Part shown: piece after piece, positions 1-64,000 of the stretch
Numbering within the stretch: position 1 is the stretch's first letter
Layout: every line of letters starts with the position of its first letter
NCBI GenBank assembly: GCA_031459385.1
Contig: JAVKIP010000002.1
Location: 96,355 to 160,354 of the forward strand
Direction of reading: 5' to 3'
DNA length: 64,000 nt
From: Candidatus Fervidifonticultor secundus
GTDB lineage: Bacteria; Sysuimicrobiota; Sysuimicrobiia; Sysuimicrobiales; Humicultoraceae
The notes under the pieces: model-generated
What the model was told of the DNA's origin: nothing
Database searches by the model: none
What the model saw: only the letters and a program-made list of their open reading frames with translations
Translations under genes and position numbers: made by a program

Positions 1-214
1 CCTGCGCGCGCTGGTGGCGTGGGTGGGGCCGGCCCAGGTCGTGCTGGGCACCGACGCCCCGTTCGACATGTCGGATCCGCATCCCGTGACGACCGTCATG
101 CAGGCACTGAGTGACGTCGGGGCCCGCCGGGCCGTGCTGGAGGGCAATGCCGCCCGACTGCTGGCATTCCCTGGCCCGACCAGCCGGCCGGCACCCCGGG
201 CGCCGTCGGCCTGA
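1..214 (+). CDS. Amidohydrolase family protein, C-terminal fragment (5' truncated by window edge)
   Basis: VVLGTDAPFDM...VLEGNAARLL resembles the C-terminus of amidohydro_2/ACMSD-like enzymes. Confidence 0.7.
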   Translation, partial: LRALVAWVGPAQVVLGTDAPFDMSDPHPVTTVMQALSDVGARRAVLEGNAARLLAFPGPTSRPAPRAPSA

Positions 215-253
215 GGGGCGGTGCGGCCCGTCACGAACGCCAAGGAGGGAACG

Positions 254-1453
254 ATGGCAGTCGCGGAGCGACCAGCCGAGGATATCTACCCGAAGTTCTC
301 AGCCGACGAGTACCGGCGCCGCCACGCCCTGCTGCGCGACCTGCTGGTCGCCCGGGGCCTGGATGGCGCCATCGTCTACGGCGGGTACAAGGATCTGTAC
401 CAGGCCAATGCGCGCTGGCTCACCGGCATGCGCGAGTCGATGCAGTTCTACGCCTTCTTCCCCAGAGACGGCGCGCCGGCAGCCTGGAACTCGCTCTACC
501 CGCACCTGCATGCGGCCCGACGCATGTCGGCCATCGCCGACACGCAGTGGGGCGGCGCCAGCATCGGGCACACCGTGGCCCGGCACATCCGCACGCTCGG
601 CCTCGACCGGGGGCGCATCGGCCTGGTGGGCGTGCACTCGCGGCGCGGGATCACCCTGCCCATGGATCACTACCTGATCTGGCGGGACGAGTTGCCGCAC
701 GTCGAGCTGGTGAACATCACGCAGGACGTCGAGGGCCTCCAGCAGGTCAAGAGCGAGGAGGAGCTGGCGTTCTACCGCCGCGGGGCCGCCTACACCGACT
801 ACGCCATGGCGGAGTTGATCACAGCCATCCGGCCGGGCGTCACCGAGGTGGCCCTCTACGGTCGCATCCTGTCGGCGGCGTACGAGTGCGGGGGCGACGC
901 ACTGGACGTGGTGCTCATCGGCAGCACATCGCAGCGTGACGCCGACATGCCGTACCCCCGGCACGTGCCCAGCCAGCGGCTGATCCAGCCGGGAGACGTC
1001 GTGCTCAACGAGATCAGTGTGGGGTACGGCGGGTGCTCCGGCCAGCTCATCGTCCCCATCAGCGTGGGGGCCCCGACGCCGGAGTACCGCGACCTTTACC
1101 GTATCGCGCGCGAGACGTTCGAGCGGGTGCGGGCGGTACTGCGGCCCGGCGCCACGCAGGACGACGTCCTGGAGGCGGCGCGCCCCATCACCGATGCCGG
1201 CCTGGTGGCCGAGGCGCCCATCATCCATGGCTGGCCGAACCCGCCCATGTTCCCCATCCTGCCGGTGGGCAAGCCAGCGGAGACCTACAGCCCGGAGCCG
1301 TTCGCGCTCCGCGCGAATCAGCTGATCATGATCGAGCCCAACCCGACCACGCCCGATCTGCGGCGCGGCGTCTTCCTGGGGGCTCTGTGCGTGGTGACTC
1401 CGGAAGGCGGCCGGTGCCTGCAGGAGCATCCGCTCGACTTCGCGGTCGTGTAG
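254..1453 (+). CDS. M24 (Xaa-Pro peptidase/creatinase) fold hydrolase
   Basis: RBS AAGGAGG before ATG 254; FSADEYRRRH N-terminus, VKSEEE, IRPGVTE, QPGDVV, IHG, IEPN motifs. Confidence 0.8.
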   Translation: MAVAERPAEDIYPKFSADEYRRRHALLRDLLVARGLDGAIVYGGYKDLYQANARWLTGMRESMQFYAFFPRDGAPAAWNSLYPHLHAARRMSAIADTQWGGASIGHTVARHIRTLGLDRGRIGLVGVHSRRGITLPMDHYLIWRDELPHVELVNITQDVEGLQQVKSEEELAFYRRGAAYTDYAMAELITAIRPGVTEVALYGRILSAAYECGGDALDVVLIGSTSQRDADMPYPRHVPSQRLIQPGDVVLNEISVGYGGCSGQLIVPISVGAPTPEYRDLYRIARETFERVRAVLRPGATQDDVLEAARPITDAGLVAEAPIIHGWPNPPMFPILPVGKPAETYSPEPFALRANQLIMIEPNPTTPDLRRGVFLGALCVVTPEGGRCLQEHPLDFAVV

Positions 1454-1505
1454 CCGTTGCACGTGCAGGGAACCGACAACGCAGATGAACGCGGGAGGTG
1501 GGAGC

Positions 1506-3056
1506 ATGAGAGCATTGCGGTGGCTTCGCCGGGGATGGCCGCTGCTGGCGGTCCTCCTGATGGGAAGCTGGCCGGCGGCGCCCGGGTGGAGCCAGCAGAA
1601 GGACACGCTGGTCATCGCCCTGCCCTTCGAGGTGCCGACCCCTGATATCCACAAGGCCACCGGGCTGCCCATCTTGGGCATGCTGGCCCAGATCGGCGAT
1701 TCCTTGGTGGTGCTGGACGAGAAGGGGAACGTGAAGCCGTGGCTGGCCGAGTCATGGACGCAGGAGGACGGGGGGCGGTCCCTGGTCTTCAAGATTCGCG
1801 ACAACGTGAAGCTGCATGACGGCCGCACAGTGACCGCCGAGGACGTGGTCTACAGCCTCGAGCGCTTCCGCCGCATCTCCATCGGCCGGTCGGCATTCGC
1901 GGTGGTCGAGAGCATCACGGCGCAGCCCGGCAACCGGGTGAAGATCACCACGCGGGCCCCATTCGCACCGCTCCTGAAGACCTTCATCTACCAGACGATC
2001 ACCGTCTACAGCAAGGCCGCCATCGAGCGTGCCGGGGACGACGAGTTCTCCAAGCACCCGATCGGGCCGGGCCCGTACAAGTTTGTGCGCCTGGTACGGG
2101 GCGACCGCATGGAGCTCGAGGCGTTCGACGACTACTGGGCCGGGAAGCCCAAGATCAAGCGGATTGTCGTGCGCTACGTGCCCGACATCAGCGCCCGGGT
2201 GGCTGCCCTGGAGGCCGGCGACGTGGACGTGATCCACGACTTCACGCCCCAGGACGCCGAGCGCATCCGCAGCAACGCCAACCTGGTCTTCATCAACCCG
2301 CCGTCGGCCGGCTTCATCCGCTTCAACATGAACACCCAGCGGCCGCCCTTCAACGATGTCCGGGTCCGCCAGGCCATGGCCTACGCAATCGATCGTGACG
2401 CGATCGTGAAGCAGATCTTCCGCGGGCTCGCCCGGGTCTCGCGCTCGCTGGTGCCTGCCAACGCTGTGGGGTACGTCGAGACCTACGACGTGTACCGCTA
2501 CAACCCCGAACGCGCCAGGCAGCTGCTGCGGGAGGCCGGCGTTCCCGACCTGACGTTCACCTTCAGCTACGGTGCGGGCCGCTACCTCATGGACCGGGAA
2601 GTGGTGGAGGCCGTGCAGGCGCAGATGGCCAGGGCGGGCGTGACCGTGCGGATCAACCAGATGGAGTGGGGGCAGTTCTCGGCCATGATCCGCCTGCCGC
2701 TGGAGCGCAATCCCAGTCAGATGACGATGACCTGGTGGCGGACCGTGAACGGCGACGCAGACAACGCCATCGGCATCTACTCCCGGGCCGAGCTCCCGCC
2801 GCGCGGCAACAACGTGCCGTTCTACTCGTCCGACGAGTTCGAGCGGCTCTACGCCGCACAGCAAGTCGAGACCGACCCGGAGCGCCGGCGAGCGCTGATC
2901 CGCCAGCTGCAGCAGGTCTTGATGCACGACCTGCCGTCGATCCCCATGTACCAGCAGCCCATCTTCTGGGCCACCCGCAAGAACGTTGCGGGGTTCCCCA
3001 AGAAGGTCACGTCGTTGAGCACGGTGTGGCCGCTGTACGACGTGGAGTTCAAGTAG
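1506..3056 (+). CDS. ABC transporter substrate-binding protein, family 5 (DppA/OppA-like)
   Basis: Signal peptide; PWLAESW, HDGRTVTAEDVVYS, PIGPGPY, PFNDVRVRQAMAYAID motifs. Confidence 0.92.
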   Translation: MRALRWLRRGWPLLAVLLMGSWPAAPGWSQQKDTLVIALPFEVPTPDIHKATGLPILGMLAQIGDSLVVLDEKGNVKPWLAESWTQEDGGRSLVFKIRDNVKLHDGRTVTAEDVVYSLERFRRISIGRSAFAVVESITAQPGNRVKITTRAPFAPLLKTFIYQTITVYSKAAIERAGDDEFSKHPIGPGPYKFVRLVRGDRMELEAFDDYWAGKPKIKRIVVRYVPDISARVAALEAGDVDVIHDFTPQDAERIRSNANLVFINPPSAGFIRFNMNTQRPPFNDVRVRQAMAYAIDRDAIVKQIFRGLARVSRSLVPANAVGYVETYDVYRYNPERARQLLREAGVPDLTFTFSYGAGRYLMDREVVEAVQAQMARAGVTVRINQMEWGQFSAMIRLPLERNPSQMTMTWWRTVNGDADNAIGIYSRAELPPRGNNVPFYSSDEFERLYAAQQVETDPERRRALIRQLQQVLMHDLPSIPMYQQPIFWATRKNVAGFPKKVTSLSTVWPLYDVEFK

Positions 3057-3084
3057 TTCCGGGCGACGTGCGGACCGGCGCGTT

Positions 3085-4005
3085 ATGAAGGCCTATCTCA
3101 CCCGGCGGGTGCTGGTGGCAGTGCCGAGCCTGCTGGCGGTCACCGTGTTGATCTTCGTCGCCATGCGGGTCGTCCCGGGCGACCCGGCGGTGCTGCTGGC
3201 GGGTGACTTCGCCACGCCGGACACGGTGGCCGCCCTGCGGGCCAGGTGGGGGTTGGACCGCCCGCTGGTGGTGCAGTACGCGGTCTTCATGGCGCGCCTG
3301 GTCCGCGGCGACCTGGGCGAGTCGATCGTCAGCGACCTGCCCGTCCTCGACGAGATCCTGCAGCGCTTTCGTGTGACCGTGGTCCTGGCGCTGGCAGCGA
3401 TCAGCGTGGCGGTCCTGGTGGGGCTGTCGGCGGGCATCCTGGGGGCCACCCGGCCGTACTCGGGCTGGGACTACGGCAGCATGGTCCTGGCACTGGTAGG
3501 CGTGTCGACCCCGATCTTCTGGTCCGGTATGTTGCTCATCCTCCTGTTCGCCGTGCGGCTGGGGTGGCTGCCGACGGGCGGGGTGGGGTCGTGGCAGAAC
3601 TTCATCCTGCCGGCGGTGAGCCTGGGGTTCTTCGCCGCGGGCATCATCGCCCGGCAGACGCGCGCGGCCATGCTGGATGTGCTCCGGCAGGACTACATCC
3701 GCACGGCGCGGGCGAAGGGCGTGGGGGAACCAGGGGTCATCCAGCGGCACGCGCTGCGGAACGCGCTGATCCCGGTGGTGACGATCGTCGGCCTGGAGTT
3801 CGGCCGCCTGCTGGGCGGCGCCGTGCTCACCGAGACGGTGTTCAGCCTGCCGGGGCTGGGCAGCTTCCTGGTCGTGTCGATCTTCAAGCGCGACTACCCG
3901 GTGATCCAGGGCGTGGTGCTCTGGCTGGCCCTGGCATTCGTGCTCATCAACATGCTGGTCGACGTGGTGTATGCGGCCCTTGATCCGCGCATCCACTACG
4001 CCTGA
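3085..4005 (+). CDS. ABC transporter permease (DppB-like)
   Basis: PGDPA, GDLGES, DYIRTARAKG, RHALRNALIP motifs; hydrophobic segments. Confidence 0.92.
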   Translation: MKAYLTRRVLVAVPSLLAVTVLIFVAMRVVPGDPAVLLAGDFATPDTVAALRARWGLDRPLVVQYAVFMARLVRGDLGESIVSDLPVLDEILQRFRVTVVLALAAISVAVLVGLSAGILGATRPYSGWDYGSMVLALVGVSTPIFWSGMLLILLFAVRLGWLPTGGVGSWQNFILPAVSLGFFAAGIIARQTRAAMLDVLRQDYIRTARAKGVGEPGVIQRHALRNALIPVVTIVGLEFGRLLGGAVLTETVFSLPGLGSFLVVSIFKRDYPVIQGVVLWLALAFVLINMLVDVVYAALDPRIHYA

Positions 4006-4903
4006 CGTCGCCGGACGGCGCGCGGCGGCTGCCGGGCGCGAGCGGGCCTGGGCCGGGCGTACGGGCTCGGCCTCGCTAGCCTGGCGGAGGTTCCGACGAC
4101 ACCGCGGCGCGCAGGTTGGCCTGGGCGTCGTGCTCGTGTTCGGGCTGCTGGCGCTGCTGGCGCCGATGGTGGCGCCGTACGGGCCGACCGACGCGGACCT
4201 GGAGCGGCGGCTCCAGCCGCCCTCGCGCCAGCACTGGCTGGGGATGGACCAGCAGGGCCGCGACCTCTTCTCGCGCATCGTGTACGGCGGGCGCGTCTCG
4301 CTGGTCATCGGCGTGATCGCCGTCGGCGTCGCAGCGGGCATCGGCATTCCCGTGGGGGCCGCCTCGGGCTTCCGCGGCGGCTGGCTGGGCCAGATCCTCA
4401 TGGGGCTGGTGGACGTGCTCCTGTCGTTTCCAGCCATCCTGGTGGCGATCCTCATCGTGGCCCTGGCCGGGCCGGGGTTGCGCAACGCCATGCTGGCCAT
4501 CGGCATCTCCCAGATGCCGGCCTACGCCCGGTTGATGCGGGCCGAGGTGATCCGGCTGCGCTCGGAGATGTTCGTGGAAGCGGCCCGGGCCATCGGCCTG
4601 CCGGAGGGGCGGGTGCTGCTCCGGCACATCCTGCCCAACGCCGCCGGTCCGCTGATCGTGCAGTCTACGCTGAACCTGGCCGGGGCGATCCTGTCGGCGG
4701 CGTACCTGGGCTTCCTGGGGCTGGGCGCCCAGCCGCCGACGCCGGAGTGGGGAGCGATGCTGTCAGACGGGCGCACCTACCTGCGCACCGCCCCTCACGT
4801 GGCGGTCTACCCCGGGGTGGCCGTGATGCTGGTGGTGCTGGGGTTCAACCTGTTCGGCGACGGGCTGCGGGACGCCCTCGACCCGCGCGCGACACGACGG
4901 TAG
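3971..4903 (+). CDS. ABC transporter permease (DppC-like); start uncertain
   Basis: HWLGMDQQGRD, FVEAARAIG (EAA motif), RHILPN, GDGLRDALDPR. Confidence 0.9.
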   Translation: MRPLIRASTTPDVAGRRAAAAGRERAWAGRTGSASLAWRRFRRHRGAQVGLGVVLVFGLLALLAPMVAPYGPTDADLERRLQPPSRQHWLGMDQQGRDLFSRIVYGGRVSLVIGVIAVGVAAGIGIPVGAASGFRGGWLGQILMGLVDVLLSFPAILVAILIVALAGPGLRNAMLAIGISQMPAYARLMRAEVIRLRSEMFVEAARAIGLPEGRVLLRHILPNAAGPLIVQSTLNLAGAILSAAYLGFLGLGAQPPTPEWGAMLSDGRTYLRTAPHVAVYPGVAVMLVVLGFNLFGDGLRDALDPRATRR

Positions 4904-4955
4904 ACGCCACCCGCGGTACCGTCCGCCCGCCGTCGCACTTGCACGTGGAGAGGAG

Positions 4956-5648
4956 ATGGAGATGGCGCTACCACCGGAAGTCGAATCCCAGATCGACTTG
5001 ACGCACAGCGCGGTGCTGCTCATCGACATGCAGCGCCGGCACGTGGATCCGGCCGTCGGCTACCACCTCATCGATCCACAGGCCACCGCCGACATCGTGG
5101 CAGCCGCCCGGCGGGCCCTGGAGGTGGCCCGGGCGCATGACGTGCCGGTCGTGCACGTGGCGACCTCCTCCCGGCGGCCGTCGCCGTGGGGGTTCGTCGA
5201 CCACCAGAACCCGTTCTGGGCCTACCAGACCGGGAAGATCATCCCGGGGATGGGACGGCCGCGGCAGAGCGGGAAGAACGTCGAGGGGTCTATCTACGCG
5301 GAGATCCTGCCCGAGCTGGCACCCCAGCGCGACGAGCCCGTGGTCGTCAAACGCCGCTACTCAGCGTTTTACGGGACCGACCTGGAGCTGGTCCTGCGCG
5401 GGCTGCGCACGGAGACCCTGTTCGTCCTGGGCGTGAACACCAACAACTGCGTGCTGGCCACGGTCTACGACGCCTTCAGCCGCGACCTGCGTGTGGTGGT
5501 GCTGGCGGACGCGTGCGGCTCGATGAACGGCGAAGAATACCACCGGGCCGCACTGCGGCAGGTAGAGGCCGCGCTGGGCTTCACGACCACGGTGCGGGAG
5601 TTCGCCGAGCTGGTGGCGCGCAAGCGCGGGGCGGAGGTGCGGGCATGA
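4956..5648 (+). CDS. Isochorismatase-family cysteine hydrolase
   Basis: D-K-C triad motifs LIDMQ, VKRRYSAF, NTNNCV; RBS GAGGAG. Confidence 0.88.
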   Translation: MEMALPPEVESQIDLTHSAVLLIDMQRRHVDPAVGYHLIDPQATADIVAAARRALEVARAHDVPVVHVATSSRRPSPWGFVDHQNPFWAYQTGKIIPGMGRPRQSGKNVEGSIYAEILPELAPQRDEPVVVKRRYSAFYGTDLELVLRGLRTETLFVLGVNTNNCVLATVYDAFSRDLRVVVLADACGSMNGEEYHRAALRQVEAALGFTTTVREFAELVARKRGAEVRA

Positions 5649-7417
5649 CCGGCACCCCGCTGGTCTCGACAGCGCAGCAGGCGCTGCGCGCGCGCGAGGC
5701 CGACGCCATCGCGGCCGTCTCGGGCCCTCGGCTGATGGCGTACACGCGCGACATCACGCGCTGGGTGCGGCTGTCGGGCGAGCCCGACGAGCGTCGGGCG
5801 TTCGAGTACGTGGAAGGCGTGCTGCGCGGCCTGGGTCTGCGCACGCAACTGCTGGAGCACGACGCCTTCATCAGCCTGCCCGGGCCCGCGCGGCTGCGGA
5901 TCACCTCGCCGGTGCGCGAACTCCTGCCGTGCATCACGCATGCGTTCGCCGCGCCCACCGGCGCAGACGGCGTGCAGGGCGAGCTGGTCTATGTGGGGCA
6001 GGGGACCGCGGAAGACTACGCGCGGGTCGACGTGCGGGGGAAGGTTGCGCTGGTCGAGGGCCTCGGGATCGGCGGCAAGGTGCGCCGGGGCGAGGAGCGC
6101 GGCGCGATCGCGCAGGTGTTTATCCACGGCGAGTACACCCACGAGACGAGCGTCTCCCCGCTGTGGGGACCGCCGACGCCCGAGACCGCGCACCTGCTGC
6201 CGCGCACCCCGAGTTTCTCCGTGAACCGGGCGGCCGGTGCCCGTCTCAAGGACCTGCTGGCGCAGGGCCCCGTACGCGTGCGGGCGTGGGGTGAGGTCAC
6301 CACAGGCTGGCGTATGATCCCGCTGCTGGTGGCCGACCTGCCCGGGCAGGTCGAGCCCGACCGGTTCGTGCTCCTCTCCAGCCACCTCGACTCGTGGCAC
6401 TACGGCGCCATGGACAACGGGGCGGCCAACGCCACCCTGCTGGAGGCGATCCGGGTGCTGGTCCCCGGACCGCGACGGCGCAGCCTGCGGGTTGCGTTCT
6501 GGTCGGGCCATTCGCACGGCCGCTTTGCCGGCTCGTCCTGGTACGCCGACCATTTCTGGTTCGACCTCTACCGGCACTGCGTGGCGCACGTGAACTCCGA
6601 CTCCACGGGCGGTCGCGGCGCTACCGTCCTGGAAGAAGCACCGGTGATGGCCGAGACCAGGGCGCTGGCTGCTGAGTTCATCCGGACGATCGGCGGCCAG
6701 GATCTGCGGGGCAAGCGCATCGGCCGGTTCGCTGACCAGTCGTTCGTGGGCGTGGGGGTGCCCTCGGTCTTTGGGACGTTCTCCGAGCAGGATGTGGCCG
6801 ACCCCGAGACGCGCCGCGGCCTCTCGCTTTTCGAGCACGCCCAGGGGCGCGCTGCCGGGCTGGGGTGGTGGTGGCACACCACGGAGGACACGCTCGACAA
6901 GGTGGACGAGGCCTTCCTGGTGCGGGACACGCAGATCTACACCGGCGTGATCTTCCGCCTGCTCAACGAACCCGCCCTGCCCCTCGAGTACGGGGCGACG
7001 GCGCGGGAGATCCGCGACCTGCTGACGCGGTACCAGACGGCGGCGCGCGGCCAGCTCGACCTGTCGGCTGAACTCGACGCGGCCCGCGCGCTGGAAGCCC
7101 GTACGGGCGACCTGCGGCGGGCACTGGCAGCTGCCGCCGCGGCCGGCGACGAGACCCGGCTACGGGTGTTGAACGATACCGTCATGCGGCTCGGCCGCCT
7201 CCTGGTGCCCGTCAACTACACGCTGCGCGGCCCCTTCGAACACGACCTAGGCACGGCGCTGCCGCCTCTGCCGGGCCTGGCACAGGCGGAGGCGCTGGGC
7301 ACGGCCGACCCCCAGAGCGCCCAGGCAAAGGCCCTCTACGTGGCCCTGCGACGGCAGGCCAACCGGGTGCGCTTCGCGCTGGAGGAGGCCTCCGCGATCA
7401 TCGAGGCGGTTATCTAG
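5645..7417 (+). CDS. M28 family peptidase with PA domain
   Basis: ATGA overlap with the upstream stop; PA-like ELVYVGQG..DVRGKVALV; SSHLDSW, GAMDN, WWHTTEDT. Confidence 0.85.
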   Translation: MTGTPLVSTAQQALRAREADAIAAVSGPRLMAYTRDITRWVRLSGEPDERRAFEYVEGVLRGLGLRTQLLEHDAFISLPGPARLRITSPVRELLPCITHAFAAPTGADGVQGELVYVGQGTAEDYARVDVRGKVALVEGLGIGGKVRRGEERGAIAQVFIHGEYTHETSVSPLWGPPTPETAHLLPRTPSFSVNRAAGARLKDLLAQGPVRVRAWGEVTTGWRMIPLLVADLPGQVEPDRFVLLSSHLDSWHYGAMDNGAANATLLEAIRVLVPGPRRRSLRVAFWSGHSHGRFAGSSWYADHFWFDLYRHCVAHVNSDSTGGRGATVLEEAPVMAETRALAAEFIRTIGGQDLRGKRIGRFADQSFVGVGVPSVFGTFSEQDVADPETRRGLSLFEHAQGRAAGLGWWWHTTEDTLDKVDEAFLVRDTQIYTGVIFRLLNEPALPLEYGATAREIRDLLTRYQTAARGQLDLSAELDAARALEARTGDLRRALAAAAAAGDETRLRVLNDTVMRLGRLLVPVNYTLRGPFEHDLGTALPPLPGLAQAEALGTADPQSAQAKALYVALRRQANRVRFALEEASAIIEAVI

Positions 7418-7503
7418 ACCCCGCGAGCCGTCCCCCGGGTCCCGACCGTTCTCGGACCACGCCGGTCTCGCTGCGGTCGTCCTGGCGCCCCCCGGGGCTC
7501 TAC

Positions 7504-7565
7504 TTGACCTCCTGGCCCTTCCCATTTATCCTGTTAACAGGACCCCCTCCCAGTGGGGAGGGGTA
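7504..7565 (+). promoter_or_regulatory. sigma70-type promoter and putative CsoR operator
   Basis: TTGACC(7504)-17 bp-TATCCT(7527); downstream C-tract/G-tract inverted repeat ACCCCCTCCCAGTGGGGAGGGGTA, typical of CsoR sites. Confidence 0.7.
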
Positions 7566-7602
7566 TTACTAGAGGGACCATGGTTTGTGTAGGAGGGTCG
7601 CC

Positions 7603-7926
7603 ATGGATCCGGCAACTTCCCCCCAGATCCCGCACCGTCACGCCGCGGGCTCGGCGGAGATGCGCGCGAAGATCGTCGCCCGCCTGCGCAGCGTCGCCGG
7701 GCACGTGCGCGGGGTGGAACGTATGGTAGACGAAGGCGCGTACTGCGTGGACGTCATGCGGCAGATTCTGGCGATCCAGCGGGCGCTGGACCGCATCAAC
7801 GGCCTGGTGCTGGAGGACCATCTGCAGACCTGCGCGTCCACGGCGATCCGCTCCGACGACCCAGGCGAGCGCGAGCGGACGATCGCGGAGTTGCTGGAAG
7901 TCTTCGAGATGTCCAGCAAGCTCTAG
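7603..7926 (+). CDS. csoR: Copper-sensing transcriptional repressor CsoR
   Basis: [21 protein letters not shown] (C-H-C Cu ligands); RBS AGGAGG; directly upstream of copA. Confidence 0.9.
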
Positions 7927-7954
7927 CCGCAGGCATGGTCTCGGGTGTCGCAGC

Positions 7955-10447
7955 ATGACCACCGCGTCTGACACGACCCTGTCCGCCGTCCGGCCCGGCC
8001 GGCGTGGAGTCCGCCGCGTCGACCTCCCGGTAGCCGGGATGTCCTGCGCGTCGTGCGTCGCGCGCGTCGAGCAGAGCCTGCAGCAGACGCCGGGCGTGGT
8101 CACCGCGCAGGTGAACTTCGCGGCCGAGCGAGCGGCGGTGACCTTCGACCCGGCGACGATCAGCGTCCAGGATCTGGTCACGGCGGTGCACGGCGCCGGT
8201 TACGAGGTGCCGCGTGCTCGCGCCGTGATCCCCATTGCCGGCATGTCGTGCGCCTCGTGCGTGACCAGGGTGGAAGCTGCCCTGCGCGGCGTGGACGGCG
8301 TGGTGGATGCATCGGTCAACCTGGCCCGCGAGCAGGCGACCGTGGAGTACGTGCCGGGCGTGGCTACCCTCGAGGCGCTGCGGCAGGCGATCCGCGAGGC
8401 CGGGTACGAGCCGCTGGCAAGCGAGGACGCGACGGTCGACCGGGAAGCGGAGCGGCGGGCGCGCGAGTTGCACAGCCTGCGGCTCCGGCTGGGCGTCGCG
8501 GCCCTGCTCAGCATACCGATCTTGTGGGGCAGCCTGCCGCACATGGGCATCGCCGTCTGGACGCCCCCGCTGCTCCACGCCTGGGTCGTGCAGTTCCTGC
8601 TGGCGACCCCCGTGCAGTTCTGGGCCGGGTGGCGCTTCTACCGGGGCCTGTGGGCCGCGCTGCGCCACCGCAGCGCCGACATGAATACGTTGATCGCCGT
8701 GGGCACCTCCGCAGCCTACCTGTACAGCGTGGCGGCCACGTTCGCGCCGCAGTGGTTCAGGGGCAGCGGCGTGGAGCCCACCGTCTACTATGAGACGGCA
8801 TCCATCATCATCGTCTTCATCCTGCTGGGACGCTATCTGGAGGCCCGGGCCAAGGGACGGACGAGCGAGGCGATCCGACGGCTGATGGGCCTGCGGGCCA
8901 AGACCGCGCGCGTCGTTCGTGGCGACGTTGAGGTGGATATCCCGGTGGAAGAGGTGCAGGTTGGTGACATCGTCGTCGTGCGCCCCGGCGAGAAGATCCC
9001 CGTCGACGGGGTGGTGGTGGCCGGCCAGTCCACCGTGGACGAGTCGATGATCACCGGCGAGTCGATGCCGGTCGAGAAGGGCGAGGGCGACGAGGTCATC
9101 GGCGCGACCATCAACAAGACCGGCGCGTTCCGGTTCCGGGCGACCCGCGTAGGCCGCGACACGGTCCTGGCGCAGATCGTCCGGATGGTCGAAGAAGCGC
9201 AGGGCAGCAAAGCGCCGATCCAGCGGCTGGCGGACCGCGTGGCCGCCTACTTCGTGCCCGCGGTCATCGCCGTGGCGCTGGTGACGGCCGTCGTCTGGCT
9301 GCTGGTCGGCCCGCAGCCGCGCGTGACGTACGCGCTGCTCACCTTCGTCGCGGTGCTGATCATCGCGTGTCCGTGCGCGCTGGGCTTGGCCACGCCGACG
9401 GCCATCATGGTCGGCACCGGCCGTGGCGCCGAGGCTGGCATCCTGATCCGCGGGGGCGAGGCCCTGGAGACGGCGCACCGTCTCACCGTGGTCGTGTTCG
9501 ACAAGACGGGCACGCTCACCCGCGGCGCGCCACGGGCCACCGATGTGCTGCCCCTGGACGGGATCGATGCGGCCAGCCTGCTGCGCCTGGCCGCGTCTGC
9601 CGAGCGACACTCGGAACACCCGATCGGGGAGGCGGTCGTGGTCTACGCGCGCGAGCGCGGCATCGTGCTGAGTGAGCCATCGGCGTTCGAAGCGGTGCCC
9701 GGGCACGGCGTCGAGGCGACCGTCGACGGACATCGCGTGCTGGTGGGCAACGTCGCCCTGCTGGAGCGGGCCGGCGTGACCGCCGATGGCCTGCGGGCCG
9801 AAGCCGAGCGCCTGGCGGCGGCCGGCAGGACCCCGATGGTGGTGGCTGTCGACGGTGTGCCCGCGGGGATCGTCGCGGTGGCCGACACCCTGAAGCCCCA
9901 CAGTCGCGAGGTCGTGGCGGCGCTGCGCCGCATGGGCGTGCAGGTGGTCATGCTGACCGGTGACACCCGGCCGACCGCCGAGGCCATTGCGGCGCAGCTC
10001 GGCATCGACCGCGTGCTGGCCGAGGTCAAGCCAGGAGAGAAGGCCGCGCAGATCCAGGCGTTGCAGCGCCAGGGCCATGTGGTAGCCATGGTGGGTGACG
10101 GGATCAACGACGCGCCTGCCCTGGTCCAGGCCGATCTCGGCATCGCCATCGGCGCCGGGACCGACGTGGCCATCGAGTCGGCCGACGTCGTGCTCATCGG
10201 CGACGACCTGCGCGGTGTCCTGGCGGCTGTAGCTCTGAGCCGGCGGACGATGCGAACGATCCGGCAGAACCTGTTCTGGGCGTTCGCGTACAATGTTGTG
10301 CTGATCCCGGTCGCGGCCGGCGTGTTGTACCCGTTCACGGGGACGCTGCTCAGCCCGGTGCTGGCAGCGCTGGCAATGGCTGCGTCGTCTGTGACGGTGG
10401 TGAGCAATAGCCTGCGCCTGCGGGCCTTTCGCGTGCCGGCGGCGTAG
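7955..10447 (+). CDS. copA: Cu(I)-translocating P1B-type ATPase
   Basis: Two GMSCASC heavy-metal domains; [33 protein letters not shown] and MAASS motifs. Confidence 0.96.
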
Positions 10448-10586
10448 GTGTCGGCCCGGCTGCGGGCGGTCCGTCGGTGACAGGCATACGGATCGGTAGA
10501 AATGAGGAGCCCATGAGGGGCGTAGTCCGTCGGTGCGCCCGGCGCGAGGCTTGGGAACTACCCGGACAGGGAGGAGTGAGGACCCG

Positions 10587-10793
10587 ATGACGAGCAAGAC
10601 CTTCGATGTGCCGCAGATTCACTGCGATGGATGCGTGCAGACCGTCACCTCGGCCGTGCGGAAGCTGCCCGGCATCGCGAAGGTCGAAGCCAGCGCCGTC
10701 ACTAAGCGGGTGCTGGTCGAGTTCGATCCACAGGCGGTCGACGAAGCGCGCATTCGCGAGGCCCTGAAGACCGCTGGTTACCCGGCGGCCTGA
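10587..10793 (+). CDS. copZ: Copper chaperone CopZ-like (HMA domain)
   Basis: IHCDGC motif, 68 aa, ends AGYPAA; RBS GGAG/GAGG. Confidence 0.85.
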   Translation: MTSKTFDVPQIHCDGCVQTVTSAVRKLPGIAKVEASAVTKRVLVEFDPQAVDEARIREALKTAGYPAA

Positions 10794-10859
10794 GGCGTGG
10801 CCGACCGGGGTGCCGGCGCGGCCAGGCTGCTGGCGAGCCGGACGGAGGGACCCCAACGC

Positions 10860-11408
10860 GTGACGCGCACGCTCCATCCCAGGGTCCCGCTGCTGGCGGC
10901 TGTCGGGCTGGTGGTCGCCGCGCTCGCCTTCGTCACCGCACGCGCTGGCCGCCAGACATCGATCTCCGGGGCTCTGGCACGGGGACTGGCCCCCGAGGCA
11001 CCGCCGTTCACCCTGCCGCGGCTGGATGGCGACGGGACTTTGGATCTGGCAGCACTGCGGGGCCGGGTCGTCGTGCTCAACTTCTGGGCGTCGTGGTGCG
11101 TGCCGTGTCGCGATGAGGCACCGCTGCTGGAGGCAGCCTGGCAACGCTACCGCGACCGGGGCGTCGTGGTCGTCGGCGTGAACGTGCAGGACCTCACCGC
11201 CGACGCCCAGCGGTTCGTGCGGGAGACACGAACGACGTTTCCGGTCGTGCGCGATCACGACAACCGCGTCTATCGGGCATACGGGCTGACCGGCGTGCCG
11301 GAGACGTTCTTCACCGACCGCCAGGGTCGCATCGTGCGCAAGTTCCCCGGGGCCGTGCTCGAGGCGGCAGAGTGGTTCCGCGCCGTGGAGGACGTGCTGG
11401 CGCGGTAG
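10860..11408 (+). CDS. Membrane-anchored TlpA/ResA-like thioredoxin
   Basis: N-terminal TM helix; NFWASWCVPC, GVPETF; GTG start after GGAGG. Confidence 0.88.
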   Translation: MTRTLHPRVPLLAAVGLVVAALAFVTARAGRQTSISGALARGLAPEAPPFTLPRLDGDGTLDLAALRGRVVVLNFWASWCVPCRDEAPLLEAAWQRYRDRGVVVVGVNVQDLTADAQRFVRETRTTFPVVRDHDNRVYRAYGLTGVPETFFTDRQGRIVRKFPGAVLEAAEWFRAVEDVLAR

Positions 11409-11480
11409 GCGGGGAGGTGGGCCGTGCGCTTGGCCGCCGCGGCCGGCGTGGCGCGGCACTGTGGTATACTCACGGCGGGC

Positions 11481-11556
11481 GCGCCCGTAGCTCAGCGGAA
11501 AGAGCAACTGGCTTCGAACCAGTAGGGCGGGGGTTCGACTCCCTCCGGGCGCGCCA
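11481..11556 (+). tRNA. tRNA-Arg(TCG)
   Basis: Acceptor GCGCCCG/CGGGCGC, anticodon arm ACTGG-CT TCG AA-CCAGT, GTTCGA T-loop, encoded CCA; TATACT -10 at 11465. Confidence 0.93.
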
Positions 11557-11731
11557 GTTCCGCCGCCGTCTACACCCGGGGCGCAAGCGACGCACCGCCG
11601 CCAAGCCACAGCGCGCGGGGCATCCCCGGCCCGTGGTCCGTCTCGACTCGCACATCCCTCTTGCCGGCAGGCAGGAACGCGTTGCCCCGGCAGGACATGG
11701 CTGCCAGCGCGCCCAATCGTGACCCCGCGAC

Positions 11732-12805
11732 ATGGGACATCCGGGCGGCCACCAGAAGCCTCGTGTGGATGCTGACGCCCCCCTGGTGCACGCGGGGCGC
11801 GTGGCCTGCGCCTCCGGCGACGCTCTGACGCGCGACGACCTGCTGACGATCCTCTACTACATGCGCCTGCAGCGGGCCGTCGAAGACCGCGGGATCAAGC
11901 TCTACTACCAGGGGAAGATCCCGGGGGCCTACTTCACCGGGTGGGGACACGAGGCCATCGTCGTGGGCGCTACCTACGCGCTGGGTCCCCAGGACCTGAT
12001 CGCGCCCATGCACCGGGACCTGGCGGCCTACATCATGCGGGGCATCTCCGTGGCCCGCGTCTTCGCCCAGTTCCTCGACCGCGAAGGGGGGCCCACCCGC
12101 GGCCGCGACGGCAACGTGCACATGGGCGATCCGCGCCTGGGCATCCTGCCGTTCATCAGCCACATGGCCGCGTCGGTGCCGGTGGCGGCGGGGATGGCGC
12201 TGGCCTGCCGGCAGCGCGGCGAGGACCGGGTGGTGCTCACCTTCTTCGGCGACGGTGCCACCAGTACCGGGGCGTGGCACGAAGGGGTCAACTTCGCGGC
12301 GGTCATGCGGCTGCCGGTGGTGCTGGTGCTGGAGAACAACCAGTACGCGTACTCGACCCCGCTGGTCCGCCAGACGGCGGCACGCGCCCTGATGGACAAG
12401 GCGGTGGGCTACGGCATGCCCGGCGCGGCGGTGGATGGCAACGATGTCCTCGCGGTGTTTCGGGCCGCGCGCGAGGCAGTGGCACGGGCCCGCCGGGGGG
12501 AGGGGCCCACCCTGATCGAGTGCCGGACGATGCGGGTTCGGGGGCACAGCGAAGCCGACCGGTACGCGTACGTCCCGCAGGATCTCCTCGCGCAGTGGCG
12601 GGCGCGGGACCCCATCGCGCTCTTCGAGCGGCTGCTGCAGGGCGACGGCGTGCTGACCGCCGACATCGACCGCGCCATGCGCGACCGCATCGCCCGCGAG
12701 ATCGAGGACGGCCTCGCCTGGGCCGAGGCGAGCCCGGAGCCGTCGTCCGCGTCGGTGGCCGAAGGCGTCTACGCTGCACCGGAGGATGACTCGCCGTGGC
12801 GCTGA
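11732..12805 (+). CDS. TPP-dependent 2-oxoacid dehydrogenase E1 alpha subunit (start uncertain)
   Basis: GHEA, HRD, FFGDGA...NNQYA TPP motif, VDGNDV, GHSEAD. Confidence 0.9.
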   Translation: MGHPGGHQKPRVDADAPLVHAGRVACASGDALTRDDLLTILYYMRLQRAVEDRGIKLYYQGKIPGAYFTGWGHEAIVVGATYALGPQDLIAPMHRDLAAYIMRGISVARVFAQFLDREGGPTRGRDGNVHMGDPRLGILPFISHMAASVPVAAGMALACRQRGEDRVVLTFFGDGATSTGAWHEGVNFAAVMRLPVVLVLENNQYAYSTPLVRQTAARALMDKAVGYGMPGAAVDGNDVLAVFRAAREAVARARRGEGPTLIECRTMRVRGHSEADRYAYVPQDLLAQWRARDPIALFERLLQGDGVLTADIDRAMRDRIAREIEDGLAWAEASPEPSSASVAEGVYAAPEDDSPWR

Positions 12806-13770
12806 TGACCTACCTGGAGGCGATCCGCGACGCCCTGTTGGTGGCGATGCGCCAGGATCCCCGGGTCTTCCTCATCGGTGAGGACATCGGCGTCTACGGC
12901 GGCGCCTTCGGGATCACCCGCGGCTTCCTGGACGAGTTCGGGCCGCTGCGGGTGATCGACGGCCCGCTGGCCGAGACGGCCAACGTCGGCGCTGGCGTGG
13001 GCGCCGCCGTGATGGGCATGCGCCCGGTGGTGGAGATGCAGTTTGCCGACTTCGTCACGGATGCGATGACCCAGGTCGTGAACATGGCGGCGACGTTCCA
13101 CTACCGCACCGGGTGCCCGCTGCCGCTGGTGATCCGCCTGCCCTACGGGGGCGACGTGAAGGGCGGGCCGTTCCACTCGCAGTGCAAGGAGGCCTGGTTC
13201 GTCCACACGCCCGGCCTGAAGGTGGTGGCGCCGGCGTTCGCCGAGGACGCCAAGGGCCTGCTGCTCGCGGCGATCCGCGACCCCAACCCCGTGCTCTACT
13301 TCGAGCACAAGCACCTGTACCGCTACCAGAAGGAAGACGTGCCCGAGGGCGACTATACGACGCCTGTGGGCACAGCGCGCGTGGTGCGCGAGGGCTCGAC
13401 GCTCTCGGTGTTCTCCTACGGCTGGATGCTCCACAAGTGCCTGCAGGCCGCCGATCGGGTCGCGGCGGAGGGGATCCTCCCGGAGGTCGTGGACCTGCGC
13501 AGCCTGGCACCGCTGGATACGGGTACGGTCCTCGCGTCGGTGCGCCGCACCGGCAAGGCCCTCATTGCGTACGAGGCCAACCGCACCGGCGGTGTGGGTG
13601 CTGAAGTGGCGGCGCTCATCGCCGAGGAGGCGTTCGAGAACCTGGACGGGCCGGTCGTGCGGGTCGCCAGTGCGGATGCTCCCGTGCCGCACAGCCCGGT
13701 GCTGGAAGCCGCCTTCCAGCCGCAGGTGGAGGACCTCGCCACGGCGATGCGCCGGCTGGCTGCCTATTGA
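12796..13770 (+). CDS. 2-oxoacid dehydrogenase E1 beta subunit
   Basis: GEDIGVYGGAF, VEMQFADF, GPFHSQ, EHKHLY, VDLRSLAPLD. Confidence 0.92.
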   Translation: MALMTYLEAIRDALLVAMRQDPRVFLIGEDIGVYGGAFGITRGFLDEFGPLRVIDGPLAETANVGAGVGAAVMGMRPVVEMQFADFVTDAMTQVVNMAATFHYRTGCPLPLVIRLPYGGDVKGGPFHSQCKEAWFVHTPGLKVVAPAFAEDAKGLLLAAIRDPNPVLYFEHKHLYRYQKEDVPEGDYTTPVGTARVVREGSTLSVFSYGWMLHKCLQAADRVAAEGILPEVVDLRSLAPLDTGTVLASVRRTGKALIAYEANRTGGVGAEVAALIAEEAFENLDGPVVRVASADAPVPHSPVLEAAFQPQVEDLATAMRRLAAY

Positions 13771-13934
13771 GGGTCCGGCAGGTCCGCGTATCCGGGCATG
13801 GGCCTGCCCTGGGGCTGCTCGGGGGGCGGCCGACGTGTGGGTCGTCCGCGCCCACATGATCGCCACGCTGGACCCGGGCGCGAGGCTGGCGCTTTGCGAG
13901 GAGCGAGGGGACCACACGGTCGAATAGCGCTTCT

Positions 13935-16196
13935 ATGGCGCGCTCTGCCTATCGCGGCGCACGCATCAAGCGGCTGGAAGATCCACGGCTCCTTACGGGG
14001 CACGGGACGTACACCGGCGATCTCACCGCGCCGGGGCTTGGGTACGTGGCGATGGTGCGTAGCCCCCTGGCGCACGCTCGGGTGCGCGGCATCCGTGCGC
14101 CGGCGGGTATCGCGGTGATCACGGCGCGCGACATCCCTGACCTGCCCCACCTGACCGGAGAGATCAAGGGCGGTGCCGTCGTGCGGCACCCGGTGCTCGC
14201 CATCGACCGGGTGTGCTACGTGGGGCAGCCGGTAGCGATAGTGGTGGCGGACGATCCCCACGCGGCAGCCGACGCCGCGGAGCGCGTCGAGGTGGACTAC
14301 GAGGCCCTGCCGGTCCTGGCAGACCCGGAGGAGGCCCTGGCGTCGGGCGCCCGTGCCATCCACGACGGGCTCACATCCAACGTCGCCTACCGGCGGTACC
14401 GCAAGTGCGGCGACCCCGACGCCGCCTTCGCCGGCGCACCGGTGGTTGTCAGGCAGCGCATCAGGCACCAGCGCCTGGCGGCCGTCCCGCTGGAGCCCCG
14501 CGCGGTGCTGGCTGTGCCGCCGTCGGGCCGACGGTCGCGGCGCCTGACCGTCTGGTCGTCCACCCAGATGCCGCACGACCTAGGGGGGCTGCTGGCGGCG
14601 TTGCCCCACCTCGCGGGCCTGCGGATCAGGGTCATTGCGCCGGACGTGGGCGGCGGCTTCGGCGCCAAGATCAACATCTATCCCGAGGAGCTCCTCGTCC
14701 CGATCCTGGCGGTGCGCCTCGGGCGTCCCCTGAAGTGGGTGCAGACGCGCCGCGAGGACCTGCTGGCCACCAGCCACGGCCGGGCCCAGTTCGCCGATGT
14801 GGAGCTGGCCGCGGACCGCGACGGGCGCGTCCGGGGACTGCGGATGCGGATCGTCGCCGACGTGGGCGCCTACATGCTCTCCACCACCGCCGAGGTGCCC
14901 ACGCTGACAGCGCCCATGGCCTCCGGTCCCTACCACATCACGGACGCCGAGATCGAGCTGGTGGAAGTCTACACGAACCGGATGCCGACGGGCGCGTACC
15001 GCGGCGCGGGGCGGCCGGAGGCCGCGTTCTACCTTGAACGGATGCTGGATCTGCTCGCCCGCGATGTCGGCCTGGACCCTGCAGAGGTGCGGCGGCGGAA
15101 CTTCATACCGCCGGACCGGTTCCCGTACCGGAACGTCTCGGGGTACGTCTACGATAGCGGCGACTACGCCCGGGCCCTCGACCGCGCCCTGGACGCCGCA
15201 GACTATGCCGGATGGCGGGCGCGGCAGGCCGAGGGTCGGCAGCAGGGACGGTATCTGGGCATCGGCATCGCCAGCTACGTGGAGTGGTGCACCTACGGCG
15301 AGGACCGCGTGCGCGTGGAGGTGGACGCGGCCGGCATGATCACGGTCTTTACCGGCATCTCGCCGCACGGGCAGGGTACCGCCACCGGGCTGGCGCAGGT
15401 CGTAGCCGACGTGCTGGGCGCGCCGCTCGAGGCCGTGACGGTGGTGCACGGCGACACCGGGCGGGTCCCCCGGGGCGAGGGAACCGCCGGCAGCCGGTCG
15501 CTGGTCGTGGGCGGGACCGCCGCCTACCGTGCGTCGCAGAGCCTCCGCCGGAAGCTCCTGGCGCTGGCAGCGGCGCGCCTTGAGGCCCGCGTGGAGGATC
15601 TGGTTCTGGCCGACGGCCGTATCCACGTCGCCGGGACTCCCGAGCGCGGCCTGACCGTGGGAGGGCTGGTCGCCGATACCGGCCGGGGCCGGCTGTGGGC
15701 GCGCGGCGCATTCGACGCTGGTGACGCCACCTTCCCGTTCGGCACCCACGTGGCCGTCGTGGAGATCGATCCCGACACCGGGCAGGTCCGGCTGCTCCAG
15801 TACGTCGCGGTCGACGACTGCGGGGTCGTCATCAACCCGCTCCTGGTAGATGGGCAGATCCACGGCGGTGTGACGCAAGGTCTGGCCCAGGCGCTCTACG
15901 AGGATCTCGTCTATGACGGCGCGGGACAGCTGGTGACGGCGTCCCTGGCCGACTATGCCGTGCCACGGGCGCCCATGGTGCCCCGCGTCCAGGCCTACCG
16001 CACGGAGACGCCGACTCCCCGCAATCCTCTCGGCGCGAAGGGCGTGGGGGAAGCCGGCACGATCGGCGCCGCACCGGCCGTGGTGAACGCGGTCATGGAT
16101 GCCCTGGCGCCGTGGGGTGTGCGTCATCTGGACATGCCGCTGTGGCCTGGCACGATCTGGCGCGCGCTCCACGCGGCCCGGCGCGGCACGGTCTAG
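13935..16196 (+). CDS. Xanthine dehydrogenase-family molybdopterin-binding subunit (CoxL form II-like)
   Basis: EDPRLLTG, DVGGGFGAK, AYRGAGRPE, HGQG, GQIHGG, KGVGEAG. Confidence 0.9.
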   Translation: MARSAYRGARIKRLEDPRLLTGHGTYTGDLTAPGLGYVAMVRSPLAHARVRGIRAPAGIAVITARDIPDLPHLTGEIKGGAVVRHPVLAIDRVCYVGQPVAIVVADDPHAAADAAERVEVDYEALPVLADPEEALASGARAIHDGLTSNVAYRRYRKCGDPDAAFAGAPVVVRQRIRHQRLAAVPLEPRAVLAVPPSGRRSRRLTVWSSTQMPHDLGGLLAALPHLAGLRIRVIAPDVGGGFGAKINIYPEELLVPILAVRLGRPLKWVQTRREDLLATSHGRAQFADVELAADRDGRVRGLRMRIVADVGAYMLSTTAEVPTLTAPMASGPYHITDAEIELVEVYTNRMPTGAYRGAGRPEAAFYLERMLDLLARDVGLDPAEVRRRNFIPPDRFPYRNVSGYVYDSGDYARALDRALDAADYAGWRARQAEGRQQGRYLGIGIASYVEWCTYGEDRVRVEVDAAGMITVFTGISPHGQGTATGLAQVVADVLGAPLEAVTVVHGDTGRVPRGEGTAGSRSLVVGGTAAYRASQSLRRKLLALAAARLEARVEDLVLADGRIHVAGTPERGLTVGGLVADTGRGRLWARGAFDAGDATFPFGTHVAVVEIDPDTGQVRLLQYVAVDDCGVVINPLLVDGQIHGGVTQGLAQALYEDLVYDGAGQLVTASLADYAVPRAPMVPRVQAYRTETPTPRNPLGAKGVGEAGTIGAAPAVVNAVMDALAPWGVRHLDMPLWPGTIWRALHAARRGTV

Positions 16197-18817
16197 CGGC
16201 CCGTCGCGCGCCCTGCCCAGGTGATGCGGCGCTGGAGGCGCGTGAGCGCCGCAGGCAGGTCGATGGCCCCGCGGAGCACCAGGGCCATCGGGTCGGCGAT
16301 GGCCGCGAAGCGCTTCGGCACCGTGGCCAGGGTGAACCGCGCCGGATCCAGGCGCCTGGTGACCTCGGACCAGCGCAGCGGGCAGGAAGCCGGCGCCCCG
16401 GGGGTGGGGCGGAGCGAGAACGGCGCCACGATGGTCCGACCGGGGCCGTTCTGCCCGAAGTCGATGTAGACTCGGCCGCCGCGGGCCTCCAGGGGCCGGG
16501 CCACCGTCGCGATCGCCGGTGCTACCTCCACGGCAAGCAACGCCAGCAGCCGGCCGAAGGTGCGTGCTTCCTCGTAGGTGTACCGGGCGCCGAGCGGCAC
16601 CAGGACGTGCAGGCCGCTGCCCCCGGACGTCTTCACGTAGTGTGAGAGGTGCATCTCCTCGAGGAGGCGATGCAGGACGCGCGCCACCGCCACGCAGTCC
16701 GCGAAGGGCGCGTCCTTGGGGTCGAGGTCCAGCACGAGCCAGTCAGGCCGCTCCAGGCTGCCAAGGCGCGACGCCCAGATGTGGAGCGGAATCGTGCCGA
16801 GGTTGGCGACGTAGCGCAGGGTCTCCACGTCGTTCACGATGAAGTAGTTGATCTCCCGCTCGGCGTCCGTGGAGTAGATCCGCTCGGTGCGTACCCACGC
16901 CGGCACGAAGGCCGGCGCATCCTTCTGAAAGAACGCCTTTCCGGCGATGCCGTCAGGGTAGCGCGTGAGCACCACAGGCCGGTTCTGGAGATACGGCAGG
17001 AGGACGTGGGCGACGGCCTCATAGTAGGCGATCAGGTCGCCCTTGGTGTAGCCCTCCTGTGGCCAGAAGACCTTGGTCGCGTTCGTGATGCGTACCCGCG
17101 GCAGCGCGGTCGGTCCCCGCACGCGACCGACGGCGCCCGCGCCGGCTGGCGCCTCCGCCGCCCGCGGCGGAGGCGCAGACTCGGAGACCTCGCGCCGGCA
17201 CTCTTCGGGCCTGCGGTCCGGGCGCAGTCCGAGGAACACCGGATGCCGCAGCCCGCCGTCCTGCGTCCACTCCGCGAAGCGCACCTCGCAGACCAGGCGC
17301 GGCTCCACCCACCGGTGCCCGCGTCCGGCCGGCGTGCCGACCTCGAACGGCGACGTGGGGCGCGCCAGCGGCCGCAGCGCGTCCCACACTCGGGTCAGCG
17401 CGGCATCGTCGAACCCCGCCCCGACCTTCGAGATGTAGACCAGGCGGCCGTCGTCGTACAGGCCGAGGTGGAGCGCGCCGAAGCAGCTCCGGGAGCCCCG
17501 CGGTTGGGTGTACCCGCCGATGACGAACTCCTGGCGCTGCTGGCACTTGACCTTCACCCAGTCGCGCGACCGCCCGGCCGCGTAGGCACTCGCGGCGCGC
17601 TTGGCCACGATCCCTTCCAGGCGCTGCTCCGCGACCAGCTCATAGAACGCCTCGCCGTGCTCCGCGACATGGTCGCCATAACGCACCACGCCCAGCGGGG
17701 GCACCACCAGGCGCAGGCACGCCTTCCGCACCACCAGTGGCAGGCGGCGGAGGTCGTGCCCCTCGAGCGCCAGACAGTCGAAGAAGATGCCCGCGACCGG
17801 CTGGGTGTGCAGCGCGGCCGCCACGTCGGCCGGCCGCCGCAACAGCATGCGGGCCTGGAGACGCTGGAAGCTCGGGTGCCCATGTTCGTCGAAGGCCACG
17901 ATCTCGCCGTCCAAGACGAAGCGCTGCACGGGGAGCAGGCGCAACGCCCGCACGATCTCCGGGTAGCGGCCGCTCACCGCCTGGCCGCTACGCCCGACCA
18001 GCTCCACCGCCTCACCCCGCCGCTCGGCCAGCACCCGCACGCCGTCGTACTTCACCTCGAAGATCCAGTCGGGGCGCGAGAACGGACGCGCGGCCGCGGT
18101 GGCCAGCATGAACTCCTGGGTCCTGGCCGACACCTCCCCGCGCGGTGCCCGGGCCATCCGCAGCTGTGTCGCGATGGCCTGCAGGCGCACCGAAGGGTCG
18201 CGCATCTCCTCCACCGTCAGCCCCGAGCGCACCGAGTGCGGGTACCGGGCGGTCAGTTCCTCGCCGCCGCTGCCGGGGCCGGCCTTCTTGATCAGCAGCC
18301 AGTCCCGTTCCGACCTCGCCATGCGGACCAGCATCCAGTGGCCGCGCAGCTTGTACCCGAAGAGCTCGACCTCGAGCCGGCCGCGCGCCAGGTGCGCCAG
18401 TGGATCGCCCGGCGTGACGAGGCGGTACGTCCCGGCATCCCAGACGATGACCGCGCCAGCCCCGTAGTTGCCCGGCGGGATGACCCCCTCGAACTCGGCG
18501 TACTCCACCGGGTGGTCCTCCACGTGCACCGCCAGGCGCTTCTCTTCCGGTTTCACCGACGGGCCGTGGGGGACGGCCCAGCTCTTCAGCACGCCGCCCA
18601 TCTCCAGGCGGAAGTCGTAGTGGAGGCGGCGGGCCGCGTGCTGCTGGACGACGAACCGCGGCGGGCCGGCACCGTGGAGTCCTTCGAACGGTTCGGGCGT
18701 CTGTTCGGGATCGCGCTTGCGCCGGTAGACGGCGAGCGGTCCCTCCGAGGGCGCGGCTGATCGTCCCGGCACCCCAGCCGGCCCGGGGGCGCGGGCTTGA
18801 GCACGCCGGGGCTTCAT
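16193..18817 (-). CDS. ligD: NHEJ DNA ligase D (phosphoesterase-ligase-polymerase order); start uncertain
   Basis: PE domain FVVQQHAARRLHYDFRLE; ligase FEVKYDG, EGIVAK, WVKVK; polymerase domain TNATKVFWP..TKGDL, DLDP, KTSG. Confidence 0.93.
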   Translation of the reverse strand: MKPRRAQARAPGPAGVPGRSAAPSEGPLAVYRRKRDPEQTPEPFEGLHGAGPPRFVVQQHAARRLHYDFRLEMGGVLKSWAVPHGPSVKPEEKRLAVHVEDHPVEYAEFEGVIPPGNYGAGAVIVWDAGTYRLVTPGDPLAHLARGRLEVELFGYKLRGHWMLVRMARSERDWLLIKKAGPGSGGEELTARYPHSVRSGLTVEEMRDPSVRLQAIATQLRMARAPRGEVSARTQEFMLATAAARPFSRPDWIFEVKYDGVRVLAERRGEAVELVGRSGQAVSGRYPEIVRALRLLPVQRFVLDGEIVAFDEHGHPSFQRLQARMLLRRPADVAAALHTQPVAGIFFDCLALEGHDLRRLPLVVRKACLRLVVPPLGVVRYGDHVAEHGEAFYELVAEQRLEGIVAKRAASAYAAGRSRDWVKVKCQQRQEFVIGGYTQPRGSRSCFGALHLGLYDDGRLVYISKVGAGFDDAALTRVWDALRPLARPTSPFEVGTPAGRGHRWVEPRLVCEVRFAEWTQDGGLRHPVFLGLRPDRRPEECRREVSESAPPPRAAEAPAGAGAVGRVRGPTALPRVRITNATKVFWPQEGYTKGDLIAYYEAVAHVLLPYLQNRPVVLTRYPDGIAGKAFFQKDAPAFVPAWVRTERIYSTDAEREINYFIVNDVETLRYVANLGTIPLHIWASRLGSLERPDWLVLDLDPKDAPFADCVAVARVLHRLLEEMHLSHYVKTSGGSGLHVLVPLGARYTYEEARTFGRLLALLAVEVAPAIATVARPLEARGGRVYIDFGQNGPGRTIVAPFSLRPTPGAPASCPLRWSEVTRRLDPARFTLATVPKRFAAIADPMALVLRGAIDLPAALTRLQRRITWAGRATGR

Positions 18818-18861
18818 GCTATCGTACGAGACACCTTTCGGTGCCTCCGGGGGAACCGCCG

Positions 18862-19719
18862 ATGCCACCGCATGCGATCGGTTCCGGGACGATCTCGTTC
18901 GGGCTCGTCGCCATTCCGATCAAACTCTACACTGCCACTGCGCCAGGGGGAATCCGGTTCAACATGCTCCATGCCCGCTGCGGGACCCGTGTCCGGCAGC
19001 AGTACGTCTGCCCCGTAGACCAGGTGGTCGTGGACCGCGCCGAGATCGTCAAGGGCTACGAGTACGCCAAGGACCAATACGTGCAGGTGACCGACGAGGA
19101 GCTGAAGGCGCTAGAGGGCGACGCATCCCGCGTGATCGACATCGCCGAGTTCGTGCCGCTACCGCACGTGGACCCGATCTACTTCGAGAAGACCTACTAC
19201 CTGGGGCCCGACAAGGGCGGCGAGAAGGCGTACCGGCTCCTGGCAGACGCCATGGTCAAGACGAACCGCGTGGCGCTCGCGACGTTCGTCATGCACGGGA
19301 AAGAGAGCCTGGTGTTGATCCGGGCAGCTCAGGGCGGGCTCATGCTGCACACGATGTACTTCGCCGACGAGGTGCGCAGCTTCAAGGAAATCGGCCGCAG
19401 CGAAGACGTCAAAGTCAGGGACGGCGAGTTGCAGCTGGCGGTCAAGCTCATCGACGAACTGGCGACGGATGGGTTCGCGCCCGAGAAGTACCGGGACGAG
19501 TACCGGCTCCGTGTCCTCGACCTCATCAACACCAAAGTGGCGGGCAAGGAGGTCACGCCGGTGGGCCCGCAGGTACAGCGCGCCCAAGTGATCGATCTCA
19601 TGGAGGCGCTGAAGAAGAGCCTGGAGACGCGCATGTCGCGAGAGAGGAAGCCGGCCGCGCGGGCTCGGCGCCCAGCGGCGGCGCCTGCGGCGGGGAGGGC
19701 GCGGGCTGCCAGGAAATGA
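18862..19719 (+). CDS. ku: NHEJ DNA end-binding protein Ku
   Basis: GTISFGLVAIPIKLY, IVKGYE, DPIYFEKTYYL, YRDEY, VIDLMEALKKS, basic C-terminal tail. Confidence 0.95.
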   Translation: MPPHAIGSGTISFGLVAIPIKLYTATAPGGIRFNMLHARCGTRVRQQYVCPVDQVVVDRAEIVKGYEYAKDQYVQVTDEELKALEGDASRVIDIAEFVPLPHVDPIYFEKTYYLGPDKGGEKAYRLLADAMVKTNRVALATFVMHGKESLVLIRAAQGGLMLHTMYFADEVRSFKEIGRSEDVKVRDGELQLAVKLIDELATDGFAPEKYRDEYRLRVLDLINTKVAGKEVTPVGPQVQRAQVIDLMEALKKSLETRMSRERKPAARARRPAAAPAAGRARAARK

Positions 19720-20549
19720 TGCACTTCACCACCCGTGAGGTGGCGAAGATCCTCGATCTGCCTGCATCCCGCATCCGTGCCTGCGTGCGCGCCGGTCTCG
19801 TCAGCCCGCGAAAGGGCCGGGGCCGGTCCCTGGAGTTCTCGTTCCAGGATCTGCTGCTCCTGAAGACGACCAGACGCCTGCTCGAAGCGCGGGTGCCGCT
19901 GGGGCGCATCCGTCGCCTGCTGCACTCGCTGCGGCGCCAGCTGCCAGACGACCGGCACCTGACCAGCCTGACGATCTACGCCGATGGCCGGCGGATCGTC
20001 GCCTGGGACGGGCAGGCTCGCTGGCAGCCCGACTCGGGACAGTTCTTGTTCAACTTCGACGTGCAGGATGTGGCGGAGGAGGTGGCGTTCCCGGTGCCCG
20101 GGCCAGGGCCCGGGAGTGCCCTGGGCGCCGAGGAGTGGTTCAACGTGGCCATTGAACTGGAGGGTGCCTCACCCGAGGAAGCCCGCCTCGCGTACCGGCA
20201 GGCGCTGGAACTCGATCCGGGGTTCGCGGACGCGCACACGAACCTGGGCCGGCTCTACCACCAGGCCGGGAACGTCGCGCAGGCCGAGGCGCACTACCGG
20301 CAGGCGATGGTCCACGCGCCTGATGACCCGATTCCCTGCTTCAACCTGGGAGTGCTCCTCGACGACCTGGGGCGTCGGGAGGAGGCGGCGCGGATGTACC
20401 GGCAGGCGCTGGCGCGCGATCCGCAGCTCGCCGACGCCCATTACAATCTGGGCCTGCTGTACGAGGCGATGGGCAGGCGCGCCGATGCCATCGCGCACCT
20501 CCGCACCGCCCGCGCGCTCTACGCCCGGCCGGTTGGGGCGCGCCGCTGA
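19716..20549 (+). CDS. MerR-type HTH plus TPR-repeat protein
   Basis: ATGA overlap with ku stop; FTTREVAKIL..FSFQDL HTH; TPR repeats ALELDP..AHTNLG, FNLG, AHYNLG. Confidence 0.82.
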   Translation: MMHFTTREVAKILDLPASRIRACVRAGLVSPRKGRGRSLEFSFQDLLLLKTTRRLLEARVPLGRIRRLLHSLRRQLPDDRHLTSLTIYADGRRIVAWDGQARWQPDSGQFLFNFDVQDVAEEVAFPVPGPGPGSALGAEEWFNVAIELEGASPEEARLAYRQALELDPGFADAHTNLGRLYHQAGNVAQAEAHYRQAMVHAPDDPIPCFNLGVLLDDLGRREEAARMYRQALARDPQLADAHYNLGLLYEAMGRRADAIAHLRTARALYARPVGARR

Positions 20550-20638
20550 AGCTGCGCTTTGGGGGAGTCACCCGGGGAATAGTCGAACCAGGGGAGAGCG
20601 TTGACGCCGACAGTAGCGTCGCCAGCCGGGAGTGCCTC

Positions 20639-21994
20639 ATGACCGACCCGCCATCCCGTGCACCCGCGTCGTTCCACTACGCATGGATCGTGCTGGGCGC
20701 AGTCATGCTCGTCCTGTTGACCGCCTCAGGCGTGCGGTCGTCGTTCGGCATCTTCATCAGGCCCATAGAGGCCGACTTCCAGACCGGCCGCGCGGCGCTC
20801 TCGCTGGTGGCCTCGCTGTCCCTGTTCCTCTATGGCGCCGCCGGGCCGGTGGTCGGGTACCTGGCGGACCGGTGGGGCCCGCGCTGGGTACTCGCCGGGG
20901 CCGTAGCGCTCCTCGGGGCAGGGGCCGTCGCGTCGTCGTTCGTCACGAGCCTGTGGCAGGTCTACGTGACCGCCGGCGTGCTGACGGCGCTGGGCGCGGG
21001 TGGCGCGGCAATGTCCGTGGCGGCCTCCCTGGCGGCCCGCTGGTTCGATACCCGGCGAGGACTGGTGCTGGGCCTGGCCGGGGCGGGCATGGCAGGCGGC
21101 CAGCTGCTCATCGTGCCCCTGGTCATGGCCGTGACGCTGACGTGGGGCTGGCGCATGGGTTACCTGGGGCTGGGGATCGGGTTCCTCGCGGTCATCCTGC
21201 CCGTGGTGCTCCTGCTGGTGCGCAACGATCCCCAGGACGTCGGGCTCCGGCCGTTTGGTGCCGCCGCCGACGCGCGGCCGGTCACCGCCGCGTCGCGCGC
21301 CGCCGCGCGGACTGGAGTGCGCGACGCGGCCCGTACGGTGCCCTTCTGGCTGCTGGCCGGATCGTTCTGGGTGTGCGGCTACACCACGTCGGGGCTCGTC
21401 CTTACCCACCTGGTGCCCCACGCGACGGAGCATGGCTTCCACGCGGGTCAGGCGGCCCAGGCGCTGGGCCTCATGGGCGCGCTGAACATCCTGGGCACCG
21501 TGGGGTCAGGCTGGATCTGCGACCGATACGGCGCGCGCGCGCCGCTGGCAGCTTACTACCTGCTGCGGGGCCTGTCGCTGGTCTTCCTGCCCTTCGTGGG
21601 TACCGCGCCAGGGTTGTTTGCGTTTGCCGCCGTCTACGGGTTGAACTACATTTCCACGGTTCCGCCTACCACGGCTCTCACGGCCCAGGTCTACGGACGC
21701 TACTCGGTCGGTGAGCTCTCGGGCTGGATCTTCTTCTCCCATCAGATCGGGGCGGCTGTCGGCGCGCTGGTGGGCGGGGTCTTCTACGATCGGTTCGGGA
21801 ACTACGTGCTGGCGTTCCATTCCGCCGCGGCACTGGCGCTGGTCGCCGTGGTGATGGTCCTGGCGATCCGCCCCGAGCCGCTCGGAGGATCGGCCCGCCC
21901 GCCGCGCCCGCAGGCCGTGCCGGCGCCCGCGGGCGGTCGCCCGCACGGGGTGGTCGTGACCGACCGCCCGGTCGTGGTCCGCGCGAGGCGCTGA
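20639..21994 (+). CDS. MFS transporter
   Basis: About 12 TM segments; GYLADRWGPR and GWICDRYG loop motifs. Confidence 0.9.
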   Translation: MTDPPSRAPASFHYAWIVLGAVMLVLLTASGVRSSFGIFIRPIEADFQTGRAALSLVASLSLFLYGAAGPVVGYLADRWGPRWVLAGAVALLGAGAVASSFVTSLWQVYVTAGVLTALGAGGAAMSVAASLAARWFDTRRGLVLGLAGAGMAGGQLLIVPLVMAVTLTWGWRMGYLGLGIGFLAVILPVVLLLVRNDPQDVGLRPFGAAADARPVTAASRAAARTGVRDAARTVPFWLLAGSFWVCGYTTSGLVLTHLVPHATEHGFHAGQAAQALGLMGALNILGTVGSGWICDRYGARAPLAAYYLLRGLSLVFLPFVGTAPGLFAFAAVYGLNYISTVPPTTALTAQVYGRYSVGELSGWIFFSHQIGAAVGALVGGVFYDRFGNYVLAFHSAAALALVAVVMVLAIRPEPLGGSARPPRPQAVPAPAGGRPHGVVVTDRPVVVRARR

Positions 21995-22974
21995 TGGACG
22001 CGGCGTTCCTCTGGCCCTCGGCGCTGTGGCTGCTCTGGCTCGTGCCCGGGGTGGCGCTAGCCTACCGCCGGGCGCGTCGGCGGGCGCCCGCCGGCCAGGT
22101 CATGTTTCCGCACGTGGGCTTGCTGGCCGAGGCCGCGGGCCATGCGCGGCCCGTGCGCCAGCACCTGGCGACGGCGTTATTCCTGGCCGCGCTGGCGTTC
22201 GTCGTAACCGGGCTGGCCCGCCCCCAGGTACCCTTGCCGGTGCCGGCCGACCGTTCGGCGATCGTCCTGGCCATCGACATCAGCGGTAGCATGCGGTCCA
22301 CGGACGTGCTGCCCAACCGGCTGGCGGCGGCGCAGGAGGCGGCGCGCGCATTCCTCCGCACGGTGCCGGCCAGTGTCCGCGTGGGCCTGGTGAGCTTTGG
22401 CGGGTACGCGTCATTGCTCGTGCCGCCCACCACCGAGCGCCAGCCGCTGTTCGACGCGATCGACGGGCTGCGCTTCATCCGCCGGACCGCGATCGGCGAG
22501 GGGTTGCTGGAGGCGGTCGCCGCGCTTCCGGGGCGCGTGCGCGCCCATCCCGATGGTACGCTGGCGGCGCGGCCGCCCGGCCCGCTGCCTCCCGGCGTGG
22601 TGATCCTGCTCTCCGATGGCCGCAGCAACACCGGTATCGACGCGGTGCAGGCGGCGGCCATCGCCCGCCAGCAGGAGGTCGTCGTCTACACCGTCGGCGT
22701 GGGGCAGCCGCAGACTCCCGACAACGCCTGGACCATCGGTGGCCCGCTGGACGAGGCGGAGTTGCAGGCGGTGGCGCGGGAGGCCGGCGGCAAGTACTTC
22801 CGCGCCACCTCCGCAGCAGGTCTGCGGGAGACCTATGAGCGCCTCGCCCGCGCCGTCGGGTGGGAGCGTCGGCCGCAGGAAGTCACCGGAGTGGTGGGGC
22901 TGCTGGGGGGGCTCGCCCTCGCCGCGGCGGTGGCCGTCTCCGGCGTGCTCACGCACCGGCTGGGCGTTCCGTAG
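21994..22974 (+). CDS. Membrane-anchored VWA domain protein (BatA-like)
   Basis: N-terminal TM, LARP, MIDAS DISGSM, TAIGEG, LLSDG, C-terminal TM. Confidence 0.88.
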   Translation: MDAAFLWPSALWLLWLVPGVALAYRRARRRAPAGQVMFPHVGLLAEAAGHARPVRQHLATALFLAALAFVVTGLARPQVPLPVPADRSAIVLAIDISGSMRSTDVLPNRLAAAQEAARAFLRTVPASVRVGLVSFGGYASLLVPPTTERQPLFDAIDGLRFIRRTAIGEGLLEAVAALPGRVRAHPDGTLAARPPGPLPPGVVILLSDGRSNTGIDAVQAAAIARQQEVVVYTVGVGQPQTPDNAWTIGGPLDEAELQAVAREAGGKYFRATSAAGLRETYERLARAVGWERRPQEVTGVVGLLGGLALAAAVAVSGVLTHRLGVP

Positions 22975-23075
22975 CTGCCACAGCGGCCCCTCGCGCAGGG
23001 CCCGCGTGCAATTCCTCCGATGTCGGTCTGCGAGTATTCCATGAACCCACGGGGGCGCGCGCGCATCCGTGGCTG

Positions 23076-23104
23076 TTGCGCGTGCGCCACCCGGAGGCTA
23101 TGCT
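23076..23104 (+). promoter_or_regulatory. Putative sigma70 promoter for the riboswitch leader
   Basis: TTGCGC(23076)-17 bp-TATGCT(23099). Confidence 0.55.
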
Positions 23105-23123
23105 GGAAACAGCACCGAGAGGC

Positions 23124-23269
23124 CGCAGCCTTCCGGGGCAGGGTGAGACGCTGGATGACGGCGTCAATTCCCGATCGGCGGTAACAGCCCGTGAGACCGG
23201 CGCGGAGCCGGTCGTGGCCCGGTGGAACTCCGGGGCCGACGGTAGAGTCCGTATGAGGTGAAGGCTGCG
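23124..23269 (+). ncRNA. FMN (RFN)-class riboswitch aptamer, variant
   Basis: P1 CGCAGCCTTC/GAAGGCTGCG encloses GGGGCAGGGTGA..AATTCCCGATCGGCGGT..AGCCCGTGA..CCCGGTGGAACTCCGGGGCCGACGGTAGAGTCCGTATG, matching RFN architecture. Confidence 0.88.
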
Positions 23270-23298
23270 AGGTCCTGGCGCGTTCGCACCGCCCCGGG

Positions 23299-23328
23299 GG
23301 ACGCCCGAGTTCGGGCGTCTTTTGCTTT
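23299..23328 (+). terminator. Intrinsic terminator (riboswitch expression platform)
   Basis: GACGCCCGA-GT-TCGGGCGTC followed by TTTTGCTTT, located before the RBS and ATG 23348. Confidence 0.8.
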
Positions 23329-23347
23329 GCGCCAGAAGGAGCCGACG

Positions 23348-24487
23348 ATGGTGGCTGGTACGCGTCGCACGACCGCCCTCCTGCTGGCGGGCCTCGGCCT
23401 GCTGTTGGCCCTCCCCCGGCCGGCGCCCGGCCAGGCGCTGGAAGATCGGCTGGTCGTGATGACCCCCATCCCGCGCGAGGTCGCCGATACCGTGGCCGAC
23501 CGCTTCGCCGAGCACGCGCGGCAGCGGTACGGCGCGCCCCTGCGGCCGACGCTGGTGTTCCTGGGCGGTCCCACGATGTATGCCCGCGTCCTGGAGTGGC
23601 GCGGCCGCCCTGATGCCGATCTGCTGTGGGCCAGCGAGGCTGAGGTGCTGGACGACCTCGTCAACCGTCGGCTCCTCGTCCTCCACGAGCTGCCCGAGGC
23701 GCTGGTTCGGGACGTCCCGCAGGCGATCGGCGGGCCCCGGGCGATCCCGTTGCGCGACGGTCGCGGCTACTGGATCGGGACCGCCCTGACGCCCGCTGGC
23801 ATCGTGTACCACCCACGGCTGCTGCGGCGCCTGGGCCTCGATCCGCCGCACGACTGGGACGACCTGCTCGACTGCCGCCTGCGAGGCCAGGTCGTGCAGA
23901 CCACGCCCGACCGCTCCGCGACGAACCACAGCTCGCTCGAGGTGATCCTGCAGCTCCGCGGCTGGCAGCGCGGGTGGGAGTGGGCCCAGCGGCTGGCCGC
24001 GACGACCGGCATCTACGTCACTCGTAGCCGCGACGTGCCGACGTTCGTGGCGCGCGGCGAGTTCGCCGTGGGCTTCGCCGTGCTCAGCTACATGGCGTTC
24101 CAGGAGGTGCTCGGCGGCCACGATATCCGCTTCGTGAGCCCGCCCTACGCCTGGATCTCGCCGGCGCCGTCTGCCGTGCTGGCCGGTGCCCGGTCGCCGC
24201 GTGCCGCCCGCGCGTTCCTGCAGTTCCTCCTCAGTGACGAAGGGCAGCGGCTCATGATGGCTCACGGGCTGTTTCCGATCGTGCCGCGCTTCAAGATGGA
24301 GGGCCCACCCGGGTCCGTCGCCGCGCAGGCCGCGACGTTCGCCGGCATGCGGTCGTTCTTCGACCGGCCCGTCCGGACGATCTACGACGACGACCTGGCG
24401 CAGAAGCGCTACCAGGAGGTGAATGAGCTCTACCGCAAGCTCGTCTTCGAGCGACACGACCAGCTGAAGCGGCTGCACTGTCCCTGA
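23348..24487 (+). CDS. ABC solute-binding protein (Fe3+/thiamine/polyamine-type fold), no transporter genes adjacent
   Basis: Signal peptide; PDADLLW, WDDLLD, PDRSAT, VARGEFAVG, ARAFLQFLLSDEGQ; RBS AAGGAG. Confidence 0.85.
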   Translation: MVAGTRRTTALLLAGLGLLLALPRPAPGQALEDRLVVMTPIPREVADTVADRFAEHARQRYGAPLRPTLVFLGGPTMYARVLEWRGRPDADLLWASEAEVLDDLVNRRLLVLHELPEALVRDVPQAIGGPRAIPLRDGRGYWIGTALTPAGIVYHPRLLRRLGLDPPHDWDDLLDCRLRGQVVQTTPDRSATNHSSLEVILQLRGWQRGWEWAQRLAATTGIYVTRSRDVPTFVARGEFAVGFAVLSYMAFQEVLGGHDIRFVSPPYAWISPAPSAVLAGARSPRAARAFLQFLLSDEGQRLMMAHGLFPIVPRFKMEGPPGSVAAQAATFAGMRSFFDRPVRTIYDDDLAQKRYQEVNELYRKLVFERHDQLKRLHCP

Positions 24488-24499
24488 GACCGTCGCGCA

Positions 24500-24537
24500 C
24501 GGCAGAGGCTGGACATGCCTCTGCCGGTGACTATAAT
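24500..24537 (+). promoter_or_regulatory. Hairpin (possible terminator) overlapping the tRNA-Lys promoter
   Basis: CGGCAGAGGC/GCCTCTGCCG inverted repeat with TGGACA (-35) in the loop; TATAAT at 24532. Confidence 0.6.
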
Positions 24538-24551
24538 GTGAACCGGAACGA

Positions 24552-24627
<76 letters not shown>

Positions 24628-24833
24628 GAGGGAGTACAGCCGGCGATGCGGGTCGCTGCCCGCGTCTCTCGTTTCTCACGGATGCATGCCAACGTCCCCA
24701 GCCGTCGGGCACAGCTGACGCCGTTCCGCTGCGCGACGAGTGGTGCCATAGGGATGCGGGTCTTGCGCCCCGATCGGCGTCACAGCGCCCTCCGGTGAGC
24801 GTACGCTGTGGCTGAGGAGGGAGATCCGGCCCG

Positions 24834-26039
24834 GTGGCCCTGCCGAGGTTGCGTCCGGCCCTGGATGCGTATCCCGTCCGCCTGAACGGGCGCGACCTGA
24901 TCGCGGTCCGTGATCCCGAAGGTGTAGCCGAGAAGCCGGTACTGCTGTCGCCGCAGACCTTCTTTGTCGCGCTTCTGCTCGACGGCACCCGCGACGTCCT
25001 GGACGTGCAGGCGGAGTACGCACGTCGGTCAGGCGGCACCCTGCTGTTCTCCTGGGACCTTCAGCGCATCGTCGAGGACCTCGACCGTCACGGGCTCTTG
25101 GAGAGCGAGACGTTGCGCGCCCGCCGCGAGGCTATCGACCGGGAGTTCCGGGCATCACCCGTTCGGGCGCCGTTCCACGCCGGCACGGCCTATCCGGCGG
25201 AGGCCGGCGCACTGCGCCGGATACTGGCAGAGTACCTGGCCGGTGTGGCACAGGACGAGCTGGCCAACCTTGAGCCCCGCGGTATCGTCGCGCCGCACAT
25301 CGACCTGGCCCGCGGCGGCTGGTGCTACGGCTGGGCGTACGCAGCACTGGCCCGCCGCCTGCCCCAGACCTGCTTCCTGCTCGGCGTCGCCCACAGCGCG
25401 CCGCCGGCGCCGGTCGTCCTCACCACCAAGCCGTTTGTGACGCCCCTGGGGGCGATCCCGGTGGACCATGAAGCTGTGGCGCAGCTCCAGGATCGGCTCG
25501 GTGACCTCACGGTTCACGAGGTCATCCATCGGACCGAGCACTCGCTGGAGTTCCAGGTGCTCTTCCTGCAGGCGATCGGGCAGGATCGGCCGCCGGCGAT
25601 CGTCCCGCTCCTGGTCTCCCCGCTGGAGCAGTGGGTTCCGGCGGGGGAGTCGCCCCGACGGGTCGATGTGGTGGAGCGCGTGATCCAGGCGCTCCGGGAT
25701 GTGGCCACCGCCCGCTCCGGCGCAAGTGCGGTGGTCGCCGCTGTGGACTTCAGCCATGTCGGCCCCCGGTTTGGCGACGCCGAGCCGCCCTCGGTGGCGC
25801 TGGCCGCACGGACCTCGGCCCGCGACCGGGAGGTCCTCGAAGCCATCATCCTGGGTGACGCTGAGGCCTTCTGGGCGTCGGTCACCGCCGGCGGCAACCC
25901 CCAGCGGATCGACGCCCTGTCAGCGGTCTACGTCACCCTGCGGGTCCTCGAACCGGTGCGCGGGCGACTGCTGCGGTACGGGACCGCCGAGGACCCTGCG
26001 GGAGGGATCGTCTCGTTCGCCAGCCTGGCCCTGCTGTGA
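24834..26039 (+). CDS. MEMO1-family protein (AmmeMemoRadiSam protein B) with N-terminal extension
   Basis: HAGTAYP, APHID, LGVAH, TPLG, EHSLEFQ, DFSHVGPRFGD, VSFAS. Confidence 0.85.
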   Translation: MALPRLRPALDAYPVRLNGRDLIAVRDPEGVAEKPVLLSPQTFFVALLLDGTRDVLDVQAEYARRSGGTLLFSWDLQRIVEDLDRHGLLESETLRARREAIDREFRASPVRAPFHAGTAYPAEAGALRRILAEYLAGVAQDELANLEPRGIVAPHIDLARGGWCYGWAYAALARRLPQTCFLLGVAHSAPPAPVVLTTKPFVTPLGAIPVDHEAVAQLQDRLGDLTVHEVIHRTEHSLEFQVLFLQAIGQDRPPAIVPLLVSPLEQWVPAGESPRRVDVVERVIQALRDVATARSGASAVVAAVDFSHVGPRFGDAEPPSVALAARTSARDREVLEAIILGDAEAFWASVTAGGNPQRIDALSAVYVTLRVLEPVRGRLLRYGTAEDPAGGIVSFASLALL

Positions 26040-26263
26040 GCCGCGTTCCCCGCTGGCTCCGCACTGGCCTCGGGAGATTGTGACGAGTCCCGTTTGTTTT
26101 TTTTGACGGGTGCCCGAGGCATGGACATCCGGACGGGACCTGCCGTAGAATGGTCCGGGGTAGGAGCGGTCGGGCCGGCAGGGTCATCCGCCGGCCTGTC
26201 TGTTTCCGACCCCGGCCTGTCGGCGGAGGCGCAAGGAGCTGCTGCCGGGTTGGATGAGGGTGG

Positions 26264-26350
26264 GCGGGCGTAGCCGAACTGGTAGAGGCGCCAGACTTAG
26301 GCTCTGGTCGGCGTGAGCCGGTGGGGGTTCGAGTCCCTCCGCCCGCACCA
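26264..26350 (+). tRNA. tRNA-Leu(TAG)
   Basis: Acceptor GCGGGCG/CGCCCGC, anticodon arm CCAGA-CT TAG GC-TCTGG, long variable arm, CCA; usual position upstream of tig. Confidence 0.93.
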
Positions 26351-26385
26351 GGCAGCACCCCCGGACATCGGCCAGGAGGCGGTCG

Positions 26386-27639
26386 ATGAAAGTCGAGTGG
26401 AGGCGGGAGTCGCCCAGTCGGGCGGTTCTGGACGTGGAGGTGCCGGCCGGAGACGTGGGCCGGGAGGTCCAGGCTGCCGCGGCGCGGCTCGCTCGTCAGG
26501 TCCGCGTGCCGGGGTTCCGGCCGGGACGGGCGCCCCGCGCAGTGCTGGAGCGATACGTCGGGCGCGATGAGATCTACAGCGAGGCGCTGGAGGGCCTGGT
26601 CGCGGCGGCATACCGGCGCGCCGTTGCGGAAGCCGGTGTCGTCCCCGTGGGACGCCCCGAGTTCGAGGTCCCGGCGCTCGACGAGACCCAGCCACTGCGG
26701 TTCACGGCGCGGGTGGACATCGCGCCCGACGTGGACCCGGGCGACTATGCGGCGGTGCGCGTCCCGTACGCCGCGCCGGTCGTGGCGGACGCCGATGTCG
26801 ACGCGGCGATCGAGGACCTTCGCCGGCGGCGCGGTCGCCTGGTGTCGGTGCAGGAGCGAGCAGCCCGCGGCGACTTCGTGCTCGTCCGCCCCACGACGGT
26901 GGACGGGGTCGAGCGGTTCGCGGTCGGGCGGGAGGTGCTGGTCGAACTCGGCGCCGGCGTGCTCCCTCCCGAAGTGGAAGCCGGGTTGGAGGGCGTCGCG
27001 GCTGGCGATGAGCGGACGCTGACGGTCGGCGAGGCCGGGCGCCTCGTCCTGGCCGTCATCGATGTGCGCCGGCGCGAGTTGCCGCCACTGGACGACGCGT
27101 TCGCGCGCGGGGTGGGGAACGTCGCCTCCCTCGACGAGCTGCGCGCGCAGCTGCGCCAGCAGCTCGAACGCGAGGCGGCCGCACGCGCCCAGGAGGCCTA
27201 CGAAGAGCAGGTGCTGACGGCGGTGCTCGAGCGCGCGGCGGTCGAACTCCCGGTGAGCATGGTGGAACACGAACTCGACCACCTCGTCGAGGAGTTGCAG
27301 GAAGCCCTCCAGCGCCGCGGCATCACGCTGGAGCGGTACCTGGCGTCCACCGGGCAGGGGCTGGACGCTCTGCGGGCAGAGCTGCGTCCCCGCGCCGAGC
27401 GCCGGCTGAGAGTACGGTTGGTGTTGGACGCGATCGCCGACCGGGAGGGGCTGGCGCCGACGCAAGAGGAGATCACTGCCGAGGAAGAGAAACTCGCCGC
27501 GGACCTGGGGCTGGATCTCCCGCGGGTGCGGGACTGGCTGGCAGAGGGTACCCGGCGGGATGCGATGCAGGCCGTGCTCCGCCGGCGCACGACGATCGCC
27601 ACGCTGGTGGCGCGCGCGAGAGGCGAGGTGGACGGATAG
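26386..27639 (+). CDS. tig: Trigger factor
   Basis: [10 protein letters not shown] ribosome-binding loop, [10 protein letters not shown]; synteny tig-clpP-clpX-lon. Confidence 0.9.
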
Positions 27640-27640
27640 C

Positions 27641-28243
27641 ATGACCCTGGTACCCATCGTCGTCGAGCAGACGCCCCGCGGGGAGCGCGCCTACGACATC
27701 TACTCCCGGTTGCTAAAGGAGCGCATCATCTTCCTCGGCGGACCGATCGACGACGACGTCGCCAACCTGGTCATCGCCCAGCTGCTCTACCTGGAGGGTG
27801 AGGACCCCGACAAAGACATCATGCTGTACGTCAACAGCCCGGGTGGCGACCTGATCGCGTCCCTGGCCATCTACGACACGATGCAGTACGTCCGTCCCAG
27901 TATCGCCACCATCTGCGTGGGACTGGCGGCGAGCGGAGGGGCGCTGGTCCTCGCCGGCGGGACGAAGGGGAAGCGCTCGGCACTGCCATACTCGCGGATC
28001 ATGATCCACCAGCCGTGGGGTGGCGCGCAGGGCCAGACCACTGATATTGACATCCAGGCCCGGGAGTTCCTCAAGATGCGGGCCATCATGAACGAGATCC
28101 TGGCCCGGCACACGGGGCAGCCCCTGGAACGGATCGAACGCGACACCGACCGCAACTTCTGGATGAGTGCCAGCGAGGCGAAAGAGTACGGTCTGATCGA
28201 CCAGGTGATCCAACCGCGGGAGCGCGTGTCGAAAGGCGGATGA
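27641..28243 (+). CDS. clpP: Clp protease proteolytic subunit
   Basis: [39 protein letters not shown]. Confidence 0.96.
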
Positions 28244-28250
28244 ACACGTC

Positions 28251-29519
28251 GTGTTTCGTGGCAGCGATGAGCGTGAGCGCATGAAGTGCTCCTTCTGCGG
28301 CAAGCCCCAGGCCCAGGTTCGCAAGCTCGTCGCCGGCCCGGGCGTGTACATCTGCGACGAGTGCATCGAGCTCTGCAGCGAGATCGTCGAAGAGGAACTG
28401 GCTGCAGAGGAGCCGCGGCCGGGGCTGCGTCCGACGCCCAAGCCACGGGAGATCTACGAGGCGCTCTGCGAGTACGTCGTCGGCCAGGATCGGGCCAAGA
28501 AGGCCCTGTCGGTTGCGGTCTACAACCACTACAAGCGCATCGGGAACCGGCGACCCTCGGACGTCGAGCTCCAGAAGTCCAACATCCTGCTGATCGGCCC
28601 GACAGGATGCGGGAAGACTCTCCTGGCCCAGACGCTGGCCCGGATCCTGGACGTGCCGTTCGCCATCGCCGACGCCACGTCCCTCACCGAGGCCGGATAT
28701 GTCGGGGAAGACGTCGAGAACATTCTGCTGCGGCTCATCCAGGCCGCTGACTACGAGATCAAGAAGGCCGAACGCGGGATCATCTACATCGACGAGGTCG
28801 ACAAGATTGCCCGGAAGAGCGAGAACCCCTCGATCACGCGTGATGTCTCCGGCGAGGGGGTCCAACAGGCGCTCCTCAAGATCCTGGAAGGCACGGTGGC
28901 CAACGTGCCCCCCCAGGGTGGCCGGAAGCATCCGCATCAAGAGTTCATCCAGATCGATACCACCAATGTCCTCTTCATCTGCGGCGGTGCCTTCGAAGGG
29001 CTCGAGCGCATCATTGAGTCGCGCGTGCGGCAGACCAGCATGGGGTTTGGGGCGCCTGTGGCGTCCCGCACCAAACAGGACGTGGCGGCGCTGCTGGCGC
29101 AGATCATGCCGCAGGACCTGCTGCGGTTTGGACTGATTCCCGAGTTTATCGGGCGCCTGCCGATCATCGTGCCGCTGGAGCCCCTCGACGAGGACGACCT
29201 GGTCCGCGTACTCGTCGAACCGAAAAACTCGCTGGTGCGGCAGTACCAGACGATCCTCGAGATGGACAGCGTGGAACTCTCGTTCACCGACGAGGCGCTG
29301 CGCGCGATCGCCCGCGAGGCGATGGCGCGGAACACCGGGGCGCGGGGCCTGCGGACCATCATCGAAGAGGTCATGCTCGACATCATGTACGAGATCCCGT
29401 CCCGTGCCGACATCCGGCGGTGCGTCGTCACCGAGGACGCGGCGCTCCGCCGCGCAGGGCCGCTCCTGCTGACCGCCACCGACCTCAAGAAGCACGGTCG
29501 GGAGCGCTCGGCTTCCTAA
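28251..29519 (+). CDS. clpX: Clp protease ATP-binding subunit ClpX
   Basis: CSFCGK..ICDEC zinc finger, [20 protein letters not shown] loop. Confidence 0.97.
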
Positions 29520-29723
29520 GGACGTTCCCCGCGATCGTGCCGCCGGCCCTGGTCCGGGTCGCGCATGGAGTTCGCCACTATAGAACTTTTTAGGCGATGG
29601 ACCTCCGGTCCAGGCCGGGGCGCCGGGAACAGGACCGGGATGGGCATCGTTTTGTTAATACGAGCACCGCGTGGCATCCCCACCGGTCCGCGTCATCGCT
29701 GGTAGGCAGGCTCAAAGGAGAGC

Positions 29724-32222
29724 GTGCCGAGCCAGCGGAGGTTCGCTCGTGGCCCGGGAGGGCCAGAGGAGGCACCTGTGACGGCTCCCGGTATTCCGAC
29801 GCAGATTCCGGAGCGGCTCCCGCTGCTCCCGCTGAAGGGCACGGTGGTCTTTCCATCCCAGGTCCAGGGGCTGGGCGTGGGACGGCCCAAGTCGCTGCGC
29901 GCCCTGGAGGCCGCGCTTGAGCGCGACCGGCTCATCGTGCTGGCGGCGCAGCGCGATGACGATATCAACGATCCGCGGCCCAAGGACATCTACACCGTCG
30001 GCACGGTGTGCCGGGTGCTCCAGATCGGCAAACAGCCCGATGGCGTGCTCCAGGTCATCGTGGAGGGTGTGCAGCGGGTGACGATCGATGGGTTCCCCCA
30101 GGAGGAGCCGTACTTCGAGGTGGCGGTCACGCCACGGCCGGATGTCCTGGAGAAGACGCCCGAGGTCGAGGCGCTCATGCGCGCCGTGCTGTCGCAGTTC
30201 GAACGGTTCGCGCGGCTCGCCCGGACCGTCCCGCCCGATCAGCTCGTGACGGCCAGCCAGGCCGAGGAGCCGGGGCGTCTGGCCGACCTCATCGCTCAGC
30301 ATCTCTCCCTGAAGTTGGAAGAGCGACAGAGCCTGCTGGAAGCCGACTCCAAGGCCCGGCTGGACCGGCTCAACACGATCCTGACCCGCGAACTCGCGGT
30401 GATGGAGCTGGAGCGCAAGATCCACAGCCGCGTGCGGAAGCAGATGGAGAAGTCGCAGCGTGAGTACTTCCTCAAGGAGCAGATGAAAGCCATCCAGCAG
30501 GAGCTCGGGGAAAGCGACGAGCGGCAGGCCGAGGTCAACGAGTACCGGAAGAAGATCGAGGCCGCGAACCTGCCCGAGCACGTGAAGCAGAAGGCGGTGG
30601 AGGAACTCGGCCGGCTGGAGAAGATGCCCCCCATGGTGGCCGAGGCGGTGGTCGTGCGCACCTACCTCGACTGGATCCTGGCCATCCCGTGGACCGTGCG
30701 CACCGAGGATCGTCTGGACATCGATGAGGCGCGACGAATTCTCGACGAAGACCACTATGGGCTGGAAAAGGCCAAGGAGCGCGTCATCGAGTACCTGGCG
30801 GTCCGCAAGCTGTCGCCGGAGTCGCGCGGCCCTATTCTGTGCTTCGTTGGGCCCCCAGGCGTGGGGAAGACCTCCATGGGCAAGTCCATCGCCCGCGCGC
30901 TGGGCCGCAAGTTCGTCCGCGTGTCGCTTGGTGGCGTCCGGGACGAGGCCGAGATCCGCGGACACCGTCGCACCTACGTCGGCGCCCTGCCGGGACGCAT
31001 CGTCCAGGGCCTCAAGCAAGCCGGCAGCCGCAACCCCGTGTTCATGCTCGATGAGATCGACAAGCTCGGCGTGGACTTCCGGGGGGATCCGTCCGCGGCG
31101 CTGCTGGAGGCGCTCGACCCCGAGCAGAACCATGCCTTCAGCGATCATTACCTGGAGCTGGCGCTGGATCTCTCCGAGGTGATGTTCATCACCACCGCCA
31201 ACATCTTGGAGACCATTCCTCCGGCGCTGCGCGACCGCATGGAGGTCATCCGGTTCCCGGGCTACATCGAAGAAGAGAAGGTCAAGATCGCCGAACAGTT
31301 CCTGGTGCCGAAGCAACTGAAGGCCAACGGCCTGACCCCCGCGCAGGTGAGCTTCGCCGCGGACGCCCTGCGGCTCATCGCCCGGGAGTACACCCGAGAG
31401 GCGGGCGTGCGGAACCTGGAGCGCGAGATCGGCGCGATCTGCCGCAAGGTGGCCACCGGCGTCGCGCGGGGCGTGGTGAAGAGCGCACGTATCACCCGCG
31501 CCAACGTCCACAAGTACCTCGGCCCGCCCAAGTTCAGGTTCGGCACTGCCGAGAAGCAGGACGAGGTGGGCGTCGCCACCGGCCTGGTCTACACGGAAAT
31601 GGGGGGCGACGTCGTCTCGGTGGAAGCCACCCTCATGCGCGGCGACGGGAAGCTGGTCCTCACGGGCCAGCTGGGTGACGTGATGAAGGAATCGGCGCAG
31701 GCCGCGCTCTCGTACGTGCGTGCCCGCGCGCGACGCTTCGGAGCCGACGAGGAGTTCTACCAGAAGACCGACGTGCACATCCACGTGCCCGCGGGCGCCG
31801 TGCCCAAAGACGGGCCCTCGGCGGGCATCACGATGGCGACGGCGCTAGCCTCGGCGGCAACCGGACGGCCTGTCCGCCGCGATGTGGCCATGACCGGGGA
31901 GATCACCCTCCGGGGCCGCGTGCTGCCGGTCGGCGGGCTGAAGGAGAAGATCCTGGCGGCCCACCGCGCAGGCATCCGGACGGTCATCGTGCCCAAGGAG
32001 AACGAGAAGGATCTCCAGGAGATCCCGGCTAACGTGCGCCGGGATCTGCGGCTCGTCCTGGTCTCGCATATGGACGAGGTCCTCGCGGAAGCGCTGCTGC
32101 CAGCGCGGGACGAGGCCGCGGCCTCTTCGGGGCCCGTGGCAATGCCCGAGCCGCTGGTCGCTCCCCCTGTCCCGCCGGTCCAGCCCGTACCGCGGCAGCC
32201 GGAGGCCCCGGCGATCAGCTAG
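29724..32222 (+). CDS. lon: Lon protease (alternative start GTG 29778)
   Basis: [22 protein letters not shown] catalytic Ser, GGLKEK. Confidence 0.97.
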
Positions 32223-32325
32223 CCAGGCGTCCCGCGCCAGCCCGGGCCTGGCACCGCGCGTGAGGCTCGGGTCCGGCAGGCGGCCGGGAGCCTCTCCAGC
32301 CGTCTGCCGGGCGGTCTGCTGGAGC

Positions 32326-32697
<372 letters not shown>

Positions 32698-32772
32698 CTA
32701 CGGCCTCCTTTGCGTCACTCCCCTGCGACTCCACCGTAACACGGCAAGGCGCGCAGTCACAATAATACGAGA

Positions 32773-32810
32773 CTACAGTCGGAAAAGTTGACAAAATACA
32801 AAAACTGTAG
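32773..32810. promoter_or_regulatory. AT-rich divergent promoter region with inverted repeat (possible GntR operator)
   Basis: CTACAGT(32773)/ACTGTAG(32804) flank TTGACAAAATACAA. Confidence 0.45.
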
Positions 32811-32858
32811 GACGCTTTTGGTGTACTGAATTCACACCGTTGACGGAGGACGCTCTGC

Positions 32859-33563
32859 GTGGTCGCGTCGCGCCCCGCGTCGGTCTGGGGACCACCGCCT
32901 GTCAGGGAAACCGTGAGCGGCGTCGCATACAGGAGGCTGCGCGACGCCATCCTCGCGGGTCTCCTGAGTCCTGAGACGCGCATCAACGAGGTCGAACTGG
33001 CGCAGGCCTGGCGGGTCAGCCGGACGCCAATACGGGACGCCCTGCGCCGGCTGGCGGCAGAGGGGCTGGTGGAGCCGGCGCCCGGACGGGGAATGGTCGT
33101 GATGCGCCTTTCGCTGGCTGACGCCGAGGAACTGTACGAGGTGCGCGAGGCGCTGGAGGCCCGTGCCGCCCGACTGGCGGCCGAACGCGGCGCGGACGAC
33201 CTCCCGGTCGCGCTGAACGCGATCATCAAGGCGTTCGGCGTGGCCCTCAAGGACGGCGATACCGAGCGTCTGCTGGCGCTCGACGCGGAGTTCCACACAG
33301 CGATTGCCGGCGCAGCGCGCAACGCCCGGCTCCAGCGGCTGATCGAGCAACTGCGGGTGCAGACGCAACCCGCCCGCGTGCGCGCGCTGCGGGTCCGCGG
33401 CCGGGCGCAGAAGACGTTCCGCGAACTGGCGCGGCTTGCCGGGGCGATCCGCACGCGCGATGCCCCCCGGGCCGAGGCCGCCATGCGCGAGCACCTGGCC
33501 AGCGTGCGCGCCGACCTGGCCGCGGCCTTCCAGACCCCCGAGGCCGAGCGCCCGCCGGCTTGA
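32859..33563 (+). CDS. GntR/FCD family transcriptional regulator
   Basis: LRDAIL..RINEVELA..VSRTPIRDAL HTH; EFH, MREHL FCD motifs. Confidence 0.9.
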   Translation: MVASRPASVWGPPPVRETVSGVAYRRLRDAILAGLLSPETRINEVELAQAWRVSRTPIRDALRRLAAEGLVEPAPGRGMVVMRLSLADAEELYEVREALEARAARLAAERGADDLPVALNAIIKAFGVALKDGDTERLLALDAEFHTAIAGAARNARLQRLIEQLRVQTQPARVRALRVRGRAQKTFRELARLAGAIRTRDAPRAEAAMREHLASVRADLAAAFQTPEAERPPA

Positions 33564-33587
33564 CCCTGAACGCGCCACGCCTATAAT
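33560..33587 (+). promoter_or_regulatory. sigma70 promoter of the valS leader
   Basis: TTGACC(33560)-16 bp-TATAAT(33582). Confidence 0.7.
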
Positions 33588-33594
33588 CGAGCCA

Positions 33595-33846
33595 ACAGGC
33601 AACGACGGGGAGGAGTAGGCCGGCAGGTCCCCCAGCGAGGATGGCCCACGGCTGAGAGGCCATCTGGTAACCGACCGGCCGAACGTCGCCCCTGAGCCGC
33701 GGTCTGACGCGTGACGCCAGGACCGCCGGGTTCGCCCGAGAGCGCGAATGTCGAGGTCCCACGGTCGGCGGGCGGCCGCACCGTGGGAACCAGGGTGGTA
33801 CCGCGGAGCGCCGCTTCGCCCTTGGGCAAGCGGCGCCGTGCTTTTC
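33595..33846 (+). ncRNA. T-box riboswitch (Val)
   Basis: AGTA, AGCGA/GGCTGAGA stem I motifs; specifier GAAC-GTC (Val, 33685); T-box AGGGTGGTACCGCG (33792); terminator hairpin GCGCCGCTT/AAGCGGCGC then TTTT. Confidence 0.92.
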
Positions 33847-33859
33847 CCAGGGGGCATCG

Positions 33860-36568
33860 ATGGCGACCGGTGAGAGCGCGCGCAGGTACAGACAGACGGC
33901 GGCGACGCCAGAAGCAGGGGGGAGGTCGCTCGCGGCCAGCCGCGCCGGCGGGTACGATCCGCTTCAGGTAGAGCCGCGCCGCTACCAGGAGTGGCTGGCC
34001 CGGGGGTATTTCCATGCGCCGGTGGACCCCTCGCGCACGCCCTTTGTGATCATGATGCCCCTGCCCAACATCACGGGCACGCTGCACATGGGCCACGCGG
34101 TGAACCACACGGTCCAGGACCTCCTGATCCGCTGGCGCCGGATGCAGGGGTTCAACGCCATGTGGCTGCCGGGCACCGATCACGCCAGCATTGCCACCCA
34201 CGTGGTCATGGAACGCGAGCTGGCCAAGGAGGGCAAGACGCGGTTCGACCTGGGCCGGGAGCAGTTTCTGAAGTTTGCCTGGGCGTGGAAGGAGAAGTAT
34301 GGCGGCCTGATCTACCATCAAATTCGCCGCATGGGAATGAGCTGCGACTGGGACCGCGTCACGTTTACCATGGATCCCGGCTACTACGACGCCGTCGTCG
34401 AGTGCTTCCTACGCCTGTACCGCAAGGGTTACATCTACTACGGCCAGCGCATGATCAACTGGTGCCCCCGGGACCAGACGAGCGTCTCCGACCTGGAGGT
34501 GGACTACCAGCCGCTGGACAGCCACCTCTGGTACGTGCGCTACCGCGGCGCCGACGGAGGGCCCGACGTGGTGATCGCCACCCAGCGTCCCGAGACGATC
34601 CTGGCAGACGTGGCCGTGGCCGTGCACCCGGACGACGACCGCTGGCGCGGGGTCGTGGGCCGCCAAGTGATCGTGCCCATCGTCCAGCGGCGCGTTCCTG
34701 TCCTTGCCGACCGGCGGGTCGACCCGGGGTTCGGCACCGGCGCCTTGAAGATCACCCCAGGCCACGATCCCCTGGACAATGAGATCGGCGCCGACCACGG
34801 GCTGCCGGTGCTGGTCGTCCTCGATCGTCGCGGCCACATGACGGCCGAGACCGGCCCCTACGCCGGCCTGGACCGCTTCGAGGCCCGCACGGCTGTCGTG
34901 CGGGACCTGGAGGCCGCGGGGCTGATTGAGCGGGTGGAGCCCTACCGCACCAACGTGGGGCGTTGCGACCGATGCAAGACGATCCTGGAGCCGTATATCA
35001 CCGACCAGTGGTTCTGTCGCATGCGGGAGCTGGCGGTGCCGGCCATGGACGTGGTGCGGCAGGGGCGCGTGCGCTTCCATCCCGAGCGGTGGGCGAAAGT
35101 GTACCTGGACTGGATGGCGAACATCCGGGACTGGAACATCAGCCGTCGTCTGTGGTGGGGCCACCGTATTCCGGTCTGGCACTGTGCCAACGGCCACCTG
35201 ATCGCCCAGCGGGACGCGCCGGCACGCTGCCCCGACTGCGGCGGGGTGGCGCTCGAGCAGGAGGAGCAGATCCTCGACACGTGGTTCTCCTCGGCAGCCT
35301 GGCCGTTCGCGACCCTGGGCTGGCCGCGGGAGACGCCGGAACTCCGGTACTTCTACCCGACCAGCGTGCTGGTCACGGGGCGGGACATCATCTTCCTCTG
35401 GGTCGCACGCATGATCATGTTCGGGCTGGAGTTCGTGGGCGACGTGCCCTTCACTGACGTCTACATCAACCCCACGGTGCTGAACATCGAGGGGAAACGC
35501 ATGAGCAAGTCGCTCGGCACCGGGTTGGACCCGCTGGACTACGTCGAGCAGGGCTACGGGGCTGATGCGCTGCGCTACGCGCTGACGCTGCGTTGCTCGC
35601 AGGGCCAGCAGGACCTGCGGTTCAGCGAGAAGATGCTCGAGGACGTCCGGAACTTCAACAACAAGATCTGGAACGCGTCGCGGTTCGTGGGTATGCACCT
35701 CGAGGGCTTCACCCCGCAGCGCACGCCCGCGCCCGAGCAGCTCAGCGTCATCGACCGGTGGATCCGCAGCCGGTATGCCCGGCTGGTCGGACGGGTCACA
35801 GGGCACCTGGAGGCGTACGACTTCGACAAGGCAGCGCGCGCGCTGTACGACTTCATCTGGTCCGAGTACTGCGACTGGTACGTGGAGTTCTCCAAGGTCG
35901 ACCTGTACCGGGACGACCTGCCGGCCGGCCGACGGCTGGCCCTGCAGCACACGCTCTGGAGCGTGCTGGAGGGCACTCTGCGGCTCCTGCACCCGATCGT
36001 GCCCCATCTGACCGAGGAGATCTGGCAGAGCCTGCCGCACCAGGGCGAGAGCATCGTCATCGCGCCCTGGCCGTCTGCCGACCCGGAGATGGAGGATACC
36101 GCCGCGGAGGCGGAGGTGGAGACCCTCATGGCCGCCATCCGGGCCATCCGGTCGTTGCGAGCCGACCTGGGCCTGCCACCGTCCGCCCGGCTGACTCCCA
36201 GCGTGGCCGGACCCGCGCCGCGCCGCGCAGTGGTCGAGCGTCACCGGGAGTACGTGGCCCGCTTGGCGCGCGCTGATCTCAGCATCGTCGCCGACGGGCG
36301 GCGGCAGCCAGGCACCGTGGGCACCATCGCCGCCGGCCTGAGCGTCTCGCTCACCATCGCGGCGGCTGACCGCTCCAGGGCCAGACGTCGGCTGGAGCGA
36401 GAGCTCATGCGGGTACGGGCGGCCGCGGAGCGCGCGGCGGCCCGGCTGGCCGACGGCAACTTCCTGGCGCGGGCGCCGGAGGATGTCGTCGAGGAGGAGC
36501 GGCGCCGCGAAGAAGAGCTGCGCGCGCGCGAGCAGGTGCTCGCAGGATACCTGGCCGATCTCGCCTAG
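33860..36568 (+). CDS. valS: Valine--tRNA ligase
   Basis: PNITGTLHMGH, GTDHASIAT, DWNISR, LDTWFSS, RMSKS; C-terminal coiled coil; Val T-box upstream. Confidence 0.96.
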   Translation: MATGESARRYRQTAATPEAGGRSLAASRAGGYDPLQVEPRRYQEWLARGYFHAPVDPSRTPFVIMMPLPNITGTLHMGHAVNHTVQDLLIRWRRMQGFNAMWLPGTDHASIATHVVMERELAKEGKTRFDLGREQFLKFAWAWKEKYGGLIYHQIRRMGMSCDWDRVTFTMDPGYYDAVVECFLRLYRKGYIYYGQRMINWCPRDQTSVSDLEVDYQPLDSHLWYVRYRGADGGPDVVIATQRPETILADVAVAVHPDDDRWRGVVGRQVIVPIVQRRVPVLADRRVDPGFGTGALKITPGHDPLDNEIGADHGLPVLVVLDRRGHMTAETGPYAGLDRFEARTAVVRDLEAAGLIERVEPYRTNVGRCDRCKTILEPYITDQWFCRMRELAVPAMDVVRQGRVRFHPERWAKVYLDWMANIRDWNISRRLWWGHRIPVWHCANGHLIAQRDAPARCPDCGGVALEQEEQILDTWFSSAAWPFATLGWPRETPELRYFYPTSVLVTGRDIIFLWVARMIMFGLEFVGDVPFTDVYINPTVLNIEGKRMSKSLGTGLDPLDYVEQGYGADALRYALTLRCSQGQQDLRFSEKMLEDVRNFNNKIWNASRFVGMHLEGFTPQRTPAPEQLSVIDRWIRSRYARLVGRVTGHLEAYDFDKAARALYDFIWSEYCDWYVEFSKVDLYRDDLPAGRRLALQHTLWSVLEGTLRLLHPIVPHLTEEIWQSLPHQGESIVIAPWPSADPEMEDTAAEAEVETLMAAIRAIRSLRADLGLPPSARLTPSVAGPAPRRAVVERHREYVARLARADLSIVADGRRQPGTVGTIAAGLSVSLTIAAADRSRARRRLERELMRVRAAAERAAARLADGNFLARAPEDVVEEERRREEELRAREQVLAGYLADLA

Positions 36569-36615
36569 AGCGGGCGCCGGAGGAGTTCCCTGCCCGCCGC
36601 CGAAGAGGGCGTCTC

Positions 36616-37173
36616 GTGCGCTCCAATAGCGTGCTCGCCGGACTGGCGCTGGTCGGGCTCTTCGTGCTCTCCCTCGTCGTGGGCTACGTTGTGGGCGAGC
36701 GGTACTTCACGCGACCGCCGGGGCCGACGGCAGATGTCCCGCCCCCTACGGTCCCTCCGTCACCGGCACCGCGGCCGCCGGCGGCCGGGCCGTCGCCCGC
36801 GATGGTGCCGACGCCGGGCCCGGCGCCGGGCCCGGTGACCACACCGCCAGCGCTCTCCGGTCCCGCTCCTGCACCGTCGCCACCCCCGCCGGCTCCCAGC
36901 CCCGTGGCCGGCGCAGCTCCCCCGCCGCCCGCGGCGACGCCGCCGGCCGACACCGACCAGGCACTGTACATCGTGCAGGCCGGAGCCTTCTCCAGCCACG
37001 AGCGCGCCCGGGTACACGCCGAGGGTCTGCGACAGGACGGGTTCGCGCCCTACATCGTTCGCGAGGGCGGGCTGTACAAGGTCCGCCTCGGCGCGTTCCG
37101 CGATCGGGCCCGGGCCGATGCGCTGGCCGCCCGCGCACGCGCGCGGGGGTACGAGGTGGCCATCGTCCGGTAG
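36616..37173 (+). CDS. Membrane-anchored SPOR domain protein with Pro-rich linker
   Basis: N-terminal TM, Pro/Ala linker, YIVQAGAFS..YKVRLGAF SPOR domain. Confidence 0.85.
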   Translation: MRSNSVLAGLALVGLFVLSLVVGYVVGERYFTRPPGPTADVPPPTVPPSPAPRPPAAGPSPAMVPTPGPAPGPVTTPPALSGPAPAPSPPPPAPSPVAGAAPPPPAATPPADTDQALYIVQAGAFSSHERARVHAEGLRQDGFAPYIVREGGLYKVRLGAFRDRARADALAARARARGYEVAIVR

Positions 37174-37246
37174 CACCCAGCGCACCGCCGGGTCGACGCC
37201 GCACGGACACATCGCACGCCAGGCCCTGGCGACGGAGGACAGACCA

Positions 37247-38212
37247 ATGCGCGCCCCGCAACCGCAGGACCCCGCGAGCCTGGGGTTCGAGCGCATCCGC
37301 TACGCCAAGGAGGGTCCCCGGGCCACCGTGACGATCGCCCGGCCCGAGGTGTTGAACGCCCTCGACTTCCCCACGCTGCGGGAGATGAGCCGCGCGTTCG
37401 AGGATGCGGCCTGGGATGACGCCATCGCCGTGGTGGTGCTGACCGGTGCTGGCGACCGGGCATTCTGCACCGGCGCTGACCTGCGCGAACAGGAGCAGTT
37501 CCTCGAGCGCCCCCGCGACTACTGGAAGTGGATGGGGGCGTTCATCGAAGCGCAGGAACGCCTGCGCAACATCGGCAAGCCGACCGTGGCGCGCCTCAAC
37601 GGCATGGTTGTCGGCGGCGGCAACGAGTTCAACCTGGCGTGCGACTTCGCCGTGGCCGCCGACGACATCGCCATCCGACACGTGGGACCGGCCCGCGGGA
37701 GCGTGCCGGCGGCGGGCGCCACGCAGTGGCTGCCCCTCGTCGTGGGGGACCGCCGCGCCCGGGAGATCCTCTTCCTGTGCGAGGAGATCCCGGCCAGGCA
37801 GGCGCTGGCGTGGGGGCTGGTGAACCGTGTCGTGCCGCGGGTGGACCTGGACGCCGCTGTGGACGAACTGGTCGCGAAACTGGTCAACAAACTCCCTGAG
37901 GTCACGCGGTACACGAAGCAGCAGCTCAACTTCTGGCGGGACCTGTCCTGGCATTTGACGATAGGCCACGCGCGGGACTGGCTCACGCTGCACGCCGGCG
38001 CCGCGGAGACCTACGAGGGCATCCGCGCGTTCCTCGAGAAGCGCCCGGTGGACTACGCGGGCATCCGCCGCCGGCTGGCCGCGGGGGCGTCCACCGAGTT
38101 CCTCTGGGGGCCGGCGGTGCGCACCTGCCCGGCCTGCGGAGTCCACGGGCTGCCGGCGGAGTTCCGCTTCTGCGGTCGGTGCGGGGCCGCGCTGCCGTCC
38201 GCCAGCGGGTAG
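37247..38212 (+). CDS. Crotonase-family enzyme (Oah/MenB-like) with C-terminal zinc ribbon
   Basis: RAFCTGADL, NGMVVGGGNE, GSVPAAGATQWLP; C-terminal CPACG-x10-CGRCG. Confidence 0.8.
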   Translation: MRAPQPQDPASLGFERIRYAKEGPRATVTIARPEVLNALDFPTLREMSRAFEDAAWDDAIAVVVLTGAGDRAFCTGADLREQEQFLERPRDYWKWMGAFIEAQERLRNIGKPTVARLNGMVVGGGNEFNLACDFAVAADDIAIRHVGPARGSVPAAGATQWLPLVVGDRRAREILFLCEEIPARQALAWGLVNRVVPRVDLDAAVDELVAKLVNKLPEVTRYTKQQLNFWRDLSWHLTIGHARDWLTLHAGAAETYEGIRAFLEKRPVDYAGIRRRLAAGASTEFLWGPAVRTCPACGVHGLPAEFRFCGRCGAALPSASG

Positions 38213-38224
38213 AGGAGGCAACCG

Positions 38225-38998
38225 ATGACCTACGTGAACCTGCTGGTTGAGCGCGACGGGCCGGTGGTGATCGTCACGCTGCATCGTCCCACGGTGCTCA
38301 ACGCGCTCAGCCGCGAGACGATGGATGAGCTCGTCACCGCGCTGGAGGCGGCCGATGGGGAGGACACGGTGCGCTGCATGGTGGTGACGGGAAGCGACCG
38401 GGCGTTTGCGGCCGGTGCGGACGTCAACGAGTTCATCGACGCGACCCCGGTGACGATGCTGCGCGGGTACCGGTTCCAGCAGTGGGAGCGCATCCGCAGA
38501 CTCGGCAAGCCGGTGATCGCGGCGGTGCGGGGCTACGCGCTGGGCGGCGGGTGCGAACTGGCGATGCTGTGCGACATGATCGTCGCCGGCGAGGGCGCCC
38601 GCTTCGGTCAGCCCGAGATCAACATCGGCCTCATGCCCGGGGCAGGGGGGACCCAGCGCCTGACGCGGGCCGTGGGGAAGGCGCGGGCCATGGAGATCGT
38701 CTTGACGGGACGGCACGTGTCGGCGACGGAGGCCTACGCCATGGGGCTCGTGACGCGGGTGGTGCCTGACGAGGTCGTCCTGGACGAGGCTCGGCGGCTG
38801 GCGCACGTCATCGCGTCGAAGCCGCCGGTCGCCGTGCGCCTGGCCAAGGAGGCGATCCTGAAAGCGTTCGACACGACGCTGGAGGTCGGTCTGGACCACG
38901 AGCGCCGGTTGTTCTACCTCCTGTTCGCCACCGAAGACAAGACCGAGGGCGTCCGGGCGTTCCTCGAGAAGCGCCCGCCGTCGTTCCAGGGTCGTTGA
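38225..38998 (+). CDS. paaF: Enoyl-CoA hydratase (PaaF-like)
   Basis: AFAAGAD, GGGCELA, FGQPEI, PGAGGTQRL; cluster context. Confidence 0.75.
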   Translation: MTYVNLLVERDGPVVIVTLHRPTVLNALSRETMDELVTALEAADGEDTVRCMVVTGSDRAFAAGADVNEFIDATPVTMLRGYRFQQWERIRRLGKPVIAAVRGYALGGGCELAMLCDMIVAGEGARFGQPEINIGLMPGAGGTQRLTRAVGKARAMEIVLTGRHVSATEAYAMGLVTRVVPDEVVLDEARRLAHVIASKPPVAVRLAKEAILKAFDTTLEVGLDHERRLFYLLFATEDKTEGVRAFLEKRPPSFQGR

Positions 38999-39017
38999 GC
39001 GGAGGGAGGGAGGAGGT

Positions 39018-39812
39018 GTGAGCATCCTGCCATCGCTGTCCACCGTGCTTGTGGCGCTGGACGGGGGCGTGCTGACGCTGACCCTGAACCGGCCTGACGT
39101 GCTCAACGCCGTCAACGAGCAACTCACCGCCGACTTGCACGAGGGGCTGCGCTTCGCCGAACGGACCTCCGAGGTCAGGTGCGTGGTGGTGACCGGGGCG
39201 GGGCGAGGGTTCTGCTCCGGGCAAGACCTGCGGGAGCGGACCGGAGCCCCAGGGGTGTCGTACGGGGACTCGCTGCGCCGCCGCTATAATCCGGTCATCC
39301 TTCGGATGCGTACCATCGAGAAACCGGTCATTGCAGCGGTCAATGGTGTGGCCGCCGGCGCGGGCTGCAACCTGGCGCTGGCGGCCGATCTCCGCATCGC
39401 GTCGGATCGCGCGTCGTTCATCGAGGTCTTCAGCCGGGTCGGGCTCATCCCCGACTCCGGAGGGACGTTCACGCTCCCGCGCCTGGTGGGCTTGGGGAAG
39501 GCTCTGGAGCTGGCGTTCACGGCCGATCCCATCGACGCGCAGGAGGCGCTGCAGTTGGGGCTGGTCAACCGGGTGGTCTCTCATGACGAGTTGATGCCGC
39601 AGACGCTGGCCCTGGCCACCAGGCTCGCGCAGGGCCCGACGCGGGGATTCGGGCTTACGAAGCGCGCCTTCAACTACGCCCTCTCGGCATCGCTGGAGGC
39701 AGCGCTGGAGTACGAGGCGCACCTGCAGGAGATCGCCGGCCGTACTGCCGACCATCGCGAGGGTGTGGCGGCCTTCCTGGAGAAGCGCCCGCCCCGCTTC
39801 GAAGGACGGTAG
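39018..39812 (+). CDS. paaG: Epoxyphenylacetyl-CoA isomerase-like crotonase (PaaG-like)
   Basis: GFCSGQDL, YNP, AAGAGCNLALA, GLIPDSGG. Confidence 0.75.
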   Translation: MSILPSLSTVLVALDGGVLTLTLNRPDVLNAVNEQLTADLHEGLRFAERTSEVRCVVVTGAGRGFCSGQDLRERTGAPGVSYGDSLRRRYNPVILRMRTIEKPVIAAVNGVAAGAGCNLALAADLRIASDRASFIEVFSRVGLIPDSGGTFTLPRLVGLGKALELAFTADPIDAQEALQLGLVNRVVSHDELMPQTLALATRLAQGPTRGFGLTKRAFNYALSASLEAALEYEAHLQEIAGRTADHREGVAAFLEKRPPRFEGR

Positions 39813-39821
39813 GCGACCGGC

Positions 39822-41501
39822 GTGGGTGCGCGCCCGGTCATCGGCGTGGTGGGAGCGGGGACCATGGGCGGTGGCATCGCCCAGGTCGCGGCCATCGCCG
39901 GGTTTCCCGTGATCGTCGTTGACGTCTCGCCGGACGCCCTCGGGCGGTGTCGGGAGCGCATTGCGGCGGCGCTGGCCCGGCGCGTCGCCGACGGCCGGCT
40001 CGCACAGGCCGACGCCGAGGCGGCGTTGGGACGTCTGCACTGGGTCACCGGGCTCGAGGCGCTGGGCGGCGCCACGGTGGTGATCGAGGCGGTCTTCGAG
40101 GACCTGGCGGTGAAGCGCGACGTGTTCGCCCGGCTTGACGCGCAGTGTCCGGCATCGGTGATCCTGGCATCCAACACGTCGTCGCTGCCCATCACCCGCA
40201 TCGCCGCAGCCACGCGGCATCCCGGCCGCGTCGTCGGTCTGCACTTCTTCAATCCGGTGCCCGCTATGGCGCTGGTCGAGGTCGTGCAGGGGGAGGAGAC
40301 GGCCGAGGCGACGATGCAGGCCGCGGTGGACCTGGTGCGGGCCCTGGGCAAGCAGCCGGTGCGCGTGCGTGACGCGCCTGGGTTCCTGGTCAACCGCGTG
40401 GCCCGGCCGTTCTACACCGAAGCCCTGCGCGTGCTTGCCGACCGGCGCGCGCCGGTGGAGACGATCGACCGCATCATGCGCCAGGCCGGCGGGTTCCGGA
40501 TGGGGCCCTTCGAGTTGCTGGACCTGATCGGGCTAGACGTCAACCTGGCCGTATCGCGCTCCATCTACGAAGCGTTCTTCCACGATCCGCGCTACCGGCC
40601 GCATCCGATCCAGCAGCGCATGGTGGATGCGGGGTTGGTGGGGCGGAAGGCCGGCCGGGGGTTCTATGACTACCGGCAGCGCACGGGGAGCGCGGAGGGC
40701 CAGGCGCCGGCCGGGGCCCCACCTGCGCCCGGCCCGTCGGGTACTCAGGTCCCGGTCCTGGCGGGGAACACCCGGGCGGCCGGACCGGTCGTCGTGCTGG
40801 GAGAAAACCGCCTGGCCGAGGACCTGGCGGCGCACGCCCGCGCCGCTGGCCTGGCCGTGGCAGCCCAACCGCCGCGGACGGGCCGGCGGCGGGCCGCTGT
40901 CATCGTCGACGCGTCGCTGGACCAGGCCGGCGAGAAGGCGCAGCGCCTTGCGGCGCTGGAGCCGCAGCTCACACCAGATGCGATGGTGCTCACGCTGACG
41001 CTGAGCGCGTCGGTCACGGAGGCCGCGCGCCTGTGCGCCCTGCCGGAGCGCGTGGTGGGGTTTGCGACGCTCCCGCCCCTGGCCGACCGCCCGCTGGTGG
41101 AAGTGCAGGCCGGGCTGCGGACGGGCCGACGGGCCGTGGAGCAGGCGCTGGCGTTCTGGGCCTCCCTGGGCAAGCACGTGGTGGAGATCGGCGACGGCGC
41201 GGCCGGCGTCTTCCCCAGGATTCAGGCACTGGTCTGCCACGAGGCGATCGTGGCGGTCGCCGACGGCGTGGCCACTCCGGCGGACATTGACACGGCCATG
41301 CGGCTTGGCATGAACTATCCGCAGGGCCCGGTGGAACGAGCAGAAGCTGCCGGTCTCGAGGTGGTCCTGGCGGTCGTGGATGGCCTGTTCGCCGAGCACA
41401 GGGACCCGCGGTATCGCGCCGCACCGTGGCTGCGTCGTCTCGTGGCGGCCGGCTACGGGCACGTGCCCGTCGGGCCAGGCGGCCGACAGCCTTCGGAGTG
41501 A
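39822..41501 (+). CDS. paaH: 3-hydroxyacyl-CoA dehydrogenase, long PaaH-type
   Basis: [36 protein letters not shown]; duplicated C-terminal domain (MNYPQGP). Confidence 0.8.
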
Positions 41502-42763
41502 TGAGGATGCCGAACGCCGCCAGGGAGGCCGTTATCGTCGACGCGGTTCGCACTCCGATCGGCCGCTACGGTGGCGCCTTGAAGGACGTGCGGGCGGATG
41601 ACCTGGCGGCCACGGTCATCCAGGCCCTCGTACGCCGGACGAATCTCGATCCGTCCTGGATCGAGGACGTCATCCTGGGGTGTACGAACCAGGCCGGTGA
41701 GGACAACCGCAACGTGGCCCGCATGGCCGTGCTGCTCGCCGGGTTGCCGGTCGGCGTCGCGGGCCAGACCGTCAATCGCCTGTGTGGGTCGGGCCTCCAG
41801 GCCGTGGTGGCGGCGGCGCACGCGATCTGGGCCGGGGAGGGAGAGGTCTTCATCGCTGGGGGAGTCGAGTCCATGACCCGCGCCCCGCTGGTGATGGCCA
41901 AGCCCACCGAGGGGTTCCCCCGGGGCGACGTGCGCATGTACGACAGCACCATTGGCTGGCGGTTCGTGAACCCCCGGCTGGCCGAGATGTACCCGCCGTA
42001 CAGCATGGGCGAGACGGCGGAGAACGTGGCCGCCCAGTACGGCATCACGCGCGAAGAGCAGGACGCGTTTGCACTGGAGAGCCAGCGGCGGACGGCTGCG
42101 GCCATCGCCGCGGGGTGCTTCAAGGACGAGATCGTGCCTGTCGTGATCCCGCAGCCCCGTGGGGACCCCATGGTGGTCGAGGCCGACGAGCACCCCAGGC
42201 CGACCACGACCCGCGAAGCGCTGGCGAAGCTGCAGCCGGCGTTCCGCAAAGACGGCACAGTCACCGCCGGCAACGCGTCGGGCATCAACGACGGCGCAGC
42301 CGCGCTCCTGGTAATGGAGGCTCGCCGCGCCGAGGCCCTGGGAATGTCGCCGCTGGCCCGCATCGTGGCCAGCGCGGTCGCGGGTGTTGACCCCGCGATC
42401 ATGGGCATCGGCCCGGTGCCGGCGACGCGCAAGGTCCTGGAGCGCGCCCGCCTGCGTATCGAAGATCTGGATGTCGTCGAGCTCAATGAGGCGTTCGCCG
42501 CGCAGGTGCTGGCGTGCGCGCGGGACCTGGGGATCCCCCTGGAGAAGCTCAACCCCAACGGCGGTGCGATCGCGCTGGGACACCCCCTGGGATGCAGCGG
42601 GGCGCGGCTGGTCGTCACTCTCGTCCATGAACTGCGGCGGCGGCGCGGACGGTACGGGCTCGCCACCATGTGCATCGGCGTGGGGCAGGGGATTGCGATG
42701 ATCGTCGAGCGGCAGGACGGCACCACGCCCTCGCCCCCCGGGAGGGTATATGCCGCTGACTGA
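41501..42763 (+). CDS. paaJ: Beta-ketoacyl-CoA thiolase (PaaJ/PcaF-like)
   Basis: [43 protein letters not shown] overlap with paaH. Confidence 0.8.
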
Positions 42764-42947
42764 CAGGCACGGCCGGGTCATCACGCCGGGCGTGCGCGTA
42801 CGGGTCGAGGGCCTCGAGGGCACGGTGAGCCGGCTCGAACCCCAGTATGGCGTGTTCACGATCGTCATCGAGGAGCGCACGGGCAAGAAGGAGCGCATGG
42901 TGCGCGCGGCGGACGCCGAGGTGGTGACTCCGGGCAGTGCCGGCTGA
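42750..42947 (+). CDS. Small hypothetical protein (65 aa, beta-rich, SH3/KOW-like)
   Basis: RBS GGAGG before ATG, overlaps the thiolase stop, GC3-rich codons. Confidence 0.6.
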
Positions 42948-42977
42948 GGCCGGTCTTGCGCGGTATCGGGGGCCAGG

Positions 42978-43427
42978 TTACTGCTGGCGTGCGTACCGGG
43001 CGAGGTGCCCTGAGACCAGCGCCCGGAGCTCCGCCGGGTCGGCCTCCCGGTCCAGCACACGGTCCCGTGGGACCACCAGCGGGACGCGCAGCGAGAATGC
43101 CCCTGTGAGGGTCACCACGACGCTCCGTGCGGTCTCGCTGACCTCGACGTGAGCCCCCGGGGTCGCCCGGGTGGCCTCGTCCTCGACCAGGCGTCGAAAC
43201 TCGTCCAGCCCCGCGTAGGAGTGGAGCACCTCCAGTGCGCGGTCCCGGGCCTCGTCCGGATCGCGCCCCCGGATGGGCGCGCGCAGGTACTGCTGGTCGG
43301 TGCGTCCCCGCCTGTGGCCTTCCCAGATGCGGATCTCGTACCGGCCGTCGCTCCTGGGTCCTTCGAGCTGTAGCACGAAGGCGCGCCCGAGCACGGTCAC
43401 GGACTCTTCCCATCGGCGATATCGCAC
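42978..43427 (-). CDS. Hypothetical protein (about 149 aa)
   Basis: Globular-looking translation; GGAAGG before GTG 43427. Confidence 0.6.
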   Translation of the reverse strand: MRYRRWEESVTVLGRAFVLQLEGPRSDGRYEIRIWEGHRRGRTDQQYLRAPIRGRDPDEARDRALEVLHSYAGLDEFRRLVEDEATRATPGAHVEVSETARSVVVTLTGAFSLRVPLVVPRDRVLDREADPAELRALVSGHLARYARQQ

Positions 43428-43541
43428 CAGGCCTACCTTCCACGTGAACGGTGGAGGCCCCTGCGAGGGCGCGCGTCCGTGCCCAGGCGTAGAGCGAAAC
43501 GCCGGCGGCGCGCGCCACGGCCAGGCAGCGCGACCTGCATG

Positions 43542-43569
43542 ATTTAACATAACGAACATTATGCGAAGT
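43542..43569 (-). other. dif: dif site (XerC/XerD chromosome dimer resolution)
   Basis: Minus strand ACTTCGCATAA-TGTTCG-TTATGTTAAAT: 11-6-11 layout with the canonical XerD arm. Confidence 0.9.
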
Positions 43570-43658
43570 AATTCTGTAGCGGCTTAATGGGATGCCTGCG
43601 ACTGCGGAACCCAGGCCCATGGCCGCCGGGCCCGGTACAGTACGGCCTGCCGTCCGCC

Positions 43659-43698
43659 CGAACACGTGTTTGCACTTTCCCGGGCCGGCTGCTATCAT
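43659..43698 (+). promoter_or_regulatory. LexA (Cheo-type) SOS box overlapping the lexA promoter
   Basis: CGAAC-ACGT-GTTTG at 43659; TTGCAC(43670)-17 bp-TATCAT(43693) with extended TG. Confidence 0.8.
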
Positions 43699-43732
43699 GA
43701 ACACCGGCACGACACCCGCCGGAGGCAACGTC

Positions 43733-44344
43733 ATGGCGGCACGACTTACACGGCGCCAGGCAGACATCCTGACATTCGTGAAACGCTACACGGAGACCCA
43801 CGGGTATCCGCCCTCGGTGCGCGAGATCGGGCAGGCCATGGGCCTCACGAGCAGCTCCACAGTGCACAGCCACCTCGCCGCGCTCGAGCGCAAGGGCTAC
43901 CTCCGTCGCGACCCCAGCAAGCCCCGCGCCCTGGAGATCCTCGAGGAGGGTGGCCGGCCGGCCCGAAAGGTCGTCGCGGTGCCCGTGGTGGGCCGTGTGG
44001 CCGCGGGGGCCCCGCTGCTCGCGGAAGAGAACATCGAGGACCATCTGCCGCTGCCGGCCGATCTCGTGGACGGCGATGAGACCTTCGCGCTCCGCGTGTC
44101 GGGCGACAGCATGATCGAGGCAGGCATTTTCGACGGTGACCTCGTCATCGTGCGCCGGCAGGCCACGGCCAACAACGGCGACATCGTCGTGGCGCGTCTC
44201 GGTGACGAAGCGACCGTGAAGTACTTCTACAGAGAGAAAGACCGCATCCGGCTCCAGCCGGCCAATGCAGCGATGGAGCCGACCTACGCCAGGGACCTGG
44301 TCATCGAGGGGAAAGCGATCGCCGTGCTGCGCCGCCTGCGGTGA
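43733..44344 (+). CDS. lexA: SOS repressor LexA
   Basis: [18 protein letters not shown] cleavage site, GDSM Ser, TVK Lys; RBS GGAGG. Confidence 0.96.
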
Positions 44345-46103
44345 GCGCGCGGAGCTGTACCGCCACCGGGCCGGGGAGTTCCGCGACCACCACCACGCCC
44401 TGGTCATCGTAGTCTTCGGCCAGGACCCGTCCGTCCCGATAGACCTGGGCCAGGAGGCGTGCGTCGCGGTAGGGAATCCGTAGCCGCACGCGTAGCCAGG
44501 GCTCGGGAAGCCGGTGCGCCAGCGCCTGGAGCAGCTGGTCGAGCCCCTGCCGTCGCGCAGCCGAGATGATCACCGCGTCGGGCCGGGCCTCGGCCAGCGC
44601 CCGCACGGCTGCGGCGTCCAGGAGATCGGCTTTGTTGAACACCAGGAGCACGGGGTGATCCCCCGCGCCGATCTCCGCCAGCACCTCGTGCACCACGGCG
44701 GCCTGCGCCGGCCAGTCGGGGTGGCTGGCATCCACGACGTGTACCAGCAGGTCCGCCGCGGTGACCTCTTCCAGCGTGGCGCGGAAGGCGGCCACGAGCT
44801 GCGTCGGGAGCTGCTGGATGAATCCCACCGTGTCGGCCAGCACCACCTGGCGGCGGTTGGGCAATACCAGGCGGCGCACCATCGGGTCCAGCGTGGCGAA
44901 CAGCCGGTTCTCGACGAAGGCGCCGGCGCCCGTGAGCGCATTCAGCAGCGTGGACTTGCCGGCGTTCGTGTACCCCACGAGGGCCACCTGGGACACGCCG
45001 GCCTGGCGGCGGGGCGCACGCTGGCGCGCACGATGGCGGCGGATGAGCTCGATCTCGCGCTGGAGCTCGGTGATGCGCTGGCGGATGCGGCGGCGGTCCA
45101 GCTCGAGCTTCGTCTCGCCCGGTCCGCGCGTGCCGATGCCGCCGCCGAGCCGCGACAGCCAGACGCCGCGCCCGGCCAGGCGAGGCAGCATGTACTGCAG
45201 CTGCGCCAGCTCGACCTGCAGGCGCCCTTCGCGGGTGCGCGCCCGCTGCGCGAAGATGTCCAGGACCAGGGCCGTCCGGTCCAGGACCTTCATGTTGAGC
45301 TCGCGCTCCAACGTGCGCTGCTGGGCTGGGGTGAGTTCCTCGTTGACGATCACCAGGCTGGCCGCGTGCTGCTCGCCGGCGCGAACGACCGTGTCCACCT
45401 TTCCGCGGCCGATGAACGTGGCCGGATCCGGGGTGGACCGGCGCTGGATGACGGTGGCCACCGGGTGGGCCCCGGCGGTTTCCGCCAGGCGGGCGAGTTC
45501 GCGGAGCGCGCGCTCGGCGCCACCGTGCCGATCCAGGGCCACGAGCACCGCGCGCTCCTGCCGCGCGGCCCCCGTGGGCGTGGGGCCCTGTCGGCGCCGG
45601 GCCGCCGAGGCGGCCCGGATGCGCGGGGCCAGGTCCAGGTGGGCCAGGGCGTCGGGGCTGTACGGCCCTTCAGCAGCCCAGGCAGCACCGCCGTTGCCAG
45701 GCGCCGGCGCGAGGACCCAGAGTTCGGTCGGCACGCCCCGCGCGACGCCCCCGGTGACCACCAAGTCCAGGGTGAGGTCGTCCAGCACGCGCTGGTCGCC
45801 CTCATCCGGGCGACCGTCTGGATGGGGGTGGACCTCCACGTAACGCAGGCCCGTGCCATCTCGGCCGGCCCGGTGCATCGCCTCGTCGACCAGCGGCTGC
45901 CATCGCCGGCTGACCACCACATGTCCAATCACCCCGTGGCGGTCGACGAACACCCCTACCTCACGGCGCAGCGCGTGCGCCAGGTGGGCCAGGATCTGGA
46001 CGAGTTCAGGGTGCGCGAGGCGCTCCTGCGGCACGCGCCGGCGGGCCAGCGCCTCGAGCATCTGCCGGTGCGTGGGTTGGATGCGGCGCGGGAGGCCGAG
46101 CAC
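44301..46103 (-). CDS. hflX: GTPase HflX with long N-terminal extension
   Basis: [37 protein letters not shown]. Confidence 0.93.
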
Positions 46104-46166
46104 CGTACCGCTCAGGGTCCCCCTCCTCCACCACGCGCGTTCAGGTGCCTGCCGGGCGGCAGAGGA

Positions 46167-47348
46167 TCACGCATACGCACGTTGGATCCGTCCCAGGGCC
46201 TCATCCAGTCGCGCATCGGGGGTGGTCAGCGATAGGCGCACGTACCCCTCGCCCGACGCACCGTACCCCGGCCCCGGAGTGATGACCACGCCCGTGCGCG
46301 CGAGCACCTCCGCGCAGAACGCCGCTGCCGACTGCCCCCCAGGCGTGGGCATCCAGATGTAGAGCGTGCCCTTGGGCGTCGGTGGCTGCCAGCCGACCTC
46401 GCGCAGCGCGGCGACCACGCGGTCGCGCCGGGCACGGTAGACAGAGAGCGTCTGCGCGACGCTGTCCTGCGGGCCGCGCAGAGCAGCGATGGCTGCCGCC
46501 TGCACGGCCGTGAACACGCCTGAATCGACGTTGGTCTTCACCGTTCCCAGCGCCTCGACGGCCTCGGGGCTGCCGACCGCGAAGCCCACGCGCCAGCCCG
46601 TCATGTTGTACGTCTTGGACAGCGAGTGGAGCTCGATGGCACACTCCATGGCGCCGTCGACCTGGAGGATGCTGGGCGCGATGTAGCCATCGAAGGTGAT
46701 TTCGGAGTACGCGTTGTCGTGGATCACCAGCAACCCCCACCGCCGCGCGAAGGCTACGGCCTCGGTAAAGAACTCCAGCGTCGCCACCGCCCCCGTGGGG
46801 TTGTTGGGGTAGTTCAGGAACAGCAGGCGGGCCCGGCGCAGGATCTCCACCGGGATCTCATCCAGCGCCGGGAGGAAACCGCGCTCGGACCGCAGCGGCA
46901 CGGCATACGGCTCGCCCTCGGCCATGATCGTGGCCGACCGGTAGACCGGATAGCCGGGATCCGGGATCAACGCTCCATCGCCGGGGTTCAGCAGCGCCCA
47001 TGGGAGGTGAGCCAGACCCTCCTTGGACCCGATCAGGGCCAGTACCTGCCGTTGCGGGTCCAACGTGACGCCGAAGCGGCCCGCGAACCACTCGGCGACA
47101 GCCTGGCGAAACTCCTTGGTGCCACGGTACGGCGGGTAGCGATGAGTACCGGGATCGCGCGCGGCGCGTTGCAGCGCCTCGACGATGTGTGGCGGGGTCG
47201 GCAGATCGGGGTCGCCCACGCCGAGATTGATCACGTCCACGCCCCGCGCCTGCAACTCGTCCTGCTTGCGGTCGAGGTCGGCAAACAGATACGCGCCGAT
47301 GCGCTGGAGCCGCTGCGACTGCACGCTCCTCACCTGTGGTGCTGCCAT
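46167..47348 (-). CDS. dapL: LL-diaminopimelate aminotransferase
   Basis: YLFA, LGVGDPD, IGSKEG, NYPNNPTG, DNAYSE, SLSKTYNMTGWR, KTNVDSG. Confidence 0.85.
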   Translation of the reverse strand: MAAPQVRSVQSQRLQRIGAYLFADLDRKQDELQARGVDVINLGVGDPDLPTPPHIVEALQRAARDPGTHRYPPYRGTKEFRQAVAEWFAGRFGVTLDPQRQVLALIGSKEGLAHLPWALLNPGDGALIPDPGYPVYRSATIMAEGEPYAVPLRSERGFLPALDEIPVEILRRARLLFLNYPNNPTGAVATLEFFTEAVAFARRWGLLVIHDNAYSEITFDGYIAPSILQVDGAMECAIELHSLSKTYNMTGWRVGFAVGSPEAVEALGTVKTNVDSGVFTAVQAAAIAALRGPQDSVAQTLSVYRARRDRVVAALREVGWQPPTPKGTLYIWMPTPGGQSAAAFCAEVLARTGVVITPGPGYGASGEGYVRLSLTTPDARLDEALGRIQRAYA

Positions 47349-48289
47349 TCTCGCCTCCCCGGAACTGCGTGCTCCGTCTCCATGATAGCATGGACGCGCG
47401 GCAGCAGGACGTGCGGCTCTACGCCGGTGGCGTCGACCCACCGGATGCGTGTATCCTTGCGAAACCAGGTGAGCTGGCGCTTTGCATATCGCCGCGTGTT
47501 GCGCTTGAGGAGGCGCACCGCGTCGGCGTAGTCGTAGTGCCCCTGAAGGTATCCGGCGAGCTCTTTGTAGCCCAGCCCCTGCATGGCCGGCGCGTCCAGC
47601 GGCACGCCGTGCGCCAGCAGCTGCCGGGTCTCCTCCAGCAGGCCGGCCGCCAGCTGCTCGTCCACGCGCGTCTCAATGCGCCGGTAGAGGTCTGCGCGCG
47701 CGCGCCAGATCCCGACGAGGACCACCGCGGCCGGCTCACCCCGGTGCTGCTGGGAGGAGATCGGCCGTCCGGTCGCCAGGCACACTTCCAGCGCGCGGAC
47801 GACCCGCCGGACGTTGTGCGGGTGGATGCGCGACGCCGCCACCGGGTCGAGCGCCTGCAGCTGCCCATGCAGCGCCTCGGGGCCCCGCGTTCGTGCTACC
47901 GCTTCCAGGCGTGCGCGCAGGACAGGGTCGGGCGCTACCGCGGGGATACGCAGGTCGTCGACGACGGCGCGGATGTAGAGGCCGGTGCCGCCCACGAGCA
48001 GGGGCTGCTTGCCACGCCGGCGGATGTCAGCGATGGCCGCGTGCGCCAGCCGCTGGAACTGCGCGACGGTGAACGTCTCCTGCGGATCTACCACGTCCAG
48101 CAGGTGGTGGGGGACCGCCGCGCGCGCTGCGGCCGACGGCTTGGCCGTTCCGATGTCCATGCCGCGATAGACGGTGCGCGAGTCGGCGCACACGATCTCG
48201 GCGTCGAGGTGCTGTGCAAGCGCCACGGCCAGGGCGGTCTTGCCGACCGCAGTGGGGCCGCACAGCACAGCTAGCGGTCGGGCAGGCAC
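47330..48289 (-). CDS. miaA: tRNA dimethylallyltransferase
   Basis: GPTAVGKT, DSRTVYRGMDIGTAK, GGTGLY, YAKRQLTWF. Confidence 0.95.
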   Translation of the reverse strand: MPARPLAVLCGPTAVGKTALAVALAQHLDAEIVCADSRTVYRGMDIGTAKPSAAARAAVPHHLLDVVDPQETFTVAQFQRLAHAAIADIRRRGKQPLLVGGTGLYIRAVVDDLRIPAVAPDPVLRARLEAVARTRGPEALHGQLQALDPVAASRIHPHNVRRVVRALEVCLATGRPISSQQHRGEPAAVVLVGIWRARADLYRRIETRVDEQLAAGLLEETRQLLAHGVPLDAPAMQGLGYKELAGYLQGHYDYADAVRLLKRNTRRYAKRQLTWFRKDTRIRWVDATGVEPHVLLPRVHAIMETEHAVPGRREWQHHR

Positions 48290-48321
48290 GCCGCGCTGTC
48301 CACCCCTCGGCCAGGCCGCGG

Positions 48322-50040
48322 TCAGGTTCGGAGGAACCACCGCTCAAGCTGCGCGCGCGGGACCGCCACGATCGTCGGCCGCCCGTGGAAGCACGTGTAC
48401 GGGTCTTCCGCCGCCGCGAGGTCGGCCAGCAGAGTCGCCATGGCCTCGTGCGTCAACCGGTCGCCCGCTCGGATGGCCACGTGGCACGCCGTGGCGATGG
48501 CCAGACGGTCGAGCGGATCCTCCCCTGCCCCCTCGCCGGCCAACGCGGCGATCGCCCGGCGCAGCAGGTCGTCACAGCGGCCGTCGGGCGCCACCGCGGG
48601 CACGGCGCGCAGGAGGGCCGTGCCGGTACCGAAAGGTTCCACATCGTACCCGAGCTGCGCCAGCTGATCCCGGTATCCCGCGATCAGACTCAGCTCTCCA
48701 GGCGTGACGTCCACGGGCAGGGGCATGGCCAGCACCTGGCTGGCCACGCCACCGCGGACGCGGGCAGCACGCAGCCGCTCGAACAACACGCGCTCGTGGG
48801 CGGCGTGCTGGTCTACCAGGTACAACCCGTCAGGTCCCTCGGCCACGATATAAGTGCCCAGGACCTGCCCGACCGGTCGTAGGGTCGGCAGACGCGGCTC
48901 CGCGAGGCGGGGGTAGGCGCCTGCGGCCTCGCGAGCGGCGAGCTCGAGCGCCGGCAGACCGGGGGGCAACTCCACCGGCGCCGGCTCCGGCAGGGGCCCC
49001 GCGGCGGATGCCGGAGCGGCGGGCACGACGCCAGGGGTGATCTGGCGGATCAGCGGCGAGGTCAGCAGCGCGCGGCGGACGGCGCCGGCTACGACGCCGA
49101 ACAGTCGCCCGTCGTCCCGAAACCGTACCTCCAGCTTGCGCGGGTGGACGTTGACGTCCACGAGCGCCGGGTCCACGTCGAGAAAGAGTACGAAGGCCGG
49201 GAAGCGTCCCACCGGGAGGAGCTGGGCGAACCCCTGTTCTACCGCCCGGCGCAGCGTTGCGTGGTGCACGGGGCGCCCGTTGACGAACACGTGCTGCGCG
49301 GTGCGGGATGGCCGATGGTACTGCGGGTGCTGCAGCCACCCACGGGCCAGCCCGCCGGGCAGTGCCGCCTGTACCTCGATCACCTCGGCGGCGTCGCGGG
49401 CTCCCAGCGCGCCGGCCGCCCGGTCGGCCAGCGACGTCCGTGGCCAGACCGCCGGCGTCCGCCCGTCGAAGGCGAGCCGGAAGGCAACGTGGGGCGCCGC
49501 CAGGGCCGCGTTGAGGACCGCCTCCGCGATCAGGGCCTGCTCGCGGGCAGGTGACTTGAGGAACTTCAGACGCGCAGGCGTCGTGTGGAACAGGTGGCGC
49601 ACTTCCACCGTGGTGCCCGGGGGCGCGCCGTGCGGCTCCACCGACTGCACGCTCCCACCCACGACGACCGCCCGGACGGCCACGGGTGCATCCGGGACCC
49701 GGGTCGTCAGCGTGACGTGGGCCACGGCGGCGATGCTGGGCAGGGCCTCGCCACGGAACCCGTAGGACCGCACGCTGTCGAGGTCCTCCAGTCGGGTGAT
49801 CTTGCTGGTCGCAAAGCGCTGGAACGCCAGCGCCACATCCTCGGCCGCGATCCCACCGCCGTCGTCGCTGACCCGAATCAGGCGCAGCCCCGCCCCCTCC
49901 ACATCGACGGTCACGGTGCGCGCGCCCGCGTCCAGGGCGTTCTCCACCAGCTCCTTGACCACAGACGCGGGCCGTTCCACCACCTCGCCGGCGGCGATGC
50001 GGACTGCAACCGACCGCTCCAGAATGCGAATACGGGTCAC
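48322..50040 (-). CDS. mutL: DNA mismatch repair endonuclease MutL
   Basis: IAAGEVVERPASVVKELVENALDA, GFRGEAL, DQHAAHER, ACH, CFHGRP. Confidence 0.96.
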   Translation of the reverse strand: MTRIRILERSVAVRIAAGEVVERPASVVKELVENALDAGARTVTVDVEGAGLRLIRVSDDGGGIAAEDVALAFQRFATSKITRLEDLDSVRSYGFRGEALPSIAAVAHVTLTTRVPDAPVAVRAVVVGGSVQSVEPHGAPPGTTVEVRHLFHTTPARLKFLKSPAREQALIAEAVLNAALAAPHVAFRLAFDGRTPAVWPRTSLADRAAGALGARDAAEVIEVQAALPGGLARGWLQHPQYHRPSRTAQHVFVNGRPVHHATLRRAVEQGFAQLLPVGRFPAFVLFLDVDPALVDVNVHPRKLEVRFRDDGRLFGVVAGAVRRALLTSPLIRQITPGVVPAAPASAAGPLPEPAPVELPPGLPALELAAREAAGAYPRLAEPRLPTLRPVGQVLGTYIVAEGPDGLYLVDQHAAHERVLFERLRAARVRGGVASQVLAMPLPVDVTPGELSLIAGYRDQLAQLGYDVEPFGTGTALLRAVPAVAPDGRCDDLLRRAIAALAGEGAGEDPLDRLAIATACHVAIRAGDRLTHEAMATLLADLAAAEDPYTCFHGRPTIVAVPRAQLERWFLRT

Positions 50041-50056
50041 CGGCCGCTCCCCGCCC

Positions 50057-52705
50057 TCACTGGAGCCGGCGCTCGCGGGCCGTCCGCGACGCCTCGCGCT
50101 GGCGTCGCACGCGCTCGCGCAACTCGGCCAGCGTCTGGAGCGCCTGCAGCGGTGTCATGCCCTCCACAGGCAGGGCCAGCAGCTCGTCCTCCAGCGGCGA
50201 GGGGAGTTCCAGGGCCAGGGGGAGCTGGCGGGCTCGCCGCGCGCGCGCGGGCAGGGGCGGCGCGTCAGGCTCGCGCGGCCGCGCCGCCGCGGCCTCCAGC
50301 TGCCGCAGAATCCGTCGCGCCTCGTCCAGGACCTCCTCGGGCATCCCAGCCAGCTGGGCCACATGGATGCCGTACGATCGGTCGGCGCGGCCGTCGGTGA
50401 CCTCGTGCAGGAAGACGATCCGGTCCCCCTCCTCCCGCACGCGCATCGCCACGTTGTGCACGCGCGGCAGCAGGTCGGCCAGTTCCGTGAGCTCGTGAAA
50501 GTGGGTGGCGAACAGGGTGCGGGCCCCGATGCGGTCGTGCAGGTAGCCCACGACCGCCCAGGCCAGGCTCATGCCATCGTAGGTGCTGGTCCCGCGGCCT
50601 ACCTCGTCCAGGATGATGAGGCTGTGCCGTGTGGCGCCCAGCAGGATCCGGGTGACTTCCTGCATCTCGACGAGGAACGTGCTGCGGCCCGCGGCCAGGT
50701 CGTCGATGGCGCCGACACGGGTGAAGATGCGGTCGGCGATCCCCACACGGGCCGACGCTGCGGGCACGCACGCGCCCATCTGTGCCATGATGGTGATGAG
50801 CGCCGCTTGCCGCAGCAGCGTGCTCTTGCCGGCCATGTTCGGGCCCGTGACGATGAGGATCGCCCGGTCCTCGACGCGCAGGACGAGGTCGTTGGGCACG
50901 AACCGCTCGCCCTCCAGCAGCCGCTCCACGACCGGGTGCCGGCCACCGCGGATCTCCAGCACGGGCTCCTCGACCACGTCGGGCCGCACGTACCCATAGC
51001 GCTCGGCGACCTCCGCCAGGCTCAGGAGAGCGTCGGCCTCGGCCAGGGCGGCCGCCGTGGCCAGGAGCGCCTCAGCTCGTGCCGCCACAGCGTCGCGCAG
51101 GGCCACGAACAACTCGTACTCGCGGTCCCTGGTGCGCTCCTCGGCGCCCAGGATCTGCGCTTCCCGGGCCCGCAACTCGAGGGTAACATACCGCTCGGCG
51201 CCGGTGAGGGTCTGCCTGCGCAGGTAGTCTGCGGGCACCAGGTGCCGGTTGGCGTTGGAGACCTCGATGTAGTACCCGAAGACCTTGTTGAAGCCGACCT
51301 TCAGCGACTTGATGCCCGTCCGCGCGCGCTCTGCGGCCTCCAGTCCGGCGATCCACGCTTTGCCCTCCGCGGCGCCGGCGCGCAGATGGTCCAGCTCGGC
51401 GTCGTACCCGGGGCGGATGAGGCCGCCGTCGCGGGCCGAGAGCGGCGGGTCGGCGACGAGCGCCCGGGCCAGCAGCGTCGCCAGCTCCGGTTGCGCGTCC
51501 ACGCGCCCGGCCAGGTCGGCGAACCGCTCGTCGGGGATCGCCGCGAGGCCGACACGCGCGGCCGGCAGGCGCTCCAGGCACGCGCGCAGCGCGGCCAGGT
51601 CCTTGGGCGTGGCGCTCCCGTGGCCAACACGGCCCACGAGGCGCGGCAGGTCCGGAAACGCCTTGAGGGTGTCGCGCACGCCCTGGCGCTGCGCCCGGTG
51701 CGCCCGCGCCGCCGCCACCGCACGCTGGCGCGCGCGAATCGCCGTGACATCCACCAGCGGGCGCAACAGCCAATCGCGGAGCAGACGGCTCCCCATGGCG
51801 GTGACCGTGTCGTCCAGCACCTCCAGGATCGTGCCGCCGCGGCCGGAGTCGCGGGCGTTGCGCACGAGTTCCAGGTTCCGTCGCGTCGTCTCGTCCAGCT
51901 GGAGGCAGGCGTCGATGCTGTAGACCCGCAGCCTCCGCAGATGTGCCAGCGCCGACAGCTGGGTCTCGTGCAGGTACGCGAGCAGCGCGCCCGCCGCGCC
52001 GACGGCCAGGGGCAGGCCCTCGGCGCCGAAGCCGTCCAGCGTGGCCACGCGGAACTGCTGCAACAAGGTCCGGCGCGCGGCCGAGGGCTCGAACCACCAC
52101 TCCTCCACCGTCGTGAGCCGGACGTGGCCGAGGGCTGCGGCCAGGGTCGGGGCGTTGGCCTGCGCCACCAGGACCTCGCGTGGCTCGAACCGCGCAATTT
52201 CCTCGGCGATGCGTGGCAGCGCGTCGCCGCCGTCCCCCTGGGTCGCCAGGAAGTCGCCGGTCGTGAGGTCCGCCGCAGCCAGGCCCCAGGCCTCGCCGGT
52301 CCGGTGCACCGCCACCAGGTACCGATGTTCGCGTCCTGGGAGCAGCGAGGCGTCCATTACCGTACCCGGCGTGACGACGCGCGTGACCTCGCGGCGGACG
52401 AGCCCCCGGGCCTTCTTCGGGTCCTCGACCTGATCGCAGATCGCGACCCGGTAGCCCCGCTCCACGAGCCGGGCCAGGTAACTGTTCACCGCGTGGTAGG
52501 GTACCCCGCACATGGGCACCCGGCGTCCCTTCCCGGCTTCGCGCGAGGTGAGCACGATCTCCAGTTCCCTGGCGGCGACCCGGGCATCTTCGAAGAACAG
52601 CTCGTAGAAGTCACCTAGCCGGAACATCAGCAGGGCATCGGGATACCGGGCCTTGAGCTCCTGGTACTGCCGCATCATGGGGGTGAGCGGTCCGTCGCGC
52701 GTCAC
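50057..52705 (-). CDS. mutS: DNA mismatch repair protein MutS
   Basis: TPMMRQY, GDFYELF, TGPNMAGKST, STFLVEM, DEVGRGT, SYGIHVA. Confidence 0.97.
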   Translation of the reverse strand: MTRDGPLTPMMRQYQELKARYPDALLMFRLGDFYELFFEDARVAARELEIVLTSREAGKGRRVPMCGVPYHAVNSYLARLVERGYRVAICDQVEDPKKARGLVRREVTRVVTPGTVMDASLLPGREHRYLVAVHRTGEAWGLAAADLTTGDFLATQGDGGDALPRIAEEIARFEPREVLVAQANAPTLAAALGHVRLTTVEEWWFEPSAARRTLLQQFRVATLDGFGAEGLPLAVGAAGALLAYLHETQLSALAHLRRLRVYSIDACLQLDETTRRNLELVRNARDSGRGGTILEVLDDTVTAMGSRLLRDWLLRPLVDVTAIRARQRAVAAARAHRAQRQGVRDTLKAFPDLPRLVGRVGHGSATPKDLAALRACLERLPAARVGLAAIPDERFADLAGRVDAQPELATLLARALVADPPLSARDGGLIRPGYDAELDHLRAGAAEGKAWIAGLEAAERARTGIKSLKVGFNKVFGYYIEVSNANRHLVPADYLRRQTLTGAERYVTLELRAREAQILGAEERTRDREYELFVALRDAVAARAEALLATAAALAEADALLSLAEVAERYGYVRPDVVEEPVLEIRGGRHPVVERLLEGERFVPNDLVLRVEDRAILIVTGPNMAGKSTLLRQAALITIMAQMGACVPAASARVGIADRIFTRVGAIDDLAAGRSTFLVEMQEVTRILLGATRHSLIILDEVGRGTSTYDGMSLAWAVVGYLHDRIGARTLFATHFHELTELADLLPRVHNVAMRVREEGDRIVFLHEVTDGRADRSYGIHVAQLAGMPEEVLDEARRILRQLEAAAARPREPDAPPLPARARRARQLPLALELPSPLEDELLALPVEGMTPLQALQTLAELRERVRRQREASRTARERRLQ

Positions 52706-52864
52706 GGTCTCATGCTACCATGTCTCGCGCCGCCGGTCCCGGGCGACGACCGTCCCGCCGCGCGGCCGCCCGCTGGCGTGCCGGGCGCCAGCAGGCACCG
52801 GCGCGGGCCGGCGCGAATCCGTGGCTAGGAACGTCAGGCGACGATTCCGAAGGAGGACAGGAAC

Positions 52865-54547
52865 TTGGACATCACCGTCACGACCGACCTGAAGCATCGC
52901 AGCCGGACCGTCACCGACGGTCTCGAGCGGGCGCCCCACCGGGCCATGTTGCGGGCGACCGGCCTGTCGGATGAGGATCTGCGCCGTCCGTTCGTGGGGG
53001 TCGCCAGCACGTGGAACGAGGTCACGCCGTGCAACCTGAACCTGAACGCGCAGGCTCAGGCCGTGAAGGCGGGGCTCAGGGCGGCGGGCGGCTCCCCGCA
53101 GGAGTTCGGAACGATCGCGGTCAGCGATGCCATCGCCATGGGCCACGAAGGCATGAAGGCGTCCCTCGTCAGCCGCGAGGTCATCGCGGATTCGATCGAG
53201 TTGATGGCTCATGCCGAGTGCTTCGATGCGCTGGTCGCCATCGCCGGCTGCGACAAGAGCCTGCCCGGGTCGCTCATGGCGCTGGCGCGCGTCAACATCC
53301 CGGGGGTGTTCCTGTACGGCGGCACCATCCTGCCCGGGGAGTTCGAGGGGCGCGCCGTCACCGTGCAGGATGTCTACGAGGCGGTGGGCATGGTCGCCGA
53401 CGGCCGCATGCGTCCCGAGGCCCTGGACGTCCTGGAGCACACCGCGTGCCCCGGTGCCGGGGCCTGCGGCGGGCTCTACACGGCCAACACCATGGCCGCG
53501 GCGGCCGAGGCGCTGGGCATGATGCTGCCGGGAGTTGCGTCGATCCCGGCCCTGGATCCCCGGCGACCGGAGGCCTGCCGGCGCACGGGGGCGGCCGTCA
53601 TGCGGCTGCTGCAGGAAGGCATACGGCCGCGCGACATCCTGACCAGGCAGGCGTTCGAGAACGCCATTCGCGTCGTGGTCGCCATGGGGGGCAGCACCAA
53701 CGCGGTCCTGCACCTGCTGGCGATCGCGCGCGAGGCCGGCGTGCCGCTGGCCCTGGAGGACTTCGACCGGCTCAGCCGCACGACTCCCCACATCGCGGAC
53801 ATGCGGCCGGGCGGGCGCTACGTCATGGCCGACCTGGACCGTGCGGGCGGTGTGCCCGTGGTGATGCGCGGGTTGCTGGATGCGGGGCTGCTCCATGGCG
53901 ACTGCATGACGGTCTCCGGCCGCACCGTGCGCGAGAACCTCGAGGGCACGCCGCCGGTCGCCGAGCCCGTGGTGGTCCCCGTCACCCGTCCCCTGGAGCC
54001 GGAGGGCGGTCTGGCCATCCTCACCGGCACGCTGGCACCCGAGGGCGCCGTCATCAAGACCGCGGGCGTACTCCAGAAGACGCACCGCGGTCCGGCCCGC
54101 GTCTTCGATCGCGAGGAGGATGCCTTCAGCGCCGTCGTGGCCGGGCGGATCCAGGCCGGGGACGTCGTCGTCATCCGCTATGAAGGGCCGAAAGGTGGCC
54201 CCGGGATGCGGGAGATGCTGGCGGTGACAGCGGTGCTGATGGGCAAGGGCCTCGGTCCCCATGTGGCGCTCGTCACCGACGGACGCTTCTCGGGCGCCAC
54301 CCACGGGCTGATGGTGGGCCACGTCGCCCCCGAAGCCGCTGCCGGGGGACCCCTGGCGCTCGTGCAGGACGGGGACGTCATCGCTGTTGACATCCCGGCG
54401 CGGCGCCTCGACCTCGAAGTCCCGTCCGACGAGCTGGCGCGGCGCCGGGCGGCGTGGACGGCGCCGCCGCCCCGCTACAGGCATGGGGCCCTGGCCAAGT
54501 ACGCGCGCCTGGTGACCTCTGCGTCCCTCGGTGCTGTCTGCGGCTGA
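52865..54547 (+). CDS. ilvD: Dihydroxy-acid dehydratase
   Basis: TTG start after [50 protein letters not shown]. Confidence 0.95.
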
Positions 54548-54637
54548 CGCGGTCCTCCCGGAGAACACGACCCGGCCGGCGCACGTACCATGAGGAGGAG
54601 ACCCGAGATCGTCGGACCGACAGGAGGGCACTCGACC

Positions 54638-55084
54638 ATGCGCGGGCGACACCTGGTGGCACTCGTTGCGACCCTGGCGCTCGTTGGCGCCGCCCCGGTG
54701 GCCTACGGCCAGGACATCTTCGGCATCATCAAGACCCTCGGCGTCGCATACGCGGTGCGCACGTTCGCACCGCAGATCAACAACTTTATCAACGACCTCC
54801 TGCAAAACCGCGGGGTGGCGGTGCGGGAGCAGACCAAGGTCGTGCCCATCCTGAGCATCGCCATCGGCGTGGGCAACCCGGGCGGAGCCTACATCGGAGC
54901 GGCCCAGGTCTCAGGGCCGGCGGCCGCCGTCGCCCGGGTCGAGGCGGTGGCGCTCCTGGAGGCGGATTTCCAGACCGCGTTCCGGATCAAGGCGTACGTG
55001 CCGGTGGACAATCTGAAGCCGTGGGAGGCCTTCCGCCGCGTGCCGGGCGTCGGCGTCTCGGCCATCATCGATCTGCGGATCTGA
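54638..55084 (+). CDS. Secreted hypothetical protein
   Basis: RBS AGGAGG; signal peptide ending AYG; strong GC3 coding bias. Confidence 0.75.
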   Translation: MRGRHLVALVATLALVGAAPVAYGQDIFGIIKTLGVAYAVRTFAPQINNFINDLLQNRGVAVREQTKVVPILSIAIGVGNPGGAYIGAAQVSGPAAAVARVEAVALLEADFQTAFRIKAYVPVDNLKPWEAFRRVPGVGVSAIIDLRI

Positions 55085-55127
55085 TCCGTTTGGGCGGCCC
55101 GGCGCGGGCATGACGCCCCAGCGGCGG

Positions 55128-55223
55128 TGGCGGAGGGCCCTGGGAATCGAACCCAGCCCGGACCGAGCAGGCCCAGCGACCGGTTTTGAAGACCGGGGCC
55201 CGCACCAGCGGACACTGCCCTCC
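55128..55223 (-). tRNA. selC: tRNA-Sec(TCA)
   Basis: GGAGGGCA.., 6-bp D-stem GTCCGC/GCGGGC, anticodon arm CCGGT-CT TCA AA-ACCGG, long variable arm, GCCA end; near selAB; promoter TTGCGT-17-TACAAT upstream. Confidence 0.93.
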
Positions 55224-55286
55224 CCGCACAGCCGGCGCTGCACGAGCATTGTACGGGGCGCATCCCGCGCACGCAAGGCAGCCGCG

Positions 55287-56459
55287 ATGGTGGCTCTGGC
55301 CGCGCTGGTCAGCGGCGTGGACACCGCGCGGCCCGCTGCGGGTGGGGCGCCCTGCGTCATCGTGGAAGGCACGGGCATCGGTACCCTCCGGATTGGGCAG
55401 AGAGTCGCCGAGGCGCTCGCCGCCGCCGGCGGCGTCACGCAAGAGCGCCCCGCGGGCCGCGAGACGCTCTATACCCTGCGCGCGCCGTGGGCGGAACTGG
55501 CGGTCGTCGGTGGCCGCGTCGAGCGCATCTCGACGCGGTCCCGCGAGTGCCGCACGGCCCGGGGACTTGGCGTGGGCTCATCGGCGGCAGCCGTGCGGGC
55601 AGCGTACGCCAGTGAGCCGGCCAGCGTGGTGGTTGCGGTGGCGGGCGGCGACCTGTTGAGCTACCCGTTCGCCGGCATTCGTTTCCTCCTCAGCGGCGAC
55701 CGGGTTGTGGCCGTCGAGGTCCTGCCGGCGGAGCGGCTGAGTCGTACTCCCTCCACCCCGACCCCGGCAGCCACGGCGACACCGGGGGCGCCGGGTGTGG
55801 CGTCGCCCGCGGCCACGGGCTGGACGCTTGGACGGCTCTCGGCTACGGTCGACAACCTGATCCTCGTGGTCTCGGGCGTCGTGACCAACCGCGGCCGCGC
55901 CCAGGCCGCCTACGCCGAGGTGCGGGCGCTGGGTCCGGACGGGGTGCCCGTCGCCCAGGGAGATGCGCCCCTGGTGCCCACGCCCGTGCCTGCCGGCGGC
56001 ACCGCTACGTTCGAAGTCCGGCTCGCGATCGACACCGTGGTGCGGCGGTATGTCGTGACGATCCGACCGGCCGGGTCGCTCACGGCATCGCTGGCCGATG
56101 CGGCAGGCGAGATCACGAACCTGCAGCAGTTCGCAGGCATCGTGGCCCGACAGCTCCAGATCGCGGTCGCCGTCCAGGCGACCCCCCCGACGGGCGACGA
56201 CTTCCTGGTGGTAGTCACCAACGGCAGCGGCGTCGTGGTCGCGAGCGTCGCGGTCGCCGCCGAAGTGACGGTGACGTGTCGCATCGCGGTGCCGACACCG
56301 CGTATCATTCAGGAGGTGCGTACAGGCAGCGCGGTCGTGGTGCAGATCCGGCCCGGGGGACAGGGCCGGGCCCCGCTGCCGCTATCGCCCGGGGCTTGCG
56401 CCGGGTTCGCCACGTGGACCGCCTCGACACGGGTCGGCGAGGTTCGGATCGGGGAATAG
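55287..56459 (+). CDS. Putative secreted protein with FxLYD/Ig-like domains (start uncertain)
   Basis: VSGVVTN..AYAEVRA..TATFEV; paralogous to the downstream ORF. Confidence 0.65.
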   Translation: MVALAALVSGVDTARPAAGGAPCVIVEGTGIGTLRIGQRVAEALAAAGGVTQERPAGRETLYTLRAPWAELAVVGGRVERISTRSRECRTARGLGVGSSAAAVRAAYASEPASVVVAVAGGDLLSYPFAGIRFLLSGDRVVAVEVLPAERLSRTPSTPTPAATATPGAPGVASPAATGWTLGRLSATVDNLILVVSGVVTNRGRAQAAYAEVRALGPDGVPVAQGDAPLVPTPVPAGGTATFEVRLAIDTVVRRYVVTIRPAGSLTASLADAAGEITNLQQFAGIVARQLQIAVAVQATPPTGDDFLVVVTNGSGVVVASVAVAAEVTVTCRIAVPTPRIIQEVRTGSAVVVQIRPGGQGRAPLPLSPGACAGFATWTASTRVGEVRIGE

Positions 56460-56526
56460 GTAGTTTCGGAGCTCGGAGCGGCCGCCGGCGCGTCGAGCCC
56501 CGCACCCGGAATCTCAGGAGGTCGCC

Positions 56527-57318
56527 ATGGGATATCGTCGCTGGCTCGCCGTGCTGGCACTGACGGCACTCGTGATCCCCGCGGTGCCGACGCCGGGGAA
56601 CAGCGCGCCGACGCCAGGTCCGTCACCGGGCGCATCGCCCTCCCCGGCGCCCAGCCCGTCGCCGACGACCGCGCCGGGCACCTGGCGCGTGCGGTCATCG
56701 GCGGCCCGGGTCGAGAACACCGACCTGGTGGTCACCGGCACGGTAGAGAACCGCGCCATGGCCCAGACGGCCTACGCGGAAGTGCGTGCGTTCGACGCGG
56801 CCGGGCGCCTCCTCGGCGAGGGGAACGCCCCCCTGCAGCCCGCGTTGGTACGGACCGACAGCACCGCCACCTTCGAGGTGCGGGTCCCGGTGTCGGCGAT
56901 CGTGCGGCGCTACGAGGTCATCATCCGCGCGGCGAACCGCACGACGGTGCTGGCCCGCCACGTGGCCGAGATCCGGACACCGGAGATCTTCGCGCCACTG
57001 GTCGCCCGGATGCTGCAGGTCACGGTGCGGGCCACGAAGCCCGATCCCGGCCGCGCAGACTTCGTGGCCACGGTGACCAACGGCGCGTCGCTGCCGGTGG
57101 AGAGCGCGGTGGTCACCGTGGATGTGAAGGTCACGTGCCGCCTGGGCGTACAGGCCCGGTTCGTCGAGGAGACCTGGACCGCGACGGTGCGCGTGCAGCG
57201 CCTCGCCGTCGGGGCCTCGGCGGACGTGCCCCTGGCGCTCACCGGTGGCGTCTGCGAGGGCGTGGCGGTCTCGTGGTCGGCATCGTACCGACCGGGTGAG
57301 GTGAAGATCGGATCGTGA
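56527..57318 (+). CDS. Secreted protein with FxLYD/Ig-like domains
   Basis: RBS AGGAGG, signal peptide, Pro/Ser linker, VTGTVEN..AYAEVRAFDAAG..TATFEV. Confidence 0.75.
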   Translation: MGYRRWLAVLALTALVIPAVPTPGNSAPTPGPSPGASPSPAPSPSPTTAPGTWRVRSSAARVENTDLVVTGTVENRAMAQTAYAEVRAFDAAGRLLGEGNAPLQPALVRTDSTATFEVRVPVSAIVRRYEVIIRAANRTTVLARHVAEIRTPEIFAPLVARMLQVTVRATKPDPGRADFVATVTNGASLPVESAVVTVDVKVTCRLGVQARFVEETWTATVRVQRLAVGASADVPLALTGGVCEGVAVSWSASYRPGEVKIGS

Positions 57319-57357
57319 ACAGGCGGTCCGCGCGCCCGCCGCTACCAGGGAGCCCGG

Positions 57358-59274
57358 CTACCCAGGAGCCCGCGGGCCGGCCGCGGCTTCGGGGCCAAGC
57401 ACCCGGCGGTCTCCAACGCGGCGCGTAACGCGCATCGCGTCGAAGTACTCGAGCAGCGCCAGCGCGTAGCGCCGGCTGGTGCCCAGCCGGTCGCGCAGCG
57501 AGGCCACCGTGATCTCGTCGCCCTCGGCCGCCATGGCCACGACCGTGCGGCGCGCCGCGTCGAGGGCCGAAGTGGCGATGCGCAGATCCGGCGCGATGAC
57601 GACCACCTCCCCGTCGTCCGCGAGCACCTGGAGTACGGCCTCCACGGCCGAGGCCGGCCCCAGGCGCTTGAGCTCGTCCACCGTGGGCGGCGCCCAGGCC
57701 GTCCGCCGCAACTCTGCCAGCACGAGGTCGCGCAGCCGGCGCTGGGCGTCGGTGAGCACCGGGGTGAACCCGGCCCGCGCCACGAACCCGCGGTCGATCA
57801 CGACGCTACCCGCAGCCAGCAGGTCGGCCAGCACAGCGTCGAAGAGGTGGTCTCCCCCGTCGGCTACACGCGTCTTGAGCTCTTCCCTGGGGATCCCGCG
57901 GCGCCAGGGGGCCGTCCGGTGGTGGTCGTCGAGCGTCTGTTCGATGACCTGGCGCAGGCGAGCCACCACGGGTGCCGCGTAGAGGCGCCCTGCCAAGCGC
58001 ACCACCGCACCCGTTGCCCGTGCGCGCTCCAGCGCCTCTGCGGCCCCCGCGGGGGCCAGGCCCGCTGCCGCCGGGAGTTCAGCCGGTGCGAGGCCGCGGT
58101 GCGCGCCCTCGGTCACGGCGGCCACCACCAGCGCCACGGGACCCTCACGTTCCACCGCTTCGAGCACGGCACGGATCTCGGCGCGTCGCTCGCGCCGTGG
58201 CGGCGACGCCCGCAGCACGATCCCGCCTCCCAGCGTCTGGGTCGGCGAGTACCGCCGGATGACGAAGCGATCGCCATGGACTGCCACGACGGGGCGCTCG
58301 AGCCGGATCTCGGCGAGCACCCCGCTGCTCGGTGCCAGGCCATGGCGATCTGCCAGGACGACCCGGCCGACGGCAACCCCCGCACCCAGGTGCACGTGGA
58401 CGGGCGCCCCGTGGCGCAGGGCCGGCGCCGCGGGCAGCACCTGCAGGCGGACGTCCAGGCGCGTCGTGGGGCGAAAGGCCCCCGGCGTCGCCAGGACGTC
58501 GCCCCGCTCCACTTCGTGCTTCTCGACGCCGCTGAGATTCACCGCGACTCGACTCCCGGCCCACGCCTCCCGGACCGTCTCCCCGTGCACCTGCAGTCCG
58601 CGCACTCGCACCGACCGGCCAGCCGGGAGGATCTCGAGTGCGTCGCCCGGCCGCACGGTTCCGCTCCACAGCGTGCCGGTAACCACGGTCCCGAATCCCT
58701 GGATCGTGAACGCCCGGTCGAGGGGCAGGCGCACCGGCCCGCTGGCATCACGAGCAGGCAGCGCAGCCACGAGGCTGTCGAGGATCGCCACCAGTGCCGG
58801 CAACCCCTCGCCGGTTTTCGCCGACACGGCCACCACCGGCGCACCTTCCAGCGGCGACCCGATCACCAGGGCACGGATCTCCTCGGAGACGATCTCGAGC
58901 CATTCGGGTTCAGACACGAGATCGGCCTTGGTCAGCACCACGACGCCGCCGGTCACGGGGAGGAACCGCAGGATATCCAGGTGTTCGCGGGTCTGGGGCA
59001 TCACGCCCTCGTCTGCTGCGACCACCAGCATGACGAGATCTAGCCCGCCCGCACCGGCCAGCATATTGTGCACCAGTGCCTCGTGCCCGGGGACGTCTAC
59101 GATCCCGACGCGCACGCCGCTGGGCAGGTCCAGGTGCGCGAAGCCCAGGTCCAGGGTCATCCCCCGGCGCTGCTCCTCCGCGAGCCGATCCGGATCGATG
59201 CCCGTGAGCGCCCGCACCAGGGCACTCTTCCCGTGGTCGATGTGCCCGGCGGTGCCGATCGTGACCGGCCGCAT
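57358..59274 (-). CDS. selB: Selenocysteine-specific elongation factor
   Basis: [28 protein letters not shown]-terminal winged helix [13 protein letters not shown]. Confidence 0.95.
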
Positions 59275-60677
59275 CACCGGTCGGTCACGAGCACCCGGGC
59301 GACGGCATCACGAATCGCCTGCTCGTCACCGGGGAGCAGTGTCAAGGTGTCGAGCAGCAGGGCGTCGTCGCGTACGACGCCGACCACCGGACGCGAAGCC
59401 CTGCGCAGGCGGCGAGCCCATTCGGCTGCCGGGGTCTGGGTCGGCTGCACCGCCACGGCATAGGATGGGATCGGCACGTCGGGCAACGCCCCCCCGCCCA
59501 TCTCGCCCTGCGTGGGGACGACGCTCACGCGGGCAGATGGACCGCACACGCGCGCCAGGGCCCGGGCCAGCGTCGTCGCCCGGCGGCGCCGGCGCGAGAG
59601 GGACGTCGCCAGCATCGCCAGCACCGGGATCTCCCGCCAGGCCTGTGCCGGATCCAGGTAGGCGCGCAGCGTCGCGGCCAGCGCAGCCAGGCTGAGCTTG
59701 TCGAGACGCACGGCGCGCGCCAGGGGATGGCGACGGCACCGCTCGACTGCCTCCCGCCGTCCCACCAGCACACCGGCCTGCGGGCCGCCAAGCAACTTGT
59801 CGGCGGAGAAGAGCACCAGATCGGCGCCCGCGGCCACCGCGGTCTGTACCGTCGGTTCCTGTGGCAGGCCGACCGTCCGCAGGTCCACGAGGCACCCGCT
59901 GCCCAGGTCGTAGACCACCGGCACTCCCCGCTGCCGGCCCAGCGCCACCAGTTCGTCGAGGGCCGTCTCGTGCACAAAGCCGCGGACGGTGAAGTTGCTC
60001 CGGTGCACCTTCAGCAGCACGCCGGTCGCCGGGCTCAGTGCGGCTTCGTAGTCGGCCCGATAGGTACGGTTGGTGGTGCCGACCTCCACCAGCCGGGCAC
60101 CGCTCTGTGCCATCACGGCCGGCATCCGAAAGCTTCCGCCGATCTCCACCAGTTCGCCCCGGCTGACCACGGCCTCCCGGCCGGCGCTCAGGGCTGCGAG
60201 CGCCAGCGTCACGGCCGAGGCGTTGTTGTTGACCGCGAAGCCGGCTTCGGCGCCGGTCGTGGCGCGCAGCAGGTCCTCCAGGTGCGCATGGCGGTTTCCC
60301 CGCCCCCCGCTGTCCAGGTCGATCTCCAGCGTGGCATAACCGAGCATTGTCTGGACCACGGCCAGGCGGGCAGCTTCGGACAGGGGAGCCCGCCCGAGGT
60401 TCGTGTGCAGCACGATGCCGGTGGCGTTGATCGCAGGCCGCAGGGAGCCGCCGAACTGGCGGTCGAGGCGAGCGGCCACCTCTGCGATCAGGCCGTCCAC
60501 CGAGACGCTGGCCTCGCCGCCTGCACGCAGGCGTCTGCGCACGGCATCGAGCGTCTCGCGCGCGCAGAGCGTCGCTGCCCGGCGCGGCAGGCCCGCCAGC
60601 TGCCCACGGGCCTGCAGGGCGCCCACCAGCCGGTCAACCGACGGGAGCCGCCGGAGCGCGGCGCGGGGGTCGTCCAT
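59274..60677 (-). CDS. selA: L-seryl-tRNA(Sec) selenium transferase
   Basis: [51 protein letters not shown]. Confidence 0.95.
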
Positions 60678-60691
60678 CGTCGCGTGCCCGC

Positions 60692-60904
60692 CTACCGCAG
60701 CAGGCTTCCCAACACGAGGGCGCCGGTCGCCACGATTACCGTCACCACTCCCAGCCGGACCAGATCGGCTCGCAGCCATCGCATGAGCTCCTCGGGCCGA
60801 TCGGTCACCGCCACCGGGCCGCTCGTCGCCCGCAGCCGTGTCCCACACCGTGTGCAGACGATCTTGCCTGCAGGGTTCTCTGTACCGCATCGCTGGCAGC
60901 GCAT
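60692..60904 (-). CDS. Small zinc-ribbon membrane protein
   Basis: CQRCG-x8-CTRCG plus C-terminal TM helix. Confidence 0.75.
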   Translation of the reverse strand: MRCQRCGTENPAGKIVCTRCGTRLRATSGPVAVTDRPEELMRWLRADLVRLGVVTVIVATGALVLGSLLR

Positions 60905-60950
60905 CTTCCGGCTCCTCTCGTCCGACGGATCGGCGCCGCCCGAATCGCGC

Positions 60951-61814
60951 CTACTCGGTGGCCAGGGCGAGATCGGGGGGCTGCTCGACCGGTTGGCGAC
61001 GCGCGGCGGCCTCGCGCAGCGGCGGAATCAGGATCTCGGGCACGTACTGGCTGCCCACCGCCACGCGCGTGGCGATCTCGCCGCCGTGGAAGTCGGTCCC
61101 GCCGGTCATCAGCAGGCCGTACCGTGCTGCCACGGCCGCATAGCGCTCGACCTGCGCCGGGCTGTGGTCGGGGTAGTACACCTCGATGCCGTCCAGGCCG
61201 GCCGCGACCAGGTCGGGCACGAGCGCGTCGTTGTCTCCCCACCCGGGATGGGCCAGCACCGCCAGCCCGCCGGCAGCCCTGATCACGTGTACTGCCTCCG
61301 GGGGGCTGATCTTCACGCGCTCGACGTAGGCGGGCCCGGCTCGCCCGATGTACCGGTCGAACGCTTCGGCGACGTCCCGGACGTGCCCCGCCTCGACCAG
61401 CGCCCGCGCGACGTGCGGCCGGCCGACGGCGCCGCCTGCGGCCAGCGCGGCGACGCGCTCGAACGACACCGGCGCGCCCAGGGCCGCCAGGCGCTCCACC
61501 ATCCGTCGTGCACGCTCGGTGCGCCCGGCGCGCAGCCGGTTCAGCAGGTCCTGGAACCACGCCAGCCGATGGTGCACGAAGTACCCGAGCACATGCACCT
61601 CGCCAGCCGGCACGTCGCACGAGAGCTCCACGCCAGGCCATACCTCCAGGCTCAGCGCCCGGCCCGCATCCATCGCGGCGTCGACGCCCGCGGTGGTATC
61701 GTGGTCGGTGACGGCCAGCAGGCCGACGTCCCGCGCGCGCGCCTCGGCCACCAGCGCCGCCGGCTCGAGCAGCCCGTCCGACGCGGTGGTGTGCGTGTGC
61801 AGGTCGATGCGCAC
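60951..61814 (-). CDS. PHP domain phosphoesterase (TrpH/YciV-like)
   Basis: DLHTHTTASDG, TDHDT, GRPH, LAHP, GGTDFHG. Confidence 0.92.
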   Translation of the reverse strand: MRIDLHTHTTASDGLLEPAALVAEARARDVGLLAVTDHDTTAGVDAAMDAGRALSLEVWPGVELSCDVPAGEVHVLGYFVHHRLAWFQDLLNRLRAGRTERARRMVERLAALGAPVSFERVAALAAGGAVGRPHVARALVEAGHVRDVAEAFDRYIGRAGPAYVERVKISPPEAVHVIRAAGGLAVLAHPGWGDNDALVPDLVAAGLDGIEVYYPDHSPAQVERYAAVAARYGLLMTGGTDFHGGEIATRVAVGSQYVPEILIPPLREAAARRQPVEQPPDLALATE

Positions 61815-62596
61815 TAGTCCTCCTCGACCACCTGGAGGCGCCGGATGGAGGTCGCGTGGCCGGCCTCTGTAATCTCCACCACCACGGCGTTGAGCTGCAC
61901 GGGACCCGGCGCCACCTCGAATCGCACCGGGAGCTGGGTCAGGAACCGCTCGAGGATGCTCTCGCGGGCCATGCCGATGATCCCATCGCGCGGCCCGGTC
62001 ATGCCCACGTCGGTGATATAGGCGGTACCGCCGGGCAGCACGCGCTCGTCCGCTGTCTGCACATGGGTGTGGGTGCCGACGACGGCGCTCACGCGGCCGT
62101 CCAGGTACCAGCCCATCGCCACTTTCTCCGACGTCGCCTCGGCGTGAAAGTCGACGATGATCGCCGGCGTCACTGCCCGCAGGCGGGCCGCCTCTTCGCG
62201 GGCGATGCGGAAGGGATCGTCGAGCGCCTGCATGAACACGCGGCCCTCCAGGTTCAGCACCCCGAGGGCGGTCCCGTCCGCCAGGCGCACGACGGCGGCG
62301 CCACGGCCCGGCACACCCGCCGGGTAGTTGGCCGGCCGGAACACGCGGGGATCGCTGTCCAGCAGCGCGTAGGCCTCCCGGTTCTTCCAGATGTGGTTGC
62401 CACCGGTCAGGACGTCCACGCCGACGGCGAACAGCTCCGCCGCCACCTCGGCCGTCAGGCCCATCCCCCCAGCGGCGTTTTCGCCGTTGGCCACCACGAT
62501 GTTGACGGCGTGCTCGCAGCGCAGCTGCGGGAGCCGGCGGGCGAGGATCCGCCGGCCGGGCCGCCCGGTGACATCGCCGACGAACAGGATCCGCAC
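61814..62596 (-). CDS. ymdB: YmdB/TIGR00282 family metallophosphoesterase
   Basis: GDVTG, NGEN, GNH, RPANY, DFHAEATSEK, GTHTHV; directly downstream of rny. Confidence 0.9.
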   Translation of the reverse strand: MRILFVGDVTGRPGRRILARRLPQLRCEHAVNIVVANGENAAGGMGLTAEVAAELFAVGVDVLTGGNHIWKNREAYALLDSDPRVFRPANYPAGVPGRGAAVVRLADGTALGVLNLEGRVFMQALDDPFRIAREEAARLRAVTPAIIVDFHAEATSEKVAMGWYLDGRVSAVVGTHTHVQTADERVLPGGTAYITDVGMTGPRDGIIGMARESILERFLTQLPVRFEVAPGPVQLNAVVVEITEAGHATSIRRLQVVEED

Positions 62597-62600
62597 CGGC

Positions 62601-64000
62601 CTACCGTGCGTACTCCACGATCCGGGTCTCGCGCAGTACCGTGACCTTGATCTGCCCGGGGTACTCGAGATCCTGCTCGATCTTCCGTGCGATCTCCCGG
62701 GCCAGCGTGGCCGCCCCCAGGTCGTCCACATCCTGCGGCCGGACGATCACCCGGATCTCCCGGCCCGCCTGGATCGCGTACGCCTTCTCCACGCCGGGGA
62801 ACGAGGTCGCCAGTCCCTCCAGGGTCTGCAGCCGCTTGATGTACATCTCCACGGTCTCTTTGCGGGCCCCTGGCCGGCTGGCCGAGATGGCGTCGGCGGC
62901 CGCGACCAGCACCGCCTCGAGACAGATCGGCTCCTCCTCCCCGTGGTGGTACGCGATGGCGTTGAGCACCTCCGGGGGCTCGTGGTAGCGCCGGCAGAGG
63001 TCCATGCCGACCTGCACGTGGGTCCCTTCCACCTCGTGGGTGAGCGCCTTGCCGATATCGTGGAGCAGGCCGGCCCGGCGCGCCAGCTTGGCATCGGCCC
63101 CCAGGTGCTCGGCCAGCAGTCCCGCCAGCAGGGCGACCTCCACCGAGTGCTTGAGCAGGTTCTGGCCATAGGAGTGCCGGTAGCGCAGGCGGCCCAGCAC
63201 CTTCATCTCCTCGGGGTGCAGCCCGTGCACCCCGGCTTCCAGGGCCGCCTGCTCGCCAGCCTCCCGCACCTGCTCGTCCAGGTCCCGCCGGGCCTTCTCG
63301 ACGACCTCCTCGATCCGGCCGGGATGGATCCGCCCATCCACCATGAGCTGCTCCAGCGCGATCCGGGCCACTTCCCGTCGGATCGGGTCGAAGGAGGAGA
63401 TGGTCACGGCCTCCGGGGTATCGTCGATGATCAGGTCCACGCCCGTCAGGTTCTCGAGGGTTCTGATATTGCGACCCTCGCGGCCGATGATGCGGCCTTT
63501 CATCTCCTCGTTCGGCAGGGGGACGACCGTGACCGTGACTTCCGCAGTGTGCTCGGCGGCACATCGCTGGATCGCCAGCGCCAGAATATCCCGCGCTCGG
63601 CGATCGCCTTCATCGCGGGCCTCGTTCTCGATGCGACGTATGAGCTGCGCGGCCTCATTGCGCGCGCTCCGTTCCACCTGCGCTAGCAGTTGTGCACGGG
63701 CCTCCTCCGCGGTCAGCCCGGCCACCCGCTGCAACTCGACCAGCTGCTGCTGCTTGAGCCGTTCCGCCTCCTCCCGCAGCGCCGCCAGGTGCTGTGCCTC
63801 TTCCGCCTGCTGGCGCTCGCGCCGTTCCAGACTCTCCAGCTTCCGCTCCAGGTTCTCCTCACGCTGTCCCAAGCGCCGTTCCAGACGCTGCAGTTCCGCC
63901 CGCTGCTCTCGGATCTCCCGTTCGGCATCCCGCTTGAGCCGGAAGGCCTCGTCCTTGGCTTCGACGATGATCTCCCGGTGCTTCGCTTCGGCCTCCTTCT
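62601..64000 (-). CDS. rny: Ribonuclease Y (5' end outside window)
   Basis: Coiled coil, KH domain [15 protein letters not shown] motif [19 protein letters not shown]. Confidence 0.96.

Follow-up and report, generated by a model that had tools for sequence, protein, structure and literature searches.

The closest described relative of the leader analysed here is the FMN riboswitch (RF00050; 3F2Q, Fusobacterium nucleatum), in which the G98-A85 pair forms the floor beneath the isoalloxazine ring of FMN (bioRxiv 10.1101/389148) and N7 of G33 holds the phosphate-bridging Mg2+ (PMC3201879). Clostridium and Atopobium have two rare variants of this riboswitch, subtypes 1 and 2, which control COG3601, MFS or MATE transporters; in both subtypes the phosphate and ribityl guanines are mostly replaced by A, the flavin contacts are kept and FMN is rejected (PMC6298564). 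An RF00050-type element before yaaDE (pdxST) of Thermaerobacter marianensis was reported as unexplained, and in Deinococci a monocistronic ribY, belonging to the RibXY system, was described under an FMN riboswitch (Gutierrez-Preciado et al. 2015, PMC4418817).

On the protein side, the sole characterised prokaryotic transporters of vitamin B6 are P5PA (PF13531) and two members of PF07155, PdxU and PdxU2/HmpT, substrates having been verified for HmpT; a 2023 survey treats both the transport of B6 in bacteria and its alternative kinases as open problems (PMC9997740). P5PA of Actinobacillus pleuropneumoniae (6WCE), a paralogue of AfuA (4R72), also lacks an ATPase of its own, and AfuC was cloned together with P5PAB (PMC8427247). 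With regard to RNA control, a 2022 review from the Breaker group names PLP, heme and lipoic acid as near-universal coenzymes without a validated riboswitch, and asks whether there is an evolutionary reason for this lack (PMC10043782). No report of a PLP riboswitch was found in the literature searched by phrase and title, although the class described below might figure in the supplementary gene lists of PMC6298564 and PMC4418817; the terms pyridox, pdx and G98 are absent from the text of PMC6298564.

We describe here a variant class of the FMN fold, encountered in a 64,000-nucleotide stretch of DNA from Candidatus Fervidifonticultor secundus (the window, to whose forward strand all coordinates below refer), which in its lineage is associated exclusively with vitamin B6 genes.

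Anatomy of the leader

A cmscan search placed an RF00050 match that covers the model in full (1-138) at 23125-23268, with E 8.4e-14 and a score of 70.0 bits, the gathering score being 66.2. A first-pass annotation of this DNA had described a full RFN-like fold before an intrinsic terminator, and this full-length match above the gathering score, together with a folded hairpin at 23299-23328, bears the description out. The variant aptamer, delimited by the match, by alignment to canonical copies and by covariation, is closed by helix P1 (23125-33 with 23260-68). In position numbers that follow 3F2Q, and which are our own mapping counted along the Rfam consensus, it retains the J1/2 motif GGGGC (23135-39), G62 (23216), G84 (23238), A85 (23239) and A99 (23253), and is altered at an extra J1/2 C (23134), U46 (23192), G63 (23217) and U98 (23252). 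Its J6/1 reads UAUGAGGU (23252-59) and is one nucleotide longer than the canonical GAUGGGA. The substitutions listed in the first-pass annotation, namely AUCGG at 23174-78, CGUGA at 23190-94, GG at 23216-17, GUAUG at 23251-55 and an altered J6/1, are all present. As marks of a class some served less well, since C30U (in AUCGG) was also seen in 11 of 34 canonical copies of the lineage and was discarded, while C46U (in CGUGA) is fixed in the variant and merely turns the closing pair of P3 from G-C to G-U.

Across 37 distinct relatives 98.0% of the cells of the six-helix fold are paired, and changes on both sides were found in 19 of its 37 pairs. None of 500 shuffles attained any of the five measures used, which places the aptamer far from chance. 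On its 5' side a conserved leader, GCACCGAGAGGCC (23113-23133), can pair with the 5' strand of P1 as a small hairpin (23119-23 with 23128-32, in an RNAfold run on 22 nt upstream plus 10 nt of P1), and by eye the leader and the P1 strand covary in relatives (GAAGAC/GUCUUC versus GAAGGCU/AGCCUUC). Further upstream a promoter-like site was recognised by eye at 23076-23104, with a -35 hexamer TTGCGC (23076-81), a 17-nt spacer and a -10 hexamer TATGCT (23099-104); it scores under the threshold of the promoter scan, and similar -35-like and -10-like hexamers (TTGAC/TTGC, TAnnnT) were seen by eye 5' of most of 39 leaders.

The aptamer is followed on its 3' side by an intrinsic terminator (23299-23328), a GC-rich hairpin with a U-run that reads GGACGCCCG, loop AGUU, CGGGCGUC(U), then UUUUGCUUU. 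This hairpin is absent from the output of the terminator scan and present in all RNAfold folds run; the same stem and U-run motif was found in 34 of the 36 variant leaders with enough downstream sequence, and a comparable hairpin can be made out by eye in the remaining two. An outer helix encloses the terminator (23275-23335; CUGGCGC at 23275-81 with GCGCCAG at 23329-35, by RNAfold), and its arms covary by eye in relatives, as with CCGGCGC and GCGCCGG in L014. A ribosome-binding site, AAGGAG (23336-23341), stands 6 nt 5' of the ATG (23348).

No antiterminator was found in RNAfold runs on seven leaders, in which P1 was imposed, prohibited or made to pair with upstream sequence, and in these thermodynamic folds the terminator forms with or without P1. 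We therefore infer both how control is exerted and in which direction. A pairing of the J1/2 motif GGGGC with a conserved GCCCC of the spacer was considered as a switch and rejected, as it appeared in some folds only, was imperfect in some leaders and gave no clear competition with the terminator.

Variant and canonical aptamers in related genomes

RF00050 matches were found in 57 of 61 related genomes; of the 91 matches, all 50 below 80 bits and 15 of the 41 above 83 bits were examined. Copies were sorted into classes by nucleotide 98 alone, the collection scans used U98 patterns and so sampled U98 carriers only, and the counts given here are drawn from related genomes, which are not independent samples. 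The U98 class occurs in two families within the phylum Ca. Sysuimicrobiota (whose MAGs are often labelled Armatimonadota), in genomes that also have canonical FMN riboswitches. The source genome itself has three RF00050 matches, two of them before rib operons (87.2 and 86.3 bits) and the third at 23125-23268. Many members of the variant class lie under the RF00050 cut-off (43.5-65.8 bits). Bit score was rejected as a class marker, as canonical copies of family f5 with long insertions score 41.7-64.7 bits and overlap the variant.

The variant shares with the FMN riboswitch the six-helix fold, a score above the gathering cut-off at the present locus, a terminator-type platform, the J1/2 motif GGGGC and G33. 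Invariant in all 37 aligned variants are the FMN-phosphate guanines G10, G11, G32, G62 and G84, together with A48, A85 and A99. The differences from the FMN riboswitch lie elsewhere. U98, present in 37/37 variants of alignment A1 as the sorting criterion, can in every one of them pair with A85, where canonical copies have G98-A85. G33 pairs with U46 in all 37, whereas position 46 is C in 33 of 34 canonical copies, the last having missed the motif. G63 is found in 34/37, the other three reading GGGA, and to these are added the longer J6/1 and the extra J1/2 nucleotide. The variant has thus changed the floor (G98 to U), J6/1, J4/5 and the closing pair of P3 and has kept all of the phosphate guanines; these pocket-lining changes are fixed beside canonical copies across two families, and the aptamer core and terminator are invariant across three gene contexts.

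Like subtypes 1 and 2 (Atilho, Perkins, Breaker 2019), this is an FMN-fold variant whose shifted gene associations can be read as altered specificity, but it is their reverse, in that it keeps the phosphate site, alters the flavin floor and controls B6 genes. Membership of either subtype was rejected, the phosphate-contact guanines all still being G, and no COG3601, EmrB-type MFS or NorM-type MATE gene was seen downstream of the variant.

Among 39 unique U98 aptamers, 14 precede a P5PA-like binding protein, 14 a PF07155 ECF S-component with an AIR-synthase-like (AIRS-like) gene and eight pdxS(-pdxT), and two stand at a contig end. The single remaining one, L073, precedes ribD-ribE in a Lachnospiraceae record; it resembles the variant in U98 and at the start of J6/1, but has none of the other variant traits. 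As L073 is rib-linked, U98 alone is not proof of a new specificity. The 34 unique G98 aptamers precede ribD-ribE (21), RibU-like genes (7) and others (6), three of the last having been checked by Pfam and found to be PF12822. The identities of PdxS, PdxT and PF07155 were confirmed on representatives with Pfam and NCBIfam. The first-pass annotation had noted that the regulated gene is neither a rib gene nor a RibU/PnuX-type transporter. Within the same genomes the division is strict: not one of the 38 U98 aptamers of the lineage lies 5' of rib or RibU-like genes, and B6 genes follow none of the 34 G98 aptamers. A metagenome scan returned 49 loci, 12 of them duplicating the genome set, with ECF-S downstream in 28, PdxS in 13 and the binding protein in five; one was too short. 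At the two others, which had no match, inspection by eye showed a pdxS with a frameshift in its start and an ECF-S whose start has diverged. No rib gene was found downstream of the variant at these 49 loci.

The binding protein and vitamin B6 supply

The only predicted target in the source organism is a gene at 23348-24487, identified by translation, Pfam and comparison with PDB sequences as encoding an orphan periplasmic solute-binding protein of 379 aa with an N-terminal signal-like segment. It matches SBP_bac_11 (PF13531, 63.7 bits), SBP_bac_6 (PF13343), SBP_bac_1 (PF01547) and SBP_bac_8 (PF13416) and has no adjacent permease, which agrees with its first description as an orphan binding protein and not a rib gene. 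A tRNA gene follows directly (24552-24624, RF00005, 65.5 bits) with its own strong promoter (24510-24537, 11 of 12 positions matching), and so marks the end of a one-gene unit. Fifteen orthologous loci contain the whole binding-protein gene; one (L024) ends too soon for the tRNA to be checked, and the tRNA was found 3' of the gene in 14 of the 14 that reach beyond it. Around 37 kb upstream on the same contig lies a paralogous ABC operon with a permease and an ATPase.

The best solved relatives of the binding protein are P5PA (6WCE, E 2.8e-15) and then AfuA (4R72, E 3.6e-12), with both of which it shares PF13531. In a low-identity alignment the phosphate-site residues S147-G148-T149 of P5PA correspond to Ser-Ala-Thr and S183 to Ser, the phosphate-site T37 is matched by Gly, a Thr coming two positions later, and the ring contacts Y103 and H203, which fall in a low-confidence stretch, are not kept (Ala and Ser). 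Across 18 homologues Ser190 and Ser227 do not vary. An AlphaFold2 model built on an 18-sequence alignment (mean pLDDT 58.2, pTM 0.54) was too poor for a fold search. From its sequence the protein is predicted to be an AfuA/P5PA-like binder of phosphorylated ligands, and of PLP in particular. It differs from P5PA in being a distant relative from another phylum with no adjacent permease and in standing under RNA control. A lone ABC binding-protein gene behind an RF00050-type riboswitch recalls ribY of Deinococci, but RibY is a COG0715 (NMT1/TauA-like) flavin binder behind a canonical riboswitch, and here both the protein family and the riboswitch are different (PMC4418817).

Neither PdxS, PdxJ nor a close homologue of the PF07155 ECF-S was found in the source genome (97.6% complete), and in family f1 no PdxS was found in 16 of the 17 genomes with an orthologue of the binding protein. 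Since PdxS and PdxJ were not found in the source genome, and PdxS in one only of these 17, a need for B6 uptake is suggested. Where f1 genomes do have PdxS, a U98-type aptamer lies directly 5' of pdxS in five of six. At four loci of family f5, with no Rfam match up to E 1, pdxS is immediately preceded by ECF-S and the AIRS-like gene, and this adjacency ties the pair to pdxS independently of the riboswitch.

Ligand reading and its alternatives

With the ligand read from gene context alone, the leader at 23125-23328 is probably an OFF switch of FMN-fold descent that senses phosphorylated B6 (PLP). The first-pass annotation had left a choice between a changed ligand, either a flavin derivative or another cofactor, and a flavin uptake protein that had escaped recognition. 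The B6 gene contexts make another cofactor the best reading of the first and a flavin derivative unlikely. The second was not supported, as in the same genomes canonical FMN riboswitches already serve rib operons or a separate RibU-like transporter, and the other targets of the variant are pdxST and an S-component of the PdxU/HmpT family.

It is rather unlikely that the leader still senses FMN, as a lineage-specific flavour of the FMN riboswitch which was frozen after duplication and by happenstance left B6 genes under flavin control. The match does pass the RF00050 gathering score, U98 is tolerated in the rib-linked L073 outside the lineage, and FMN could still bind because all of the reported direct FMN contacts (G10, G11, G32, G62, G84, A48, A85 and A99) are retained. 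The 2015 survey moreover treated the hit before yaaDE of T. marianensis, also an RF00050-type leader before PLP synthase genes but from a different phylum, as FMN-type (PMC4418817); our strict U98 pattern search returned no Thermaerobacter record. Against FMN as the ligand stand the strict division of target genes within the same genomes and the pocket-lining changes that were fixed beside canonical copies in two families. We know of no reason, besides, for FMN to repress PdxST or the uptake of PLP.

A ligand from the same pathway, be it PNP, PMP, an unphosphorylated vitamer (pyridoxal, pyridoxamine) or a metabolite derived from PLP or of the PLP pathway, is unlikely, and would draw on the same B6 regulon, by which vitamers are indistinguishable. 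The PF07155 transporters carry unphosphorylated vitamers, the substrate of HmpT being pyridoxamine. The invariant phosphate-contact guanines nonetheless favour a phosphorylated ligand, and PLP is the direct product of PdxST, the PLP synthase. It is also the ligand of P5PA (PMC8427247).

Very improbable is a thiamine-pathway ligand (HMP-P or HMP-PP), by which the ECF-S would be HmpT and the AIRS-like gene a relative of ThiL. The AIRS-family gene after the ECF-S does have a ThiL-like match (99.7 bits), and these units often continue with a ThiT gene, but the match falls far under its cut-off of 184, with HypE scoring higher, and at the one locus checked ThiT has a weak TPP-like match of its own (31 bits, E 0.0016, under the 54.3-bit gathering score). 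Nor do pdxST and the P5PA-like protein have a thiamine role, and the ECF-S/AIRS-like pair of family f5 adjoins pdxS. Finally, a decaying or non-functional FMN riboswitch remnant, which the near cut-off score of 70.0 versus 66.2 and the loss of the 5' two-thirds of the aptamer in one relative (G005) could suggest, is hardly credible for a fold kept with covariation in 37 distinct copies and a core and terminator that do not vary in three gene contexts; the leader is the FMN-fold variant of the first-pass annotation, real and conserved.

Under the PLP reading, the variant class would have left flavin metabolism to control vitamin B6 supply. At high cellular levels of PLP, or of another phosphorylated vitamer of B6, the aptamer would be occupied, with the phosphate of the ligand in the retained guanine and Mg2+ site and its small pyridine ring in a pocket reshaped by U98 (pairable with A85), the longer J6/1, G63 and G33-U46. 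P1 would thereby be stabilised, the conserved terminator would act and the uptake gene would be turned off. The ring and the phosphate are joined by one carbon in PLP and by a five-carbon ribityl chain in FMN, and because of this difference the use of both the phosphate and the stacking sites of FMN by PLP would need a real rearrangement. In the source organism the single target would be the P5PA-related protein, which probably delivers PLP to the paralogous ABC operon's permease and ATPase.

On a slight balance of the evidence, we favour the wider proposal that this is the first natural class of PLP riboswitch, a re-tooled FMN aptamer in which the phosphate/Mg2+ site was kept and the flavin slot rebuilt for a pyridine ring. 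Its regulon would point to two unassigned B6 functions, an orphan PLP-importing binding protein outside Pasteurellaceae and, in the AIR-synthase-like gene, a candidate B6 salvage kinase. The class thus offers a testable PLP-riboswitch candidate, of around 140 nt and well defined, for which the canonical sister copies of the same genomes are built-in controls. If the reading is true, it would mirror the FMN variants of Clostridium, which altered their phosphate site and retained that for flavin, the two together showing the diversification of one fold, and B6 uptake would be annotated in a phylum about which little is known.

The leader and its binding-protein gene

The aptamer at 23125-23268 (+ strand) was matched by cmscan to the FMN riboswitch family RF00050 over the full model at 70.0 bits (E 8.4e-14), only slightly over the gathering score of 66.2 bits. 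The RFN-like fold reported in the first-pass annotation was thus confirmed, and a sequence check found all five of the substitutions it had listed in place. A promoter-like pair, TTGCGC and TATGCT separated by 17 nt, was read by eye at 23076-23104 (+ strand) and fell under the threshold of the promoter scan; similar -35-like and -10-like hexamers precede most of the 39 leaders compared, again by eye. A GC-rich terminator hairpin with a U-run (23299-23328, + strand) was read from the sequence, was present in all RNAfold folds run and was absent from the output of the window's terminator scan. It is followed by AAGGAG (23336-41, + strand), as read from the sequence, and by a translated frame of 379 codons opening at ATG 23348 (23348-24487, + strand), the product of which matches Pfam SBP_bac_11, 6, 1 and 8. 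Since the next gene, directly 3', is a tRNA gene served by a strong promoter of its own, the binding-protein gene is a one-gene unit without permease or ATPase.

Elsewhere in the window, 24834-26039 encodes a Memo-family protein of 401 aa in which the Pfam match begins only at residue 113. A non-homologous end-joining pair occupies 16193-19719, where a Ku gene on the + strand adjoins a - strand LigD gene with ligase, phosphoesterase and primase-polymerase domains. A selenocysteine tRNA lies at 55132-55223 on the - strand (RF01852, 64.5 bits).

Genes behind the variant aptamers and extent of the class

RF00050 matches were gathered from 61 relatives, and every one of the 50 rows under 80 bits was looked at, as were 15 of the 41 above 83 bits. 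Unique aptamers were sorted by nucleotide 98 alone into variants (U98) and canonical copies (G98), the latter being a partial sample, and downstream genes were named by tblastn against reference proteins from this analysis. The 39 variants preceded the window's type of binding protein in 14 cases, a PF07155 ECF S-component followed by an AIR-synthase-like gene in 14, pdxS(-pdxT) in eight, a contig end in two and ribD-ribE in one, this last being a Lachnospiraceae record, L073. None of the 34 canonical copies stood before any of the first three gene types or a contig end; 21 preceded ribD-ribE, seven a RibU-like gene and six another gene, two categories empty in the variant set. Three of those six were put through Pfam and all were PF12822 ECF S-components. 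Pfam and NCBIfam confirmed representatives as PdxS (517 bits, cut-off 395), PdxT (family SNO) and PF07155 (121-148 bits). Several genomes (e.g. G049 and G052) combine a canonical copy before a RibU-like gene with variants before pdxST and the PF07155 unit. A metagenome scan with the U98 pattern gave 49 loci (27 aptamers new and unique, 12 duplicates of the genome set), with ECF-S downstream in 28, PdxS in 13, the binding protein in five, no match in two and too short a sequence in one; by eye, of the two without a match, L180 has a frameshifted pdxS start and L175 a diverged ECF-S start.

The genome of the window, 3.3 Mb in size with 97.6% completeness and 5.5% contamination, holds three RF00050 matches, of which the other two, at 87.2 and 86.3 bits, each precede a ribD-ribE-...-ribH operon. 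These canonical FMN riboswitches (C8:10088-10243 and C46:3630-3776) each head a complete-looking rib operon, and two such operons in one 3.3-Mb MAG with 5.5% estimated contamination point either to a genuine duplication or to a mixed bin. Orthologues of the binding protein, at 65-88% identity, were found in 16 other genomes of the family, and an RF00050 match stood just 5' of the gene in 14 of the 16 orthologous loci scanned, one of the 14 supplied by the unpublished-flagged genome G019. One of the two remaining loci begins inside the gene; in the other, from G005, the 5' two-thirds of the aptamer are deleted. At this locus (L019, G005:C4; RF00050 26.6 bits) P1 5' strand through P4 is gone and a -10-like TATGCT joins J4/5-P5-P6-J6/1 and the terminator directly, a natural deletion in one relative. 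When the orthologous leaders were aligned with both canonical copies from the window's genome, the difference positions were identical in every leader.

A pattern combining U98 with the conserved P5-J5/6-P6 frame matched 36 stretches in the genome collection. Thirty-five were in MAGs titled Ca. Fervidifonticultor, Calidihabitans, Geohabitans, Nitrosymbiomonas, Armatimonadota/Armatimonadetes bacterium or 'bacterium', and one was in a Lachnospiraceae MAG; NCBI taxonomy places Ca. Fervidifonticultor in Ca. Sysuimicrobiota. A shorter U98 pattern, whose reversed control gave zero matches in the phylum genomes, matched 35 of the 94 genomes of this phylum searched: 18/33 in family f1, plus the window's genome, 16/22 in f2, 0/23 in f4, 0/12 in f5 and 0/1 each in f3, f6 and f7. 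The collection scans required U98, and the extent of the class is accordingly that of its U98-bearing members. The orthologue, RF00050, S-component and U98-pattern tallies include the unpublished-flagged G010 and G019, and the conclusions are the same without both.

The binding pocket and the vitamin B6 reading

The fold is well supported across the 37 distinct aligned variants: 98.0% of cells are paired, 19/37 pairs changed on both sides, and the alignment scores 0.301 for covariation where shuffles score 0.105, with 0/500 shuffles reaching the observed value on any measure and slid registers pairing only 36-56% of cells. With position numbers from our own mapping, counted along the Rfam consensus from G84/A85, the J1/2 GGGGC (G10-G12), the pairs C31-G84 and G32-C83, and G33, A48, G62, A85 and A99 are kept in 37/37 variants. 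Besides G98 to U, which is the sorting criterion, the variant J6/1 reads UAUGAGGU against canonical GAUGGGA and is one nucleotide longer. An additional pyrimidine separates P1 from GGGGC in most variants, and C82 is changed to U in most as well. G63 is present in 34/37 (GGGA in the other three). P3 is closed by G33-U46 in 37/37 variants and by G-C in 33/34 canonical copies, the last having missed the motif. C30U was discarded as a variant mark, being non-discriminating (present in 11/34 canonical copies). Earlier structural work has the FMN phosphate held by G10, G11, G32, G62 and G84 (PMC7573352, PMC6298564) and bridged by a Mg2+ on N7 of G33 (PMC3201879), with canonical G98 and A85 pairing to make a floor beneath the isoalloxazine ring (bioRxiv 10.1101/389148). 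Set against these contacts, the kept and changed positions indicate that the phosphate half of the pocket is kept and the aromatic half altered. The Clostridium variants (Atilho subtypes; PMC6298564) show the opposite pattern, having lost the phosphate guanines while retaining the flavin contacts, and identity with those subtypes was rejected on the kept guanines. In the RNAalifold prediction P6 is extended by an A85-U98 pair in 37/37. Such a floor is compatible with a rib-linked riboswitch, since L073, before ribD-ribE, has U98; its J6/1 starts similarly, with canonical J4/5 and P3 and no extra nucleotide. This FMN riboswitch (L073:2433-2549) reads UAUGAGA in J6/1 and is otherwise canonical.

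PdxST is the PLP synthase. As a point against PLP, its short linker means that FMN geometry is not simply reusable. The variant passes the Rfam threshold for RF00050 and lacks two traits by which the class is in practice defined, the association with flavin genes and a G98 accompanied by canonical J6/1. The suggestion that the binding protein serves flavin uptake was not supported by the gene contexts, while the alternative of a changed ligand, another cofactor, was supported and can be sharpened to vitamin B6. Against a changed ligand, every reported direct FMN contact is kept, and against the B6 reading, a ThiT gene is frequent 3' of the PF07155 unit. At the one locus checked, a sub-threshold TPP riboswitch match stands directly before ThiT (L067:4269-4391; 31 bits against a gathering score of 54.3, E 0.0016) and may represent a divergent copy of that class. 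From the gene contexts, we regard a B6 vitamer of some kind as the probable ligand, with PLP itself a somewhat favoured candidate.

The B6 link also appears independently of the riboswitch: at four loci of family f5 a PF07155 gene and an AIRS-like gene lie immediately upstream of pdxS, and no Rfam match, at E up to 1, was found around this unit. In the window's genome PdxS and PdxJ were not found, nor was a close homologue of the PF07155 S-component, only a 28-bit PF07155 fragment. Among f1 genomes, 16/17 with a binding-protein orthologue show no PdxS, and 5/6 with PdxS have a U98-type aptamer directly before that gene; the genomes being kin and the MAGs incomplete, this pattern is suggestive, with no statistical test attached. 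The 2023 survey PMC9997740 counts only three characterised prokaryotic B6 transporters, PdxU and PdxU2/HmpT (both COG4720, PF07155) and P5PA (COG1840, PF13531), and judged by homology the transporter families behind the variant are an exact match to its PF07155 and P5PA-related families. The same survey states that 'alternative B6 kinases' remain to be found, for which the AIR-synthase-like protein is a candidate. This protein of about 335-345 aa is encoded 3' of the S-component behind the variant (L067:3156-4193 and homologues) and, in family f5 (L198-L201), between the S-component and pdxS; its NCBIfam matches, HypE-like (106.9 bits) and ThiL-like (99.7 bits), are both far under the cut-offs. 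A 2015 survey left unexplained an FMN riboswitch match before yaaDE in Thermaerobacter marianensis (PMC4418817), and a 2022 review named pyridoxal phosphate as one of the coenzymes for which no riboswitch had been validated (PMC10043782). Our searches by title and listing, outside the subscription journals, found no PLP riboswitch.

Candidate transport partner and proposed control

The nearest solved relative of the window's binding protein is the PLP-binding P5PA (6WCE, E 2.8e-15), and the second is AfuA, its sugar-phosphate-binding paralogue. In the HMMER alignment the phosphate site S147-G148-T149 of P5PA corresponds to Ser-Ala-Thr and its S183 to Ser, and Ser190 and Ser227 of the window's protein are invariant in 18 homologues. 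The window's protein does not retain the P5PA ring contacts Y103 and H203, and it lacks the His/Asp pair on which sugar binding by AfuA depends. The contig also carries, about 37 kb upstream, a paralogous ABC operon (C12:82170-86985; L041:5792-10630) encoding a binding protein 58% identical to the window's, a fused double permease of 574 aa, a TOBE-domain ABC ATPase and a NagD-type HAD phosphatase. It is the nearest candidate transport partner and likely the translocator of the orphan binding protein. A glycerol-3-phosphate-oxidase-like gene adjoins the operon on the opposite strand.

Behind the variant aptamers the terminator stem GACGCCCG with CGGGCGUC and a U-run recurs near letter-for-letter in all three gene contexts; the motif was found in 34/36 variant leaders, and the remaining two were comparable by eye. 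This near-identity across contexts leads us to expect that control would be exerted by transcription termination. No convincing antiterminator was found, and RNAfold keeps the terminator with or without P1. A conserved 5' leader (GCACCGAAGGC-like) can pair with the P1 5' strand, the spacer GCCCC is complementary to J1/2 and an outer helix encloses the terminator; all three may take part in control. At 23113-23133 and in relatives this leader, GCACCGA(A/G)GGC, repeats the P1 3' strand sequence; a hairpin with the P1 5' strand is possible. By eye, it varies together with the P1 strand (GAAGAC with GUCUUC, GAAGGCU with AGCCUUC), and no such conserved leader was seen before the lineage's canonical FMN copies. 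From the targets, which are synthesis and uptake genes, we infer the direction of regulation: the end product would be expected to drive an OFF switch.
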